Assembly (NCBI GenBank): GCA_026025795.1 | Contig: JAPEUG010000060.1 | Coordinates: 1 to 63,067 of the forward strand | Direction: 5' to 3' | DNA: 63,067 nucleotides | DNA from: Thelocarpon superellum | Lineage: Eukaryota | Shown: one piece after another, positions 1-63,067 of the stretch | How the letters are laid out: each line of letters starts with the position of its first letter | How positions within the stretch are numbered: the stretch's first letter is position 1 | Notes under the pieces: generated by a model | Database searches by the model: none | What the model saw: the letters and a program-made list of their open reading frames with translations, nothing else | What the model was told of the DNA's origin: nothing | Position numbers and translations under genes: made by a program

Positions 1-363
1 CGCCGATGAAGCCCGGGATGTAGGTAGGTGCCGTGATGAAAGATGTGTCGCAGCGTCTACGTGTCGCAGCGGATGAGTACGTGTTCATGATCTGCAATGT
101 ACTGACCGTGGGTCACTCACAAATCGATGATCGCGCCCGCCACGGCGTTGCTCTTCTTCATGAGGACGTGGCGACCATGCATCCGATGGCAGGATGGGAA
201 GCTGGCCGGGCAGCTCCATGGCCGGACTGGAGAGCACGATCTCATCCGCGCCATCTGCAGCGATGAGAGTGGGCGACAAGGCTAGGAAAGAGAGGAGGAC
301 AGCAGCGGTCACCCGGCGAGCCGAACGACACGCATGGGACGCACTAGCATCGGACAAGGGCAT
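1..363 (-). CDS. ATG15: Vacuolar/autophagic lipase Atg15, 5' portion (gene runs off the window start)
   Basis: Exon 363-121 encodes a hydrophobic signal-anchor (VTAAVLLSFLALSP). A GTGAGT..TAG intron spans 120-57. The spliced product reads ..RDHRF|TLRHIFHHGTYLHPGLHR, matching the 'F.LRHIFHHG..P.LH.R' N-terminal motif I recognise from fungal Atg15. Confidence 0.8.
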
Positions 364-1754
364 GTTCGCAGGCGACAGCGCTGAGATGTCCGAGCAGATG
401 GCCCGGGAGAGGGACGTTTGTGATCCTCGCCAGTGCGGACCACCTAAATGAACGGTCGAAGTGGAGGTGAGGTAGGTGAATCACCAGGGGTCCTGTAGGC
501 AGGCAGTTGTTTGGGTTGGCGGGCCCGTTGCAATCAATGCGTCACGATACAAATGATTGGCTATCGTCGCATCACTCGGTCGATCGAGGCACGACGGAGG
601 TCACGGGGAACGTCGCTGCGGAGGCCGCGTGCCAAATGGAACTTGGCAAAATAACTACGTTATCCGGCTCCTGACAACGACCACAGTCGCAATAATCACG
701 AGTCCAGACAAACAGATCACGTGATCTCAACCCATGGGGCTGGGTGTTGCGCAAAGAGAATACGGTGAAAGAAAGTATGAAGGCTGAATATTAAAAATCT
801 GCTTGGGTCTCCCCATACCTAATATATGGGAACTCCTGATGTGGCATTTCCTGTTCTGCCCTTCGTGATCAGCTGCTGTAGCTGTAAATTATGTCATCCT
901 CCAACAAAATACAGGGGATGTCGTGGCGGCTATTCGACCCCTGCTCTTGGGTGCGTCAAACGGCCCTGCGCCATTCCCCTGGTCTACCGGGCGTTCATGT
1001 CGCACAAGTTGCAACCAGTCCGGTCATGACCCTACGACGTTCGTTCCCTTCCCTCGCCTCTCGTGCTTCGCCTTCACCTTTACCTTCGCCTTCGCCGCAG
1101 AGGAGCGTCGTTTCAGCCAGCGCCTATGAGCGCTCTCGAACGCGGTCTTGGCGGATCGTGGTGGATTGATCTAGGCTGTGATACTAGATCGTGACCTCGG
1201 TGAGTTTAACGATTCCCCGCGAACGTTACAGTCTGCAAGCGGTCATATACACGTAGCTTATTACCAATGCGGCTGTGCTGTGCATCCACAGCCCTCGCGT
1301 TTACATGGGATATCCGCGCTTCTTACTGACGTTTCGTGATGTCGATATGAGAATTGAACAATTTACAACCCCACTACACGTACGCACGTAGCAGAGGCTA
1401 CAGCAACTATCACAAGCAATGACGTCTGGAGGTTGAAGGAAGGTATATCCTGTTCGGAAATAGCGGGGTTGCGGTTTCAGGTGTAGGAGTCACGATAGTC
1501 GCTCCCCTCGAGCTATCTGTTGCGCAGGCTGGAGTTGGTGTAGACGGTAATATAATTGACTATGAAATCTCTGCTGCTTAGCAACCCTGTCCCGAAGTTC
1601 GGAGAAGGTTCTGTCTGTCTTGGAATTGGGAAACAACATCGTCCCCTAACAGAAATCTCACGTGAAACACCTGTTCCTTCTTCCACTCCACTGCATCATT
1701 TATGGTCCCAAGCGATAAGTATCTCATCCGCAATAATCAGGCGTGCGAACGTCC

Positions 1755-2321
1755 TCACGCGTGCGTCGTGTAGTCCAGCTTGAGATGGCCAATGACCTGG
1801 TTGTTGGCGTTGGTGATATCCACCTCGCCACAAGTATGACAACCCTCTTGACGGAGCGCGGTGATGGCGTCCCAGGCCATTTGTTTCGTGATGTTAAACG
1901 TCGGGATGGAATCAAAGCCCTCGCCGAACAGGGCTAGGCCACTCTCCTTGCCGAGTATCGTCACTCCGGAACCGAAGCGGAGGATGTGCGTGTCGCCTGG
2001 GCGGTAGGTCTGGTTCGCCGGGAGATTGTGTCGTGTCATCTCGAAATCGGCCAGGCAGTCCTTTCCAGGGGCGCCGCACGAATAGACACGACACATTCCG
2101 CGCGTGATGCAACTGGTCCCGTTCTGAGGAAGGTGATACGTGGTGCCATTGACAGTGTAGTCGTATGTTGTGGGTTTGACCACATGGGGGACGCTGTCGC
2201 GTGCCAGCTTATTGCCGTGATCGACCACGGTGTTGGGAGCAGGATGGGCGAGGGCCGGATACACGACGGCGCTTCCAACGAGGCCGAAGGTCAGCGTAGC
2301 GGTCGAGGATAGAAGCTTCAT
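1755..2321 (-). CDS. Small secreted Cys-containing protein, KP4 killer toxin-like (188 aa, intronless)
   Basis: Signal peptide MKLLSSTATLTFGLVGSAVVYPALA; 6 Cys. The C-terminus ITALRQEGCHTCGEVD...GHLKLDY resembles KP4 (LTNLVNHGCRVCGSDP...GQLTVNY), and QTYRPGD resembles KP4 QTWCPGE. TATAAA on the minus strand at ~2441-2446. Confidence 0.65.
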   Translation of the reverse strand: MKLLSSTATLTFGLVGSAVVYPALAHPAPNTVVDHGNKLARDSVPHVVKPTTYDYTVNGTTYHLPQNGTSCITRGMCRVYSCGAPGKDCLADFEMTRHNLPANQTYRPGDTHILRFGSGVTILGKESGLALFGEGFDSIPTFNITKQMAWDAITALRQEGCHTCGEVDITNANNQVIGHLKLDYTTHA

Positions 2322-3137
2322 TGCGTGCGAAGGAGAAGTCAAGTCAGCGGAGAATTGGCGGGACAATGGCAGGGTCAGGGTACGAGTGCTTGATGTTGGA
2401 TGCCCGAGGACTAAAGACATGTCAGGGTCTGCGCCTGCTCTTTATACACGGAACGACAGGAGTCTCAGTAGTCGATGAAGAATCACCTTCCTCTCCTTCA
2501 TCGCATGCCAAGAGGAATACTGCCTAGTCATGCGACAGATGGAGATGTATACGCCAACTAAGGAGGAGCAAACACTAGACATCAAGCATGAACATGGACA
2601 CGCATGTTCTGGATGGATCATTGACGCGAGAGGCACGTCAAGACACTCATGCTGAGGGAAAATGGGAAAAGGAATGGTCTGGGCCTGTCCTTTGCTCGGT
2701 CATCAGGCGAGCACGATGGAGAGAACGAAGCGACGAAATTCATGCTGAGCGTAGTCTTGGAAGGTGTATCTCCTGCCATGGTGCCTTCGCTGGGCTAAAT
2801 GTCTGGAGATTGCTGGATGGCTCGCATGAGTCGCAGCAACCTCTGCTCATCCCCACTCATGTATCGTCGCGACTTTAGCGAGCGACTTCTCCTGCTGTAC
2901 ATGTCAGTGTGGGAATCCCAACGGCTTGGGCGAATAGATGTGTAAAGTATGAGGGATCATGCCATGGCACGACTATCATATCTCATTCCGGTCAGCCATG
3001 GGCTTTCAGGCGTTATTGGCCGGGGCTTCTTCCCCGATGGAGTGTCTTGTCGCAACGTTCGCGCAATCGGGTAGGGAAACCAGCGGCAATAGGCCTCTTG
3101 ATTAATGCCTGTAGAGAAGGAACCCCTAGGAGCCTTC

Positions 3138-3304
3138 GCTGCTCCACCATGCCAGGTCACTGCTCCTCCACAATGCCAGGTCACTGCTCCTCCACCATGC
3201 CAGGTCACTGCTCCTCCACCATGCCAGGTCACTGCTCCTCCACCATGCCAGGTCACTGCTCCTCCACCATGCCAGGTCACTGCTTCTCCACCATGCTAGG
3301 TCAC
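3138..3304. repeat. Minisatellite, ~7 copies of the 24-bp unit CTGCTCCTCCACCATGCCAGGTCA
   Basis: Directly visible head-to-tail copies with only a few substitutions and no spacers. Confidence 0.95.
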
Positions 3305-4083
3305 GTGGCGTGGCTACGCAGCTACCACTGTTGGAGGATGACATAATCTACAGCTACAGCAGCTGATCGCGAAGGGCAGAACAGGAAATGCCACATTAGA
3401 GGTTCCCATGTATTTTGTATGGGGAGACCCAAGCAGAGTTTTGATAGTCAGCCTTCATACTATCTTTCGCTGTATTCCCTCTGCACAACAACCACTCGTC
3501 CTACAAGGTCAGGAGTCATGGTATGAAGTGCTTCGTCCTAATATCAACAATATTACTGTCGTGGTACTCAACTTGGTGAACGTGCTCAAGGAGAATAGGG
3601 CCAGCCGAAGACGCCATCATAGCAGTGTCGACTTTCGGCGCGTGTCCGCGTGTCGGAGTTGGCACATATTCCCTCGTCTCCCTCTTAGTACGATAGCACC
3701 CTCACGTGAAACACTCACAATAGGTCTTGTTAGTATTGTGTAGAGCACTAACATTAGTCACTATACGTCCGGGATCATCGGAGAGGTGGGATGCACCGCT
3801 GACCACCGGATATTGTCCATGTGAGGCGCAACCAGCTGCAGCCGTAGGCGAAGGCTTGAGCAGCCCACGACGAAGACGAATACGATACTCGTCCTGGCAG
3901 CTCTCCACCGTAAGCGGTTTCGGAATCCGCAACTAGACGGCATGTCTCTAAGTGCGAGCACAACGGCCCGCTCTGGCCTAAACCCTCCCTGGTCCCACCG
4001 CCGCTGAGACCGGTGCAACGACGGAAGAGCTGTACACAGGCTGAACGAGGACCCTCGAGCGAGGACCCCTCGAGCATCAGACG

Positions 4084-6587
4084 ATGCTCACCATGTCTGC
4101 CAACCCGCTCGACGCCCTCACAGACCCGGCCACCTCCTTTCCGCCCCGAGATTCGTCGCTGCGGCGTCCTCACCCCTCCCCCGCCGCCCACTCGTTCCCC
4201 CGCCTGGACTCTCCCGCCGAGCCCAGCACGCCCATTCGTCCCCGTGCCAGCACGCTGCAGGTCGACAGAGGTCCGTTGACCTTGAGCCCCGTGGAGAGCG
4301 CGAGCGTATCCTCCTTCGACCGGGGCGATGCGGCTGAAGGTCTCGCAGGAAAGTGGGGGGAGGCGACGAGCAAGGGGGAGACCCCTTCCCCAATCTCTCG
4401 AAGTCCGTCATATTCAGGTGTCGAGGTGACGGATGAGCTTCCCATCGAGCTCATCAGCCTCTCGGATCGGTAAATGCCTCCAACCGGCTCCCGGCGTAAG
4501 GGACGCGCGACTGACTAGTCGTGCTGCAGCTTCATCGACTCGCTCTCGGCCAAAGTACACCCATCCCCTCCCTCCGTCGACAAGCTGTCCGAGCTCTTCC
4601 AGGACTTCTACGTGCTCGCCGCTTCGCACATTGCCACCCACATCTCTGCCCTCTCCTCCCGGCAACACCGTGATTCGTCGCCCTCCCCACGGGTCTTGTC
4701 GCGTAGCTCCAGCGCCACCACTGTGGGCGGACGGACGGTCTCGGGTGGGTCCCGAAGCAAGGCGCCGTCTGGCTCCGAGCAGCAGCTCCTCACCACCACG
4801 GAGATCGACGACCGGCGGAAGGCGCGGAGACTACTGGAGAAGAAGCGCCTGCTGCTGGAAGAGGCCGTGGAGCGGCGCGTGTGCGAGGCAGTCTACGAGC
4901 GCATCTGGCGACACCGCAGCACGCACGATGAGGAAATGGACGAAAAACTTCGATCGCGCACGGCCGCCTTGGGCGTGGTGGGCATCGGCCTCGACGAGCT
5001 GGGCATCCAGCTCCTGGCACACCACGCCGACGGTACCCCGGTCCAAGAGACCGACGTCCGACACTGGCTGAGCGAGGCGCGCGAGCAGCTGATGCGGATG
5101 AATGATGAGCGATGTCCGCTGGGGAAATTGCTCCATCTCAAGGCCGCGCACAAGGGAATCGTCGATACGCTATCGCGCGTGCATCCCACGTCGTCGTCGG
5201 CGGACGAGATCCTTCCCACCATGATCTACACCCTGATCACGACGCCCTCGGAAGGGATCAACGTCATCTCGAATCTCTACTTCATCCAACGCTTTCGCGC
5301 CGAAAGTAAGATGGACGGCGAGGCGGCGTATTGCCTGACCAACCTCGAAGCTGCCATTACCTTCCTCGAAAACGTCGACCTACCGAGCCTCCGGGCTAGC
5401 GAGAAGCTCTCCGGCCCGCCCAAATCTGTCAGCAACCCGTCGACGCCCGAGCCCGCCGATGATGATCTGCTCGCGGCGAAGGGAGCCAAGTCGGCGCCTC
5501 GACACCCACCCGGAGCCCCGATCGCCATGATCGGGGTCCAGGCCGGCCCCGAGACCCTCACCAAACCTCCCGCTCCGTCCGTGACCTTGTCCCGTCCCTC
5601 CACGGCGACATCCCACCAACGACGTTTGAGTGAATTGCTGCAGCCGCATACCCATGCCATCGGCGCGGCGAGCGATGCCGTCATCAACACGGCCGACCAG
5701 GGCTTCAAGACGATCGGTAGCACGTTGGAGAATAGCTACAATCTCCTCTTCGGACGATTGAAGGAGCGGCAGCTTTCTGGGACAGGCATCGACGACGAGG
5801 GAAAGGTGGTGGTACCCAAGACGCTGGATGATGCGCGCAAGTTGGTCGACGTGATACCCGCAACGGAGGATGATGGCACGGCGAGCGTGACCAGCTCCAA
5901 CGCTGCCGAGCAGAAGGACGGACAAGGAGCGGATGCCAGCGTCAAGGGTCACGATCGAGCGCTCAGCTTGATCGGTGGACTGGGCATGGCACGTGAGCGG
6001 AGCTCGGACAGTACTCGAAGCAGCGGCAGCGGGCGGAGGACCAACATGATGGAGGAGATGACGGGCGTCAAGGAGATAGACCTGACCACGCCCCGCGTCT
6101 CGGTCACGTCACATCCCGCGTCAAGCCCGGCCGTGTCGGCGCTCAACCCAGCGGTCGAATCGATGCGTCATCTGGGCAACAGTCTCAACCCGCTGAATCG
6201 GCTACCCAGCATCAACGTCATGCGCACTTTCGGACGAAGCACGCCGACCGCCGCCACACCTCCGACCGCGACGCTGGGCACGCACAAGGAGGTGGAAGGT
6301 ATCAACGGAGATGCTGCCACCGACTCCGTCATGGGCGGCGTTGCAGGTCTGACGACAGTACGTGCCAACCCAATCCGACGACGGCCACCTCATCTACTAA
6401 TGTGACACAGGCATTTCCGGACCTCGCCGCCTCACTTCCCCCAAAGGAGGGAGCCAAAGTGGCACCCCCCATTCGCAAGTTCATGGAGATCGACAACCCA
6501 GGGGAGTTGAAAATCAGCGAGGTATTGGAGCTGTTGCGTGATTACAGACGGCTTGCTGGTGCTTTGAGGACTTTGGGTGCGGTGTAA
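4084..6587 (+). CDS. VPS9-domain Rab5-family guanine nucleotide exchange factor (Muk1-like)
   Basis: VPS9 motifs SADEILPTMIY, NLYFIQRFR, GEAAYCLTNLEAAITFL. Introns at 4470-4529 and ~6358-6410 join the three ORF pieces in frame. Confidence 0.88.
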
Positions 6588-6889
6588 GGGGACTGTACTT
6601 TGACGTCTTTGGGAGCGATCGACGGAGGTAGACGGGGTCGTGAGCAATCTTGAATGGTTTGAGCGTTGAGTATCCGTCCTGCATTGCGTTGGCGTCTGGG
6701 AAGCAGTCGAGTTGCAAGACGACCGCTCGGGGCAAGTCTACCGTCTGGTCTCGGAAAGAACACCAGCGGCGCTGGGGGCGGCTTTGGTGTATCATACACG
6801 ATGCTGCTGGACGGCATTCCGTCGTCCAATGATTCACCAGCACTACGTTGTCCGTCTCCCCTGATATCTACGTCCGAGACAACGCCGCA

Positions 6890-7951
6890 TCAACGCAAGA
6901 CCAGATCTGCCACGACCGCACGATGATCCGACATATACACAGGGCAATCCGCGGCGCGGTTAGGAAGGACGACGTAGGAAGTGACCAGCCACGGCGGGGG
7001 GGCCGCCATCTCTCCATGGAGGAGGAGCCCACGATCCCGCGTCTGCTCGCGGGGGCCCAAGAAGAGGAAATCAATGACGGACGGCGGATCCGGACCTCCT
7101 TTGAACCCGGTGAAGGTGTAGTGCTCGCCAGCCACCAGGCGGCCATCGACCAACTCGCGCACGTCCTGGACGGGGGAGCGTGGCGCATTCAGGAGGCCGT
7201 GCGCGCCCTGGCCCTCGGGACTGTTGAGGTCCCCGGCTAGAAGCACGGGGAAGGTCAGAGTGGAGCGAGGATGGCCGGGAGGAGGGGGAGGCGGGGGCGG
7301 GATCAGGACGTAGTCCGGGTCCGCGAAGCGCTCGGCGGCGCGCATGATCACCTTGGCCGCCTCGGTGCGAGATCGCGTCCCTTGGTCGTCCAGGTGCGTG
7401 TTGAACACTACCACGTGCCGGTGACTTGCCCGGTGCTGGAAGATGCCGACGGTCAGGATCCGGATCGAGGCCGCGTCCCACCCGCGCGAGGGCCGGTCGG
7501 GCGTCTCGGAGAGCCAGATGGTCTCGAAGTGCTGCACGCTCCAGACGGACGGTCGGTAGAAGATCGGGGCGTATTCTCCGCGTTCGTGTCCGTCCTCGCG
7601 CCCCACGCCGATGTATGCCCATGCTGGGCGTGGAGCGAGTAGGTCCGCGGGTAGAGCAGAGGAGGATGAAGGGGGGACCGAGGAGGAGGACGCGGATGAG
7701 GATGAGGGCGGATCCTGGCCATGCGGGGTTCCATCGAGAGCTCGACGGATGTCCAGGAGCTGGTCATGCAGGACCTCCTGTAGGCAGATGAGAGCTTCGG
7801 GATTGTGTCGAGTGTTAAATATCAGGTTATTGCAAAGCAGCGATCTGCGATCTCGCCACGGTACCTCTCCCTTGAAGGGCGACTCGGTGGCATAGCGGAT
7901 GTTGTGCGTGAGGAGTCGGATCGATATCGATCCTGTATCTTTCACTCTCAT
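6890..7951 (-). CDS. Endonuclease/exonuclease/phosphatase (EEP) family protein
   Basis: Motifs THNIRY, LCLQE-like 'ICLQEV', NTHLD, LAGDLN, IDFLF and SDH. Single exon with poly-Ser and poly-Pro insertions. Confidence 0.92.
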   Translation of the reverse strand: MRVKDTGSISIRLLTHNIRYATESPFKGEVPWRDRRSLLCNNLIFNTRHNPEALICLQEVLHDQLLDIRRALDGTPHGQDPPSSSSASSSSVPPSSSSALPADLLAPRPAWAYIGVGREDGHERGEYAPIFYRPSVWSVQHFETIWLSETPDRPSRGWDAASIRILTVGIFQHRASHRHVVVFNTHLDDQGTRSRTEAAKVIMRAAERFADPDYVLIPPPPPPPPGHPRSTLTFPVLLAGDLNSPEGQGAHGLLNAPRSPVQDVRELVDGRLVAGEHYTFTGFKGGPDPPSVIDFLFLGPREQTRDRGLLLHGEMAAPPPWLVTSYVVLPNRAADCPVYMSDHRAVVADLVLR

Positions 7952-8205
7952 GTTGACGTCTGGTAGCGTGAATTATCATGGGAAAGAAACCAAAGGATCA
8001 ATTCATGCATAAGTGAACGTGGCCAGGGACAGCTGACGTGGGGCTGCTGAGGTGGAGCTCTATCGTCCAATGACCTCGACCATGGCGGGGCACGAGAGTC
8101 AAAAGACGGCGCGACCAACAACAGGCGAAACTTCCCTCTCGGCGCTCTTCCCACAATCTGCATGCACTATTGTCGGGAGGCATTCGCCCGCCCACCTACA
8201 TCAAC

Positions 8206-9513
8206 ATGACCGACACAAAGATGGAATACACGCGCTTAGGCAAATCAGGTCTCAAGATATCCAAAGTGATCCTGGGCACAATGTCATATGGCAGTCCGGA
8301 CTGGGAGGGATGGATCTTGAACGAAGACGAGGCCCTGCCTCTCCTGGAACACGCCTACAAAGTGGGCATCAACACATGGGATACTGTAGGGACCTGCCTG
8401 CCACTATTGCCACTACCACCGCTGCCTGCCTAGATAGACCCTGGGGAAACCCTCATGCACCGCATCACTCTCCTTGCTCCCCAACACTGCGTCCGACCCG
8501 CCCCACATCTCCATGAACGGAGCGGAAGACTTATGCTGTGGGCATGTCAGGCAGATCTCTACTCCAACGGCAAATCAGAAGAAATCATCGGCAAGGCGTT
8601 GAAAGTATACAACATCCCACGCGAGCGGGTCGTCATCCTCTCCAAATGCTTCTATCCGGTTCCGACGGCGGAGTGGGACAAGAGAAGTGCCAAGTCGGCC
8701 ACGGATGATCAGATGATCAACCGGCAGGGATTGAGCCGGAAATACATCTTCGATGCCGTGGACGCCAGCGTCAAAAGACTGGGTACGTATCTCGACGTCT
8801 TGCAGATCCATCGTCTCGATCGCGAGACGCCCAAGGAGGAAATCATGAAGGCGTTGAATGACGTGGTGGAGAGTGGGAAGGTGCGGTATATCGGTGCTAG
8901 TTCGGTGTGTCCTCCACCCTCCTTCTCTCTTCCCCTTCTCATTCCCTCCCTTCTTTCTTCCCTCCCCCCATGCTTCTCTTGAATTCACCTCATTGATCGT
9001 CCACCCCAGATGGCAGCATGGGAGTTTCAAACCCTGCAACACATCGCAGAGCGAAACGGCTGGCACAAGTTCATTTGCATGCAAAGCTACCACAACCTCC
9101 TCTACCGCGAAGACGAGCGCGAGATGAACCCGTACTGCGTCGACAGCGGGGTAGGACTAATACCATGGTCGCCGCTGGCCAAAGGCGTGCTAGCCCGTCC
9201 CTGGGCCGCGCGCTCCAGCACGCGCGAAGCCACAGACGCCTCCATCTCTGGCTGGTATCGCAGCGGGGACGACGAGGCCGATCGGGAGATCGTGCAGCGC
9301 GTGGAGCAGCTCGCAAGGAAACATGGCGTGCCCATGGCGGCAGTGGCGACGGCCTGGTCGCTCTCGAAGTCGCTTACAAATCCCATCGTGGGGCTTAGTT
9401 CCAAGGAACGCATCGATCAAGCTGTCCAGGCAACTAAGCTGACGTTGGACAAGGACGATGTCAGGTTCTTGGAGGAGCCGTATCGACCCAAGGCGCTGCT
9501 GCCGCTTTACTGA
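8206..9513 (+). CDS. Aldo/keto reductase (aryl-alcohol dehydrogenase-like)
   Basis: MEYTRLGKSGLKISKVILGTM, WDT|ADLYSNG, SVKRLGTYLDVLQIHR, GKVRYIGASS|MAAWEF, IPWSPLAKG. Two introns (8386-8550, ~8905-9009). Confidence 0.93.
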
Positions 9514-9690
9514 GTGTGTCCAGTATGGCGGGTCCGACGGCTGATAGTGTGGCTGTCATTGATGAATTGACGACACATTCAATTGAAGAAGGGATATTCG
9601 AACGCTCCGTTAACGACCCCGTTCCGTGAACTCCCCCGCCCGAAGATTTGCTCCAGAAATTACAGGTGGCATATATCTCCAAAGCAGCAG

Positions 9691-11766
9691 CTAGTAGCGG
9701 AACCTGAAATCCAATCGCTTGTTCCCGTCGCGCTCGCGCGCCTCGGTGTCGGCTTGGTAGGCGTTGCGCTCCCCCAGCGTCATGCCATCCCACACGCGCT
9801 CCTTGCGTCGATTCAGGTGCTTCAGGTACTCGCGCTGCCCAATGAAGGTGGCGAGAGCCAGGGCGCAAATGGAGATGAGCACCTTGTTGCCGAGGTAGTA
9901 ATAGGGAGCATCGTAGGCGCGGTATATCTGTGACCCGATGATCGATCCAACCTGTACAATCACATTATACGTCGCGGCCGTTACGGCTCGTTTCTTCACG
10001 TCAAAGGAATTCTCGCTAATCCATGCCGAGACGATGGGGTGGAAATACGGATCTGCTCGAGCTGTTAGTACGCAGGAGGAGATCAGGCGCCAGGTGTGGG
10101 ACGTACATCCGGATATCAGGGTCGTGAGTGCGAATCGGGTCCAGTTGCTGGCAGAGGGGTGGATGCCAATGAGCGCGGCCAGCAGAGGCAGACACCAGAA
10201 CTCTCCGAAGAAACAGTGCCACGTGCGCTCGGCTCGCCTCTCGCTGCTCTTGGCCAGGACTAACATCAAGATGATCTGTAAGACGGCCGAAGGGATGGAC
10301 AAAATGTTGCTGAGGAATGTCGAGTACCCGATGCGGTTGAGCGTCAAGGAGAGATAGCTCTGGACTGGTGTGGCGGGGATGTAGGCCACAAGGCCGATGA
10401 AGTACAGTCCCCACATCGACCTGTCTTTCAACGCCTTGACAACATCCGGCACCCGGATGGGTTCTTTGAGCGCCGTCAGACCTTTGGCGGGGTCATCACG
10501 CAGAAGTCGCTATGCATCCCGTCAGGCGACGACTCCAAGGTCGGAGAGAATGACGGATGATACTCACATTGATCATGATCACCTCCTGGCGCTCTGTGTA
10601 CCATGGCTTGCGCCAGATGGCGCCCGTCGTGCGAGTGGGTGAGGATGGAAGGTAGAAGTAGCTCTGGGCTGGCGGTCAGCACTTGCAGGCCAAAGAGAGC
10701 GAGAGACGCAGACGGACTTACGAAGAAACCAATGAGAAAGGTCAAGACGCCTTCCAGTAAGAAAAGCCAGAACCAGCCCGGCTTGCCGCCAACGCCTCGC
10801 ATCTTGAGGATGCCGGCGGCAAGTAAAGCTGAGATGACTCGTGCAACCTGGAAGGGTCAATACATGAGCCATGCAGTGGAGAAGCGAGCATACATTAAGC
10901 GTGGACCAGAAAACGGCCAGCCGCACGGCCAGCTCTCGCGATTTGTAGAAGTATGTCGTGAATAGAATGGTGCCCGGAATGAAGCCTCCCTCGCACGCGC
11001 CGATCAAGGCCCGGGTGATGTAGAAGCTGGTCCGATTTGTCATCCATGCCTGAGCCCAAGCTGCGCGGGTCAGTATGCCGGCCGCGCAGGGGCACGCGGG
11101 GGGACACGAACAGATGGTCCCCCACAGCATCATCATGACGGGCAGCACCTGCTTGAAGCCATAACGCTTGATGAGAAGCTGGACCGGAAACTCGGCCACC
11201 AGGAAGCACACGAGCTGGATGGTGGTTCCCTGATCGGTCGATGAACATCAGCACGTCACGGCTTTCCTCCGTGGGGCCGCCGTACATTGTTGTAATCATC
11301 CGAAGTCAGATTGAGATCCTTGAGAAGATTGTCGGTCAACGCGTTGGACAGATTGCCACGATCCAATTGGAGGCCGAGGAACTAGACGGCAGGGGTCAGT
11401 GTGATGACGAGGCCACCATAGCCGGCGATTACCAACCATGAGGCATATCACGCTGAGCAAATACATGTCCGTCTTGAGGACGACCACGCGTTCCTCGCCC
11501 TCGGACCACGACGCCTTTGGCTCCCATCGATGACGTCCTTCGTAGCTCTCGTGCGGGGGCACGACCGAGGCCAGGTGCTCGGCCCCAACGGGCGCGAGGG
11601 AGACCTGCGACACGGAATCACCCGAGCTGTCTTTGATGTCGCCCTCTCTGGACGACACCCGCTGCTCCACGCGCGACAAAGTGGCCGGGTCGGCCATGTC
11701 TTGAGGCGATGAGGGACCACTTTCTGCCCCGTTGCTCTCCAGCAAGGGATACGATTCTTCGATCAT
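9691..11766 (-). CDS. MFS transporter, DAL5/allantoate permease family (AstA/Soa1-like sulfate/sulfonate transporter)
   Basis: Multi-exon. Spliced motifs [31 protein letters not shown] and C-terminal NKRLDFRF; many TM helices. Confidence 0.88.
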
Positions 11767-12284
11767 GACATGCCACTACGAGTAGTATTATATGATCATG
11801 ACGGCGGACGCACCGGCGCCGACGCAGGTGCCGAGCACGCCATCATGATTCCTTGATCCCTCCATGCGCCCGGCTTGGCCTTCCGCTTGGCTTCATGACA
11901 CGGGCGGCGAGAGTGCCTCTAACACAGTCACTTTGCGTCGTCTGCGCGTGTGGCCCGACATAAGCGAGGTCACCTGCAGTTGCGCCATTGCTCGCCATTC
12001 TTCAAGGTGTCAAGCCGACCAATGGCAACCGGGCGACTTCCCCACAATTTGGAAACCTTGTTCACGATCCATGGTTCTCGCGGGCCGATGGAAGCTACGA
12101 GACCTGCGGCAAGACGGGCACCACGAGGAAACGAGAACACCGGGTGTGGCGGCGCCGACAATGGTAGGTCGATATATGTATCTGGGCCACGCCAATGCCA
12201 TGGATTGCTGTGCCCCTTCCTTCTGTGGCGTTCGACATCTGCTGGGCGTTGCCTTCGTCGTGCCGCTCGTCTTCCAAGCCAAGC

Positions 12285-13746
12285 ATGCCGTCTGCTCGAC
12301 TGTCCGAGATTGCCCCCGCGCATCCTCTCGGAGCCTCCATCCGTGGGGGCCACCAGCAAGCACGCACTCGATGCCTCAAGCCTTTGACAGATACTGGCTC
12401 GTTGGATGCACATCCCCACCAAGACTTTACCCCGGCAATCGGGCGAGAATACGAAGGGCTGCAGGTCGCCGATCTGCTGAAAGCACCTGACCGCGACCGG
12501 TTGATCAAAGACCTTGCCGTAACAGGTAAATCCCAACCGACTACGACCCCGTCTCTCGCTACTACATCTGTTGGATCTGACATTTACAGTCTCGGAGCGA
12601 GGCGTCGTCTTCCTGCGGAACCAGGATGTACATCCCGAGCAGATGCGAGAGCTGTGCAAACGGCTGACTCTCCTCGCCGGCAGCGTGAGTGCTCTCTACA
12701 CATCCATGACCGAAGGGAAACGTGCACGGCTTGTTGATGCTTCACGCTCTGATCCGCAGCCGGAATCATCGGGCCTGCACATCCACCCTCTGACCGAAGA
12801 AGGCAGCGAGCTGGGCGACCAGATCAGTGTCATCAGCAGCGAGAAGCAGCGTAAAGGAGGTGGCTTGACTCACCAGCTCAGCGACACCAGCCGATTTGCC
12901 AGCGTCGGATGGCACGCGGACATCACGTTCGAGCCTGTGCCTTCGGACTATGCCATGCTGAAGATCCACACCCTGCCTGCCACTGGTGGTGACACGGTAC
13001 GTCCGGTCGCGCTCCCACCCTCCCGATGCCGACTCTTTGCATCGACTTAGAGGTGCTAGCTATGGGCCTCGGGATACGAGCTCTACGACAGCCTCTCGCC
13101 GGCCTTTGCCGCCTTTCTGGAAGGGTTGACCGCCACGCATGACGCCAAGTTTTTCCAAGAAGAGGCTAAGCGCTTGGGAAACCCCATTCGCAAGGAAGTC
13201 CGCGGATCGCCCTTGAACCACGGCTCGGCTCTCGAAGCGGTGCATCCAGTGATTCGCACAAATCGTGGGTCCAACTCGCTCCTTATCATCAGGTAGGGTC
13301 ATTGCTGGATACAGGACTAAAGGATCCCCTCAGCTGTCACGGGATGGAAGTGCATCTTTGTCAATCGCGGTTTCACCAGACGCATCAACGGCGTGACCAA
13401 AGACGAGTCGGATATGATTCTGGGATATCTTTTCAATGTAGGACGGGCCCATCCCCAGCTTCCCGCCTCCCGCTCCTTCCCTCCGTCACTAACACAGCCG
13501 CCAACAACCCAGCTCGTCCCGCAGAATCACAACGCACAAGTCCGCTTCAAATGGAAAAAGAACGACCTCGCGATCTGGGACAACCGATCGAACCTGCACT
13601 GCGCTACGTACGACTACGAGGCGGCGCGGGCAGGCGATCGCGTCTGTTCGCTGGGCGAGGCGCCCTATCTCGATCTAAACTCGACGGGACGACGGGCTGC
13701 TCTCCTTGCTAGTGAGCAGGAGGCGCCGCCTGCTCTGACGGGATGA
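12285..13746 (+). CDS. TauD/TfdA family Fe(II)/2-oxoglutarate dioxygenase (sulfonate dioxygenase, Jlp1-like)
   Basis: TPAIGREY, SERGVVFLRNQ, WHADITFE (HxD), GGDT|LWASGY, HPVIRTNP, IWDNRSNLHCA. Five canonical introns. Confidence 0.93.
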
Positions 13747-14216
13747 AGATGAAGATGAAGATGGATATGCTGGATATGATGGATATGACACGACGAAAGT
13801 GGATATTGATATAAAAAGAGGGGGACTACTCAGGTGGGATTGCCCAGTTGCATGTTTGCACAACTCTCCCGTGACCACAATGCAGTCCAAGAGCAGAACC
13901 AACTTACAATCAAAAAAGCTGCATTGCATTGCATTGAATTGCATCATGAGTGTTAGATGTGTGAGTCGCCGTCGCCAGCTTCATCTCTCTCCCTCTCTCC
14001 CGTGCTTCACCCACCAACCAACGCTCCAACCACCTCACCGGGTCGCCGACGCCGCAGAAGTAAGACAAAATAGAATGGGGGTGTGAAGAGGACCGAGTCG
14101 AGTACATGATTAGGTGAAGAAAAGGTGGGAATCGGGTCGATCAAAGCTGTGGGAGGGACAGGACAAGTAGGGACAGGAGGGAGAAGGTGGATGCGTAGGT
14201 AGGTGGTCTGAACGAA

Positions 14217-14854
14217 TCAAAGGAGCTCAAAGTCCTCGTCGTCCGCGTCACCTGCTTTCTTGCTCAACTTGCCCTCCTCAGCGTCCTCCGTCACCACCTC
14301 GTACTCGTCCTTGATCAGCTTGTCCGTTTCGCGCGTCTCGAACTTCTCCACGGCTTTGGCGAGGGCCATGCCGAGGATCTGACTGCCGCGCCCTGGGCCC
14401 GCCGTGGCGTCGTACGAGTAGGTGATGCCGGCGTCGGGCACGGCCGTGGCAGGTTCCATGACGGCGTCGAGTTCCGAGGGGTCGGACGAGTCGCTGGCGC
14501 TTTGTTCCTCGTCTATGTCGTGTCGGCGCGCCGTCGAAGCTAGATGCGACAGCTTGTCCTTTCTCTTGCGCTCGCCACGATGCGCGCCTGTGCGGACCCT
14601 AGCGCCGCACCCGTTAGCACGGCCGTCAAGGACGAAGCGGTGGCAGGGCCGGCGGGGACCAGGATGATGGGACGGGCATACTTGGAGCTCATGGGTTGCA
14701 CGGGTCGGTGGAGCCCGTCGGGGATGGGCCGGCGTCCACCGGTGGCCCGCTCAGACTCGCCGAGTGCCCACTTCTCATTGTGGTCCTTGTCGCGTTTGTA
14801 TTCGATCGCGTGGCTACGAAGGTCCTGCGTCGACACGGAAGGTGAGGTTGCCAT
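14217..14854 (-). CDS. Hypothetical fungal protein (2 exons)
   Basis: A GTATGC..GCTAAC..TAG intron (~14680-14600) joins MATSPS..MSSK to an ORF ending ITYSYDA..GSQILGMALAKAVEKFE..DEDFELL. Confidence 0.7.
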
Positions 14855-16198
14855 GGAGCTGGGATGGCGATGGCAGCGTGGGCGAGAACGAGGGTGATGC
14901 GTGTAGATCCGGTGCTGGGGGAAGCTCGGGGAAGGAACGTAGATCGGGCAACGAGCGTTGACGGGCTGCCCGTCGCAGTAGTGGTCAGACGTGGTTGAAA
15001 GGTGGAAAAGGGGATAAGAGGATCTAGGTCGAGGGATGGTAGAGAGCTCTGGAGCCTCGAGCAGCTGAGCGAGGGTAGTGTGATATGAGCAGTAGAGCGA
15101 ACGAGCGTCTGACTGTGTGTGGCCGAGTCAAATGACGCGATGGCTGTACGTCGTCCGCGGTCGAGTCACGCCACACGCGACGCAGAGCAATAGGCAGAGA
15201 GAGGCACACACGACGCCTGACACAGAGCAGTGGAGCTGGAGCGAGCGATGATGCTACGCACCGACTGACTTGAGCGTGCTGGATCGGAGCGGGACTTTGG
15301 TAAGAAGAGGCACGTCCACAGAGCTCACGAGGCTGGATGGGGGCCCCTCTATTTACTCCACGCGTGCTTGGCCCCTCATCGTCGCTGACGTACGGGAGTG
15401 CTCCGTACCTCCGGTAATACCAAGGTGTGGTACGAGTACTCCGTACGAGTACATCGTACGAATGACGAGGAGCGGCCCCGGGAGGGGGCGTAGGAAGCTG
15501 TAGCGTGCCTTGAGCGCGAGGCCTTGGCCGGTTCCCTTCGTAAGCGGGGTCAGCAGATAAGAGACGAAACAACAGCAGGCACGGCAACACGGGTTCACGC
15601 CAGAGGCCTCGCGACCCTTCTGATTCGGCGTGACGCGGGTGGCGCAGGGGCCGTGGCTTGATCCGGGGTCGCTTCATTCTGGTTTGGGCCCCGGTTGGAC
15701 TCGGAGGAGGACGAGTATGGCACGAGAACGAGCATCTCGCATCCGGAACCCGCCGTAGAAAGGGAGCGGGAGATGATGTTGTTGCTCATCTGCCCTGCTG
15801 GTTCTTGGCGAGGCCCGACGCGCCACTGCGCCTAGCTATCGGCGTGCAGGTGCTGATTGGCTGCCGACCGCGGAGGCGACAGCTATCGCAACCAGCTTGC
15901 TGTCGCTGGCCAGGCTGTGCAAGGTATGAGTACCAGATGAGCGATGCACTGGCCCTGCCGTAACTCACACCGTCACATGTATCGATGTTTTCCTTGTCGC
16001 TCAGGAGCAGCGCACTTGTAAATAGACATTCAAAGATAGCTAATTCCTACTGACGACGACCGAGACGTGTATCTACAGTGTGTACCTACCTGGGATTGAC
16101 AATAGCACGGACAATCACACCGATGTCGTACAGTATCATGACGTCCTCCCCGCTCCTCCACGTTCGCATGCACGCATGCAGCGCGGACAAACCGCGCG

Positions 16199-17068
16199 CT
16201 AGACCGAAGACCCATCAGAGCGGATCATGCCGTCCCTGGATCCCGTCGGACTCTCCATCGCACCATCGAAGGCTTTGGCCTGGAATGCCCCGCTGTGCAG
16301 CTCCTCCGGCGTCTTCTCGCCCGGCCCAACTTGCACCGTGTCGCCTTGCTTGGCCTCCTTCTGGCCTCGGCTGCGGAGGTGGGCAGACAGGATGACGACA
16401 AAGTAGATGAGAAACATCACCCCAGCCACCACGCTGTATGCAACCTCGCCCGCAATTGCATTGTGGTCGGTCCGGAAGGCGAGGCCGCCGTTGATGGCGC
16501 CCGTGACCAGGACGAGGCGACCGAGCCAGACGTGGCCGACGGCCCACTTGGTGCGTTGCCGATATTTCACGTAAAGCGCATGGTGGATCCAGCCCGTGAC
16601 GGGTTGCAAGGTGATCAGGCCGACGACGATGATGCCGATCACGTAGTGCGGGTCGCGCCACTGTCACTTCTGTCAGCCTGGCTGGCATCGGCCTTGGAAG
16701 GGCCTCGAGACGAATGCATACGTCATGGAAGAGCCAGCACAGCCAACAACCCATGCCAAACGCCACCAGCGACATGGCATAAGCAAGCATTTGTATCCCC
16801 GCATGGATCCAGAGCACGCCGCGTACTCGGAGGAGGCGGAGCGTGATGGCCCCGAGAGGGTACAGGAGCGCAAAGGCGATGCCCATGAGGATACCATGTG
16901 CCTCCAGGACACGGAGCATCGTCTCGTGCTCGCTGGGGCTCAAATTCACCCAGGCCGAAGCCGATGGGATTGAGGCTGGGTCGATGGTCAGCCAAGCCCG
17001 CACGCGGCGTCACATCTGGCACACCTACCCAGGAGGCAAAGCGCCGTCAGCACCGTGGGGCGCTCCAT
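16199..17068 (-). CDS. Cytochrome b561-domain membrane protein with signal peptide
   Basis: Spliced N-terminus MERPTVLTALCLL|ASIPSASAW. Heme-ligand His motifs AHGILM, WIHAGIQ, PHYVIG and GHVWLGR. Two introns. Confidence 0.85.
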
Positions 17069-18954
17069 CGGGACGAGCCGAGTCGACGTCCCCAGATGCA
17101 GCCCGGGGTCGTTGCGAGGAATCAATCAATGCCACAATGGACCGGTTCACGTATCTCACGCTTGCCGGCGGGTGTGCTGGGGAAGATCGCCTGGGACCGG
17201 ACAAGATACAAACATGGCCGTGATCCATGGTGGGAATCCAGAGGGTCTTTGTACGAGGGAGAGTTGCGCCAAGTCTCCTTCCTACTCCGGACCTCTCCCT
17301 TGACAAAGATGAGTGAGGTGTGAGCAATGGTGGGAGAAGATATCCATACCAGATGAGACGGCCAGAACCGCTGCTACATGCGGCGGGGGGTCCGGAGCCA
17401 GGGTGGGCTTGGCGGCCTGGCCTGGCCCTTGCTCCGCCATTCTCGCTGTACCTCGTTGCGAGGAGAGTGCCTGTCGGCCGTCGAGCTCGGATCATGCCGG
17501 CGCATGTGCCACCATGTCCAACGTCCCGGCTCCTGATGCCGATGGCGTGCGATGGTGGTAGACCTGCGGATGCAAGTACATCTCACGATATGCTCGAACC
17601 GGGATGGCACGGCGGCCATCGCACTCGCTTGTGCTGCCTTCCTATCAAAGTTTCGCGTAGAGCAGAGATGCGCCCGGGGCAGCTGTCAAGATCAGGGAGG
17701 TTGATGTGCAAAGGTACGTCGCGGCTCGGTAGCATGGGTTTCGCTCGCGTCGCTTCCATGTCTCGTTCCCGGATGGAGCCGCCTGATAGCCTGATAGCCT
17801 GATAACCTCGGTCACCCCGGCCGATTGATCGCTTGACACCGCTCAGATTCCGTCGTGTCCGCAACGGTGGTCGGCAACGCCCGCTGGCTCATCTGCGGAT
17901 GACCATCAGAACCAGCCTCGCCGACGTCGTCTAGAAGGCCATAGGACTCCTCAGACTACACATGCAGTGGGCTCACCGTGTTTCTGGCTTGACCATGGTC
18001 CAGCGGTTTGCGACCCAGCGATGGGGCAGGCTCGTGAAACCGAATCAGCGGATGGGGTCACGAGCCCATGGCATCCGTGGCGGTTCTTTCTGGATTCCTG
18101 CAGCCGCCCCAGCAGAGTTGATCGCTCCTTTCCATGGAGCTGCGGCGAACCCTTCCAAAACTAAACTTGTGAAGACATGGAACAGGATAGGACATCGTCG
18201 GTAATTGTGCCATGGCGCGCCGAACCCTCGGCTGCATTCCCGCTATATTCGAAGTGCGTGCGTAGGTTGCGAGTTGGGAAACTGCATTTGAGGGGGCTAG
18301 GTGAGGATCTAGCCACATCCAGCCGGAGATACTGTTTAGCTGGCTCATCGGTGCCTCAGAGACCTACCGTATCAGTACTCTTACCGCTTGCGCGAGCATC
18401 TCTAATGTTAGGATACCACAGTACTCGATCTTCTCACCCTGGCTCCTAATCTCGGGCCAGTCTTGGCACATCTGGTCCCTCGGACCTATTGTCTCATGGC
18501 GGTGCAGATGGGGGTTGTGCACACCGGGGCAGGAATGACGTTCGGCCCACGGCTTACTTAAGGGGAAACGCACCATGCCGTCGGCGGGCTAAGAGTGACG
18601 TGCGCAACGATCGGCACGGTGCAGCAGGCCGCACCGCTAGACGTGGGCCAACTTTAGGAAAGCAGGGCGGCTAGCACTATGTTAAGATAAGATGCTTGGT
18701 GGGGGGTCCGACTCGTGCGCTCGACGCTATTGCAATCTGCCAAACGAGCATGGTTCGTGCAGCGAATCGTATTGGCGCCTGCCGGTGCTGCTGTGACTGG
18801 CACCGAACTCCATAGTCCTGCCTGCCTACCAGATGCTTGTGGTCCGTGCAGACTGCCTCTCAGACGTGTCGGGCAGACATACTGTTTGCTCCTCAACAAC
18901 AGCTCTCTCTTTCGCTCCATCGACATTTTGCTGTCGTGGTTTGCAGTCCCCACT

Positions 18955-20629
18955 ATGGCCAGCACGGTTACGATCGACAAGGCTTATTTTGAGACGTTAT
19001 TGCGCCGGTAAGTCGTCTGGAAATTCCCAGCCTCCACTCGCCAAGGTGCCATGCTGATAGGGAATGCTATTCCGTGCAGGGCGGAATTCGTGAGTAGCAT
19101 CACCCTCTGTCGTATCACGGGGGTCCCGTCCACTCCCTGTCCTCGTCCTGATTGATCGAGGGATAGCATGTTTCAGACCATGACTTCAGCACGCCTGTGC
19201 ATCTTCCGACCGTGACCATTCCTAAGCCAGATCACGACATCCTGGTAAGATCCTGGTGCTCGTCTCCACCGCTTGGAGTGGCGGACTGCTCGGCCCCCAT
19301 GTTCGCTTGCTTATGCTCCTCGTCCACCCGGCAGCTTCGTCGAGTCCATGAATATGGTACGTGGTCTTGGCAAGAGCTATGATGCCCTCGCTGACGACGG
19401 ATTGCAGATAAACTGCGAGCGGCGCTCTTTCGTGGCGGAATCCAGGCTCAGACACTCGAGGTAACGCGTCAAACATGACAGATCACGGCCCGTCCTAAAA
19501 TGCATGCAGATCCTCATCAGTGGCGATGCCGAGGTGCATGATGGTGACCGAGGGCTCAGCGGCGTGGAGAAAGCAGATGCCAGCTCGATGCCCTTTCTGA
19601 ATGGCGGCCCCCCGCTCGCAGCTCTCCCTCGCCCTGCTTCATCCCTGACCGATAGCACGGAACGCACGTTTGGCCCGCACGCCTCGGCGACTGGGAATTT
19701 CCTCGGAACCCGGACTTGGGATAGCCACTTTCGTATGGAGGTAACCCAAACCGATTCGGCCTCGTGTGAGTCAGTGAATTCTCTCGACAAAGTGACGCGG
19801 TCGACGACGGCCAATGGAACGCCCAATGCCAAGAATCCGGTGCTGCCAGGCCACAGTGAACGCCGCACAGTCGTCTTGACCAACCTCGCCGACCGCACCA
19901 CGCATAAGGATATTGCAAGCGTGGTCCGTGGCGGCCTCCTGCTCGATATCTTTCTTCGCACCCATGACCGCTCGGCCAACGTCTCTTTCGTCCACGGAGA
20001 GGCGGCGCAAGCTTTCATCAATCACGCCAAGCGGAATGACACGTACCTTCATGGCCGTCGAGTATGCGAGACCACCCCTCAAGGATTCTGCCTGAGTTTG
20101 CACTGACGCAGTGTCCTAGGTCGAGATACGCTGGGGCGAGCGTCATTTCAAGCTCCTCGGTCATGTTGCCAACAAGATCGTGAGGAATGGGGCGACACGG
20201 AACCTCGTCATTCGCAATGTGCGCCTCGGCCTCACGGCGGAAACGTTGCGAGAGCACCTCGACCACATACACAATCTCGTCGTGGTGAACATCGCGTTCC
20301 AGGAGCAGCATGCATATATCAGCCTCAATTCCATCCACAACGCCCTCTTCGCCCGCACGTGCATGATGAGCCGCGGCGCCTACAAGGGCATGAGGATCGA
20401 CTGGTACCCGGACGAGTGCGCCCAGCCGCTGCCCAAGTCCCCAGTCGCGTCACGCAAGGAGTATATTTCGCAACGGCCGGTCAAGATCATGTCTGCCATG
20501 AACCGGTTCGATCTGCTGAACTTGGACGGCTCTGATGACACCTCCGAGAAAGAGGACCTCGAAAATCACCCCAATCTCCTCATCCCCGTACCGGCGTACA
20601 CACTGGCTGACGCCAGCGTCGCCGGTTAG
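18955..20629 (+). CDS. RRM RNA-binding protein, Nrd1 (negative regulator of differentiation)-like
   Basis: MASTVTIDKAYFETLLRR start; RRM segments RTVVLTNL..VRGGLLLDI and GATRNLVIRN..LDHIHNL..NALFARTCMMSR..WYPDECA. Six introns, with micro-exons. Confidence 0.82.
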
Positions 20630-21023
20630 ATCACCCACGTTCCAGATACTGCGAGCCCCAACCGAACATGATCTCGACTCTGGCATGGATCGGACGAATT
20701 TGAGCAGGGGCTCTCAGAGGCGCACGCTCTCAAGCCTTTGCACGGTCACCGATGGGACAATGTGAGATGGCTAGCAAGGGATTGTGGGCGTCTTTCACCC
20801 ATGTGAAGAAGAGGGGTGGAATTCGATGGCGGCCATAGCCTGTCGAGGAGCGGGAGTCGGACTGGCGCACCTGAAGAACGATACCCACCCGGCTTCTATC
20901 TTGGCTTCTCCTACTTTGTACTTAGCTTCACTCTTCTGTGCCTGATCAAGCCCGCAGCATCATGAATGATTCCTTATCCGGCTCAGTCAGTAGGACGACG
21001 GTCCCCGAGGGCTGCCTGCAAGG

Positions 21024-22075
21024 TCAAAGCTTGGACGGCTTCAGACCATGTCGATAGTCATAGTGCCAGTCCGAACTCGCCAAGTCCGCGCGAACCCGGT
21101 AGTTTTGTTCGGCCTCATCCAGTATCGCCATGTCCAGGTCGACAATCTTCATGCCTTCGGCACTCGTCGCGAGGCGACCCAAGGGACCTATGAAAGGAAC
21201 CGTAACTTGCGAGAGACCGGCATAGCCGCGGGCTGCCGGGCCCCCAACATTGGCAAAGACGACGGCGCAGGTATTCTCGAAGGCCCGGGCTGTCAGCACG
21301 CTGTCGAGGAACAGTGCCTCGGCTCGGGCGTTTCGTCGAAGCCCCTCGGGAGTACAGTCATTGAGCGTCCCTGACCGGGTCAGCTGTGCATCGCTGCCAC
21401 CGCTCGATCCGTGGCACCCTTACAGAAGGTCGGAATGATGATGATCTTGGCGCCTTGGGCGATGAGTTCGCGGAAGGATTCGGGAAAGGCAAGATCCCAG
21501 CAGACTAAGAGCCCGACAGGGCCTATGGGGGTGTCGATGACATCGTGTGGTTCGTGGGCACTGGACGTCAGATAGGGACGTTCGGGATGCCTTGAAAGAT
21601 GACGTTTAGCACATTCCTGCGGCCTCAGTCATGGTGTCGCGTGTACCAGAGGTTCTTCTTCTGGTAGCTGCCCAAAACCTCGCCGTGGTTATCAATGAAG
21701 TAGGTCATGTTGACGAGATGCCGCGCCCCCACGTCCCCAGCCAGCTGTTCCACGATCGTGCCCGGGACGATGCTGATGTTGCATTCTTTGGCCAAGGCCC
21801 GGAACCGTCTCACGAATGGCTCCGCTTGTCCCACCAGCTCTAAGAAGCCTGGGTCCTGAGGGACCCAGCTAGTCAGGCAATATTCCGGAAGAACGGCTAA
21901 TTGGGCTCCCTGCGACGCGGCGGAACGGATGTAATGGGCCGCTTCTTGGTAGTTTTGCTCTATTTGCATGGGCTGGCACGGTCTCAGCGTGTGTTAGGAG
22001 AGTGGTGGTGGAGAGGGGCGAAGTCAAAACCTTGGGATAGAGCTGGATGACCGCGAGGCGGTAGATAGGACCCAT
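21024..22075 (-). CDS. Carbon-nitrogen hydrolase (nitrilase superfamily) with C-terminal PTS1 (SKL)
   Basis: Glu-Lys-Cys triad motifs LPEY, YQKKNLW|HPER and GLLVCWDLAFPE; ARAFEN. Three introns; ends KPSKL*. Confidence 0.92.
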
Positions 22076-22383
22076 GGCGAAGATGGCAGTGTGGAGCACT
22101 CATGGGCGGTGTCTTCACGCCGGGCTTTACAGTCCTCTCCTTCAGGTTCCTCCGCCCGACTTTCTGGCGTTCCCCCAGCGTCTTGCATGAGATTGGGGCA
22201 GCTCAAGTACGTCAAGCAAGGGTCTAAGGACGAACGAGTACGGCGGAGGGTAAGTTCAAGCGAAAGCCCTCATGTGCAAATCCATTCATCCCACAACGCC
22301 AACGATCTTTTCGTAGAGCATCCCCTACAATCTCGACCACTTCCGATCCCTTGAGGGACGCTCTTGTCACCGACGCCGTGAGC

Positions 22384-23966
22384 ATGAGTCTCGCACAGCG
22401 TATTCCCTTCCAGGGTGGCGCCGCGGCGCGCGTGGTCAAGGATGAGTCGGATGAAGAGCAGGACACATTGGTCAACGATTACAAGGAACAGGTGCAATTC
22501 GACGATGGCCTCGGCGAGATCGACCACACGAATTCGATGAGCCAGGCCCCCCCGACCGAAGACATCCACTCGCGATTGGCGGCGGCGGCGACCCCGCTGG
22601 AATACCAGGCGACGCTGGAGACCAAGTTTGCGAGCTACGACAATTACTGCAGCTTGTTCCACTTCATCCTAAACAACGAGGCCGGACCAGTGGACCTCGA
22701 GCCACCATCGGTGAGTAAAGGCATTCATGTCATGAGGTCAATGACGGGGACTGACGGGCGCGAGTAGTACTATTGGGCATGGGACGTGATCGATGAGTTC
22801 ATCTACCAATTCAATAGCTTTTGCAGCTACCGGAACCGGATGGCGCGTAAGGGGGACAACGAAGATGACGTGCAGCTCCTGCGCGACAATCCCAACACAT
22901 GGGGCTGCTACAGCGTACTCAACGTACTGTACTCGCTCATCCAACGTTCGCAGATCAACGAGCAGCTGGCGGCGATGAAGCGCAATGAAGACCCCGTGCT
23001 CGTGGCGGGCGAGTATGGCACGCGGCCACTCTACCGCATGCTCGGATACTTCTCCATCATCGGGCTGTTGCGCGTGCACTGTCTTCTGGGCGACTTCAGC
23101 CTGGCGCTGAAGACGCTGGACGACATTGAGCTGAACAAGAAGTCGATGTTTGCGCGGGTCATGGCGGCCCACTTCACCACGTACTACTACGTCGGCTTCT
23201 CCTACATGATGATGCGACGATATGCCGACGCCATTCGGATGTTCAGCCACATTCTGATCTACGTCTCGCGGACCAAGAACTTCACCAAGAACGCCCAGTT
23301 CGATAGCATGGCCAAGCAGAACGACCAGATGTACGCCCTGCTCGCCATCTGCGTGGCCTTCCAACCTACTCGACTCGACGACACGATCCACACGGCACTG
23401 CGCGACAAGTACGGCGACCAGTTCGTGCGAATGCAGCGCGGGGGACCCGAATCGCTCCCGCTGTTCGAAGAGCTCTTCCGCGCGGCCTGCCCCAAATTCA
23501 TCTCCCCCACGCCGCCGGACTTTGACAACAAGGAAGTCAACCTCGACCCGCTGGAGCACCACCTCAAGATCTTCATGGACGAGGTCCGCACCAACATGTG
23601 GAGTCCCACCGTGCGCAGCTACCTGAAGCTCTACACCACCATGGATCTGAAGAAGCTGGCCGGCTTCCTCGAAGTCGAGCCCGAAAAGCTCCGTTCCTGG
23701 CTCCTGGTCAACAAGCAGCGCAGTCGCCAATTGCGCTGGAGCGAGGGGGGATTACTCGAGGGCGACGTGGTCAACAACAACGACCTAGACTACGCCATGC
23801 AGGGGGTGAGCGGACCCATCCCGACCGTCATAGCTCCCAGAGAAAGCAAGCATGATCCACTGACGTGATTCGTGGGGACAAACAGGACCTTATCCACATC
23901 TCCGAAGTGAAGATCGGTCGGCGGCTGGTAGATTGGTACCTGCGTAACCTGGCGCGGACGTATTGA
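22384..23966 (+). CDS. EIF3L: Translation initiation factor eIF3 subunit L
   Basis: SYDNYCSLFHFILN, WAWDVIDEFIYQF, LYRMLGYFSIIGLLRVHCLLG, ACPKFISP, PCI-like C-terminus. Two introns. Confidence 0.96.
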
Positions 23967-24116
23967 TCAAATCACGGCCGTACCTGGCTGGGCATCTCAT
24001 ACGGACAACAGCATCCTCACCTGGAGATGCGATCGGAGATTAAACGACGAAGGGACGGCGGCGCATGAATGGATGGGACGGAGCCGGGATGATTTCAAAG
24101 AAGCCGAAATGGAATA

Positions 24117-24200
24117 AACCAACCAATCGATCAACCAATCGATCAATCAATCGATCAATCAATCGTTCAATCAATCGTTCAATCAATCATTCAATCAATC
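24117..24200. repeat. Degenerate (AATC)n / 12-bp unit tandem repeat in the eIF3l 3' region
   Basis: AATCGATCAATC / AATCGTTCAATC units visible. Confidence 0.85.
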
Positions 24201-24644
24201 AGCTCGTGAGTCAATAAATGATGATTCCATGCATCAATTATTGACTCGAACAACGTCTGTAAGATATCCAGTCATAACCCGAGCGTGATCCGATTTCAGT
24301 GATTCTCTATTCCCCCCGTATCATGTCCTACCGCTTGAACGGTTTCCGACAATCAAGTAGGTAGGTCCGATTCCTTCGATCTGATCCCATCTCACAACCC
24401 TTGAGCCTCCTCACTCTCGTCAGGTTCGGCGCATCCGTGAAGTACCCCAGTGCAGTAGAAATGCTGGAAACAATGCAGCTCGCTCCTTCACATCCCCCAC
24501 CGCCTTCCCTCTCTTTTGCGCCTGAATAGACGAATAGACATTAGGAAATAAATCGTAGGTCAAAGGTCGAAAAACTGCCCAGACTCATCCAAAATAGACT
24601 CGTGGGGGGACGAAGAGAAGTGCCCATTATGCAGCCGCGACATG

Positions 24645-25671
24645 CTAGAAGATCCCCAGGCCACCCACAAACCAACTGAATGAAAGGATCGTCACGGCAC
24701 ACATGCCCAAGGCGAACTTCAGCACGTTGCGGTCCATGTTCGACAGCGCTCCGTTGCATACGGCGCACTGGAAGTCGTCGAGATCGGCGTACGGACTGGG
24801 AGCGTACAACCCAAACACGTATTGGTTGTAGGTGCCGAGGTAGCCGGCCTGCGCGGTGGCGGAGACGTCCTTGGCCGCGTCGTGAATCACCAGCGTGTAA
24901 TGCTCCCTGCGAAGATATTAGCGCGACATGCGTCGAGGAGGGCATGAGCTACCCACGTCAACAGCTGCACCGCCGTCTCCGTCTGTTGGTAGGAGTTCGT
25001 ATCCCAAGTGATGTTTCCAGACGGGCTGACGGTCTGGTTCGCAGCGATGGTGTAATAGTGCTGATTGGCCTGGCAGCTGGCCAAGACATCGATCGCACTG
25101 GGGGTGACGCTTAGGCTGGTGTAATTCCAGGCGAACGTCACGTTCGTCCCGATCCGATAGTATTGACTGCCCGAGATGACGGCGGGCGTGATGAGCGAAA
25201 CGCCACCGGCGGGGAGTCGGGGATCGATGATCGTGGTGGAAGCTGACGAGCCAGTCTTGGACGCCGCCTTGGAGCCTGACCCCGATCCTGATCCCGACGT
25301 GCCCTGTGAAGATCCACTACCACTTCCGCCGGTCGAGCTGGGCGAGGAACCTGTGCTGGAGGCGTCTGGCTTCGCAGTAATGGTGCCAGACGATGGGGGC
25401 GCCCCGGATGTTGACGGGGCAGGGCCTTCAGAAGCAGAGGCAGACGCGGGAGGAGCTGACGCCGACTTGGAGTCGGTAGGAGCAGGCGACGATAACCCTG
25501 GAACAAACCATCAGTTTCAAGACACTGCAACGTAGAGCCGGCCGTTATACCACTGCTGCTCTGTTGTCGTCGGAGGATGACCGCGCCTAAGGATGGCCAT
25601 GGCCATGCCGTCGAGAAGGAGACCAACAGAAATAGGATGGCCCAACGATACGACGGCCGGAAGGTATGCAT
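24645..25671 (-). CDS. Conserved fungal secreted/membrane protein with Ser/Thr/Gly-rich stalk and C-terminal TM helix
   Basis: Signal peptide plus ILRR (possible Kex2 site). S/T/G-rich linker, then IDPRLPAGGVSLITP..VTFAWNYTSL..AIDVLASC..FQCAVCNGALS and a terminal hydrophobic helix. Two introns. Confidence 0.8.
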
Positions 25672-26357
25672 GGTGGTACTGCTGAGCCTGGCAGTCGCAG
25701 TCGTTGTTCGATGAACGACTTGTGGGGACACTCCCGCTCAGGACGAGGAGCGCGGGGTGGGCAGGGATCACCAGAGGTCGGGACGACCGCGACGAGAATC
25801 TCTCGCAAGGACGTCGGCGAGTCGCTTGACACGGGAGAAGAGGGAGAAACGAGGGAGGGACTCGGGCCGAAACGAAGGACGGACCCAAGAGTCGAAAGGG
25901 CGGCCGGACACGAGGCGTGACCAGAGAGAATTCAGGTGGAACGGTGGAATGGGTTGAAGTGACATGGTAACTGCGGAAAATGGGAGGTCTTTCTTATCCG
26001 GGCACCTACTGTCGCCCCGTCGCCCCGTCGCCCCGTAGCCTGCCTACCGACAACGAGTACGCCTCGTTCCCGGAGACTGCGGGAAGGGGATTGCTCGAAA
26101 TACTCCAAAGGGCATAGCGGCCGAACACGGATTGCACGGAATGGCTATTCCTGGCGCAACTACTAGTTAACGCAGCTAACGACGGTACGCGAAAATATCC
26201 GAGGGCTCAGGGTGAGCTGAGCGTCGCCATAGTCACGTGATGTTGCATCCTAGCAGAGCGCGTGATTGATCGTTCGACGATGTTCCCTTTTACCCTCTTC
26301 CCCTAATGTCTCCACGTAGCCACCTCTCATCATGCCGCATGGACATGGTCCCAAAGC

Positions 26358-29300
26358 TCAGGCAGCTGGCTTTATTTTGTACTCTTTCCTCAACACCCAT
26401 CGCCCCCGCAATCGCCCCGCTTTCTCGAGCACGGCGAGTTTCCGGAGCATCTCCTTGAATAACGCTTGTTGGTCCTGGGATCGACACATGCGGGTAAAGT
26501 GGTCCACCAGCATCTGGCTGCGAGCTTGGCCTCCGTGCTGGAGGAGGAAGTCACGGATGAGCTTCATCAACTCCTTGGGGCTGAGCTCTTCATCCGCATG
26601 ACCGTTGGTCCGGCTGCTCCGGCTGCTCCGGTCGCCGACCCCGCGGCGATTTTGAAGCCCGGCGAGGATGCTCGCGGAAGATGGGCCGCCGCGTCCGACG
26701 CCCCGCCCGGTACCCAAGGCTTCAGGCCGGCCTGTCACGCCGTATTGCCCCGTCCACGTCGGCGTGCCCACAGGCACGTGACGCGCCGCTTCTTGCGCCT
26801 TGAGTAGCTCCTTGGCCGCTTGGTCCGCCACCCGCTGGGCCTCTCGCTTGACCATGACCGGGTCAGCCTGCACGCCCTTCTTGCCGCGTCCGTTGACTAT
26901 CTCGTCGTGGGCCAGCGCGCTGTGCACCCCAGATCCGGCCAGGATGCCTTCCATGAGACGAGCGTCATTCGTCGAGGCGCCGGTCCCATTCGCTTCGTCC
27001 GGGTTCACGTAGTCTTCCATGCCCGCCACGCCCACCATCGCGCGTACCCGCAAGGCGTCGTCCGGCGTAGCCGCGTCCAACTGTGTTTCGGTGCCGTGGA
27101 ACATCGATCCCGTCTCCGTCCCACCCATTGCCTCGTTCCCAAACGAAAAGAGATCCTGTAGATCCTTCATCGGCACCGTCTGGCGTTGCTGTGGGTCTTT
27201 GAGGATCTTGTTGGCGAGAAATTGTTTGAATAGCTGGCGATGGTAGATCTTCTCCTCGATCGTGCCGGCCGACATGAGTCGATAGATAGTGACCTCGCGC
27301 TTCTGCCCCAGTCGCCACGCCCGCTCCCGGGCTTGCGTGTCCGTGGACGGATTCCAATCAGGGTCAAAGATAATGACCCGGTCCGCCCCCGTGAGGTTGA
27401 CCCCGAGACCACCCACCTTGGTCGTGAGCAAGAACACATGCAGGTCCGGCGACTGATTGAACTCATCCACCAGCGCCTGTCGGTGTTCGATGGGCGTGTC
27501 GCCGTCCATGCGTCGATACTGGTATCCCCCGAGCTGACGAATAAAGGCCTCGAGGATGTCGAGGACGATCTTTTGCTGGGCGAAGAGGAGTGTCTTGTGT
27601 CCGCCCTGCTTCCAGACGTCGAGCAAGGCCTTGACGACCTGCATCTTGCCTGATTTAGCCGGATCGCCGTAGCGGTAGCCGCCTTTCTTCTTGAGCACCT
27701 CCCGATCCACGAGATCCGGATGGTTGCAAATCTTGCGCAGCTTCTCGATGCCGGCAAACGATCGCATCTTGCCGTCCATGATAGCCTTGACGTCTCCCGA
27801 CGTAAGATAGCGCTCGTAGGCCTGCCGCTGTGGCTTGGTCAAGCGACAGAACAGCACCTGCTCGCTCTTTGTCGGCAAATCGGCGGCGACGTCAGCCTTC
27901 AGGCGCTGTAGCAGGAAGGGGCTGATGGCGTCCTTCAATCGTGCCGCGCACTCGACCGCTGTCTGGACCTCCAGATTCGAGGCGTTGGCGTACCCGCCGA
28001 GACGGATGGGGATCTCGAACTGATGGCGGAAGCTGAGCAGAGTGCCGAGGCGCATCGGGAAGACGAAGTCAAAGAGCGACCATAATTCCGTGAGGTTATT
28101 CTGCATCGGCGTCCCCGACAAGATGAGCCGATTCGCCGTGCGAAGCTCCTTGCAGTGAATGGTGATGGCCGTGTTCGGGTTCCGGATCTTGTGCCCCTCG
28201 TCCAGCACCGCATACTCCCAGTCGATGGGGATCAGCCGGTCGGCGTACGTCTGCAGGCCGGCGTACGTGGTGACCAAGACATGTCCCTGCTCCACCACCG
28301 TCTTCACGATGCGGCTAGCACTATCCTTCGCCTGCCGTCCTAGCGTGGGCCGCGGACGAGACCCCGATGCGGCTTCGATGTCGCGCTCCATCCGGTCCTC
28401 GCCTCGCACGTTGAGCATCCCGCTGCCGGAGGTGTGGAGGATGGACACCCGCAGCGGCGGCCACCACCGATGGAACTCGTTCACCCACTGTTTCATCACC
28501 GTGGCGGGGGTGACGATGATGATGGGCTTGGTCAGTTTCCGGCTATAATGAAGCCCAGCCAGGAAGGAGATGACCTGGATGGTCTTGCCCAAGCCCATCT
28601 CGTCACCGATGATGCCGCCAGCTTGTTGGGTGTAGAGCTCCCACAGCCACTGCGTGCCCGTCTTTTGGTATTCGAAGAGCGAGGGGAAGATGTCGCCCGG
28701 GATACGAAACCCGTCCTTGATGTCTGCATCGGATTCGGTGGGGTGGGGCAAATGCCATTCCTCGTCTGCGACTTCCTGACCCGCCGTCGCACCGTCCTCA
28801 CGCACCGGTGCTTGAGGGTCGGACGCGTCTTTATTCAGCGCGGCAGCTAAGGCGCGCGCGGCGCTGCGACGCTTCACCCACTTTCGCAGGCGTGCCTGAT
28901 ACAAACGCTCGTTTCCATCGTCGAGCCCACTCAGATCTTCTTTTCCCGAGATTGTAACTTGATCCTGGCGCTGTTTCGAGAGCTTGCGGGATTTAGCTTT
29001 TCGGTCACGCCCGTCGCTGACCGCCTCATCTTCCCCGTCGGTGGAGGTGAGCGCCTCGGAGGCGTTGGGAGTGAAGAAATCCGCCGAATCGTCGGGTAGC
29101 ACACGCCTACGGCTGTTCGTGTCTACCGATTCGTCTGTCGTATCGGGGGTGTCGTGGTTTTCATACGCCCGAGACCCCTGCTGCAGTCGCCGTCGCTTGG
29201 TTGGCCGCTCCGCGGACGCCGAAGTGACTTCGTTGGCGAGGTCTGGTACATCAGAGAAACCCGGCCGACGAAGGTTGCGATGGGATAGCAGCTCGATCGA

Positions 29301-30057
29301 CTGGTCTGTCCCGACTTCAATGGCGACAGTGTGTTCGTCGACCTCATCCCCTTCTTCGGCCTCAATGAGGGCCTCCTGCAGAGTCGAGGGCGTAGTGTCG
29401 AAGCCTGGTTCGAGCTGGGCAAATGGAGTGATCTTGCCGGTGCGAATCAGGAATTCCCGTCGAGTTTCACGTAGTTGTTGTTGATTGGCCTGCGGCTGGA
29501 TCACTTCTGGCGCATCGTCCCCCTGGTTAACGTGGCGTTGGTTCATGCGATGCTGGATCTGGCGCAAATCTCCTTCCAGGCCAGCGACGGATTGATGGAC
29601 TTGATCCAGTTCGGCCTGGGCACGTGTCGTTGCTGCGCGACCCGAGGCCTGCGAGAGACGTTGTTGGAGATTGCTCTCATCGGCACGGAGCTTTCCTAGT
29701 TGCTTGTTCACACGATCCATGCGACGATGGTCGTTCTTCTCCGCCTGCTCCGCGAGCATTTTATCCGCCTGCAGTCGGACTGGGGTCAGCAACGGCAGAC
29801 TGTACATGAGGTGAGCCCACACCAGCACTGACCTGTATCGCCACATGGCGCTCAATCTCTTCTTGGTCGCGAACATTCTCAGTCAAGCCCTTGAGGATGC
29901 TGGCTTCATCGATGAACGGAGCCTCCGCATCAAGCGGAGCGTGGACATCCATGTCTTGCTCGAGCCCCAAGCCGTTCGCGTCAGGCTTCTCTTGCGTCTC
30001 ATGCGTTACGGCGTCTGACCCGGCGTCCGACCCGTCGTCCGACCCGGCGTCCGACAT
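26358..30057 (-). CDS. RAD26: Transcription-coupled repair SNF2-family ATPase Rad26/Rhp26 (CSB/ERCC6)
   Basis: LIRTGKITPF, GGIIGDEMGLGKT, VLDEGHKIRN, RMDGDT, LLTTKVGGLGVNLTGADRV, QARERAWRLGQ, C-terminal winged-helix-like segment. One intron near 29770-29832. Confidence 0.96.
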
Positions 30058-32251
30058 AGCGTCGTTTGACTTAGCACGCGTTCTCTCCGAAGATGATTGA
30101 TCTGACGAAAGAGGGCAAAGTATGAGCTGCGACAAAGGTGCGAGGCTGCTTGCCCTAAAGTGCAAAAGCCGCGTTGAGCTTCGAGGCTTCTTAGGCCAAG
30201 ATGTACTTGGATCAGATCAGTTGGATAACTTCGCTCGTTGGTGGGGGTACTGTCTGTCTGAACAGGTGAGCTCAGAAGCTTTCGCAGGCTCAGCGAATGG
30301 TGGCCGGATCTTGAATGCAATAAACAAGAGAACTAAGGAAGTCATTGTCTCGAGATCGGCAAGGGTCAAAGGGTACTTCCTGCCCCTTCACTGACATGGT
30401 CGTCTTGATGATATGAGGCTATTGGTGTGGTACCCAGGCACGTTCACAGCACGAACGACGAGTATTGGCGCTCGCTTCGCGTAATTTCTACAGGCGACGC
30501 GACTCGATGAATGATGACGGCATCCGCATAGACGAAGCTCTCCAGCTACCGCGGTCGCTCACCGTCACGAGACTTTGAAATGCAGGACTCCTCCAAGCTC
30601 AATAATACAGGAGCAAACCATGCCCAGAACCTTCCCTCATACAACCGTCGCTCTTCACAAGCAAAGTCCACGGAGCGCAGCAAAGCAAATGTTGGGAGCA
30701 AACAAAATAATGTGCACACAACGATCAACACGCAAATTGAGCATTGGAGCACATGGATTGGATTACTTTGCTGAAATTGGGCATGGGTAGGAAAGTGCCA
30801 AAGGCGAGCCAGTTGACGACGCTCGCACCCGCAGCGAGCCCACCCAGCAAGAATAAAGTCAGCCGGATGCATCTACCGACCACCAGATCGGTGAAACGAA
30901 ATCGAATATGTTCGAGTACCCTTCATCTGACTTGGAACTTCTAGGTGTGTCAGAGTGCTCGTCACTGCTTGAGTTCATGCTGTTTCATCTGCGGCAATTG
31001 GCACAGGCACTCACACCACTACGCGGCGATGAGGACCGAGAGACCTCGACCGGGCGGACAAAGCATAGCAGGCCCCACGGATGAGCCCCATGGTCGAATT
31101 CGTAGCCTTGACAAGGTATTGTTCAGGGACCAGGTCTGTAATGGCATTGCTATCTGGTAAGGTGAGGCTACGAATGAAACCAGCGCACGTGAATCGAGTT
31201 CGAGGTGAGACAAATTTCGGTAACATAGCGTAATAATCCGGTCGCCAATTGAACGAGCTTACTGACTTGATCGCGACAGGGCCAAAGCAGCATTTATCGT
31301 CCGACCAAGGCTCAGGGTCTTCGCATGGTGCGTGCGTTGTCGCAACCTCCTGCCATGACGCATGTGTCAGTCCACGTCCTCGCTCTCAACTAGTTGAAGT
31401 AGGAAGGTGGACGGATGCCTGCGTGGGTGTGGTCGTCCTGTACCCAGATACCTTGGCTCTCGAAACGCCCATCAACAGACCATGCACATGGGGCGCATCG
31501 GGCAAATACCGCAAATATCCGGTTCTGCCCAGACGCTCTTTCAGGGAGCACTGGATAAGCGCGCTGGTGTATATGACTGTAAGCTATCGCCATAGTCTAC
31601 GGATGTCTATTCGTTGTCGCAGCCTGAAGAGCCTGGGACGGCGTCGGATCCCACTCTCTTATAGCGACCTGTATCAGCTCGAGCGCCTCTCATTCATGTT
31701 TCATAACACTCCCTGGCTGGAACATCATGCCGAGGCTCTCTTGGGCAAGGCTATTATCAGTGAGCATCTTGATGTGCCTCGTGACCATGATGCCGGCTCG
31801 TCAGCCTTTGACCCACGCCAAACGGGCTATTGTAGGTGCCACAAGTCTCCTACCACTCATCGTCAAGGTTATCCTTCTCGTGGTGGAAGACGTACAAAGG
31901 TCCCTGGCTGATTCCCCCTACCGTCATAGCCAATGAATTGCGAAAAGGGGGAGCTTCCCTCGACGATGAGCTTGGCCGAGCCCTTTACGGGGATCGAGTT
32001 CGAGACCTTGGAAGATTTTTGCGGGCCCGAAAATGTCGGATGCGAGTGTGTAACGGAGACAGAACCACCGCGGTGCTGGATCTCGGGCTTGGGGTGGTCG
32101 GGGCCGGGAACGTCCTCGACTGGCTCGTCAGACCCGCACTTACCCTCCCTCTCGGCCCATCATCCCACTCGGGGTGAGCCCATGCTGTTCCTCACCTATT
32201 CTTCTTTCTGTAGCACCGCGTGTGAATGTCCCCGACAGCAATTAGATGTCA

Positions 32252-32284
<33 letters not shown>
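32252..32284. repeat. (GAC)n trinucleotide microsatellite (poly-Asp in the + frame)
   Basis: About 10 consecutive GAC units. Confidence 0.9.
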
Positions 32285-32286
<2 letters not shown>

Positions 32287-33853
32287 ATGACAGATGGGGA
32301 GGAAAAGGAGGACAAGGAAGAGAAAGGTACCTGCACGATCGGTCGGCTGGACAGCTCCAGCTCGTGTTTGTCGGGGGTTGGTAAAGGATGGGGCCACGGG
32401 ACTTCTGGCAGTGCGAGGCATGACCGGAGCTCCAAAGAAGAAGAAAACAGCAATGAGGGTCATGGCAGAGGAGGCGAAAATGCGCAGTTCGACCGGGGAC
32501 ACTGTCCTGCGCAATCGTGCTCTACCCCTAGGGATTGCCACGGCATGAGCACCAGCTATGTTGGACGAATCACTCACTGCCAGTGCATCGCCGTTCAGCT
32601 TGCCGCTGCTGTGGCGATGCGGTGCGGGATGCGAAGACACATACCTCATGTCAAAAGGGACGAGCAAAGCATCCTGGGGGCTTGCGCTTGCAACAGCTCG
32701 TACGTCAGCCACCGATGTTGTCACGCCCAAGAAGGCCGGATACACGAGCCGCTGCACCTGAAGCTGGGCGAGCTACGACTGCAAGACGTCAGGGCGAACG
32801 ACCGAGATGTGGGGCATGGCCCTCACTGGACCGTGGTGGAGGCCCTCGCTCGACCGGCAGACGAGGGTACTGGGTACCAGGATGTCTCATAGTCAAGCAG
32901 AGTTACCCGCTGGATCGTTTCATCAACGTGATTCGCTAGTGCTATCGCTCATACCCGGTGGTACCACCCTAGCACATCCAAGGTCTTGTAATAATGTGCC
33001 TGCCTAGGACGACTGCCATGGTGCCTCATACGCGTAGGCGTACCGGCTGGCTTTGTAGCCCCCTCGTGCAAGAATCGAGGCTTATCATAATGCGAGAGGG
33101 ACAAGACAGGTCGACCTGTCATCGCTGCCGACGGTGAGGGGTGCTGGCCACACTAGGACGTAGTCGGGCACCCAGAGGCTTAACACTTTCTCGTACGGCA
33201 CCCGCGCTTCGCTGGCTGGTTTCATCCGCTACGGGGCAGCATTGAGAGCAACCAGCCCGGAGGCGGCCTGGTCAATAGTATCGGAGCACGTCGCTCCACA
33301 ATCCCACGTGTGCACGTCCCACCACTTCCGATCCGCCCCATTGACTGAACCACGGCTTTGCTGGCTGCTGTTGGTCACGGCGCTTCGCAGCCCATTCGTC
33401 ACAATCCGCCCATCCACCCCGACCACCACGTCCCCCAATCCACCGTCGCGCCGCGATACCCACCTGGCTTTCTGCCAGCCAAGCTGCCGACTTGGATCAT
33501 CCGCGCTCAACGATGAGCAAGTGATTGCGCGGCAACGAGGGTCTGTATTCACGCTCCCTGATCACGCCAGGCCGGGTTGATACCAGCTCCAGCGAAGGGT
33601 ACGGATACGGTCACCGGTACGGGTCGTTGGTGAGACCGGCAACGTCGTCGGACCCCCAGCTACGAGGCCATCGACACCACGCGTATGTCGTCAATCTAAT
33701 AGAGCGCAACTTCTCCACGCGCGACCGGACCGGTTGGCCCAGCTTCATTACCCCCTCCCACCCGTCGGTCAGATCGCTCGCCACGGACGGACGGTCTCTC
33801 GTCCAGTCCAGCTCGAGCCGCAGCTGCGCGTGAGGGCGCCCGGGAACGCCGTG

Positions 33854-37042
<3,189 letters not shown>

Positions 37043-37790
37043 GCGCGGTGCAGATACGGCTTTCGCTTGTGCGAACTTACCGCACTCCATGAGGGCGTGA
37101 CAGAACTCTCCCTGTCGAGAAAACTCGCGCGAGGCTGTGCGTCCTACCGTGGGCGCGCAAGACGAGATCGAGCGACTATCGAGGTTGGGCGGTCTGCCCC
37201 CGTCCCCCATCCATGTATGCTCGAATGGCGCTGCTTGACGGTCCGATGCCACTAGGGCATGGACCCCACCACGTCTCGGCACTCTGGCGTACTCACGCAC
37301 GACCCCATCAGCATCCCTTGGCCGTGTCTTTCTCCAGTCTTTTGTAGTTCTAGCTCCGACTGGATTTGGATGATACAAACCTGACGGATGACCTTAGCTT
37401 CCCGCCTGGCTCTCCGCTGACTCTCCCTGGTCGTCGATCGAGCCGTCTCCGGTCATCTGTAATGCTTGATTCAGGCTCATAGCAATCATACCATGACGAT
37501 GAGATTGTAGACCGGCGACGCGTGGCACGTGAGACGCATTTCCTAAAGTCGACTCATCGACGGGCGGCACGGCGGGCTAACCCTATCGCCTCCCGTAGAG
37601 GCCAAGATTTCGCGGGCGAACATTCGCCTCGCTACAGGTGACCAATGAGACCAGTTGACCACTCCCTTCACGTCAATTTTTGGTCGATATTGACACAAAC
37701 ACCGAGCCCCACGATCGCCGCGGCCGACTTTGGGACGGAGCCAGGTTCTGTCCGGCACCAACACCTGACCACGTACAAACGCCCCGCAAG

Positions 37791-40449
37791 ATGTCTCGGT
37801 TCTTTCACGGCGACAGCTCTAGCGAGAGCAGCTCCTCCGACGAGGAGGAACTCTACAGCGAAGGCGAGGGCGAGGCGGCGGAGGTGGCCTCCGACAACGA
37901 TTCCGACGAGAATGACTCTGACTCTGGCGATGACTCGAGCTCGGACGAGGACGGCAAGACCAAGTCTGGCGCCAACAAGTTCTTGAAGAGCGATGACGAG
38001 GAGAGCGAGGAGAGTAGCGATGAAGAGCGGACGACGTTGGTGAAAAGTGCCAAGGACAAACGTTTCGAGGAGCTCGAGGCCACGATCAAGTCTATCGAGA
38101 ACGCCGAGAAGATCAATGACTGGGCCCACATCTCGGCCGAGTTCGACAAACTCAATCGCCAAGTGGTCAAGCTGGTCCAGTCGGGCACGACGCCCAAGGT
38201 TTACGTCAAGGCGATTGCCGACTTGGAAGACTTCATGAACGAGACCATTGCCAAGCAGAAGGTGTCGACCAAAAAGATGAACGCCACCAACGCTCGCGGC
38301 CTGAACGCCGTCAAACAGCGCATCAAGAAGAACAACAAGGACTTCGCCAAGGACGTTGACCAATACCGCGAGGACAAGCTCGGGTTTATGGAGTCCGAGG
38401 ACGAGGAGGAGGTCGTACCGGTCGAGAAAGCGCGCAAACAACCCCGGACCGCCCTGGACGCCGACGATGCCGGTGTCGGCGACGAGGGCTTCTCCACTGT
38501 GGGTAAGGGCGGCAAGACCCTGCAGTACACGCCAGAGAGCATCTTCAAGAATCTCCGGATCATCGTCGAGTCCCGCGGACGCAAGAACACCGATCGCACC
38601 GAGCAGATCCGCGTCATGGAGCGGCTGTTCGAGGTTGCCATCACAACTTACCAGAAGATTCGCGTGCTGCTCGCCTTGATCTCGACCCGGTTTGATCTGA
38701 CGACCGGTGCGGCATCCTTCATGTCGCAGGAGCAGTGGAAGCTAGCCGAGCAAGAGTTCGGCACCCTCCTCGAGATCCTGCAGGCGAACCCCGACATCGT
38801 GGTGCTCGAGAATGCTGAGGAATGGGAGGATGACGAGAAGCCGCCGACGCCCGCGCCTGGCGAGAAGCTGCGCGTGCCCGGAAGCGTCGTTTCCTTTGTC
38901 GAGCGTCTAGACGATGAGTTGACGCGATCGCTCCAGCACATCGACCCCCACACAGCCGAGTACATTGAGCGACTGGCGGACGAAGGCGCCCTCTACACCA
39001 ACATCGTCCGCGGTCTACTCTACGTCGAGCATCTGGCCAAGGATTCCAAACTCGAGACGAGCCAGGAGAGCACGAACCGCATCGTCATGCGTCGTCTGGA
39101 GCACGTCTATTTCAAGGTAAATTCTACTCCGCCTCGGTCTATTGCCTCCCTCGCCGTCCATGCTTATCATTACATAGCCTGCTCAAGTGGTGACCATTCT
39201 GGAAGACAATACCTGGAAGGCCATCCCGCCGGCCCTTGTCTCTGAGGTGACGCCGCGCGACATCCACGACAGCGCAGTGCTCGTTCAGACTCTCTGCACC
39301 TATCTCTACCAGCACAGCGAAGGCATCATTCGGGCGCGGTCGATGCTCTGTCACATCTACTACCTCGCGCTCCACGACCAATACTATCAGGCGCGCGACA
39401 TGATGTTGATGTCGCATCTTCAGGAGACGATCAACAACTTCGACATCAACACGCAGATTCTTTTCAACCGGACCCTGGTGCAGGTGGGGCTATGTGCCTT
39501 CCGCGCTGGGCTCGTGTACGAGGCGCAGAACTCGCTGCAAGAGATCTGCGGCAGCGGGCGGCAGAAGGAGCTGTTGGCGCAGGGGGTCATGATCCAGCGG
39601 TACTCACAGGTGACGCCAGAGCAGGAGCGGCTGGAGCGACAACGGCAACTTCCCTTCCACATGCACATCAACCTCGAGCTCCTCGAGTGCGTGTACCTGA
39701 CATGCTCGATGTTACTGGAGATCCCACTGCTGGCGCAGACGGGCTCATCGCCCGACATCAAGAAGCGCGTCATCAGCAAGACGTATCGGCGCATGCTCGA
39801 GTATCACGAGCGCCAGATCTTCACCGGTCCACCCGAGAACACGCGTGACCACGTGATGCAGGCGTCGAAGGCGCTGGCGGCAGGTGAATGGAAGCGATCG
39901 GCGGACTTCATCCATTCCATCAAGATCTGGGAGCTCATGCCGCAGCCCGAGGCCATCAAGGCGATGCTCTCGGCGCAGATCCAGGAGGAAGGCCTCCGCA
40001 CCTATCTCTTCACCTACGCCCCCTTCTACGATACCCTCGCCGTCGACACGCTCGGGTCCATGTTTGAGCTGCCTGCACGCAAGGTGGCCGCCGTCGTCAG
40101 CAAGATGATCTCACACGAGGAGCTGGCCGCCGCGCTCGACCAAGTCAATAGCGCCATCATCTTCCGCAAGGGCGTGGAGCTGTCGCGCCTACAGAGCCTA
40201 GCCCTAACCATGAGCGACAAGGCAAGTGGGCTCATGGAATCTAACGAGCGCATCCTAGAGCAGCGTACCCAGGGCACAGCCAACGCCTTCGATCGAAACG
40301 CGCAAGGTGGTGGACGCGGGGGTCGCGGAGGACGCGGTCGGGGACGGGGCGAAGGTCGTGGTGGCGGTGGCGGAGCTGGCCGACGACCGGGAGGAGGCAA
40401 TCAGTTCACAGGTGGGGCCCTGGGTCAGTCGGGAGCCGTCCGGGCCTAG
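37791..40449 (+). CDS. NIP1: Translation initiation factor eIF3 subunit C
   Basis: MSRFF acidic N-terminus, [52 protein letters not shown] domain, RGG tail. One intron at ~39117-39177. Confidence 0.97.
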
Positions 40450-40542
40450 TTCGGCTTGGACGCTCCGTCTCTTCCCTCTCTCCCCGGCTCCCGCCCTCTT
40501 TCTGCTTGGTCGCACGTGTGAGGGATTCACCGCAGCATTGCT

Positions 40543-41298
40543 TCATCGATCATGAACGCGCATGTACATGGGTGACCAATATTCCGTCTCGGCCGCCTGC
40601 GAATCCACCCAGACGAGTGAGTCGGCCAACAGGTAATCTACCACCGTCTGTGCCCGCGCCCGCTCCCACTGTAGGTTGGCCTGTAGCAGCGATACCGTAA
40701 CGTAGCCTAACACCTGAAGCGCCTCTAACACGGTCGACTGGTCCGTATTCAGCTCCTTGGGTACCGACCGAATCATCTGCTGCGGACCCAGCGTGACGAG
40801 GGCGAAGTCAGACCCCAGCGGCTTCAGCGACTTCACGGCGCGCACGATGTCGTCTTCGCTGACCTCGACTCCGCCACCGATGCCCCGGCCCGCCGCAACT
40901 CGGTCGCGACATTCGCCCACGCTGAGCAGGCCGCCGTTGACCGCCCGCGTCGATCGACAGACTTCGACCACGCGGACGGCCAGCTCGAAATAGAAGTCGT
41001 TCACGCTACCGCCCAGCATCTGCGCCCAGAAATTACCCTCCTTCTTGCCACTGCTGCTGGCCAACGGATCCACGCCGATGGTATGACACATGCGCGCGAA
41101 CTCGGCGCGGAAGGTCGGATTGGACCGAATGTCTTTGGCATGGGTGATGGAGAACTCGTGGAGTAGCGACTGGAAGACCGATAGCTGCGTGCTGAGGGAC
41201 GAGAGCTGTTCCGTCCGCAGCGCGTTGCCGTGTGACGCATACTGTTGCGACGTGAGCTGCCGCCGATCAAAGGCTCCAAGCCCTACGCCCTTCCGCAT
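40543..41298 (-). CDS. SNF8: ESCRT-II subunit Snf8/Vps22 (EAP30)
   Basis: MRKGVGLGAF, FRAEFARMCHTIGVDPL, DFYFELAVRVVEVC, IRSVPKELNTDQ. Start placed at cacaATG (41298) rather than the upstream in-frame ATGs. Confidence 0.93.
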   Translation of the reverse strand: MRKGVGLGAFDRRQLTSQQYASHGNALRTEQLSSLSTQLSVFQSLLHEFSITHAKDIRSNPTFRAEFARMCHTIGVDPLASSSGKKEGNFWAQMLGGSVNDFYFELAVRVVEVCRSTRAVNGGLLSVGECRDRVAAGRGIGGGVEVSEDDIVRAVKSLKPLGSDFALVTLGPQQMIRSVPKELNTDQSTVLEALQVLGYVTVSLLQANLQWERARAQTVVDYLLADSLVWVDSQAAETEYWSPMYMRVHDR

Positions 41299-41609
41299 TG
41301 TGAGATCACGGACGACCGACGGAACATGAGGTGATTCCCATAAAGTGGTGTGGCTGATCTTGCCCCAGACCTCACGTCTCGCGCCCGACATCGCCATGCC
41401 CGGCGATGAACTCGCTACGGATACTTTAGCGACCTGGTGCGCATCTTACGTCACCTTAGGGTTTCTGCGCGTTCGACGAGTTTTGCAGTCCCACGGAAAG
41501 GAATGAGGAGCTAGAAATTCCGGTAGTTCTCAATTGTCCAGCGAAGAGTTGCTCTTCTCCACCCAACTGTGTCCGTCTACGCAGATCCCCATCACCCACC
41601 ATTACGACG

Positions 41610-43205
41610 ATGGCGCCCTCCAAACGCACCGCCACGGTCAAGACGTAGGCTACCCTTTCCTCTGCCCTCTCTGCCATCCTTTCGCCGAGTGTGCAGAGAT
41701 GGTCGCGGTCCGCTCGCTGGTGTTCCTCTGTCCCCTCCATGAGGAGGTCCATGGACCAGCTCGATTCGTCCTATGGCTCGCTCCATACCCACTGGGCTTA
41801 ATTGTGCTCGGCGGGTGGGGCTGAGCCTGGGGTTTTGGGACTGAAGATCCATACTTCGTCCTCCAACGCATCATCGCACGCCGTCATTGGGGTGAGTCGG
41901 CTCTGCCGGCTACGACCTAACTGACGGATCCCGTGCCATGCATCACTCTCAATTTTCATTGAGGTCTTGTTGGCGGAATTCACTGCGTTGTCGCGTCCGT
42001 GACCTTTTGTTGCGGGCGCGTTGCCAGTCTTCCCCAATCAAAACCATCTCGTCGAGTCCCTTCATAGTCCGAGAATGTCGCATGGCAGCTGCAATTCTCC
42101 ACTCGGCGTAACCCCATTCCATCCTGCTCGCGGACAGACGATCTAATTGGGCCACTTCCGGCGTGGGTGTAGGAGCGTACCGACGCAGGATCAGATTCTG
42201 GTGCCCGAGACGCTGTTGAAGAAGCGCAAGAGTCAGGAGAAGGCGCGCGAGGATCGTGCGGCTGAGCTGGACAAGAAGCGAAAGGTGTGTGGAGTGATTT
42301 CTGCTTTCGGCCGCAGGCAATTTGGACAATGAGCAAGTGGCGGAGGACGACGGTGATGATAACACCACACATACGACTAGACCTACGGGTCGATGTTGTC
42401 GCCATTGTATACCATCTTTCGGGACTGAGGATCGTCACTGGGAGAGCATACATGACTGCGGAAGACTAAATGCAGGACCTGCGGGCTAACATGATCTGCG
42501 CTCACTAGGCTGCCAAAGAAAAGCGAGGGGTCATTTTCCATCGCGCGGAAAAGTATGTCAAGGAATACCGGGATGCGGAACGGGAGAAGATTCGCCTGAG
42601 TCGGTTGAGCAAGCAAGAGGACTCCTTCTACGTTCCAGCCGAGCCCAAGTTGGTCTTCGTGATCCGAATCAAGGGGTGAGTCAACGCGGACGGATGCACG
42701 GAACAGAGTTCTAGACAGGGCGACTGACGATTGCCCCCGTAATAGTATCAACAAGATCGCCCCGAAGCCCCGCAAGATCCTGCAATTGCTTCGACTACTC
42801 CAGATCAACAATGGGGTCTTTGTCAGGCTCACTAAGGCGACGCTAGAGATGCTCAAGGTGGTGGAGCCCTACATCGCCTATGGCTATCCGAATCTCAAGT
42901 CGGTGCGCGAGCTCATCTATAAGCGGGGGTACGGCAAGATTGAGAAGCAACGGATTCCGCTCACCGACAATGCCCTGATCGAGGAGCATCTGGGCAAGTA
43001 TGGCATCGTGTGCATGGAGGACCTGATCCACGAGATCTTCACCGTCGGACCCAACTTCAAGCAGGCCAGCAACTTCCTCTGGCCCTTCAAGCTCAGTAAC
43101 CCGACGGGCGGCTTCCGCACCCGCAAGTTCAAGCACTTCGTCGAGGGAGGAGACCTAGGCAACCGGGAGGACAACATCAACGGCCTGATCCGGCAGATGA
43201 ATTAG
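41610..43205 (+). CDS. RPL7: 60S ribosomal protein L7 (uL30)
   Basis: Exon 1 41610-41644 ([11 protein letters not shown]), then [63 protein letters not shown]. Introns 41645-42172, ~42285-42508, ~42676-42745. Confidence 0.96.
42346..42436 (+). ncRNA. Intronic box C/D snoRNA, snR39B-type (predicted guide for the LSU rRNA G equivalent to yeast Gm805)
   Basis: Box C GTGATGA 42353-42359, box D CTGA 42425-42428, terminal stem GACGA/TCGTC. Guide ACCATCTTTCGGG (42411-42423) is complementary to conserved LSU CCCGAAAGAUGGU. Internal GACC-UACG-GGTC hairpin. Confidence 0.88.
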
Positions 43206-43384
43206 GGGGTGCACGTGTGGTCTGACATCAGCGTCGCTGATCGTAGCGCACGTAAGTTGTACGAACGAAGAAAAATACACACCTCCAGCTACACGATTGC
43301 CTGTACTCCGGAGGTCAGTGGATGCCTTGACGACTGGACCTACAGATTCCTACCGCGGCCAAGCTATAGTCAAGACCGGAATTC

Positions 43385-43510
43385 AAGGCACGTGATAAAT
43401 TCCCGCGACGCGACGCGCGCTTAGTCATGTTATGCTGGGTTCGCGTTGTCTGCCGCGCAGGTACGCGACTCAGCGCGTTCCACTTTCCGTACCGGTCAGT
43501 AGTCGCGACC
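43385..43510 (+). promoter_or_regulatory. Cluster of CGCG/ACGCG (MCB-like) cores and an E-box upstream of POL1
   Basis: CGCGACGCGACGCGCGC at 43404-43420, further TCGCGT/ACGCGA/GCGCGT cores, and CACGTG at ~43389. The position fits MBF-type G1/S regulation of replication genes. Confidence 0.55.
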
Positions 43511-43614
43511 CTCACGCCCTCATATTTCTTGCACCGTATCATGCTCGCGGGTACCTCCGACCAATTGCTTCCAAGCCCAATCCCAGTCCACACCATCAGT
43601 GGAGTCTGGTGATC

Positions 43615-46600
43615 ATGGGCAAGAACGCATTAGCAGAGCTGAGGGCCCTACGTGCCTCAGGCAAGACGCGTCTGTCGACCTACGAGGTCCAGGACGAGGC
43701 CCAAATCTACGATGAGGTCGACGAGGAAGGCTACAAAAAGGTCGTCCGTGATCGCTTGAACCAGGACGACTTCGTCATCGACGACAATGGCGAAGGCTAC
43801 GCCGACGATGGCCGTGAAGACTGGGCCCACGACCGCCGCCAGGCCTATGACAGCGACAGCGAGGAAGAGCTCCCCCTCAAAGGCAAGGCGGGCAAGCGGA
43901 AGCGCGAGGAAGACCGCGAGAAACAAGAGAAGCAAGACCGTGGCATCAGCAAGTATTTCAATGCCGGACTGGTCGGTGCTCAACCTAAGCCCACGGCCAA
44001 GGTAGGAATTCTCCCCTCATGGTCCTCTCAGGCCCACGGGTTCGAATATGGCGCTGATGATCTTAGCCTGTGGCCTCGGCCGAAGACGCGGCCTTCATGG
44101 ACGACCTTCTCGGTGAAGTGGATCAGAATGTGTCAGTTCGGCGGGTATCACAGCCTGTGCGGGCAATCAAATCCAAAGCTCGACGAAAGACGCGAGTTCT
44201 GTCGCCGCCCATCTCCCACTCCAAACCCTCGTCGCGCGTGGGCAGCAATGGCGTCATCGGGGCCCAGCTCCCCCACACCCCGCCCGTCGACATCAATCTC
44301 GACGAAGATGACACCTTCGGTCGTGGGATGGACGATGACGACATGCCCACGAGTGATCGGCCACTGCCGTCCTCGCCTGTCGCGAAGGCCGTTGAGCGCA
44401 AGGCGCAGTCCGGCCTCCAGCCGACCGAAGACGATGACGAGGACGGCCTGTTGGAGGTCACGCAGGCCGTCGGCCAGGCCGGCCTTGTGGCAACCAGCGT
44501 CAACCTGTCCGGCTCGCGACCCGCGCCGAAGGTGAAGAAGGAGGATGTTTACCCATCGCCCGAGAGCTCGTCCCCCACGCGGCCCCCAACTGACGCCGTA
44601 GACGCCTCGGTCTGGAACGACTTTACGACAAGGCTTAACGTGCTGAGCAGCAGTCCCGCCACCGAAACTCGCTTTGGCAAGCTGAGCCCGAAGGACGCGA
44701 CGGAGGAAGACGGCAGTCTTCGTTTCTTCTGGATCGACTATGTCGAGATCAACGGCAGCCTATGCCTGTTTGGCAAGGTCAAGGACAAGGCATCCCACCG
44801 ATATGTCAGCTGCTTCGTCAAGATCGACAACATCTTGCGCAAGCTCTTCTTCCTGCCGCGCGAATATCGTCACGTCCGTGGCCAGGAGACTGTACAGGAC
44901 GTGGAGATGAACGACGTCTACGAGGAGGTCGACGGGCTCATGTCGAAGCTGCACGTTCGAATGCACAAGATCAAGCCCTGCAGTCGCAAGTACGCCTTCG
45001 AGTTGGCCGACGTGCCCAAAGAGGCCGACTACCTGAAGCTGCTCTATCCGTACACCAAGGATGCCTTACCCCTCGGGCTCTCTGGAGAGACCTTTTCGCA
45101 CGTCTTCGGCGCCAACACCTCCTTGTTTGAGCAGTTCGTGCTATGGCGTAACATCAAGGGCCCGTGTTGGCTAACGATCGAGGATGCCGACTTCACCGCC
45201 GTCAACAATGCCTCCTGGTGCAAGCTCGAGGTCCTTGTGTCCAAGCCTAGCCTCGTGACCCCCTTGAGCGAGTCGGACGATGTTGAGGCACCACCACTTA
45301 CCCTTATGAGCGTCGCGCTGCGCACGGTCTTCAACGCGAAAGAGAACAAGAAGGAGATTCTGATGGCGAGCGCGTGCATCTATGACGACGTCTCGCTCAA
45401 AGATACGACACCGGCGGAGAAGCTCCCGTGTCAAACGTTCACCGTCATTCGACCCACTGAGCAGATCTTTCCCATCGGCTTCGAGGCTGAGGCGCAGCGA
45501 CACCGCGGGACGATCCGGATTGAGAAAACAGAACAAGCACTCCTGAGCTCTTTCCTCGCCAAGCTCCAGATCATCGATCCGGACGTGCTCATGGGTCATC
45601 AGCTGGAGGGCGTCGACTATAGCATCCTGCTGAGCCGCATGCGCGAACGCAAAACCCCCGGCTGGCACCGAATCGGTCGCCTAAAACGCACGGAATGGCC
45701 CAAGAACATGGGCAAGCTGGGTGGCAGCTTCTTCGCCGAGCGGCAGCTGGTCTCGGGCCGTCTGCTCTGTGATCTTGCGAATGATCTCGGCAAAGTAGGC
45801 TCCTCGCTCCTGCAAGAGGTCCGGGAGGTCGCACGCTGACCGATTTTAGTCACTCATGACCAAGTGCCAATCGTGGAGTTTGACGGAGATGTGTGAGGTC
45901 GTGCTCGGGCAAGGCCACGCCCGCCGTGAAATCGACAACGATGTCGCTCTAGGCTCCTGGGCCAAGTCGCGCGAGGGTTTGATGAATTATCTGAAGCACT
46001 GCGAAGCCGACACGTACTTCGTTGCGGCCATCGCGCTCAAGGTGCAGATGTTGCCCCTGACCAAGGTCCTCACCAACCTCGCCGGGAACTCGTGGGCGCG
46101 CACGCTCAGCGGGACGCGGGCAGAGCGGAACGAGTACATTCTCCTGCATGAGTTTCACCGCAACAAGTACATCTGCCCAGACAAGATCCCGGGCAAGGGG
46201 AAGGCGGTCAAGGCTGCCGAGGAGGAGGAGGCCGAGGGTGGCGAGGAGGGCAGCGATATCAAGAAGAAGGACAAGTACAAAGGTGGCTTGGTCTTCGAGC
46301 CCGAGAAGGGGCTGTACGAGAAGTTCATCCTGGTCATGGACTTCAACAGTCTATACCCGAGCATCATCCAGGAGTTCAACATCTGCTTCACCACCGTGGA
46401 CCGGACGGCGGTGCGCGACGAGCAGGACGAGGATCGCGTGCCTGAGGTGCCGACGGACCAGGCCCAGGGTGTGCTTCCCCGCCTCATCGCGACGCTGGTG
46501 AACCGGCGGCGACAGGTCAAGAGCTTGATGAAGGACAAGCGCGCAACGGCGGACGAGCTGGCGACGTGGGACATCAAGCAGCTGGCGCTGAAACTGACGG

Positions 46601-48315
46601 CAAACTCGATGTACGGCTGTCTTGGCTACACGCGTTCGCGTTTCTACGCGCGACCGCTGGCCATGCTCACCACGTTCAAAGGGCGGGAGATTTTGCGCAG
46701 CACCAAGGAGCTGGCCGAAAGCACCCAGCTACAGGTCATCTACGGCGACACAGACTCAGTCATGATCAACACCAACGCGGACAGCATCGACGAGGCTCTC
46801 CGCGTTGGTGGCGAGTTCAAGCGCGCCGTCAACGACCGGTACAAGCTGCTGGAAATTGACATTGACAACATCTTCCGCCGCCTGCTTCTCCAGGCGAAGA
46901 AGAAGTACGCAGCCATCAACCTGGTGGAGGCCAACGGCACGTTCGTCGACAAACTCGAGGTCAAAGGGCTGGACATGCGCCGGCGCGAGTACTGCGCGCT
47001 GTCCAAAGAGGCCTCGGCCAAGCTGCTGCAAGAGATCTTGTCGGGCGACGACGCGGAGGTGGTTGTGACCAAGATTCACGACTACCTGCGCGATCTATCG
47101 GAGAAGATGCGGGCTCAAGCGCTGCCAGCGCAGAAGTACATCATCTATACCGTGCGTCGCTCCCAACGGAAGAGAAGAAAGGTCGCGTGACTGATGACGA
47201 AAGCAGAAACTGGGTAAGAATCCCAAAGAATATCCTAATCCCGATAGTATGCCGCAGGTGCAGGTGGCACTACGCGCCATGGCTCAGGGGAAGACGGTGC
47301 GTGTCAACGATGTCATGGCCTACATCATCACGGGCGACAGCGCCTCATCGGAGAACGCGGCGAAACGGGCGTACGCGCCACAGGACGTGAGCAAGGCCGA
47401 CTCAAGCCTGCAGCCAGGTAGGGTGGTCCAGTCTTGGACGCCGTCAGGCCGGTGACTGATACGTCTGCAGATGTCGAATGGTACCTGTACAAGCAGATCT
47501 TCCCGCCGGTCGAGCGTCTCTGCGCCAACATCGCTGGCACGGACGCGGCGCGGCTGGCGGAGTGCCTCGGTCTGGACACGCGCAAGTACCACATCAGCAG
47601 CTCGTCGGCGCAGGCCGAGGAGGCGTTGCAACCACTCGAGTCGCAAATCCCGGACGATGTGCGCTTTCAAGACTCGGCGCGCCTGAGTCTCCGCTGCCGG
47701 GCCTGTCGCGAGAGCTTCACCTTCGCTGGGCTGACGGAGACGGTCGCCGCTTGTTCGCCGCAGGGACTGCGCTGCCCCCAGGCGGCTTGCGGACAGGTGC
47801 TGGCGAATCTCTCCGTCGTTGCGCAGCTCGAGCACCAGATCCGCGAGCAATCGGCGCGGTACTACGCCGGCTGGCTCGTGTGCGACGACCCGTCGTGCGG
47901 CAATCGCACGCGGCAGATGAGCGTGTACGGCCATCGATGCCTGGGGCCAAAGGCCCTCGGGGTCGGCTGCCTCGGGCGCATGAGCTATGAGTATACGGAG
48001 AAGATGCTGTACAACCAACTGTTGTACTTCCAAAGCCTCTGGGACGTGGACAAGGCCAAGGCCAGGGCGAACGCGCAGGCGTCCGCTGAGCAGAAAGGTA
48101 CGTGGCCGACGATTATACACGCGCCCTTGCCACCAGGGCGCGGGCAAAACGATCGATGGCTGATGGCACATGCAGACACGATCGTTGCCCTGGCCGAACA
48201 CAACCGCGAGCGATTCGCCACGTTGAAGGGTGTGGTCGACCGATATTTGGATAAATGCGGTCGCCAATGGGTGGCCATGGACAGTCTCTTTGGATTCGCA
48301 CTGAAGCTGATGTGA
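43615..48315 (+). CDS. POL1: DNA polymerase alpha catalytic subunit
   Basis: [78 protein letters not shown]-terminal Cys zinc fingers. Five introns. Confidence 0.97.
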
Positions 48316-51300
48316 TGAGAGACGTCGGATCGACTGTATTATGAGCAGCCAGCATCAATCGCATTGATTTCCATCGTACCTTGGTGCGTGTGCCTGCGTG
48401 GGATCGATGCACCCGTCGCGACAGATACACATATCGTCTGGAATGCAGTCTTGCTTTGTCCCGTGCGTTGCGACAGGCAAGCGCCCGCCGATCCGCCGAT
48501 CCAGGCGACGTCACCTTCCCACGAGACAATGGTCCGTTTCAACGTCGCACGCACGCGAGGGCGGGACGATCGCCGTTGTGTACCATGGGCGTCGACCACG
48601 CCGTAGTCTGACGTCCTGCCCGTTTGAGGGCAAGTCAAGCTTCGAGCTCCACGTTGGCGTTGGCGTTGGCGGTGATGGTGACAGCCCGAGCAAGCGACGT
48701 GGCCACGTGTGAAGTGGACGTGTGAACGGCGCGATCGACGAGTATCGGGGCGACGGTGGTAGCTGTCAGGACCCTCTTGTCTGACACTTGACCGTCGACA
48801 TTGGTCGCCTGCGTGGAGTTGCCCCAAACCAGCTTCCACTTTGAGCCCTACTTCAGGTCATGAGTCGCGGGACGTGGTGTGGGCACGTCCAGATGGGGCG
48901 AGATGTTGCCTCAGGGTGCATGTCTGTCGTACGACGGCCCATGGCCAGGCTTGCCCAAGTCCACTGGATCATCGCCTACGGGAAAAATTGATCCTGTCGG
49001 CCCTCGTATGTTTTGTCGTGCGGCGACATCCTTCATCGTACTCGGGGTACGAGTACTCGTAGATGGTGCCGACCCTGTGGCGTTCACCCTCTTAGCGGGG
49101 CAAGTAATGCCGACCGCGACCCAAAATAATCTCAAACGGACGGACACCCGGCCGGGCGGCATGCCGAAGTCGCGTGGCTTTGCCCTCAAATCCTCCCCTT
49201 CCTCCGCTTCCTTCCGTCCTTCTCTCGCAGCCTGGAGCCGCCCCGTCCACCCGACCTTCGACCGGGCCGCCAGGGTCAGGGAGGGTCCTAGCTCCAACCC
49301 AACTTTACTGCTAGCGTGTCGGCCGGGAACGATCGGAGTAGGGCATCTCGGCCATTGAAATAGCGACCGATCGCATCCTGGCCGCAGCCAGGGCAGCGGG
49401 AAATCAGGGCGTCGTCTCATCGTTGTGACGGCGAGCGGCCAAGTGTATCCATCCCGTGTGAGCGTGGAAATGCGTCACCGCCGTCCCTGGCGCCCATCCT
49501 AGACCTTCATTTGGAAAACGCAGTCCTAGACCTACGAAACCACACCCTTGCACGCATCATGTGGGCAGTCAGTGAAAGCCGACACTAATGTACAAGTAAA
49601 AGTTATGTGCAGTCATGTCAGGGCTCTAGTGCAGTCATAGCGGGGCCTGGACGAGGACTCATCCAGCCCCAACGCCATCCAAACAGCCGGTTTCCAGGTG
49701 TGCTCGACCTGGCGAGACTGATTAACGTAAACGTGGGACAAGCGTTTGTGGACAAAGGAGGGTCCGGCGGCTCCGAGTGGCTGTCTGGCTTCAAAGAAAT
49801 GCATTTGGGGCGTCCCGCGCCGCTGCCCTTGTTCAGTAAGACCATATTCCGGCGGGCTGCCGCGTCGCCCAGCTGTGACTGGGACGAGAAGTGGTGACGG
49901 TGGAAGGCTTACGATTATTTTACTCGTCAACGGTGGAGGAGCGCTGCCCTCTCCCGCTTCTTGGCCCGTCCCGCGGGCCGCCTGCACGCCCTGCAAGCCC
50001 TGCCAGCCCTGGAAGTTTGCCGTACGACTGTGCACAATTGCCCCCCGCGCCGAAAAGTGCCGACTCAGCCGCAATGCACGCTCCTCGCAATGCTCAGGCG
50101 ACGCTCTGTGTGGACCATGACCCGAGGTTGTCAGACGCTGCGGCCGTCCACTCAGAAACCGTAGTCTGCTAGTCCGATGTAAGTATGTGGTGCCTACCTG
50201 CGTGCGCACGACTCAGCGCATGCACATGAGCCAGACCTGACGTGACCCTCTCGCCACCGGGAGCAGTTACTCGAGGCATTGGATCTTCAAGAAGCAGCCT
50301 GCTCGAGCGTTGATATCACTCTTCCCCCAAGACCCCCGGAGCCGCACGAGCCACTTTCAGCAGCGGTTTGATCACATTCGGCCAAGGCAGCAAATGCGCC
50401 AGCTGCGTCAAGCCGGTCACCCTCCACCCTTGGCCCCTGCTCATTCATTGGCTCTCCTTCCACTCTCACATCGTCGAATGAGGAGCCGAGGCAGGCCAGG
50501 GGTGGTCGACCGCTGGCCGGCCGAAACGATCCATGGACACTTCATCATGCCCTAGGCCAGAGCCATCGACCACCTACGAGGAGTGGAGCGCGCGCAACCG
50601 CGCAAACGTTTCAACCGCCTCTGTGGTGACTCAACGGATTAGGACGGAGGAGTGGCGGCTTGTGGGCAGACGACGGCTCCACCGTCCCAGAAGTAACAGA
50701 AGTGCGAACGCGTCCACAGGGAAGCCTAACTCCATCGCAACACCGCGCACGCCTGTAGATTCACTGCTGAGATGATTATAACACGACGTGGAGTAATCAC
50801 GGCTCGCCGCACAAGCCATGTATCGATGGAGAGAAGCCGTTCGGCGGCAGGGCCCATTGATCTCTCCGACATATTCCTTCCGTCACACTGCCACCCTGTC
50901 ACACTGTCACGTCTACACCTTTCCACGACGCGGCGCTACGGGCAGCAGGCCCAGAAAACTCGCGGAACTTTACTCGTTACCGTTCCCACCACTGCGTTCC
51001 CTACCAGCCAGCCGACCCAGCGGAGGGACAGTGCGATTTAGTGCGCCTCGCTCAGTTAGCCCGACCGGTACTGGATGATCTCGCTCCGCTGAGGCCCAGC
51101 AATTCTTCGCCGCGCGAGTACTCCTACGGAGTAGTGCGAGTGAGCGCATTCGTTCGCGGCAACGTACGAGTACTCGTTACTGGGGAGAGGACTACCAACG
51201 CCTCCCCTTCCCCGTCGCCCGATCGTCAAGCGTTCGATCTTCATCGACAAAAACATCACGAACCCGCCTCAACGAATTCGCGGGTCCCTTCGTCCACTGA

Positions 51301-51719
51301 CACGTCGGACGAAACACGGCTGGTTGCCATCTGACGGACCCTCATCCGGTTCGCTCTGCGTTCGTGACGCCGCCGGACCTGCCACTCCTTTGCCCGTAGG
51401 TTGCCGCGTGCTCACGGCCCTTTGGTGTGTGCGAAGGCGCCGGCTCAAATTTTCACCCCCAGACAAAACCCGGAACGAGCCACGACGCTCCCACCGTCGT
51501 CGCTCCACCACGTCCACGACCGCGAGGCTCTCGCTGCCTGTCGCCCCACGTACCCTCTCGTGCTCCCCGCTCCTGTCCCAGGGTTTGACATCCTGTTGTC
51601 GCGAGCGCGCCATCGAGACCTGCGTCATTTCTCTGCCTCAACGGCCTCTTGTCTAACCGGAGAAGCCTCGTCCCGCTCGTCATCCCCGACCATCGCTGTC
51701 GCGCGAAACCACCGATTTA

Positions 51720-54700
51720 ATGACCAGCATCTCTCAGCCTCCGACACTCCCACCACAGGCCGCCAATCCCTCCAGCACGTCGCCGGCCGGCACTTCCGCG
51801 CCGTCGCCCCCCGCCGCCGCGACGGCTCGCTCCTACGCCAACGCCGCCACCAAGAAGCAAGCCTCGCCGGCCATCGCCTCGGGCTCGACGGCGTCCGCGC
51901 CCTCGCCGCCCGTCGCCGTGGGCATTCCCTCGGCCACGCACCATGCCACGTCGTCCTCCGTCTCCCCTGTGAACGGCAACGGGAAGACCGCTGGCCTGTC
52001 CGCTGCCACCCCGGGCGCCGTGGTCCACGGCAGTAATGTGGTGAACGGCGTCGCGCCCTCTGGTCCCAGTGCGCACAGTCGCAAGTCCTCCGTGACCATC
52101 AGTGCCGCCGGTGCGACGGGCCATCTGCCCAACGGTGGCCCGGTTGTAGGTCCGCCCGCCCGTACCAACAGCATCCAGTTCGGATCGATCAATGCTGGCG
52201 GATCGCCTGCCGCCGCCCACACCACCCTCCCGGCCAACCATCTCACCCCCGCGGTGCCCGTTGCCACCCCGCACAATCCGCGCGTCATCTCGCCCCAGTC
52301 CTCGCCCTCGCCCATTCCACAGCCGCCGGCGAGCGGCGGCCGGCCCCCGTCAGGACTGCCTGGGCACGCCAACGCCATGAGCTTTGGGAGCCTTGGTGGA
52401 GACGGTGCAGACGGAACCGTGAGTGATGGCGCGGCTCGCCCCGGTCTCTCTGGAACTGACACCGGCGGCCAGCACCCGCGACCGATGCGTCCGGTCTCGA
52501 TGCCCCCCCAAGGCCCGCAAGGCCCGCTGAATCTCGGACCCCAGCCGAGCCATCTGCGTCGCGAGTCCTCGCAGTCCACCCATAGCGACGCGAGCAATGT
52601 CGGCATCGCCGCCGGTCAAGGCCCCGCCCGCCCCGGCTTCGCGCCGCCGGCTGGCCGCGGCCGTGGCTACGGTCAAGGCTACCCTCAGCACGGACAGGTG
52701 CCCTACCCCCCTGGGCCGGGCTACCGGGGTCCCCCCAATCAGCCGCGCGGTAACCTAGGCCCGCAATTCCAGGGTCAGGGCGGGCCGATGGGTCCGTACC
52801 CCAGTTCCCCTCACCGTGGCACCCGCAGCCCACACCTGACCCACTCCGTCCCGGGCACGCCCCAGATGCAACAGGTGCCCATGGCCAACTCACAGATGCA
52901 GGCCCAGCACTATGGCTATCCTCCGAACATGGGGCCTCCTCAAGTAAACCCATCCCCTTCTTTTGAACATCGTCATCATCATGATCTTTCTCCACCGCAG
53001 ACTCCTCACCTGTCATCACATCCGCCGCTGTGGCCCGCACCCGATCTGGCGCCTGAACATGGTCTCATGGAACAATTTCTAATCGCGCGGGACATGCAGG
53101 CTCAGTACCAATACGACGCCGCCGCGTACGCGGGCGCACCCTACCCCGCCCAGCCATACATGTATCCGCCCAACATGTACCTCGGTGGGCCGCCTCCGAG
53201 CTCGCCGCGCCCGCCACACCAGCAGCACGGCTACGCGGGAGGGCAGCCTCCGTATGTCGTCGGCCAATACAACAACGCGCCGCAGCCGCAGCCCATGTCG
53301 CGCACGTCGTCCGCCGTGTCCGAGCAGCGGCCCAGCCATCCGCCCACGCCCTCGATGACCCCTGCGGTAAGTCAAGCACATCCTGCCGGTGCCGGCCGCG
53401 ATAGCCCTGCGCCGGCCTCGACGACGTCGTCCAACTTCGTGCGACCCGCTCGCAAGAGCGCGGGCATCGTCATCAAGGACCCCAAGAGCGGCGCCATCAT
53501 CAAGAACTTCGACAAGGGTCCGCCCTCACCCGCACCCATCTCACGATCACCTGCGATCGTGAGCTCGACCCCAACCCCACCGCCGTCTAAGCCCGCCGAC
53601 GTGCAACACACGCGGACGGAGAGCAAGAGCGTCAAGTCGGTCGAGGAGAAGAAAAATGAGATGAAGGATGCCATCGCCAAGAAGCTCGAAGCGGAGAAGG
53701 CGGCGGAGCGACAGCAGCAGGAGGCCGAGTCGCAGGCCGCCAAGGACAAGGACGACGCGGAGAAGGCCGAAGCCGACGCCGCGGAACGAGTCAAGCAGGA
53801 GGAGGCCGCCGAGCAGAAACGCGCGACCGAGGAGCAGGCCCGACTGGCTGAAGAGCAACGTGAACGCGAGGAGGCCGCACAGAAGATGGAGGCGGACAAA
53901 GCAGCGGCCGTCCAAGCCGAAGCTGATCGGACCCGTGAGGCAGAAGCGGCCAAGGCTGCGTCAGAGGCCGCTGCAACCGCAGAGGCGGCGGCGGCGGCGG
54001 CAGCGGCGGCGGAAGCCGAGCCTGTGCCGGCGGCGACCACGGCCAAGGAGTCCCCCACCCCGGCCAGCCTTAGCGTGGACATTTCCAAGCTGTCCATCGA
54101 CAGCAGCAAGACCGCTCCTCTCGATGATGGCTCACTCTCGGCCAACAAGCCTGTCAGCGCCGGCAAGCGCGATAAGCCCGCTGCCCTCAACCTGACCCCG
54201 CTCAAGACCAACAACGTCGAGCCACCTCAGCCGAGCGCGGCGTTGCAGTCGCTCCGCTCGGCGCGCTTCATCACCCGCATCAGCGAGGTGTCATACCCCA
54301 AGGCCTTTGCCTCACCCAACCCGGCCTTGAACTCGGCAGCGACCAAGGGCAAGTTCAAGTACGACAAGGACTTCTTGCTGCAATTCCAGCCCGTCTTTAC
54401 CGAGAAGCCGTCGCTCGACTGGGAGAATCGGTTGAAGGACACGGTGGGTGACACCATGGACTCGGCGCGGTCACAGTCGGCACGTACGCCCGCCATGGGC
54501 CCGCGGAATCCGTCGGGCCGGGCCGGGCTGGCGACCAACTTCTCCATGGGCAACTTCGGCCAGGGCGCGAATCCACGGCCGGTGCCTGCCACGTCCGCCG
54601 AGCGCTTCGCCGAGGCCAATCGGAGCATGAACCAGCCGCGGGCGACGATGAACAACCCGCTGGCCCAGTTCGCGGGCAAGCCTGGGGGCTTCCCCATGGG

Positions 54701-56534
54701 CGGACCGCCGCCGATGAGCCGCACCAACTCCTCCACGGGGCTGCCGACGCAAGGTAGCGGGCCGCACTCGCCGCGCGCGAGCCAGAACCGCAACTCGCGA
54801 CGGGACAACATGAGCAAGCGCAACAACACGTCGGAGAAGCAGCCGAGACGCGATGACGAGCACACGGCACGGACGATGCCGCTCACGGCAGGTCTCGAGC
54901 TCAAGCCCATCCAGGTGTCGAGCACGGGCTGGAAGCCGCGGAGCCTGGCCGGTGCCGCGAGCGCCACGGGGGCGGCCGGTCCGGCGCCGGGTGCGAGCGC
55001 GAGCGGGCACCTGGATCCGGACACGGTTCAACGCAAGGTCAAGTCGAACCTCAACAAGATGACGCCGGAGAAGTTCGAGAAGATTGCCGACCAGATCCTC
55101 GAGATCGCGGCGCAGTCCAAGGACGAGTCCGACGGTCGCACGCTCCGCCAGGTCATCCAGCTCACGTTCGAGAAGGCGACGGACGAAGCCCACTGGGCGT
55201 CCATGTACGCCAAGTTCTGCAAACGCATGCTGGAGTCGATGAGCACCGACATCAAGGACGAGAGCATCCGCGACAAGAACGGCAACGTCGTGGCCGGCGG
55301 CAACCTCTTCCGCAAGTACCTGCTCAACCGATGTCAAGAGGAGTTTGAGCGCGGCTGGAAGCTGAACCTCGGAGACAAGCCCGAGGGCGAGACGGAAGAA
55401 GCGGCCATGCTATCGGAGGAGTACTACATCGCCGCCACAGCCAAGCGGCGCGGCTTGGGCTTGGTCCAATTCATTGGCGAGCTCTACAAGCTGGGCATGC
55501 TCACGGAGCGCATCATGCACGAGTGCGTCAAGAAGCTCGTCGACTACGAGGGTATTCCCGATGAAGCCGAGGTAGAAAGCTTGACGAAGCTGTTGCGGAC
55601 CATCGGGTCGAACCTCGACAACACCGACAAGGGTCGACCGCTGATGGATGTCTACTTCCAACGCATCCAGGCCATGATGGAGACGCCAGAGTTGCCGAGT
55701 CGCCTCCGATTCATGCTTTTGGTGAGTGGTTCGTAGGATGGTCTGCGTTCCGGGCTAACGGGTCACAGGACATTGTGGATCTACGGAAGAGTCGATGGCA
55801 CTCGAAGGAGGCCAACAAGGGACCACAGACGATTCAAGAGATTCGCGAAGAGGTGAGTGCGGTGGCATGGGACTGGAGCGGATCGCTAACCACGGATAGG
55901 CCCTCCGACAGCAAGCCGAGAAGGAGGCCGAGAAGGCACGACAGCAGAGTCAACGTCATCATGGCGGCGGCGGCGGACGGATGCCCATGGGTCGTGGTGA
56001 TGCGCGATCTATGTCGGGCGGCGGACCGTACAACATGATGCCTCCGCCCGACACCCAGCGAACTACGGTGGGCATGGACGACCTGCGACGGCTGGGTAGC
56101 AAGGCCGGTTCGCGGCAAGCCAGCCAGGGCGGCCCAGTCTCGTTTGGCCCGACGGCGATGTTCAACTCTCGGAGTAGCAGCGGACGAAAGACGCTGGGAC
56201 CGAACAGTGGACTGAATCGGGGGGGGGAAGAATCAGGCGCGTCGTCGCGGACGGGGACGCCTCCGGCTGCCAAGGACAAGGACGCGACGACCCACGCGAA
56301 TGCCTTCAGGTGAGTCCGCCTTGTGACATGGGAGGGGTGAGTATGAGAAGAAGTGGTCTGATCCGTCATAGCGCGCTCGCCGGCTTGGACGCCTCGGGGG
56401 AGCCAACGGGTGCTACATCGCCGCCACCGGACACGTCATCGCCACCTGCCGTCAAGGTCCAGCCGACGACGGGTGATCAGACGGGCCGGATGTCGACGGA
56501 TGGACAAGACGAGCCACGGGCTGGTTCGTCATAG
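51720..56534 (+). CDS. TIF4631: Translation initiation factor eIF4G
   Basis: eIF4E-binding YxxxxL-phi motif (KYDKDFLLQF) and MIF4G domain (VKSNLNKMTPEKF, FEKATDE, FIGELYK, SRLRFML). Introns at ~52419-52472, 52944-53099, ~55722-55768, ~55853-55899, ~56310-56371. Confidence 0.95.
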
Positions 56535-57014
56535 CACGGGGCGGGCGTAATGTGGCGCGGCATGCAACATGCATCATGCAGCGAGGCAGGATCGGATGGG
56601 AAAGGGATGGAAGGGAAAAGGGACCCCTTAGTAGACTACTAATTTGCATATTGGCCTGGACCGTCTTTTTCTTTGTCCTGATCGTCGATGCTCTTCTTTC
56701 TTTCTTCCTTCGGGTGTGTTAACATTGTGGAATCTTGTTTTCCTTGAGACCCTTCTGATTGTTTCTTCCGGTTTGCATTTTCCCTTTATTTTCTCCCGCC
56801 TCATCCTTTCCTACCACGAGAGTTTTCCCCCTGCCCAGTGCGACCACGGAATTGTCGGTGAATATTAGAGTTGCGATCACGGCCGAGTGAGTGGAGTGGT
56901 TGAGTGGTTGCGACGATCACGGCGATTGATGGCTTGATCGAGATGGTACTCGTACCCTTTTTTGTGTTGGCCTCTTTCACCTACCTTTGCTCGGGCCAAA
57001 ATGAAAGACTTGTT

Positions 57015-57090
57015 TGATTGATTGATTGCTTGCGTGCCTGACTGCTTGATTGCTGGTCACTGGTCACTGGTCACTGGTCACTGGTCATTG
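57015..57090. repeat. Short tandem repeats (GATT)n and (CTGGTCA)x5
   Basis: Visible repeats downstream of eIF4G. Confidence 0.85.
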
Positions 57091-58020
57091 ATCGCTTGAT
57101 CGGCTGGTCCCTTTCCAGTTGCTTCTGCTGTATTTGCCTGCGTGCGCGCTCGTCCTCCTTGTTGACTGGTTCATCTGCATCGTCATGCTCGCTCGAGCGA
57201 ACTATACATCTGCTGATGTCAATCGAGTCTTCTCCCATACAATACAAATCATCGATGCAATCAACGTGGATTGAGAGTGAAGTGTTTGTAGTGACGGAGA
57301 ATATTGAGAGAAATGCGGCGGGTTGAAGGGGGCAATCAGAGCCCAAATCAGCAGTCGGTCAAGGGAGGGAAAAGAGAAAATCTCACTCAACCAGGTCCAA
57401 ACGCAGCAGAGGCCGCGAGCAGAGGGAGGTGGGGAGACCAGGATGATGACGAGGACGAGGACGCGACCACGAACACAAAGCAAACACATCTACGTCTGGG
57501 TGTCGAGCTCCGCTGGATTGGATCGGCGGCTGAATATTGTCGTTCAACGTCTATTCTGCAGGTCTCATCCTCTTTTGTCCTCTTACCCGTCCTCCCCTCC
57601 CTCCATCATCATGGATACGTGTGCATGCCACGCCCTCGGATGGCAAGCAGGCACACACGCGTGCGGCGGTAACAGCAGCAACGGCACAAGGAAGAAAAGC
57701 AAGCCGCGAGTTTGTCACGGACGGGGATGAGAGATGATTGCTTATGAACCAAGCCGTATAAAGGGATGACACGCCCGCCCGCCCGCTCGCCCACATTGAC
57801 AGACCTCTTTCAGCTCAGCTCAGCTCATCTCATCTCGTCCGCATTCCCTCTCATCTACGAGGACGGGCAAGACCTCCGACCACCGGAGCGAGCAGCGCAA
57901 CCCCGCGGCCGTGAACCTGTCCCCTTCTTTCCCCCTCTCCTTCCTTTCCGTTCCATCCAGCCCAACCAGGCACGACGCGAGCGAGCACACCAAGTCAGAC
58001 TCATCCCCCGCCGCTGCAAC

Positions 58021-58914
58021 ATGGGCGGCCAATGGATCCGGCCAATCGACAGAGCATCGAGCAGAGGGTGGTGGAACGGACTCAAGGACATAATGACAGG
58101 GCAGGGGCCAGACTACTTTATTGGACCCACTGGACCGCGTCGTCCACCACGTCACCACCACCCATCCTCTCTCTCGTCCACGTCCTCCTCCTCCTCCTCC
58201 TCCTCCTCCCTCTCTTCCTTTTCCGATTCCACGTCGACCTTTCCGTCTTCTTCTTTCTCTGACGGCTGGGGCAATTGGGAAGGACACCACAATTACCACG
58301 GCCACGGCCACCACCACCACTACCACCACGGCGGGGGCAAACGCGGCCCCCAGGTACGCGGCAGCGAATGGGCACGCTTCCCGTCCGCCGAGGAAGAAAA
58401 GTGGACAGCGCTGCAAGACCTGGCCAACTTCGCGCCCGGGCCCTTCTCGCCCTTTGCGGGCGCGAGGATACGGCAGCGCGCGCGCCAGACGATGGCGAGG
58501 CGCGACTGGCCCACCTACGGGCTCGATAGCGCGTTGACGCCCTCGTGGGCGAAGCGGGGCCGGAAGCGCTATGATCCGCACTCGCGCCGGTATCGCAGCT
58601 GGGGCCCCGCGTGGGATGGTGGGCCGGTGTCGGATGGGATGCGTTTGGCGGACGCGGTTGGAGGTGGTGGTGGTGGTGGTGGTGGTGGTGGAGAGTTGAC
58701 GCCTGCTCACGATGCATTGCTGGCTTGGGAGTTTCCGGGCCTGCATCTCGCTGAGGCCAGGCCATGGAAGAGGGGGTTTTGGGATCGAGTTGGGGGTAGT
58801 GAGCATGGGCATCGGCATCGGCATAGTCACGGACTTGGGAATGGCCACGGACTTGGGCTCGGGCATGGATTCGGGCATGGAGATGAGGTCGAGGATTCCG
58901 AGGACGATTTCTGA
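58021..58914 (+). CDS. Orphan low-complexity protein (Ser, His, Gly tracts; ~297 aa)
   Basis: Long uninterrupted ORF, aacATGg start context, TATAAA at ~57758 and a pyrimidine-rich leader. No recognisable domain. Confidence 0.55.
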   Translation: MGGQWIRPIDRASSRGWWNGLKDIMTGQGPDYFIGPTGPRRPPRHHHPSSLSSTSSSSSSSSSLSSFSDSTSTFPSSSFSDGWGNWEGHHNYHGHGHHHHYHHGGGKRGPQVRGSEWARFPSAEEEKWTALQDLANFAPGPFSPFAGARIRQRARQTMARRDWPTYGLDSALTPSWAKRGRKRYDPHSRRYRSWGPAWDGGPVSDGMRLADAVGGGGGGGGGGGELTPAHDALLAWEFPGLHLAEARPWKRGFWDRVGGSEHGHRHRHSHGLGNGHGLGLGHGFGHGDEVEDSEDDF

Positions 58915-59009
58915 GACGAGGAAGACCCTGCGCGAACCATATTGCGATTTTCCTCGTATCATAGATAATAGAACATCCACCCTTTCCAAAGACAAGAGGT
59001 ATAAACACA

Positions 59010-60214
59010 TCAAACACAACTTTCATGCAAAGCATCCCAGTTTTTTTCCGTCTTCCTCTCGCCCGGAGCGTTCTCATCCTCCTTCCTCGCCACAGGCCGC
59101 TGCCGCCTCACCACGGGGAATTGGGGCGTCTTGTCTAGTAGCAGGGAACATTTCGTACATGTCGCGCTTTTGATGTCGTGGTAGGCTGCTATTAGGTTCT
59201 GCAAGGAATGCATCAGCTTCAGCCGGGTGGTGGAAGAGGAAGCGCTGTAAGACTACGGAGGATCCTCACCAGCAAGTAAGCCAAATCGTTCTTCCTGGGC
59301 CGTTGACCAATACTTCTCGTTATGGCCGAATGAAGCTTCATTGTGCCTTTGCAAGTCACGTCGTATGTTTCTCGGGACCTGCCCGGTTCCGGTCGTCGTT
59401 CGATGCTGAATGTGATATTGGCCGGTGTCAGAAGGCGGACCTTCTCATTGTCAGTCAGAGGATTGGCTGGCAGGCTTGATGCCATCGTACCGCAATGGTC
59501 TTCTTCTCGTCATCCGTGTCCATTCGCATTCCCTTGTGATCCTTCCTGAACTCCTCCACGACGGCTTTATCCGCTTCCCAGGTCTCTATTTCCGCGGGAC
59601 CGGCATCTCCGAATTCGTCCACCGTCTCGACCACCTCCAACCCCAGCATCTTATCACCCGCCGCATCTCCCCACTCCAACCAATCCGGGTGCTCATTCAC
59701 CATCCAAGGATGTATCCCGTCCGGCGCCTCCTTCCGACTCGTCGCCGCCTTTTGTAAGATGGTCTTTCTCTTATCATTCTGCATGTACTCAATGAATGAC
59801 TTGACTTTCCCGACGCCTGTATTCGTGGACTTTAGAAAGTCTTGGAAGAGATTCTCAGCTAAAGATACATTGTCAGTTGGTCCATCAGATCAAGCCAACC
59901 CCGGAGAATAGAATGATTTCCACATACGCGATGTAGGTGGAGCCGTCAAGGGTCGAATCATGTCCGGAATCGTCGTTCGTAATCGGCGGACCTGGCATCC
60001 ATCAGCCATCGCGTGCTCGTGGACGAACCACACGTCCACCGGTCACACGTAGGTAATTGAGCAGTGAGAGCCATCAGCATACCTGTATGTGCATCTCCTT
60101 CAATTCCTCCAATGCCGCTTCCAGTCGTCCATCTTCCCATTCTTCGGATTCTGCCCCGTTTGCCGGGTTCGCTATAGCTGTTGCGGTTGTCGTGGTCGCT
60201 CCAGGACTTGCCAT
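59010..60214 (-). CDS. MED27: Mediator complex subunit Med27
   Basis: Spliced ORF MASPG..EEWEDGRLEAALEELKEMHIQ|VRRLRTTIPDMIRPL..PW..EHPDW. C-terminal IAAYHD..CTKC..P..R..W.ALHESC zinc-binding pattern. Four introns. Confidence 0.78.
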
Positions 60215-60800
60215 CTTGAATGCGAGGACCGTGGTAGGGAGGGAGAGGATGTGTAATGTTCATATGTCATTGGACAAGTATGTCGGTGGCGTAACTTGGG
60301 ATAAGTGGGGTGAATGGGGTGAAGCTGTTGGGTGGATGGAACGGATGACGCGGCGTGAGACCAGAGACCCTACACCCCGCTGGGGGATAGGCAGAGTCAC
60401 GTGATTCTATGTAACGTACCACGTGACGTCCCATACGCCATATAGCACGTCTCGCAGGCAGTTAGCAGAGCTCCCGCGTTCAAGTCGTGTTCAACTCGAG
60501 TATGACGACAAAGTCAGGAATAGGTCTTGCTATTGCACCACGGTTTCCTAGCCATTCAACGTTATCTACCGATTGTGCCTAGCTGTATACTTGATTGTCA
60601 TCCGAGCAGTCCACCTACATGATAACCAATTTCATAGGCCCGAATTCAATTCCGCTACAACGTCCCCTCCATCAATTGCAGTGTCGGACGTGCCATCAAA
60701 GTTGGGTTGAACAGACCCTTGGTCATGTTCTGCCTCCACACCTTGCCTCGTTCTTATCCGATTCCCGACCGCCACGACTGGAGCCACAGCGGAGGTGCTT

Positions 60801-61994
60801 CTAATTTTCCGAGGCGCGGTCAAAGGAGGAGAATGCTAGGGAGCATCCGTAGAAGAGGTCCGAGATGTTCAAGACATCCCCGAGCGCCGCGACGAACCCG
60901 ATCTCCGGGGCGGAGTGCTGACGATAAGACGACGCACGAAACACCGACAGATACCACAGGGAGAAGAGAACCGCCTCGCAGGATAACAGGAGGCTTTGCA
61001 GGCCAACGGTGTAGTCATTCGGGCTGAGATTCTGCGGAGGGTGGGATTGGCTCGATTTGGTGAGTATGGCGAAGATGAAGGATTGCAGCACTTCCAGTAT
61101 CACCAGGAGCTTGAACGCGACTAGCTTTTTCACCGCATGATGCGGCTCCAGCTCGGCTTTCATGCGTCGGTGGAAACGCAGGATGGCTATCACAGCCACC
61201 ACCACCACCAGCATAGTGAAGACGCGGATGATTGCTTGTGCTGTCGCGGCCTTGGTTGATGTTCCACAGTACACGCCTAGAGTCACCCAGCTCGCCGTCA
61301 CCAAGATGACCGTCGTCGGCAGGATTTGGTAGACGTGGAGCGATCGAGTCTGGCCGGATCATGTTAGCTATATTGATGCAAGCAAGGACACAATCACAGG
61401 CCGCCGAGGGATGCACCAACCCGAAACCAATCCAGGCTTCCACCACCAGACTTGACGTGCTCGGCAAAGGGCGAGCGGACTCGAAGACCCTCGAAGAACG
61501 CGTCCCGTTGCGGAGCGGATCCCGGTACGATGGAGGCGACGAAGAGCTCGAAGATGGCGCAAATGCCGATGGCTTCGTACAGTTTGATCACGTTGCGGAC
61601 GTAGGGTGCTGCATCATAGAAGATGGCTCCAAGGAGAGAAACGATGCTGCAGATGGCAGGGAGAAGAAGGATGCGGGAGATCCTGTGATCCATCAGCGAC
61701 CAAACACGCACGAGAGCGTCGATGTCGAAGGAGGAGCCACGCTCGTACATTCTCTGCTCAGACGGGACCGTGTATCGAGATAGATGTAGCCCAACTCCGA
61801 TGACACTGAAAAGAGTGGTAACGCCGCAGCAGGCGGCGCAAATTATAATCAAGATGTTATGGAACGTCATACCACCTCTGTTGCTGACGATCACCGTGTC
61901 TGTCTGGGGTGTAAGTCATTGTCAAGGGGGTGCGTGGCGTGTTGAGCCCAACGAAGAACGTACTCAAGAACGCGGGATCTTGACATCCCGACAT
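60801..61994 (-). CDS. Organic solute transporter OST-alpha / TMEM184 (DUF300) family membrane protein
   Basis: LHLSRYTVPSEQR|.SRILLLP, KLYEAIGI..FELF, LGVYC, KKLVAFKLLVIL..LQ, LLSCEAVLFS. Multiple TM segments and introns. Confidence 0.82.
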
Positions 61995-63003
61995 GGCAGC
62001 GCGTCAGCGGAGCGGGCCCGTGAGCGAGGACGCGACGGTCAAAGTCAAAGGAGATAATCCCACGAGCAGAATGAGAGGGACACGACTGATTCTTTGCGAG
62101 CACACAACAGTATTCGAACCGGTCGAGGCCACCTCGATCCCCAGCGTCCCTTTATATGGATTCAAGCTGTAGAAGAGAGGGACTCGTAAAGATGAAGTCC
62201 GGCGCCCGGCGCCCGGCGCGGGAGAGAAGAGGAAATTTCTGAAACCGCCGGGGGAACTGCTGGTAGCCTTCTCACCCATCCAACACCATACAAACGTGCA
62301 GGAGGTTCCTAACCTCATCCAGCGATTCAGAGCGAGCTGAACACCGCTGTCGAGTGAATGGATTCGTCGGGGTGGCCACGAATTGCCACCATCCGCCCCC
62401 AAACCTCTCCCAGCCCTGCTCGAGATGAGCGGGGACCGGATTCATGTAGAGCCTGACCTTGGATCAAGGTGACCAATCCGATTCAACGAGAGTGAGCCAC
62501 ATCTCGGCCAGGCCGGGACCGGCCGCGTCTTGACCTCAGATATTGTTGTCCTTTCCCCTGCTTGGTCATGTCTAGCGGTGGGGCCAAGCAACAACACGAC
62601 GCAAAGACGCGTGGAGATGAACGGGTAAACTCAGCATGCCGAGACGATGAACATCGTTCTGAGCCTCACGAGTGCAGACCTAAGGGCTGGAAGCACGGTG
62701 CAGGGGTCGGTTCCGTTAGACTCGCACTCGCTGTTCGAATTTGGAAAGGCGCCCGTATGAACGGCGGAAGACTCCGTAGGGTCGGGCGGCTGCGCCGGTG
62801 TATTACGTCATCACGTGATCTTCCGTCCCGTCACCGATAGGGTCACCTGTGAGCTGGAGCTGACACGCAAACAGTCCGCTCAGAATGGAGAGCTCCTGCT
62901 GTTAGCCTACTGCTGTTCTTGCTTCAAGGTACACCGTAACTTTCCGTGTCAGGAGCTCGTCTACGAGCCGGATATTATTCATCTCCCAAAATCCACCCAG
63001 ACC

Positions 63004-63067
63004 ATGGCACGGTGAGCCAGCACGGAGCAGGCACGATGTCATATCTACTGCTATACAGGCTCGCTGT
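63004..63067 (+). CDS. Possible 5' end of the next gene (partial)
   Basis: accATGGCACG|GTGAGC..TACAG|GCTCGCTGT gives MARLA.. after a 47-nt candidate intron. TCACGTGA lies upstream at 62811. Confidence 0.3.

Follow-up and report, generated by a model that had tools for sequence, protein, structure and literature searches.

In budding yeast, the proteins encoded by RPL30 and RPS14B bind a structure in their own pre-mRNA, by which splicing is inhibited. The same mode has been described for yeast RPL18B, RPS22B and RPL28, where a protein made in excess attaches to a fold in the intron or leader of its own transcript and splicing is inhibited (PMC13232506). The system closest to the locus considered here is intron 1 of Saccharomyces cerevisiae RPL7B, in which a zipper-stem splicing enhancer is set against an Rpl7-binding 'Hooks structure' (Granas et al. 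2025, PMC12311795). According to the same source, the enhancer is formed by intron positions 49-76, which pair with the 3' strand of the Hooks structure's stem 3. Intron 1 of RPL7A also carries a Hooks structure and a zipper stem, although in the yeast assay, within the accessible part of these reports, it is neither repressed nor bound by Rpl7 (PMC12311795, PMC12350175). Zipper stems have been defined from yeast introns by a total linker of 42-85 nt (PMC12350175). With respect to distribution, the Hooks structure is reported, in the part of the work available, only for Saccharomycetaceae and Candida (PMC4937481), and another study places it in 'most of Saccharomycetaceae' (PMC8216456).

The locus compared here belongs to a lichen fungus of a different subphylum (Pezizomycotina), Thelocarpon superellum, and was studied within a contig of 63,067 nt (JAPEUG010000060.1), hereafter the window. 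It encodes uL30 (RPL7) in four exons (41610-41644, 42173-42284, 42509-42675 and 42746-43205), and the spliced model gives a 257-aa uL30 that is identical to the protein deposited for the contig (P0002). The elements around intron 1 are the following:

41610..41644, + strand: exon 1 of uL30/RPL7, 35 nt (11 codons and 2 further nt), phase 2; splicing of the model yields the deposited protein
41645..42172, + strand: intron 1, 528 nt, with donor GUAGGC, branch motif CUAAU and acceptor UAG
42143..42147, + strand: branch-point motif CUAAU, the sole CURAY in the 3' tail, with the branch A 26 nt from the 3' end of the intron
42173..42284, + strand: exon 2 of uL30/RPL7, gene model

In the DNA, GTAGGC (41645) is the donor, CTAAT (42143-42147) the branch motif and TAG (42170-42172) the acceptor. 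Intron 1 is considerably longer than the other two introns of the gene (528 nt versus 224 and 70 nt). An alternative exon 1 ending at the consensus-like GTGAGT at 41892 was discarded, as it has no in-frame ATG upstream and 41610-41644 is the first exon of the deposited protein. When 80 related uL30 loci of metagenomic origin were compared, it emerged that a short first exon of the type M[AP]PK..K, with an AC/GT boundary, recurs in at least 30 loci, and that the orthologous intron 1 is likewise long, measuring 338-560 nt in 32 of 34 loci. In one relative its boundaries were confirmed by a spliced transcript contig (L009) aligned to genomic L025. The splicing signals of the window are CUAAU and GUAGGC, versus CUGAC or CUAAC and GUAYGU in most orthologues.

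The second intron of RPL7 carries a snR39-like C/D RNA. It is of relevance here since two candidate structured RNAs, 'rpl7' and 'rpl7-L8-S3', have been described in introns of Pezizomycotina L7 genes, with the proposal that they bind L7 and affect splicing (Li and Breaker 2017, PMC5640933). The rpl7 motif (about 30 nt) is located in the intron between exons 2 and 3 and not in intron 1 (PMC5640933). The peptides TVPTQD and YVPEEPK are encoded by the primers given there, and the length of the spliced product, 253 nt, corresponds to 112 + 141 nt of exons 2 and 3; because these primers map to exons 2 and 3, the motif is placed in the snoRNA-hosting intron 2. The rpl7-L8-S3 motif is described as two hairpins that occur throughout Pezizomycotina in the introns of genes for L7, L8 and S3 (PMC5640933), and a partial overlap with hairpin C of intron 1 (see below) is possible given the purine-rich strand of the latter.

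Conserved blocks of intron 1 are present across alignments of 17 (A1) and 36 (A2) sequences, and the deeply conserved ones fold into nested helices. In the window the intron reaches a minimum free energy (MFE) of -211.8 kcal/mol (z -4.1), a value equalled by 0 of 100 shuffles. On A2, pairing holds in 81.9% of cells, versus 37-49% when the partners are slid, and 21 pairs are changed on both sides, which is attained by 6 of 500 shuffles. An RNAalifold consensus contains 45 pairs, 24 of them changed on both sides; on the mixed 34-sequence sub-alignment A4 the same program recovered the invariant core stem alone. Column-wise covariation on the MAFFT alignment, for which the structure tested was derived from the window itself, is modest: its score is matched by 55 of 500 shuffles, and further pair types do not rise above shuffles. 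Many of the conserved helices represent plain sequence invariance. The inner part of the fold comprises these elements:

41716..41760, + strand: A/B stem, GCUGG (41716-41720) with CCAGC (41756-41760) and a variable hairpin inside; 82.5% of A2 cells paired
41759-41764, + strand: block B, GCUCGA; blocks A and B are conserved in A1 and A2
41837..41862, + strand: hairpin C, with purine-rich 5' strand GGGACUGAAG; an RNAalifold helix with GC/AU exchanges, 77% paired on A2
41963..42045, + strand: D/E long helix, block D (41963-41978) with the first half of block E (42030-42045), one bulged A and a variable insert
42050..42108, + strand: stem 3, the most conserved hairpin, -17.0 kcal/mol when folded alone
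42050-42057 with 42101-42108, + strand: outer helix of stem 3, CGUCGAGU with ACUCGGCG
42071-42081 with 42088-42099, + strand: inner helix of stem 3, GAGAAUG..CAAUUCUC, with a bulged A

The D/E helix is 84-87% paired, and 9 of its 13 pairs are changed on both sides in A2, while the inner helix of stem 3 (GAGAAUG..CAAUUC) is unchanged in 36 of 36 sequences. Of the 66 loci with sufficient upstream sequence, 57 have the core motif of stem 3 no more than 260 nt 5' of exon 2, and in the window the helices at 41963-42045 and 42050-42108 stop 34 nt 5' of CUAAU. A reading of GUCG-GAU-GAGA / UCUC-AC-CGAU as a kink-turn was replaced by a continuous helix with one bulged A. The only other match to hairpin C in the window, at 29060-29077 with 2 mismatches, is on the opposite strand within the coding region of a large helicase and was regarded as chance.

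An earlier note on this DNA had proposed that a long-range stem in intron 1 acts as a zipper in competition with local folds. The coordinates given for this stem, here named Z, are exact, with CGCCGAGTG at 41683-41691 facing CACTCGGCG at 42100-42108, and TGCAG at 41692-41696 facing CTGCA at 42089-42093. Its strands, together with the partner that is preferred in the predicted fold, are:

41683..41696, + strand: 5' arm of Z, CGCCGAGUG plus UGCAG; its duplex with 42089-42108 has -21.0 kcal/mol
42089..42108, + strand: 3' arm of Z, identical to the 3' strand of stem 3
42151..42163, + strand: alternative partner of the 5' arm of Z in the MFE, a predicted fold

Z carries a 6-nt ATTCTC bulge and falls under the zipper-stem definition, with 9 + 5 bp and linkers of 38 + 34 = 72 nt. 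Taken by itself it is marginally beyond chance, because 3.7-7% of shuffles give a comparable stem: a perfect stem of at least 9 bp with arms at least 300 nt apart occurs in 7.0% of 1000 dinucleotide shuffles of the intron, and in 3.7% when the arms are confined to the first 100 and the last 130 nt. The MFE of the window lacks Z, its 5' arm being paired to 42151-42163 instead, and forcing Z costs 7.8 kcal/mol of MFE (-204.0 versus -211.8) and 6.5 of ensemble energy. A listing of the inverted repeats of the intron recovers the Z pair as well as both local alternatives named previously. The intron has three words similar to CTCGGCG, at 41808, 42102 and about 42157.

Among orthologues, complementarity to the 3' strand of stem 3 is found in 20 of 30 at p<=0.05 (300 dinucleotide shuffles; mean z -2.97), and it persists although the sequence of the 5' arm varies. 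This strand is the best target in the intron for the Z arm in 12 of 30 orthologues and among the top 3 in 16 of 30; the target in the Thelocarpon intron ranks just 8th of 127 windows. Four of the closest relatives (L050, L078, L064 and L062) have no significant Z (p 0.27-0.98). A partner of the Z arm between branch point and acceptor was significant in just 3 of the 9 orthologues tested. In a sub-group of 8 sequences 83.9% of the Z cells are paired, and Z shows a compensatory change at column pair 45/379, where 6 members have UA and 2 have CG; in stem 3 this 3' change is tolerated only as a wobble. The zipper proposal thus stands in so far as the 3' arm lies in a conserved hairpin, the 5' arm is complementary to it in 20 of 30 orthologues and a compensatory change is seen in the sub-group, although the pairing is often weak in the closest relatives; the intron does fold unusually well, but its MFE is one without this stem.

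The 5' arm of Z directly adjoins the strand of a second long-range helix, P1:

41697..41713, + strand: 5' strand of P1, AGAUgGUC + GUCCGC, directly adjoining the Z arm; in the MFE of the window
42130..42144, + strand: 3' strand of P1, GCGGAC + GACgAUCU, overlapping the first bases of the branch motif

The P1 duplex of the window has -20.9 kcal/mol, and P1 and stem 3 are both part of the window's own MFE. P1 is kept in 23 of 31 orthologues at p<=0.05 (mean z -2.75), and in nearly all of them the CURAY motif is touched or partly covered by the 3' strand of the helix. In the orthologues compared for Z, the Z arm usually ends 0 nt from P1. In the sub-group, P1 and stem 3 together are 96.2% paired with a covariation score reached by 0 of 500 shuffles, and covariation of P1 is also seen in the RNAalifold consensus. 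The total linker of P1 is about 52 nt, which is inside the zipper range, though the helix overlaps the branch motif. P1 and Z cross each other, and both use one continuous 5' strand. They might coexist as a pseudoknot rather than alternate, which is possible because the 21-nt linker is long enough. With respect to stem 3, the bases truly contested by Z in the window are 42088-42093 and 42101-42108 only. Furthermore, UCGAGU (42052-42057) could alternatively pair with GCUCGA of block B, as is feasible in 18 of 22 group-1 sequences, and for this reason the exact competing pairs in the window are uncertain. The expectation of competing folds has found its conserved competitors in stem 3 and P1 and not in the local hairpins originally named (41668-41702), which are unremarkable, the 5' 60 nt folding at -16.8 kcal/mol (z -1.8).

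Transcripts of relatives provide a further line of evidence. Three RNA-derived contigs (L016, L017 and L018) match genomic L023/L025 at 98.4-100% identity; what is missing from them is precisely intron 2, of 171 nt, and the whole of intron 1 is kept; contig L009, from a close relative, represents the fully spliced form. The intron-1 motif is still present in 20 of the 21 contigs that lack introns 2/3. For 17 of these 20 'retained-intron' contigs there is no genomic counterpart from the same species, and they might represent genomic sequence from lineages that lack introns 2/3.

Intron sequences of yeast RPL7A/B, as printed in the supplement to PMC12311795, were compared with the window by eye and without an alignment statistic. 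By this visual comparison, intron 1 of the yeast genes and that of the window have three collinear blocks in common (PMC12311795). Yeast CACCGATAATTTCAT and window CACCGATTAAATnCAT appear as one shared block; yeast 'AGGCATTGTTTGTTAGTA ... CACCGATAATTTCAT' resembles the D/E helix of the window; and yeast CTCCCTTCATTCGAATG..CAATTCGA resembles window GTCCCTTCATAGTCCGAGAATG..CAATTCTC, the stem UCGAAU/AUUCGA of the former corresponding to GAGAAU/AUUCUC of the latter. A GAAUG..CAAUUC helix with a bulged A likewise appears, by eye, to be common to the Hooks structure and the window. The architecture is also alike: in both RPL7B and the window exon 1 is very short and in phase 2 (11 nt in yeast, 35 nt in the window), the gene for uL30 has a long first intron whose 3' half carries a conserved multi-stem RNA, the branch site is non-consensus, and the 3' strand of the last stem finds its partner in a 5' arm situated 40-75 nt from the donor. 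In the window intron positions 39-52 pair with the equivalent strand, giving the topology of the validated RPL7B enhancer, and pairing of the 5' arm is, as in the Hooks system, mutually exclusive with the last stem. On the other hand, by comparison with the yeast sequence short of its 3' end, the Pezizomycotina intron appears to carry in addition P1, which overlies the branch motif and crosses the zipper, and further 5' blocks (A/B stem, hairpin C). RPL18B, RPS22B and RPL28 differ in that they involve other proteins and other folds, and two crossing long-range helices are not described for them in the available part of the source (PMC13232506).

Overall, these observations favour, with some confidence, the view that intron 1 carries a regulatory RNA of several conserved helices, whose most likely homologue is the Hooks structure with the zipper enhancer of S. 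cerevisiae RPL7A/B, this homology being drawn from the by-eye match. The element is real, and it is probably a Pezizomycotina member, so far unreported, of the autoregulatory switch known from yeast RPL7. Regulation and uL30 binding have been demonstrated for RPL7B, whereas for the Pezizomycotina intron they would follow by analogy; it is yeast alone that suggests uL30 as the ligand and which of the two states would be 'on'. In the putative mechanism, Z would take the 3' strand of stem 3, leave the branch point free and bring it close to the 5' splice site, with ~72 nt of chain between them; P1 would close off the entire folded domain, in which stem 3 stays formed, and cover the 5' part of the branch motif. 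Free uL30 may bind the folded domain around stem 3, as in yeast RPL7B, and would thereby favour the closed state (stem 3 and P1) over Z. The closed state would lead to poor use of the presumably weak branch site CUAAU and donor GUAGGC, intron 1 would then be retained, and less uL30 protein would be made. More tentatively, and at somewhat less than even chances, this uL30 intron RNA may be older than the split between Saccharomycotina and Pezizomycotina and act as a protein-sensing two-state switch made of the two crossing helices on their shared 5' strand, in which Z would expose the branch point and zip it to the donor, and P1 would close the domain that binds uL30 and mask the branch point.

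Other explanations have to be weighed against a regulatory RNA of this kind. The fold could be a constitutive splicing aid that compacts a long intron and joins donor and branch point without protein sensing or switching, as might be expected from the predicted ground state, which consists of P1 and the nested fold, and from the frequency of zipper stems among long introns of yeast ribosomal-protein genes (32 of 88 introns, PMC12350175); RPL7A, moreover, has a Hooks structure and a zipper and is unregulated in the yeast assay. Compaction, however, needs neither ~60 nt of near-invariant sequence, with GAGAAUG..CAAUUC fixed in 36 of 36, nor two crossing long-range helices that are both conserved; P1, by covering some of the branch motif, would be expected to impede U2 binding and not to assist it, and transcripts retaining intron 1 with intron 2 spliced out were assembled repeatedly. 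We therefore regard a purely constitutive role as unlikely. Long conserved ribosomal-protein introns are frequent snoRNA hosts, and the conservation could instead reflect an independent stable ncRNA, snoRNA-like or other, that acts in trans rather than splicing control. That intron 2 of RPL7 itself hosts a snoRNA speaks for this, as do the persistence in cells of a predicted RNA from the first intron of yeast RPL7B, as reported by Hooks et al. (PMC4937481), and the rpl7-L8-S3 motif (PMC5640933), which may overlap the middle of intron 1. Nevertheless, with a threshold as loose as E<=10 no Rfam family was matched by intron 1 on its + strand, nor did anything reach the gathering score across the whole window, and the intron-1 consensus (A1 and A2 blocks) contains no conserved C/D or H/ACA boxes, the lack of which led to its dismissal as a snoRNA host. 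GGAUGAG sits within a covarying helix, and the helices extend as far as the branch point on one side and the segment 40-70 nt from the donor on the other, which points to splicing signals and not to the ends of a processed RNA. A trans-acting product appears slightly less probable still than a constitutive aid. A SNORD67-like match on the minus strand of intron 1 (17.6 bits, E 1.6) was discarded, being antisense and having CCGA as its D box, and blastn of the intron against a plasmid collection gave no match, as expected.

A real switch that senses something besides uL30, such as another ribosomal or assembly protein, temperature or co-transcriptional kinetics, is regarded as unlikely and ranks just below the trans-acting RNA. 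The present evidence would fit other ligands, and about 2-fold repression is left in yeast after deletion of the whole Hooks structure, but yeast Rpl7a-zz pulls the intron down only when the Hooks structure is present, and among the loci examined the element is specific to uL30 genes. Finally, Z in the window could be an inverted repeat that arose by chance and does nothing by itself, with only the surrounding conserved structure being functional. Its frequency in shuffles, the threefold occurrence of CTCGGCG-like words, its absence from the nearest relatives L050 and L078 and the choice of another partner in the MFE all point in that direction. Equivalent complementarity is nonetheless present in 20 of 30 orthologues with differing sequences, usually abutting P1, and its position agrees with that of the yeast enhancer, which renders mere coincidence highly improbable.

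The RPL7B switch of yeast was first described in 2025 and has been believed to be restricted to budding yeasts, whose RPL7 introns are of such high sequence identity that few compensatory changes back the model. If the Pezizomycotina element is homologous, the feedback loop would be ancient and widespread in Ascomycota, the divergent 5' arms would constitute natural compensatory evidence for the zipper, and the extra helix that masks the branch point would suggest how repression may be executed. The element would also explain to genome annotators why the first intron of fungal RPL7 genes has its odd length of 340-560 nt, and would provide a marker for intron-retention isoforms in fungal transcriptomes. 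If the two-state reading is true, this RNA would be among the most deeply conserved feedback RNAs of eukaryotic ribosomal proteins, and hundreds of natural sequence variants would be at hand for dissecting its mechanism.

The uL30/RPL7 gene, whose 5' part is the region examined here, has four exons on the + strand, and its spliced model gives a 257-aa product fully identical to the one deposited for the contig of 63,067 nt, whose label reads 60S ribosomal protein L7 (Thelocarpon superellum, a fungus of the Pezizomycotina).

41610-41644, + strand: uL30/RPL7 exon 1
42173-42284, + strand: uL30/RPL7 exon 2
42509-42675, + strand: uL30/RPL7 exon 3
42746-43205, + strand: uL30/RPL7 exon 4
42143-42147, + strand: branch motif CUAAU, the sole CURAY motif in the 3' tail of intron 1

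Introns 1, 2 and 3 measure 528, 224 and 70 nt, and intron 1 carries the donor GUAGGC and the acceptor UAG. A GTGAGT at 41892-41897 within it resembles a consensus donor and may be a cryptic splice site; no in-frame ATG exon was found upstream of it and the alignment of relatives shows no conservation there. Upstream, a gene of the EAP30/Vps36 family (ESCRT-II; Pfam E 1.8e-58) is transcribed divergently (40546-41445, - strand); judging from a recurring antisense peptide, this neighbour seems present upstream of RPL7 in the related loci L004, L012, L038, L049 and L056, and a long open frame at 26358-29882 (- strand; 1174 aa stop to stop) carries SNF2-type helicase motifs.

The long-range stem that an earlier note had described in intron 1, here called stem Z, was confirmed in all its coordinates: CGCCGAGTG (41683-41691) pairs with CACTCGGCG (42100-42108) and TGCAG (41692-41696) with CTGCA (42089-42093), with a 6-nt bulge between the two segments and a duplex energy of -21.0 kcal/mol in the window. 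By itself this stem is barely beyond chance, as a perfect long-range stem of at least 9 bp arises in 7.0% of 1000 dinucleotide shuffles of intron 1, or in 3.7% if the arms are restricted to the first 100 nt and last 130 nt, and its significance rests on comparison across relatives, not on the stem itself. Folding of the intron gave an unusually stable structure (MFE -211.8 kcal/mol, z -4.1, equalled by 0/100 shuffles), but one that pairs the 5' arm with 42151-42163 instead of 42100-42108, and constraining the fold to include Z costs 7.8 kcal/mol. Since intron 1 holds three CTCGGCG-like words (41808-41814, 42102-42108 and 42157-42163), the 5' arm has three possible partners, of which 41808-41814 forms the strongest duplex of all (-28.4 kcal/mol) but lies inside a variable hairpin. 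The local hairpins proposed as competitors are present as inverted repeats, yet they are unremarkable (z -1.8).

An exon-4 peptide scan of metagenome contigs yielded 80 uL30 loci, and exon 1 could be placed in 34 genomic loci by the pattern M[AP]PK...K followed by AC|GT; intron 1 spans 338-560 nt in 32 of these and is short (62 and 70 nt) in two. Non-redundant introns were aligned with MAFFT as A1 (n=17) and A2 (n=36), the latter picked from 66 loci having upstream sequence after exclusion of near-identical ones (L043, L005, L079, L080, L052, L054, L058, L060, L025, L049, L016-18 and L065). Both alignments revealed deeply conserved blocks in intron 1.

41693-41722, + strand: block A
41756-41767, + strand: block B, CCAGCUCGAU
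41831-41875, + strand: hairpin C
about 41962-41980, + strand: block D, AGGUCUUGUCGGAUGAGA
42030-42108, + strand: block E

The block E core, [AG]AGAAUG...CA.UUC, is invariant in all 36 sequences and, when up to one mismatch is allowed, occurs in the 260 nt preceding exon 2 in 57/66 loci; the nine others are fully spliced cDNAs (L009, L034, L069), short-intron loci (L033, L055, L075) and L035, L042 and L061.

RNAalifold on A1 returned a nested fold of 45 pairs, of which 24 have both sides changed in at least one sequence, and its main helices, all on the + strand, also occur in the window's own MFE.

41697-41704/42137-42144 and 41708-41713/42130-42135, + strand: long-range helix P1
+ strand: stem between blocks A and B
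+ strand: helix of hairpin C
+ strand: 13-bp helix with a single bulged A, joining block D to the first half of block E
42050-42057/42101-42108 (outer) and 42071-42081/42088-42099 (inner), + strand: stem 3

When this structure, derived from the window itself, was counted on A2, pairing was found in 81.9% of 1615 cells, versus 36.8-49.0% with partners slid. Changes on both sides occur in 21/51 pairs (matched by 6/500 shuffles) and in 39 cells (matched by 4/500), the covariation score is matched by 55/500 shuffles, and further pair types showed no excess over shuffles in A2. Much of the fold's support in A2 thus lies in conserved pairing and one-sided (G-U) change, double change not being abundant. 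A sub-group with shorter introns of 338-396 nt (L006, L031, L037, L038, L056, L023, L047 and L040) has a stem-3 loop enlarged by a 20-25-nt insertion (AUGAGAGCCAGCAGACCACUGU) and a continuous P1 of 12 bp, CAGUCGGUCCGC with GCGGACCGACUG, that reaches into a CUGAC branch motif.

Helix P1 joins the segment directly 3' of the Z arm to a stretch that immediately precedes the branch motif and extends into it. It reaches p<=0.05 in 23/31 introns (mean z -2.75), and its 3' strand terminates at or within CURAY in nearly all introns tested; in the window it amounts to -20.9 kcal/mol and takes in the branch-motif bases C42143 and U42144. Within A3, the alignment of the eight sub-group introns, P1 and stem 3 are paired at 96.2%, and neither their number of double-change pairs nor their covariation score was matched in 500 shuffles.

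The 3' arm of Z is conserved because the same bases form the 3' strand of stem 3; the region of the 5' arm lacks sequence conservation among relatives. The best duplex between the donor-to-P1-start stretch and the stem-3 3' strand was scored in 30 introns, namely L063, L068 and the 28 full-length rows of A2, its six partial rows that lack the 5' region being dropped. In 20/30 introns complementarity exceeds that of 95% among 300 dinucleotide-shuffled versions of the 5' segment (mean z -2.97); the window itself gives -21.9 kcal/mol (z -2.5, p 0.023). The 5' arm ends 0 nt from P1 in most introns tested, and diverges by lineage, reading CGCCGAGUG..UGCAG in the window, CUCCGAGAGAAGAGCUGCA in L059 and GGGUGAAGAACUGCAGC in L006. 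Within its own intron, the stem-3 strand is the arm's best target in 12/30 and among the top three in 16/30, while in the window it ranks only 8th of 127 candidate target windows. No signal was obtained in L050, L078, L064, L062 and L015 (p 0.27-0.98), four of which belong to the window's closest relatives. In A3, Z comprises 21 pairs, and 83.9% of its cells pair, versus 30-55% when slid; both-sided change occurs in six cells (matched by 2/500 shuffles). At column 379, A-to-G is answered by a U-to-C change on the Z-arm side (UA 6, CG 2), and the same A-to-G change is tolerated in stem 3 merely as a wobble (UA 6, UG 2). Many group-1 introns, the group of the window's sub-clade (L003, L050, L004, L062, L063, L059 and others), share a conserved GCUGAU about 25-30 nt past the donor, complementary to UCGGC in the stem-3 tail; the window carries CUGCCAUC at that position and CGCCGAGUG further 3' serves instead.

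Because their strands cross (Z5 < P1-5' < Z3 < P1-3'), Z and P1 are excluded from one shared nested fold, but they may coexist as a pseudoknot, feasible given the 21-nt linker in the window. Of the 22 group-1 sequences, 7 have a strong outer stem-3 helix, and an alternative pairing of the invariant UCGAGU with the invariant block B (GCUCGA) is possible in 18, so that the exact set of competing pairs in Thelocarpon superellum is uncertain.

Transcript-like contigs bear on the splicing of this intron. L016, L017 and L018 are 98.4-100% identical to the genomic contigs L023/L025, span exon 1, the entire intron 1 and exon 2, and lack exactly the 171-nt intron 2; they are RNA-derived molecules that have lost intron 2 but kept intron 1. 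Their fully spliced counterpart, L009 (92-98.5% identical), confirms the intron-1 boundaries in that lineage. The coding sequence is uninterrupted from exon 2 to the stop in 26 contigs; intron 1 is spliced in four (L009, L027, L034, L069; L057 is ambiguous), and the intron-1 motif lies upstream of exon 2 in 20 of the 21 covered by the motif scan. Among motif-carrying contigs only L016-18 have a same-species genomic counterpart, and the remaining 17 may include genomic DNA from lineages that lack introns 2/3, as exemplified by L068, which continues into the downstream region.

For the 409-nt intron 1 of yeast RPL7B, the text of Granas et al. [quoted passage not shown] It reports about 7-fold repression upon Rpl7 overexpression, loss of most regulation and binding upon deletion of the Hooks structure, and rescue of a disruptive enhancer mutant by a compensatory one. 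Compared by eye, the yeast RPL7A/B introns tabulated there and the Pezizomycotina consensus have three collinear blocks in common.

Shared block 1: yeast AGGCATTGTTTGTTAGTA; Pezizomycotina consensus AGGTCTTGTCGGATGAGA
Shared block 2: yeast CACCGATAATTTCAT; Pezizomycotina consensus CACCGATTAAATnCAT
Shared block 3: yeast RPL7A CTCCCTTCATTCGAATG-loop-CAATTCGATG; window GTCCCTTCATAGTCCGAGAATG-loop-CAATTCTCC

The block 3 helix is UCGAAU/AUUCGA in yeast and GAGAAU/AUUCUC in the window, with the G-C pair and bulged A retained, and the yeast enhancer arm, like Z in the window, targets the 3' strand of this stem plus a few downstream bases. From this resemblance we infer homology of the window's element to the yeast structure.

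In their accessible text, Hooks et al. 2016 (PMC4937481) assign the RPL7A/B structure to 'Saccharomycetaceae and Candida sp.', and Gao et al. 2021 (PMC8216456) re-found it in 'most of Saccharomycetaceae', naming no RPL7 intron among the Pezizomycotina structures from their screen of A. fumigatus and N. crassa introns. Li and Breaker 2017 (PMC5640933) described an 'rpl7' motif and an 'rpl7-L8-S3' motif; by its primers, their 253-nt spliced amplicon corresponds exactly to exon 2 (112 nt) and the first 141 nt of exon 3 (42173-42649). As these primers sit in exons 2 and 3, the 'rpl7' motif falls within intron 2, the host of the snoRNA, and may belong to that snoRNA; Lim et al. 2021 (PMC8476143), in the text available, cover just the snoRNA intron. 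A Pezizomycotina RPL7 intron-1 switch was not found in a full-text literature search, although supplementary alignments or other journals could hold one. Intron 2 of the window (42285-42508) contains a C/D-box snoRNA resembling yeast snR39/snR59 at about 42349-42430 (+ strand), with C box GUGAUGA, D box CUGA, terminal stem GACGA/UCGUC and a guide, ACCAUCUUUCGGG, that agrees with the Rfam consensus; its score, 24.9 bits, does not reach the gathering score of 40. By blastn this segment recurs in several loci (e.g. L006, L023, L025, L047, L049, L073 and L075), in agreement with PMC8476143, which describes a conserved snoRNA intron.

Stem Z is the local version of the conserved alternative helix. 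The ligand of the intron-1 RNA and the direction of its switch are inferred, and this conserved intronic RNA of the window is best interpreted as belonging, within a distant fungal lineage, to the autoregulatory system of yeast RPL7.
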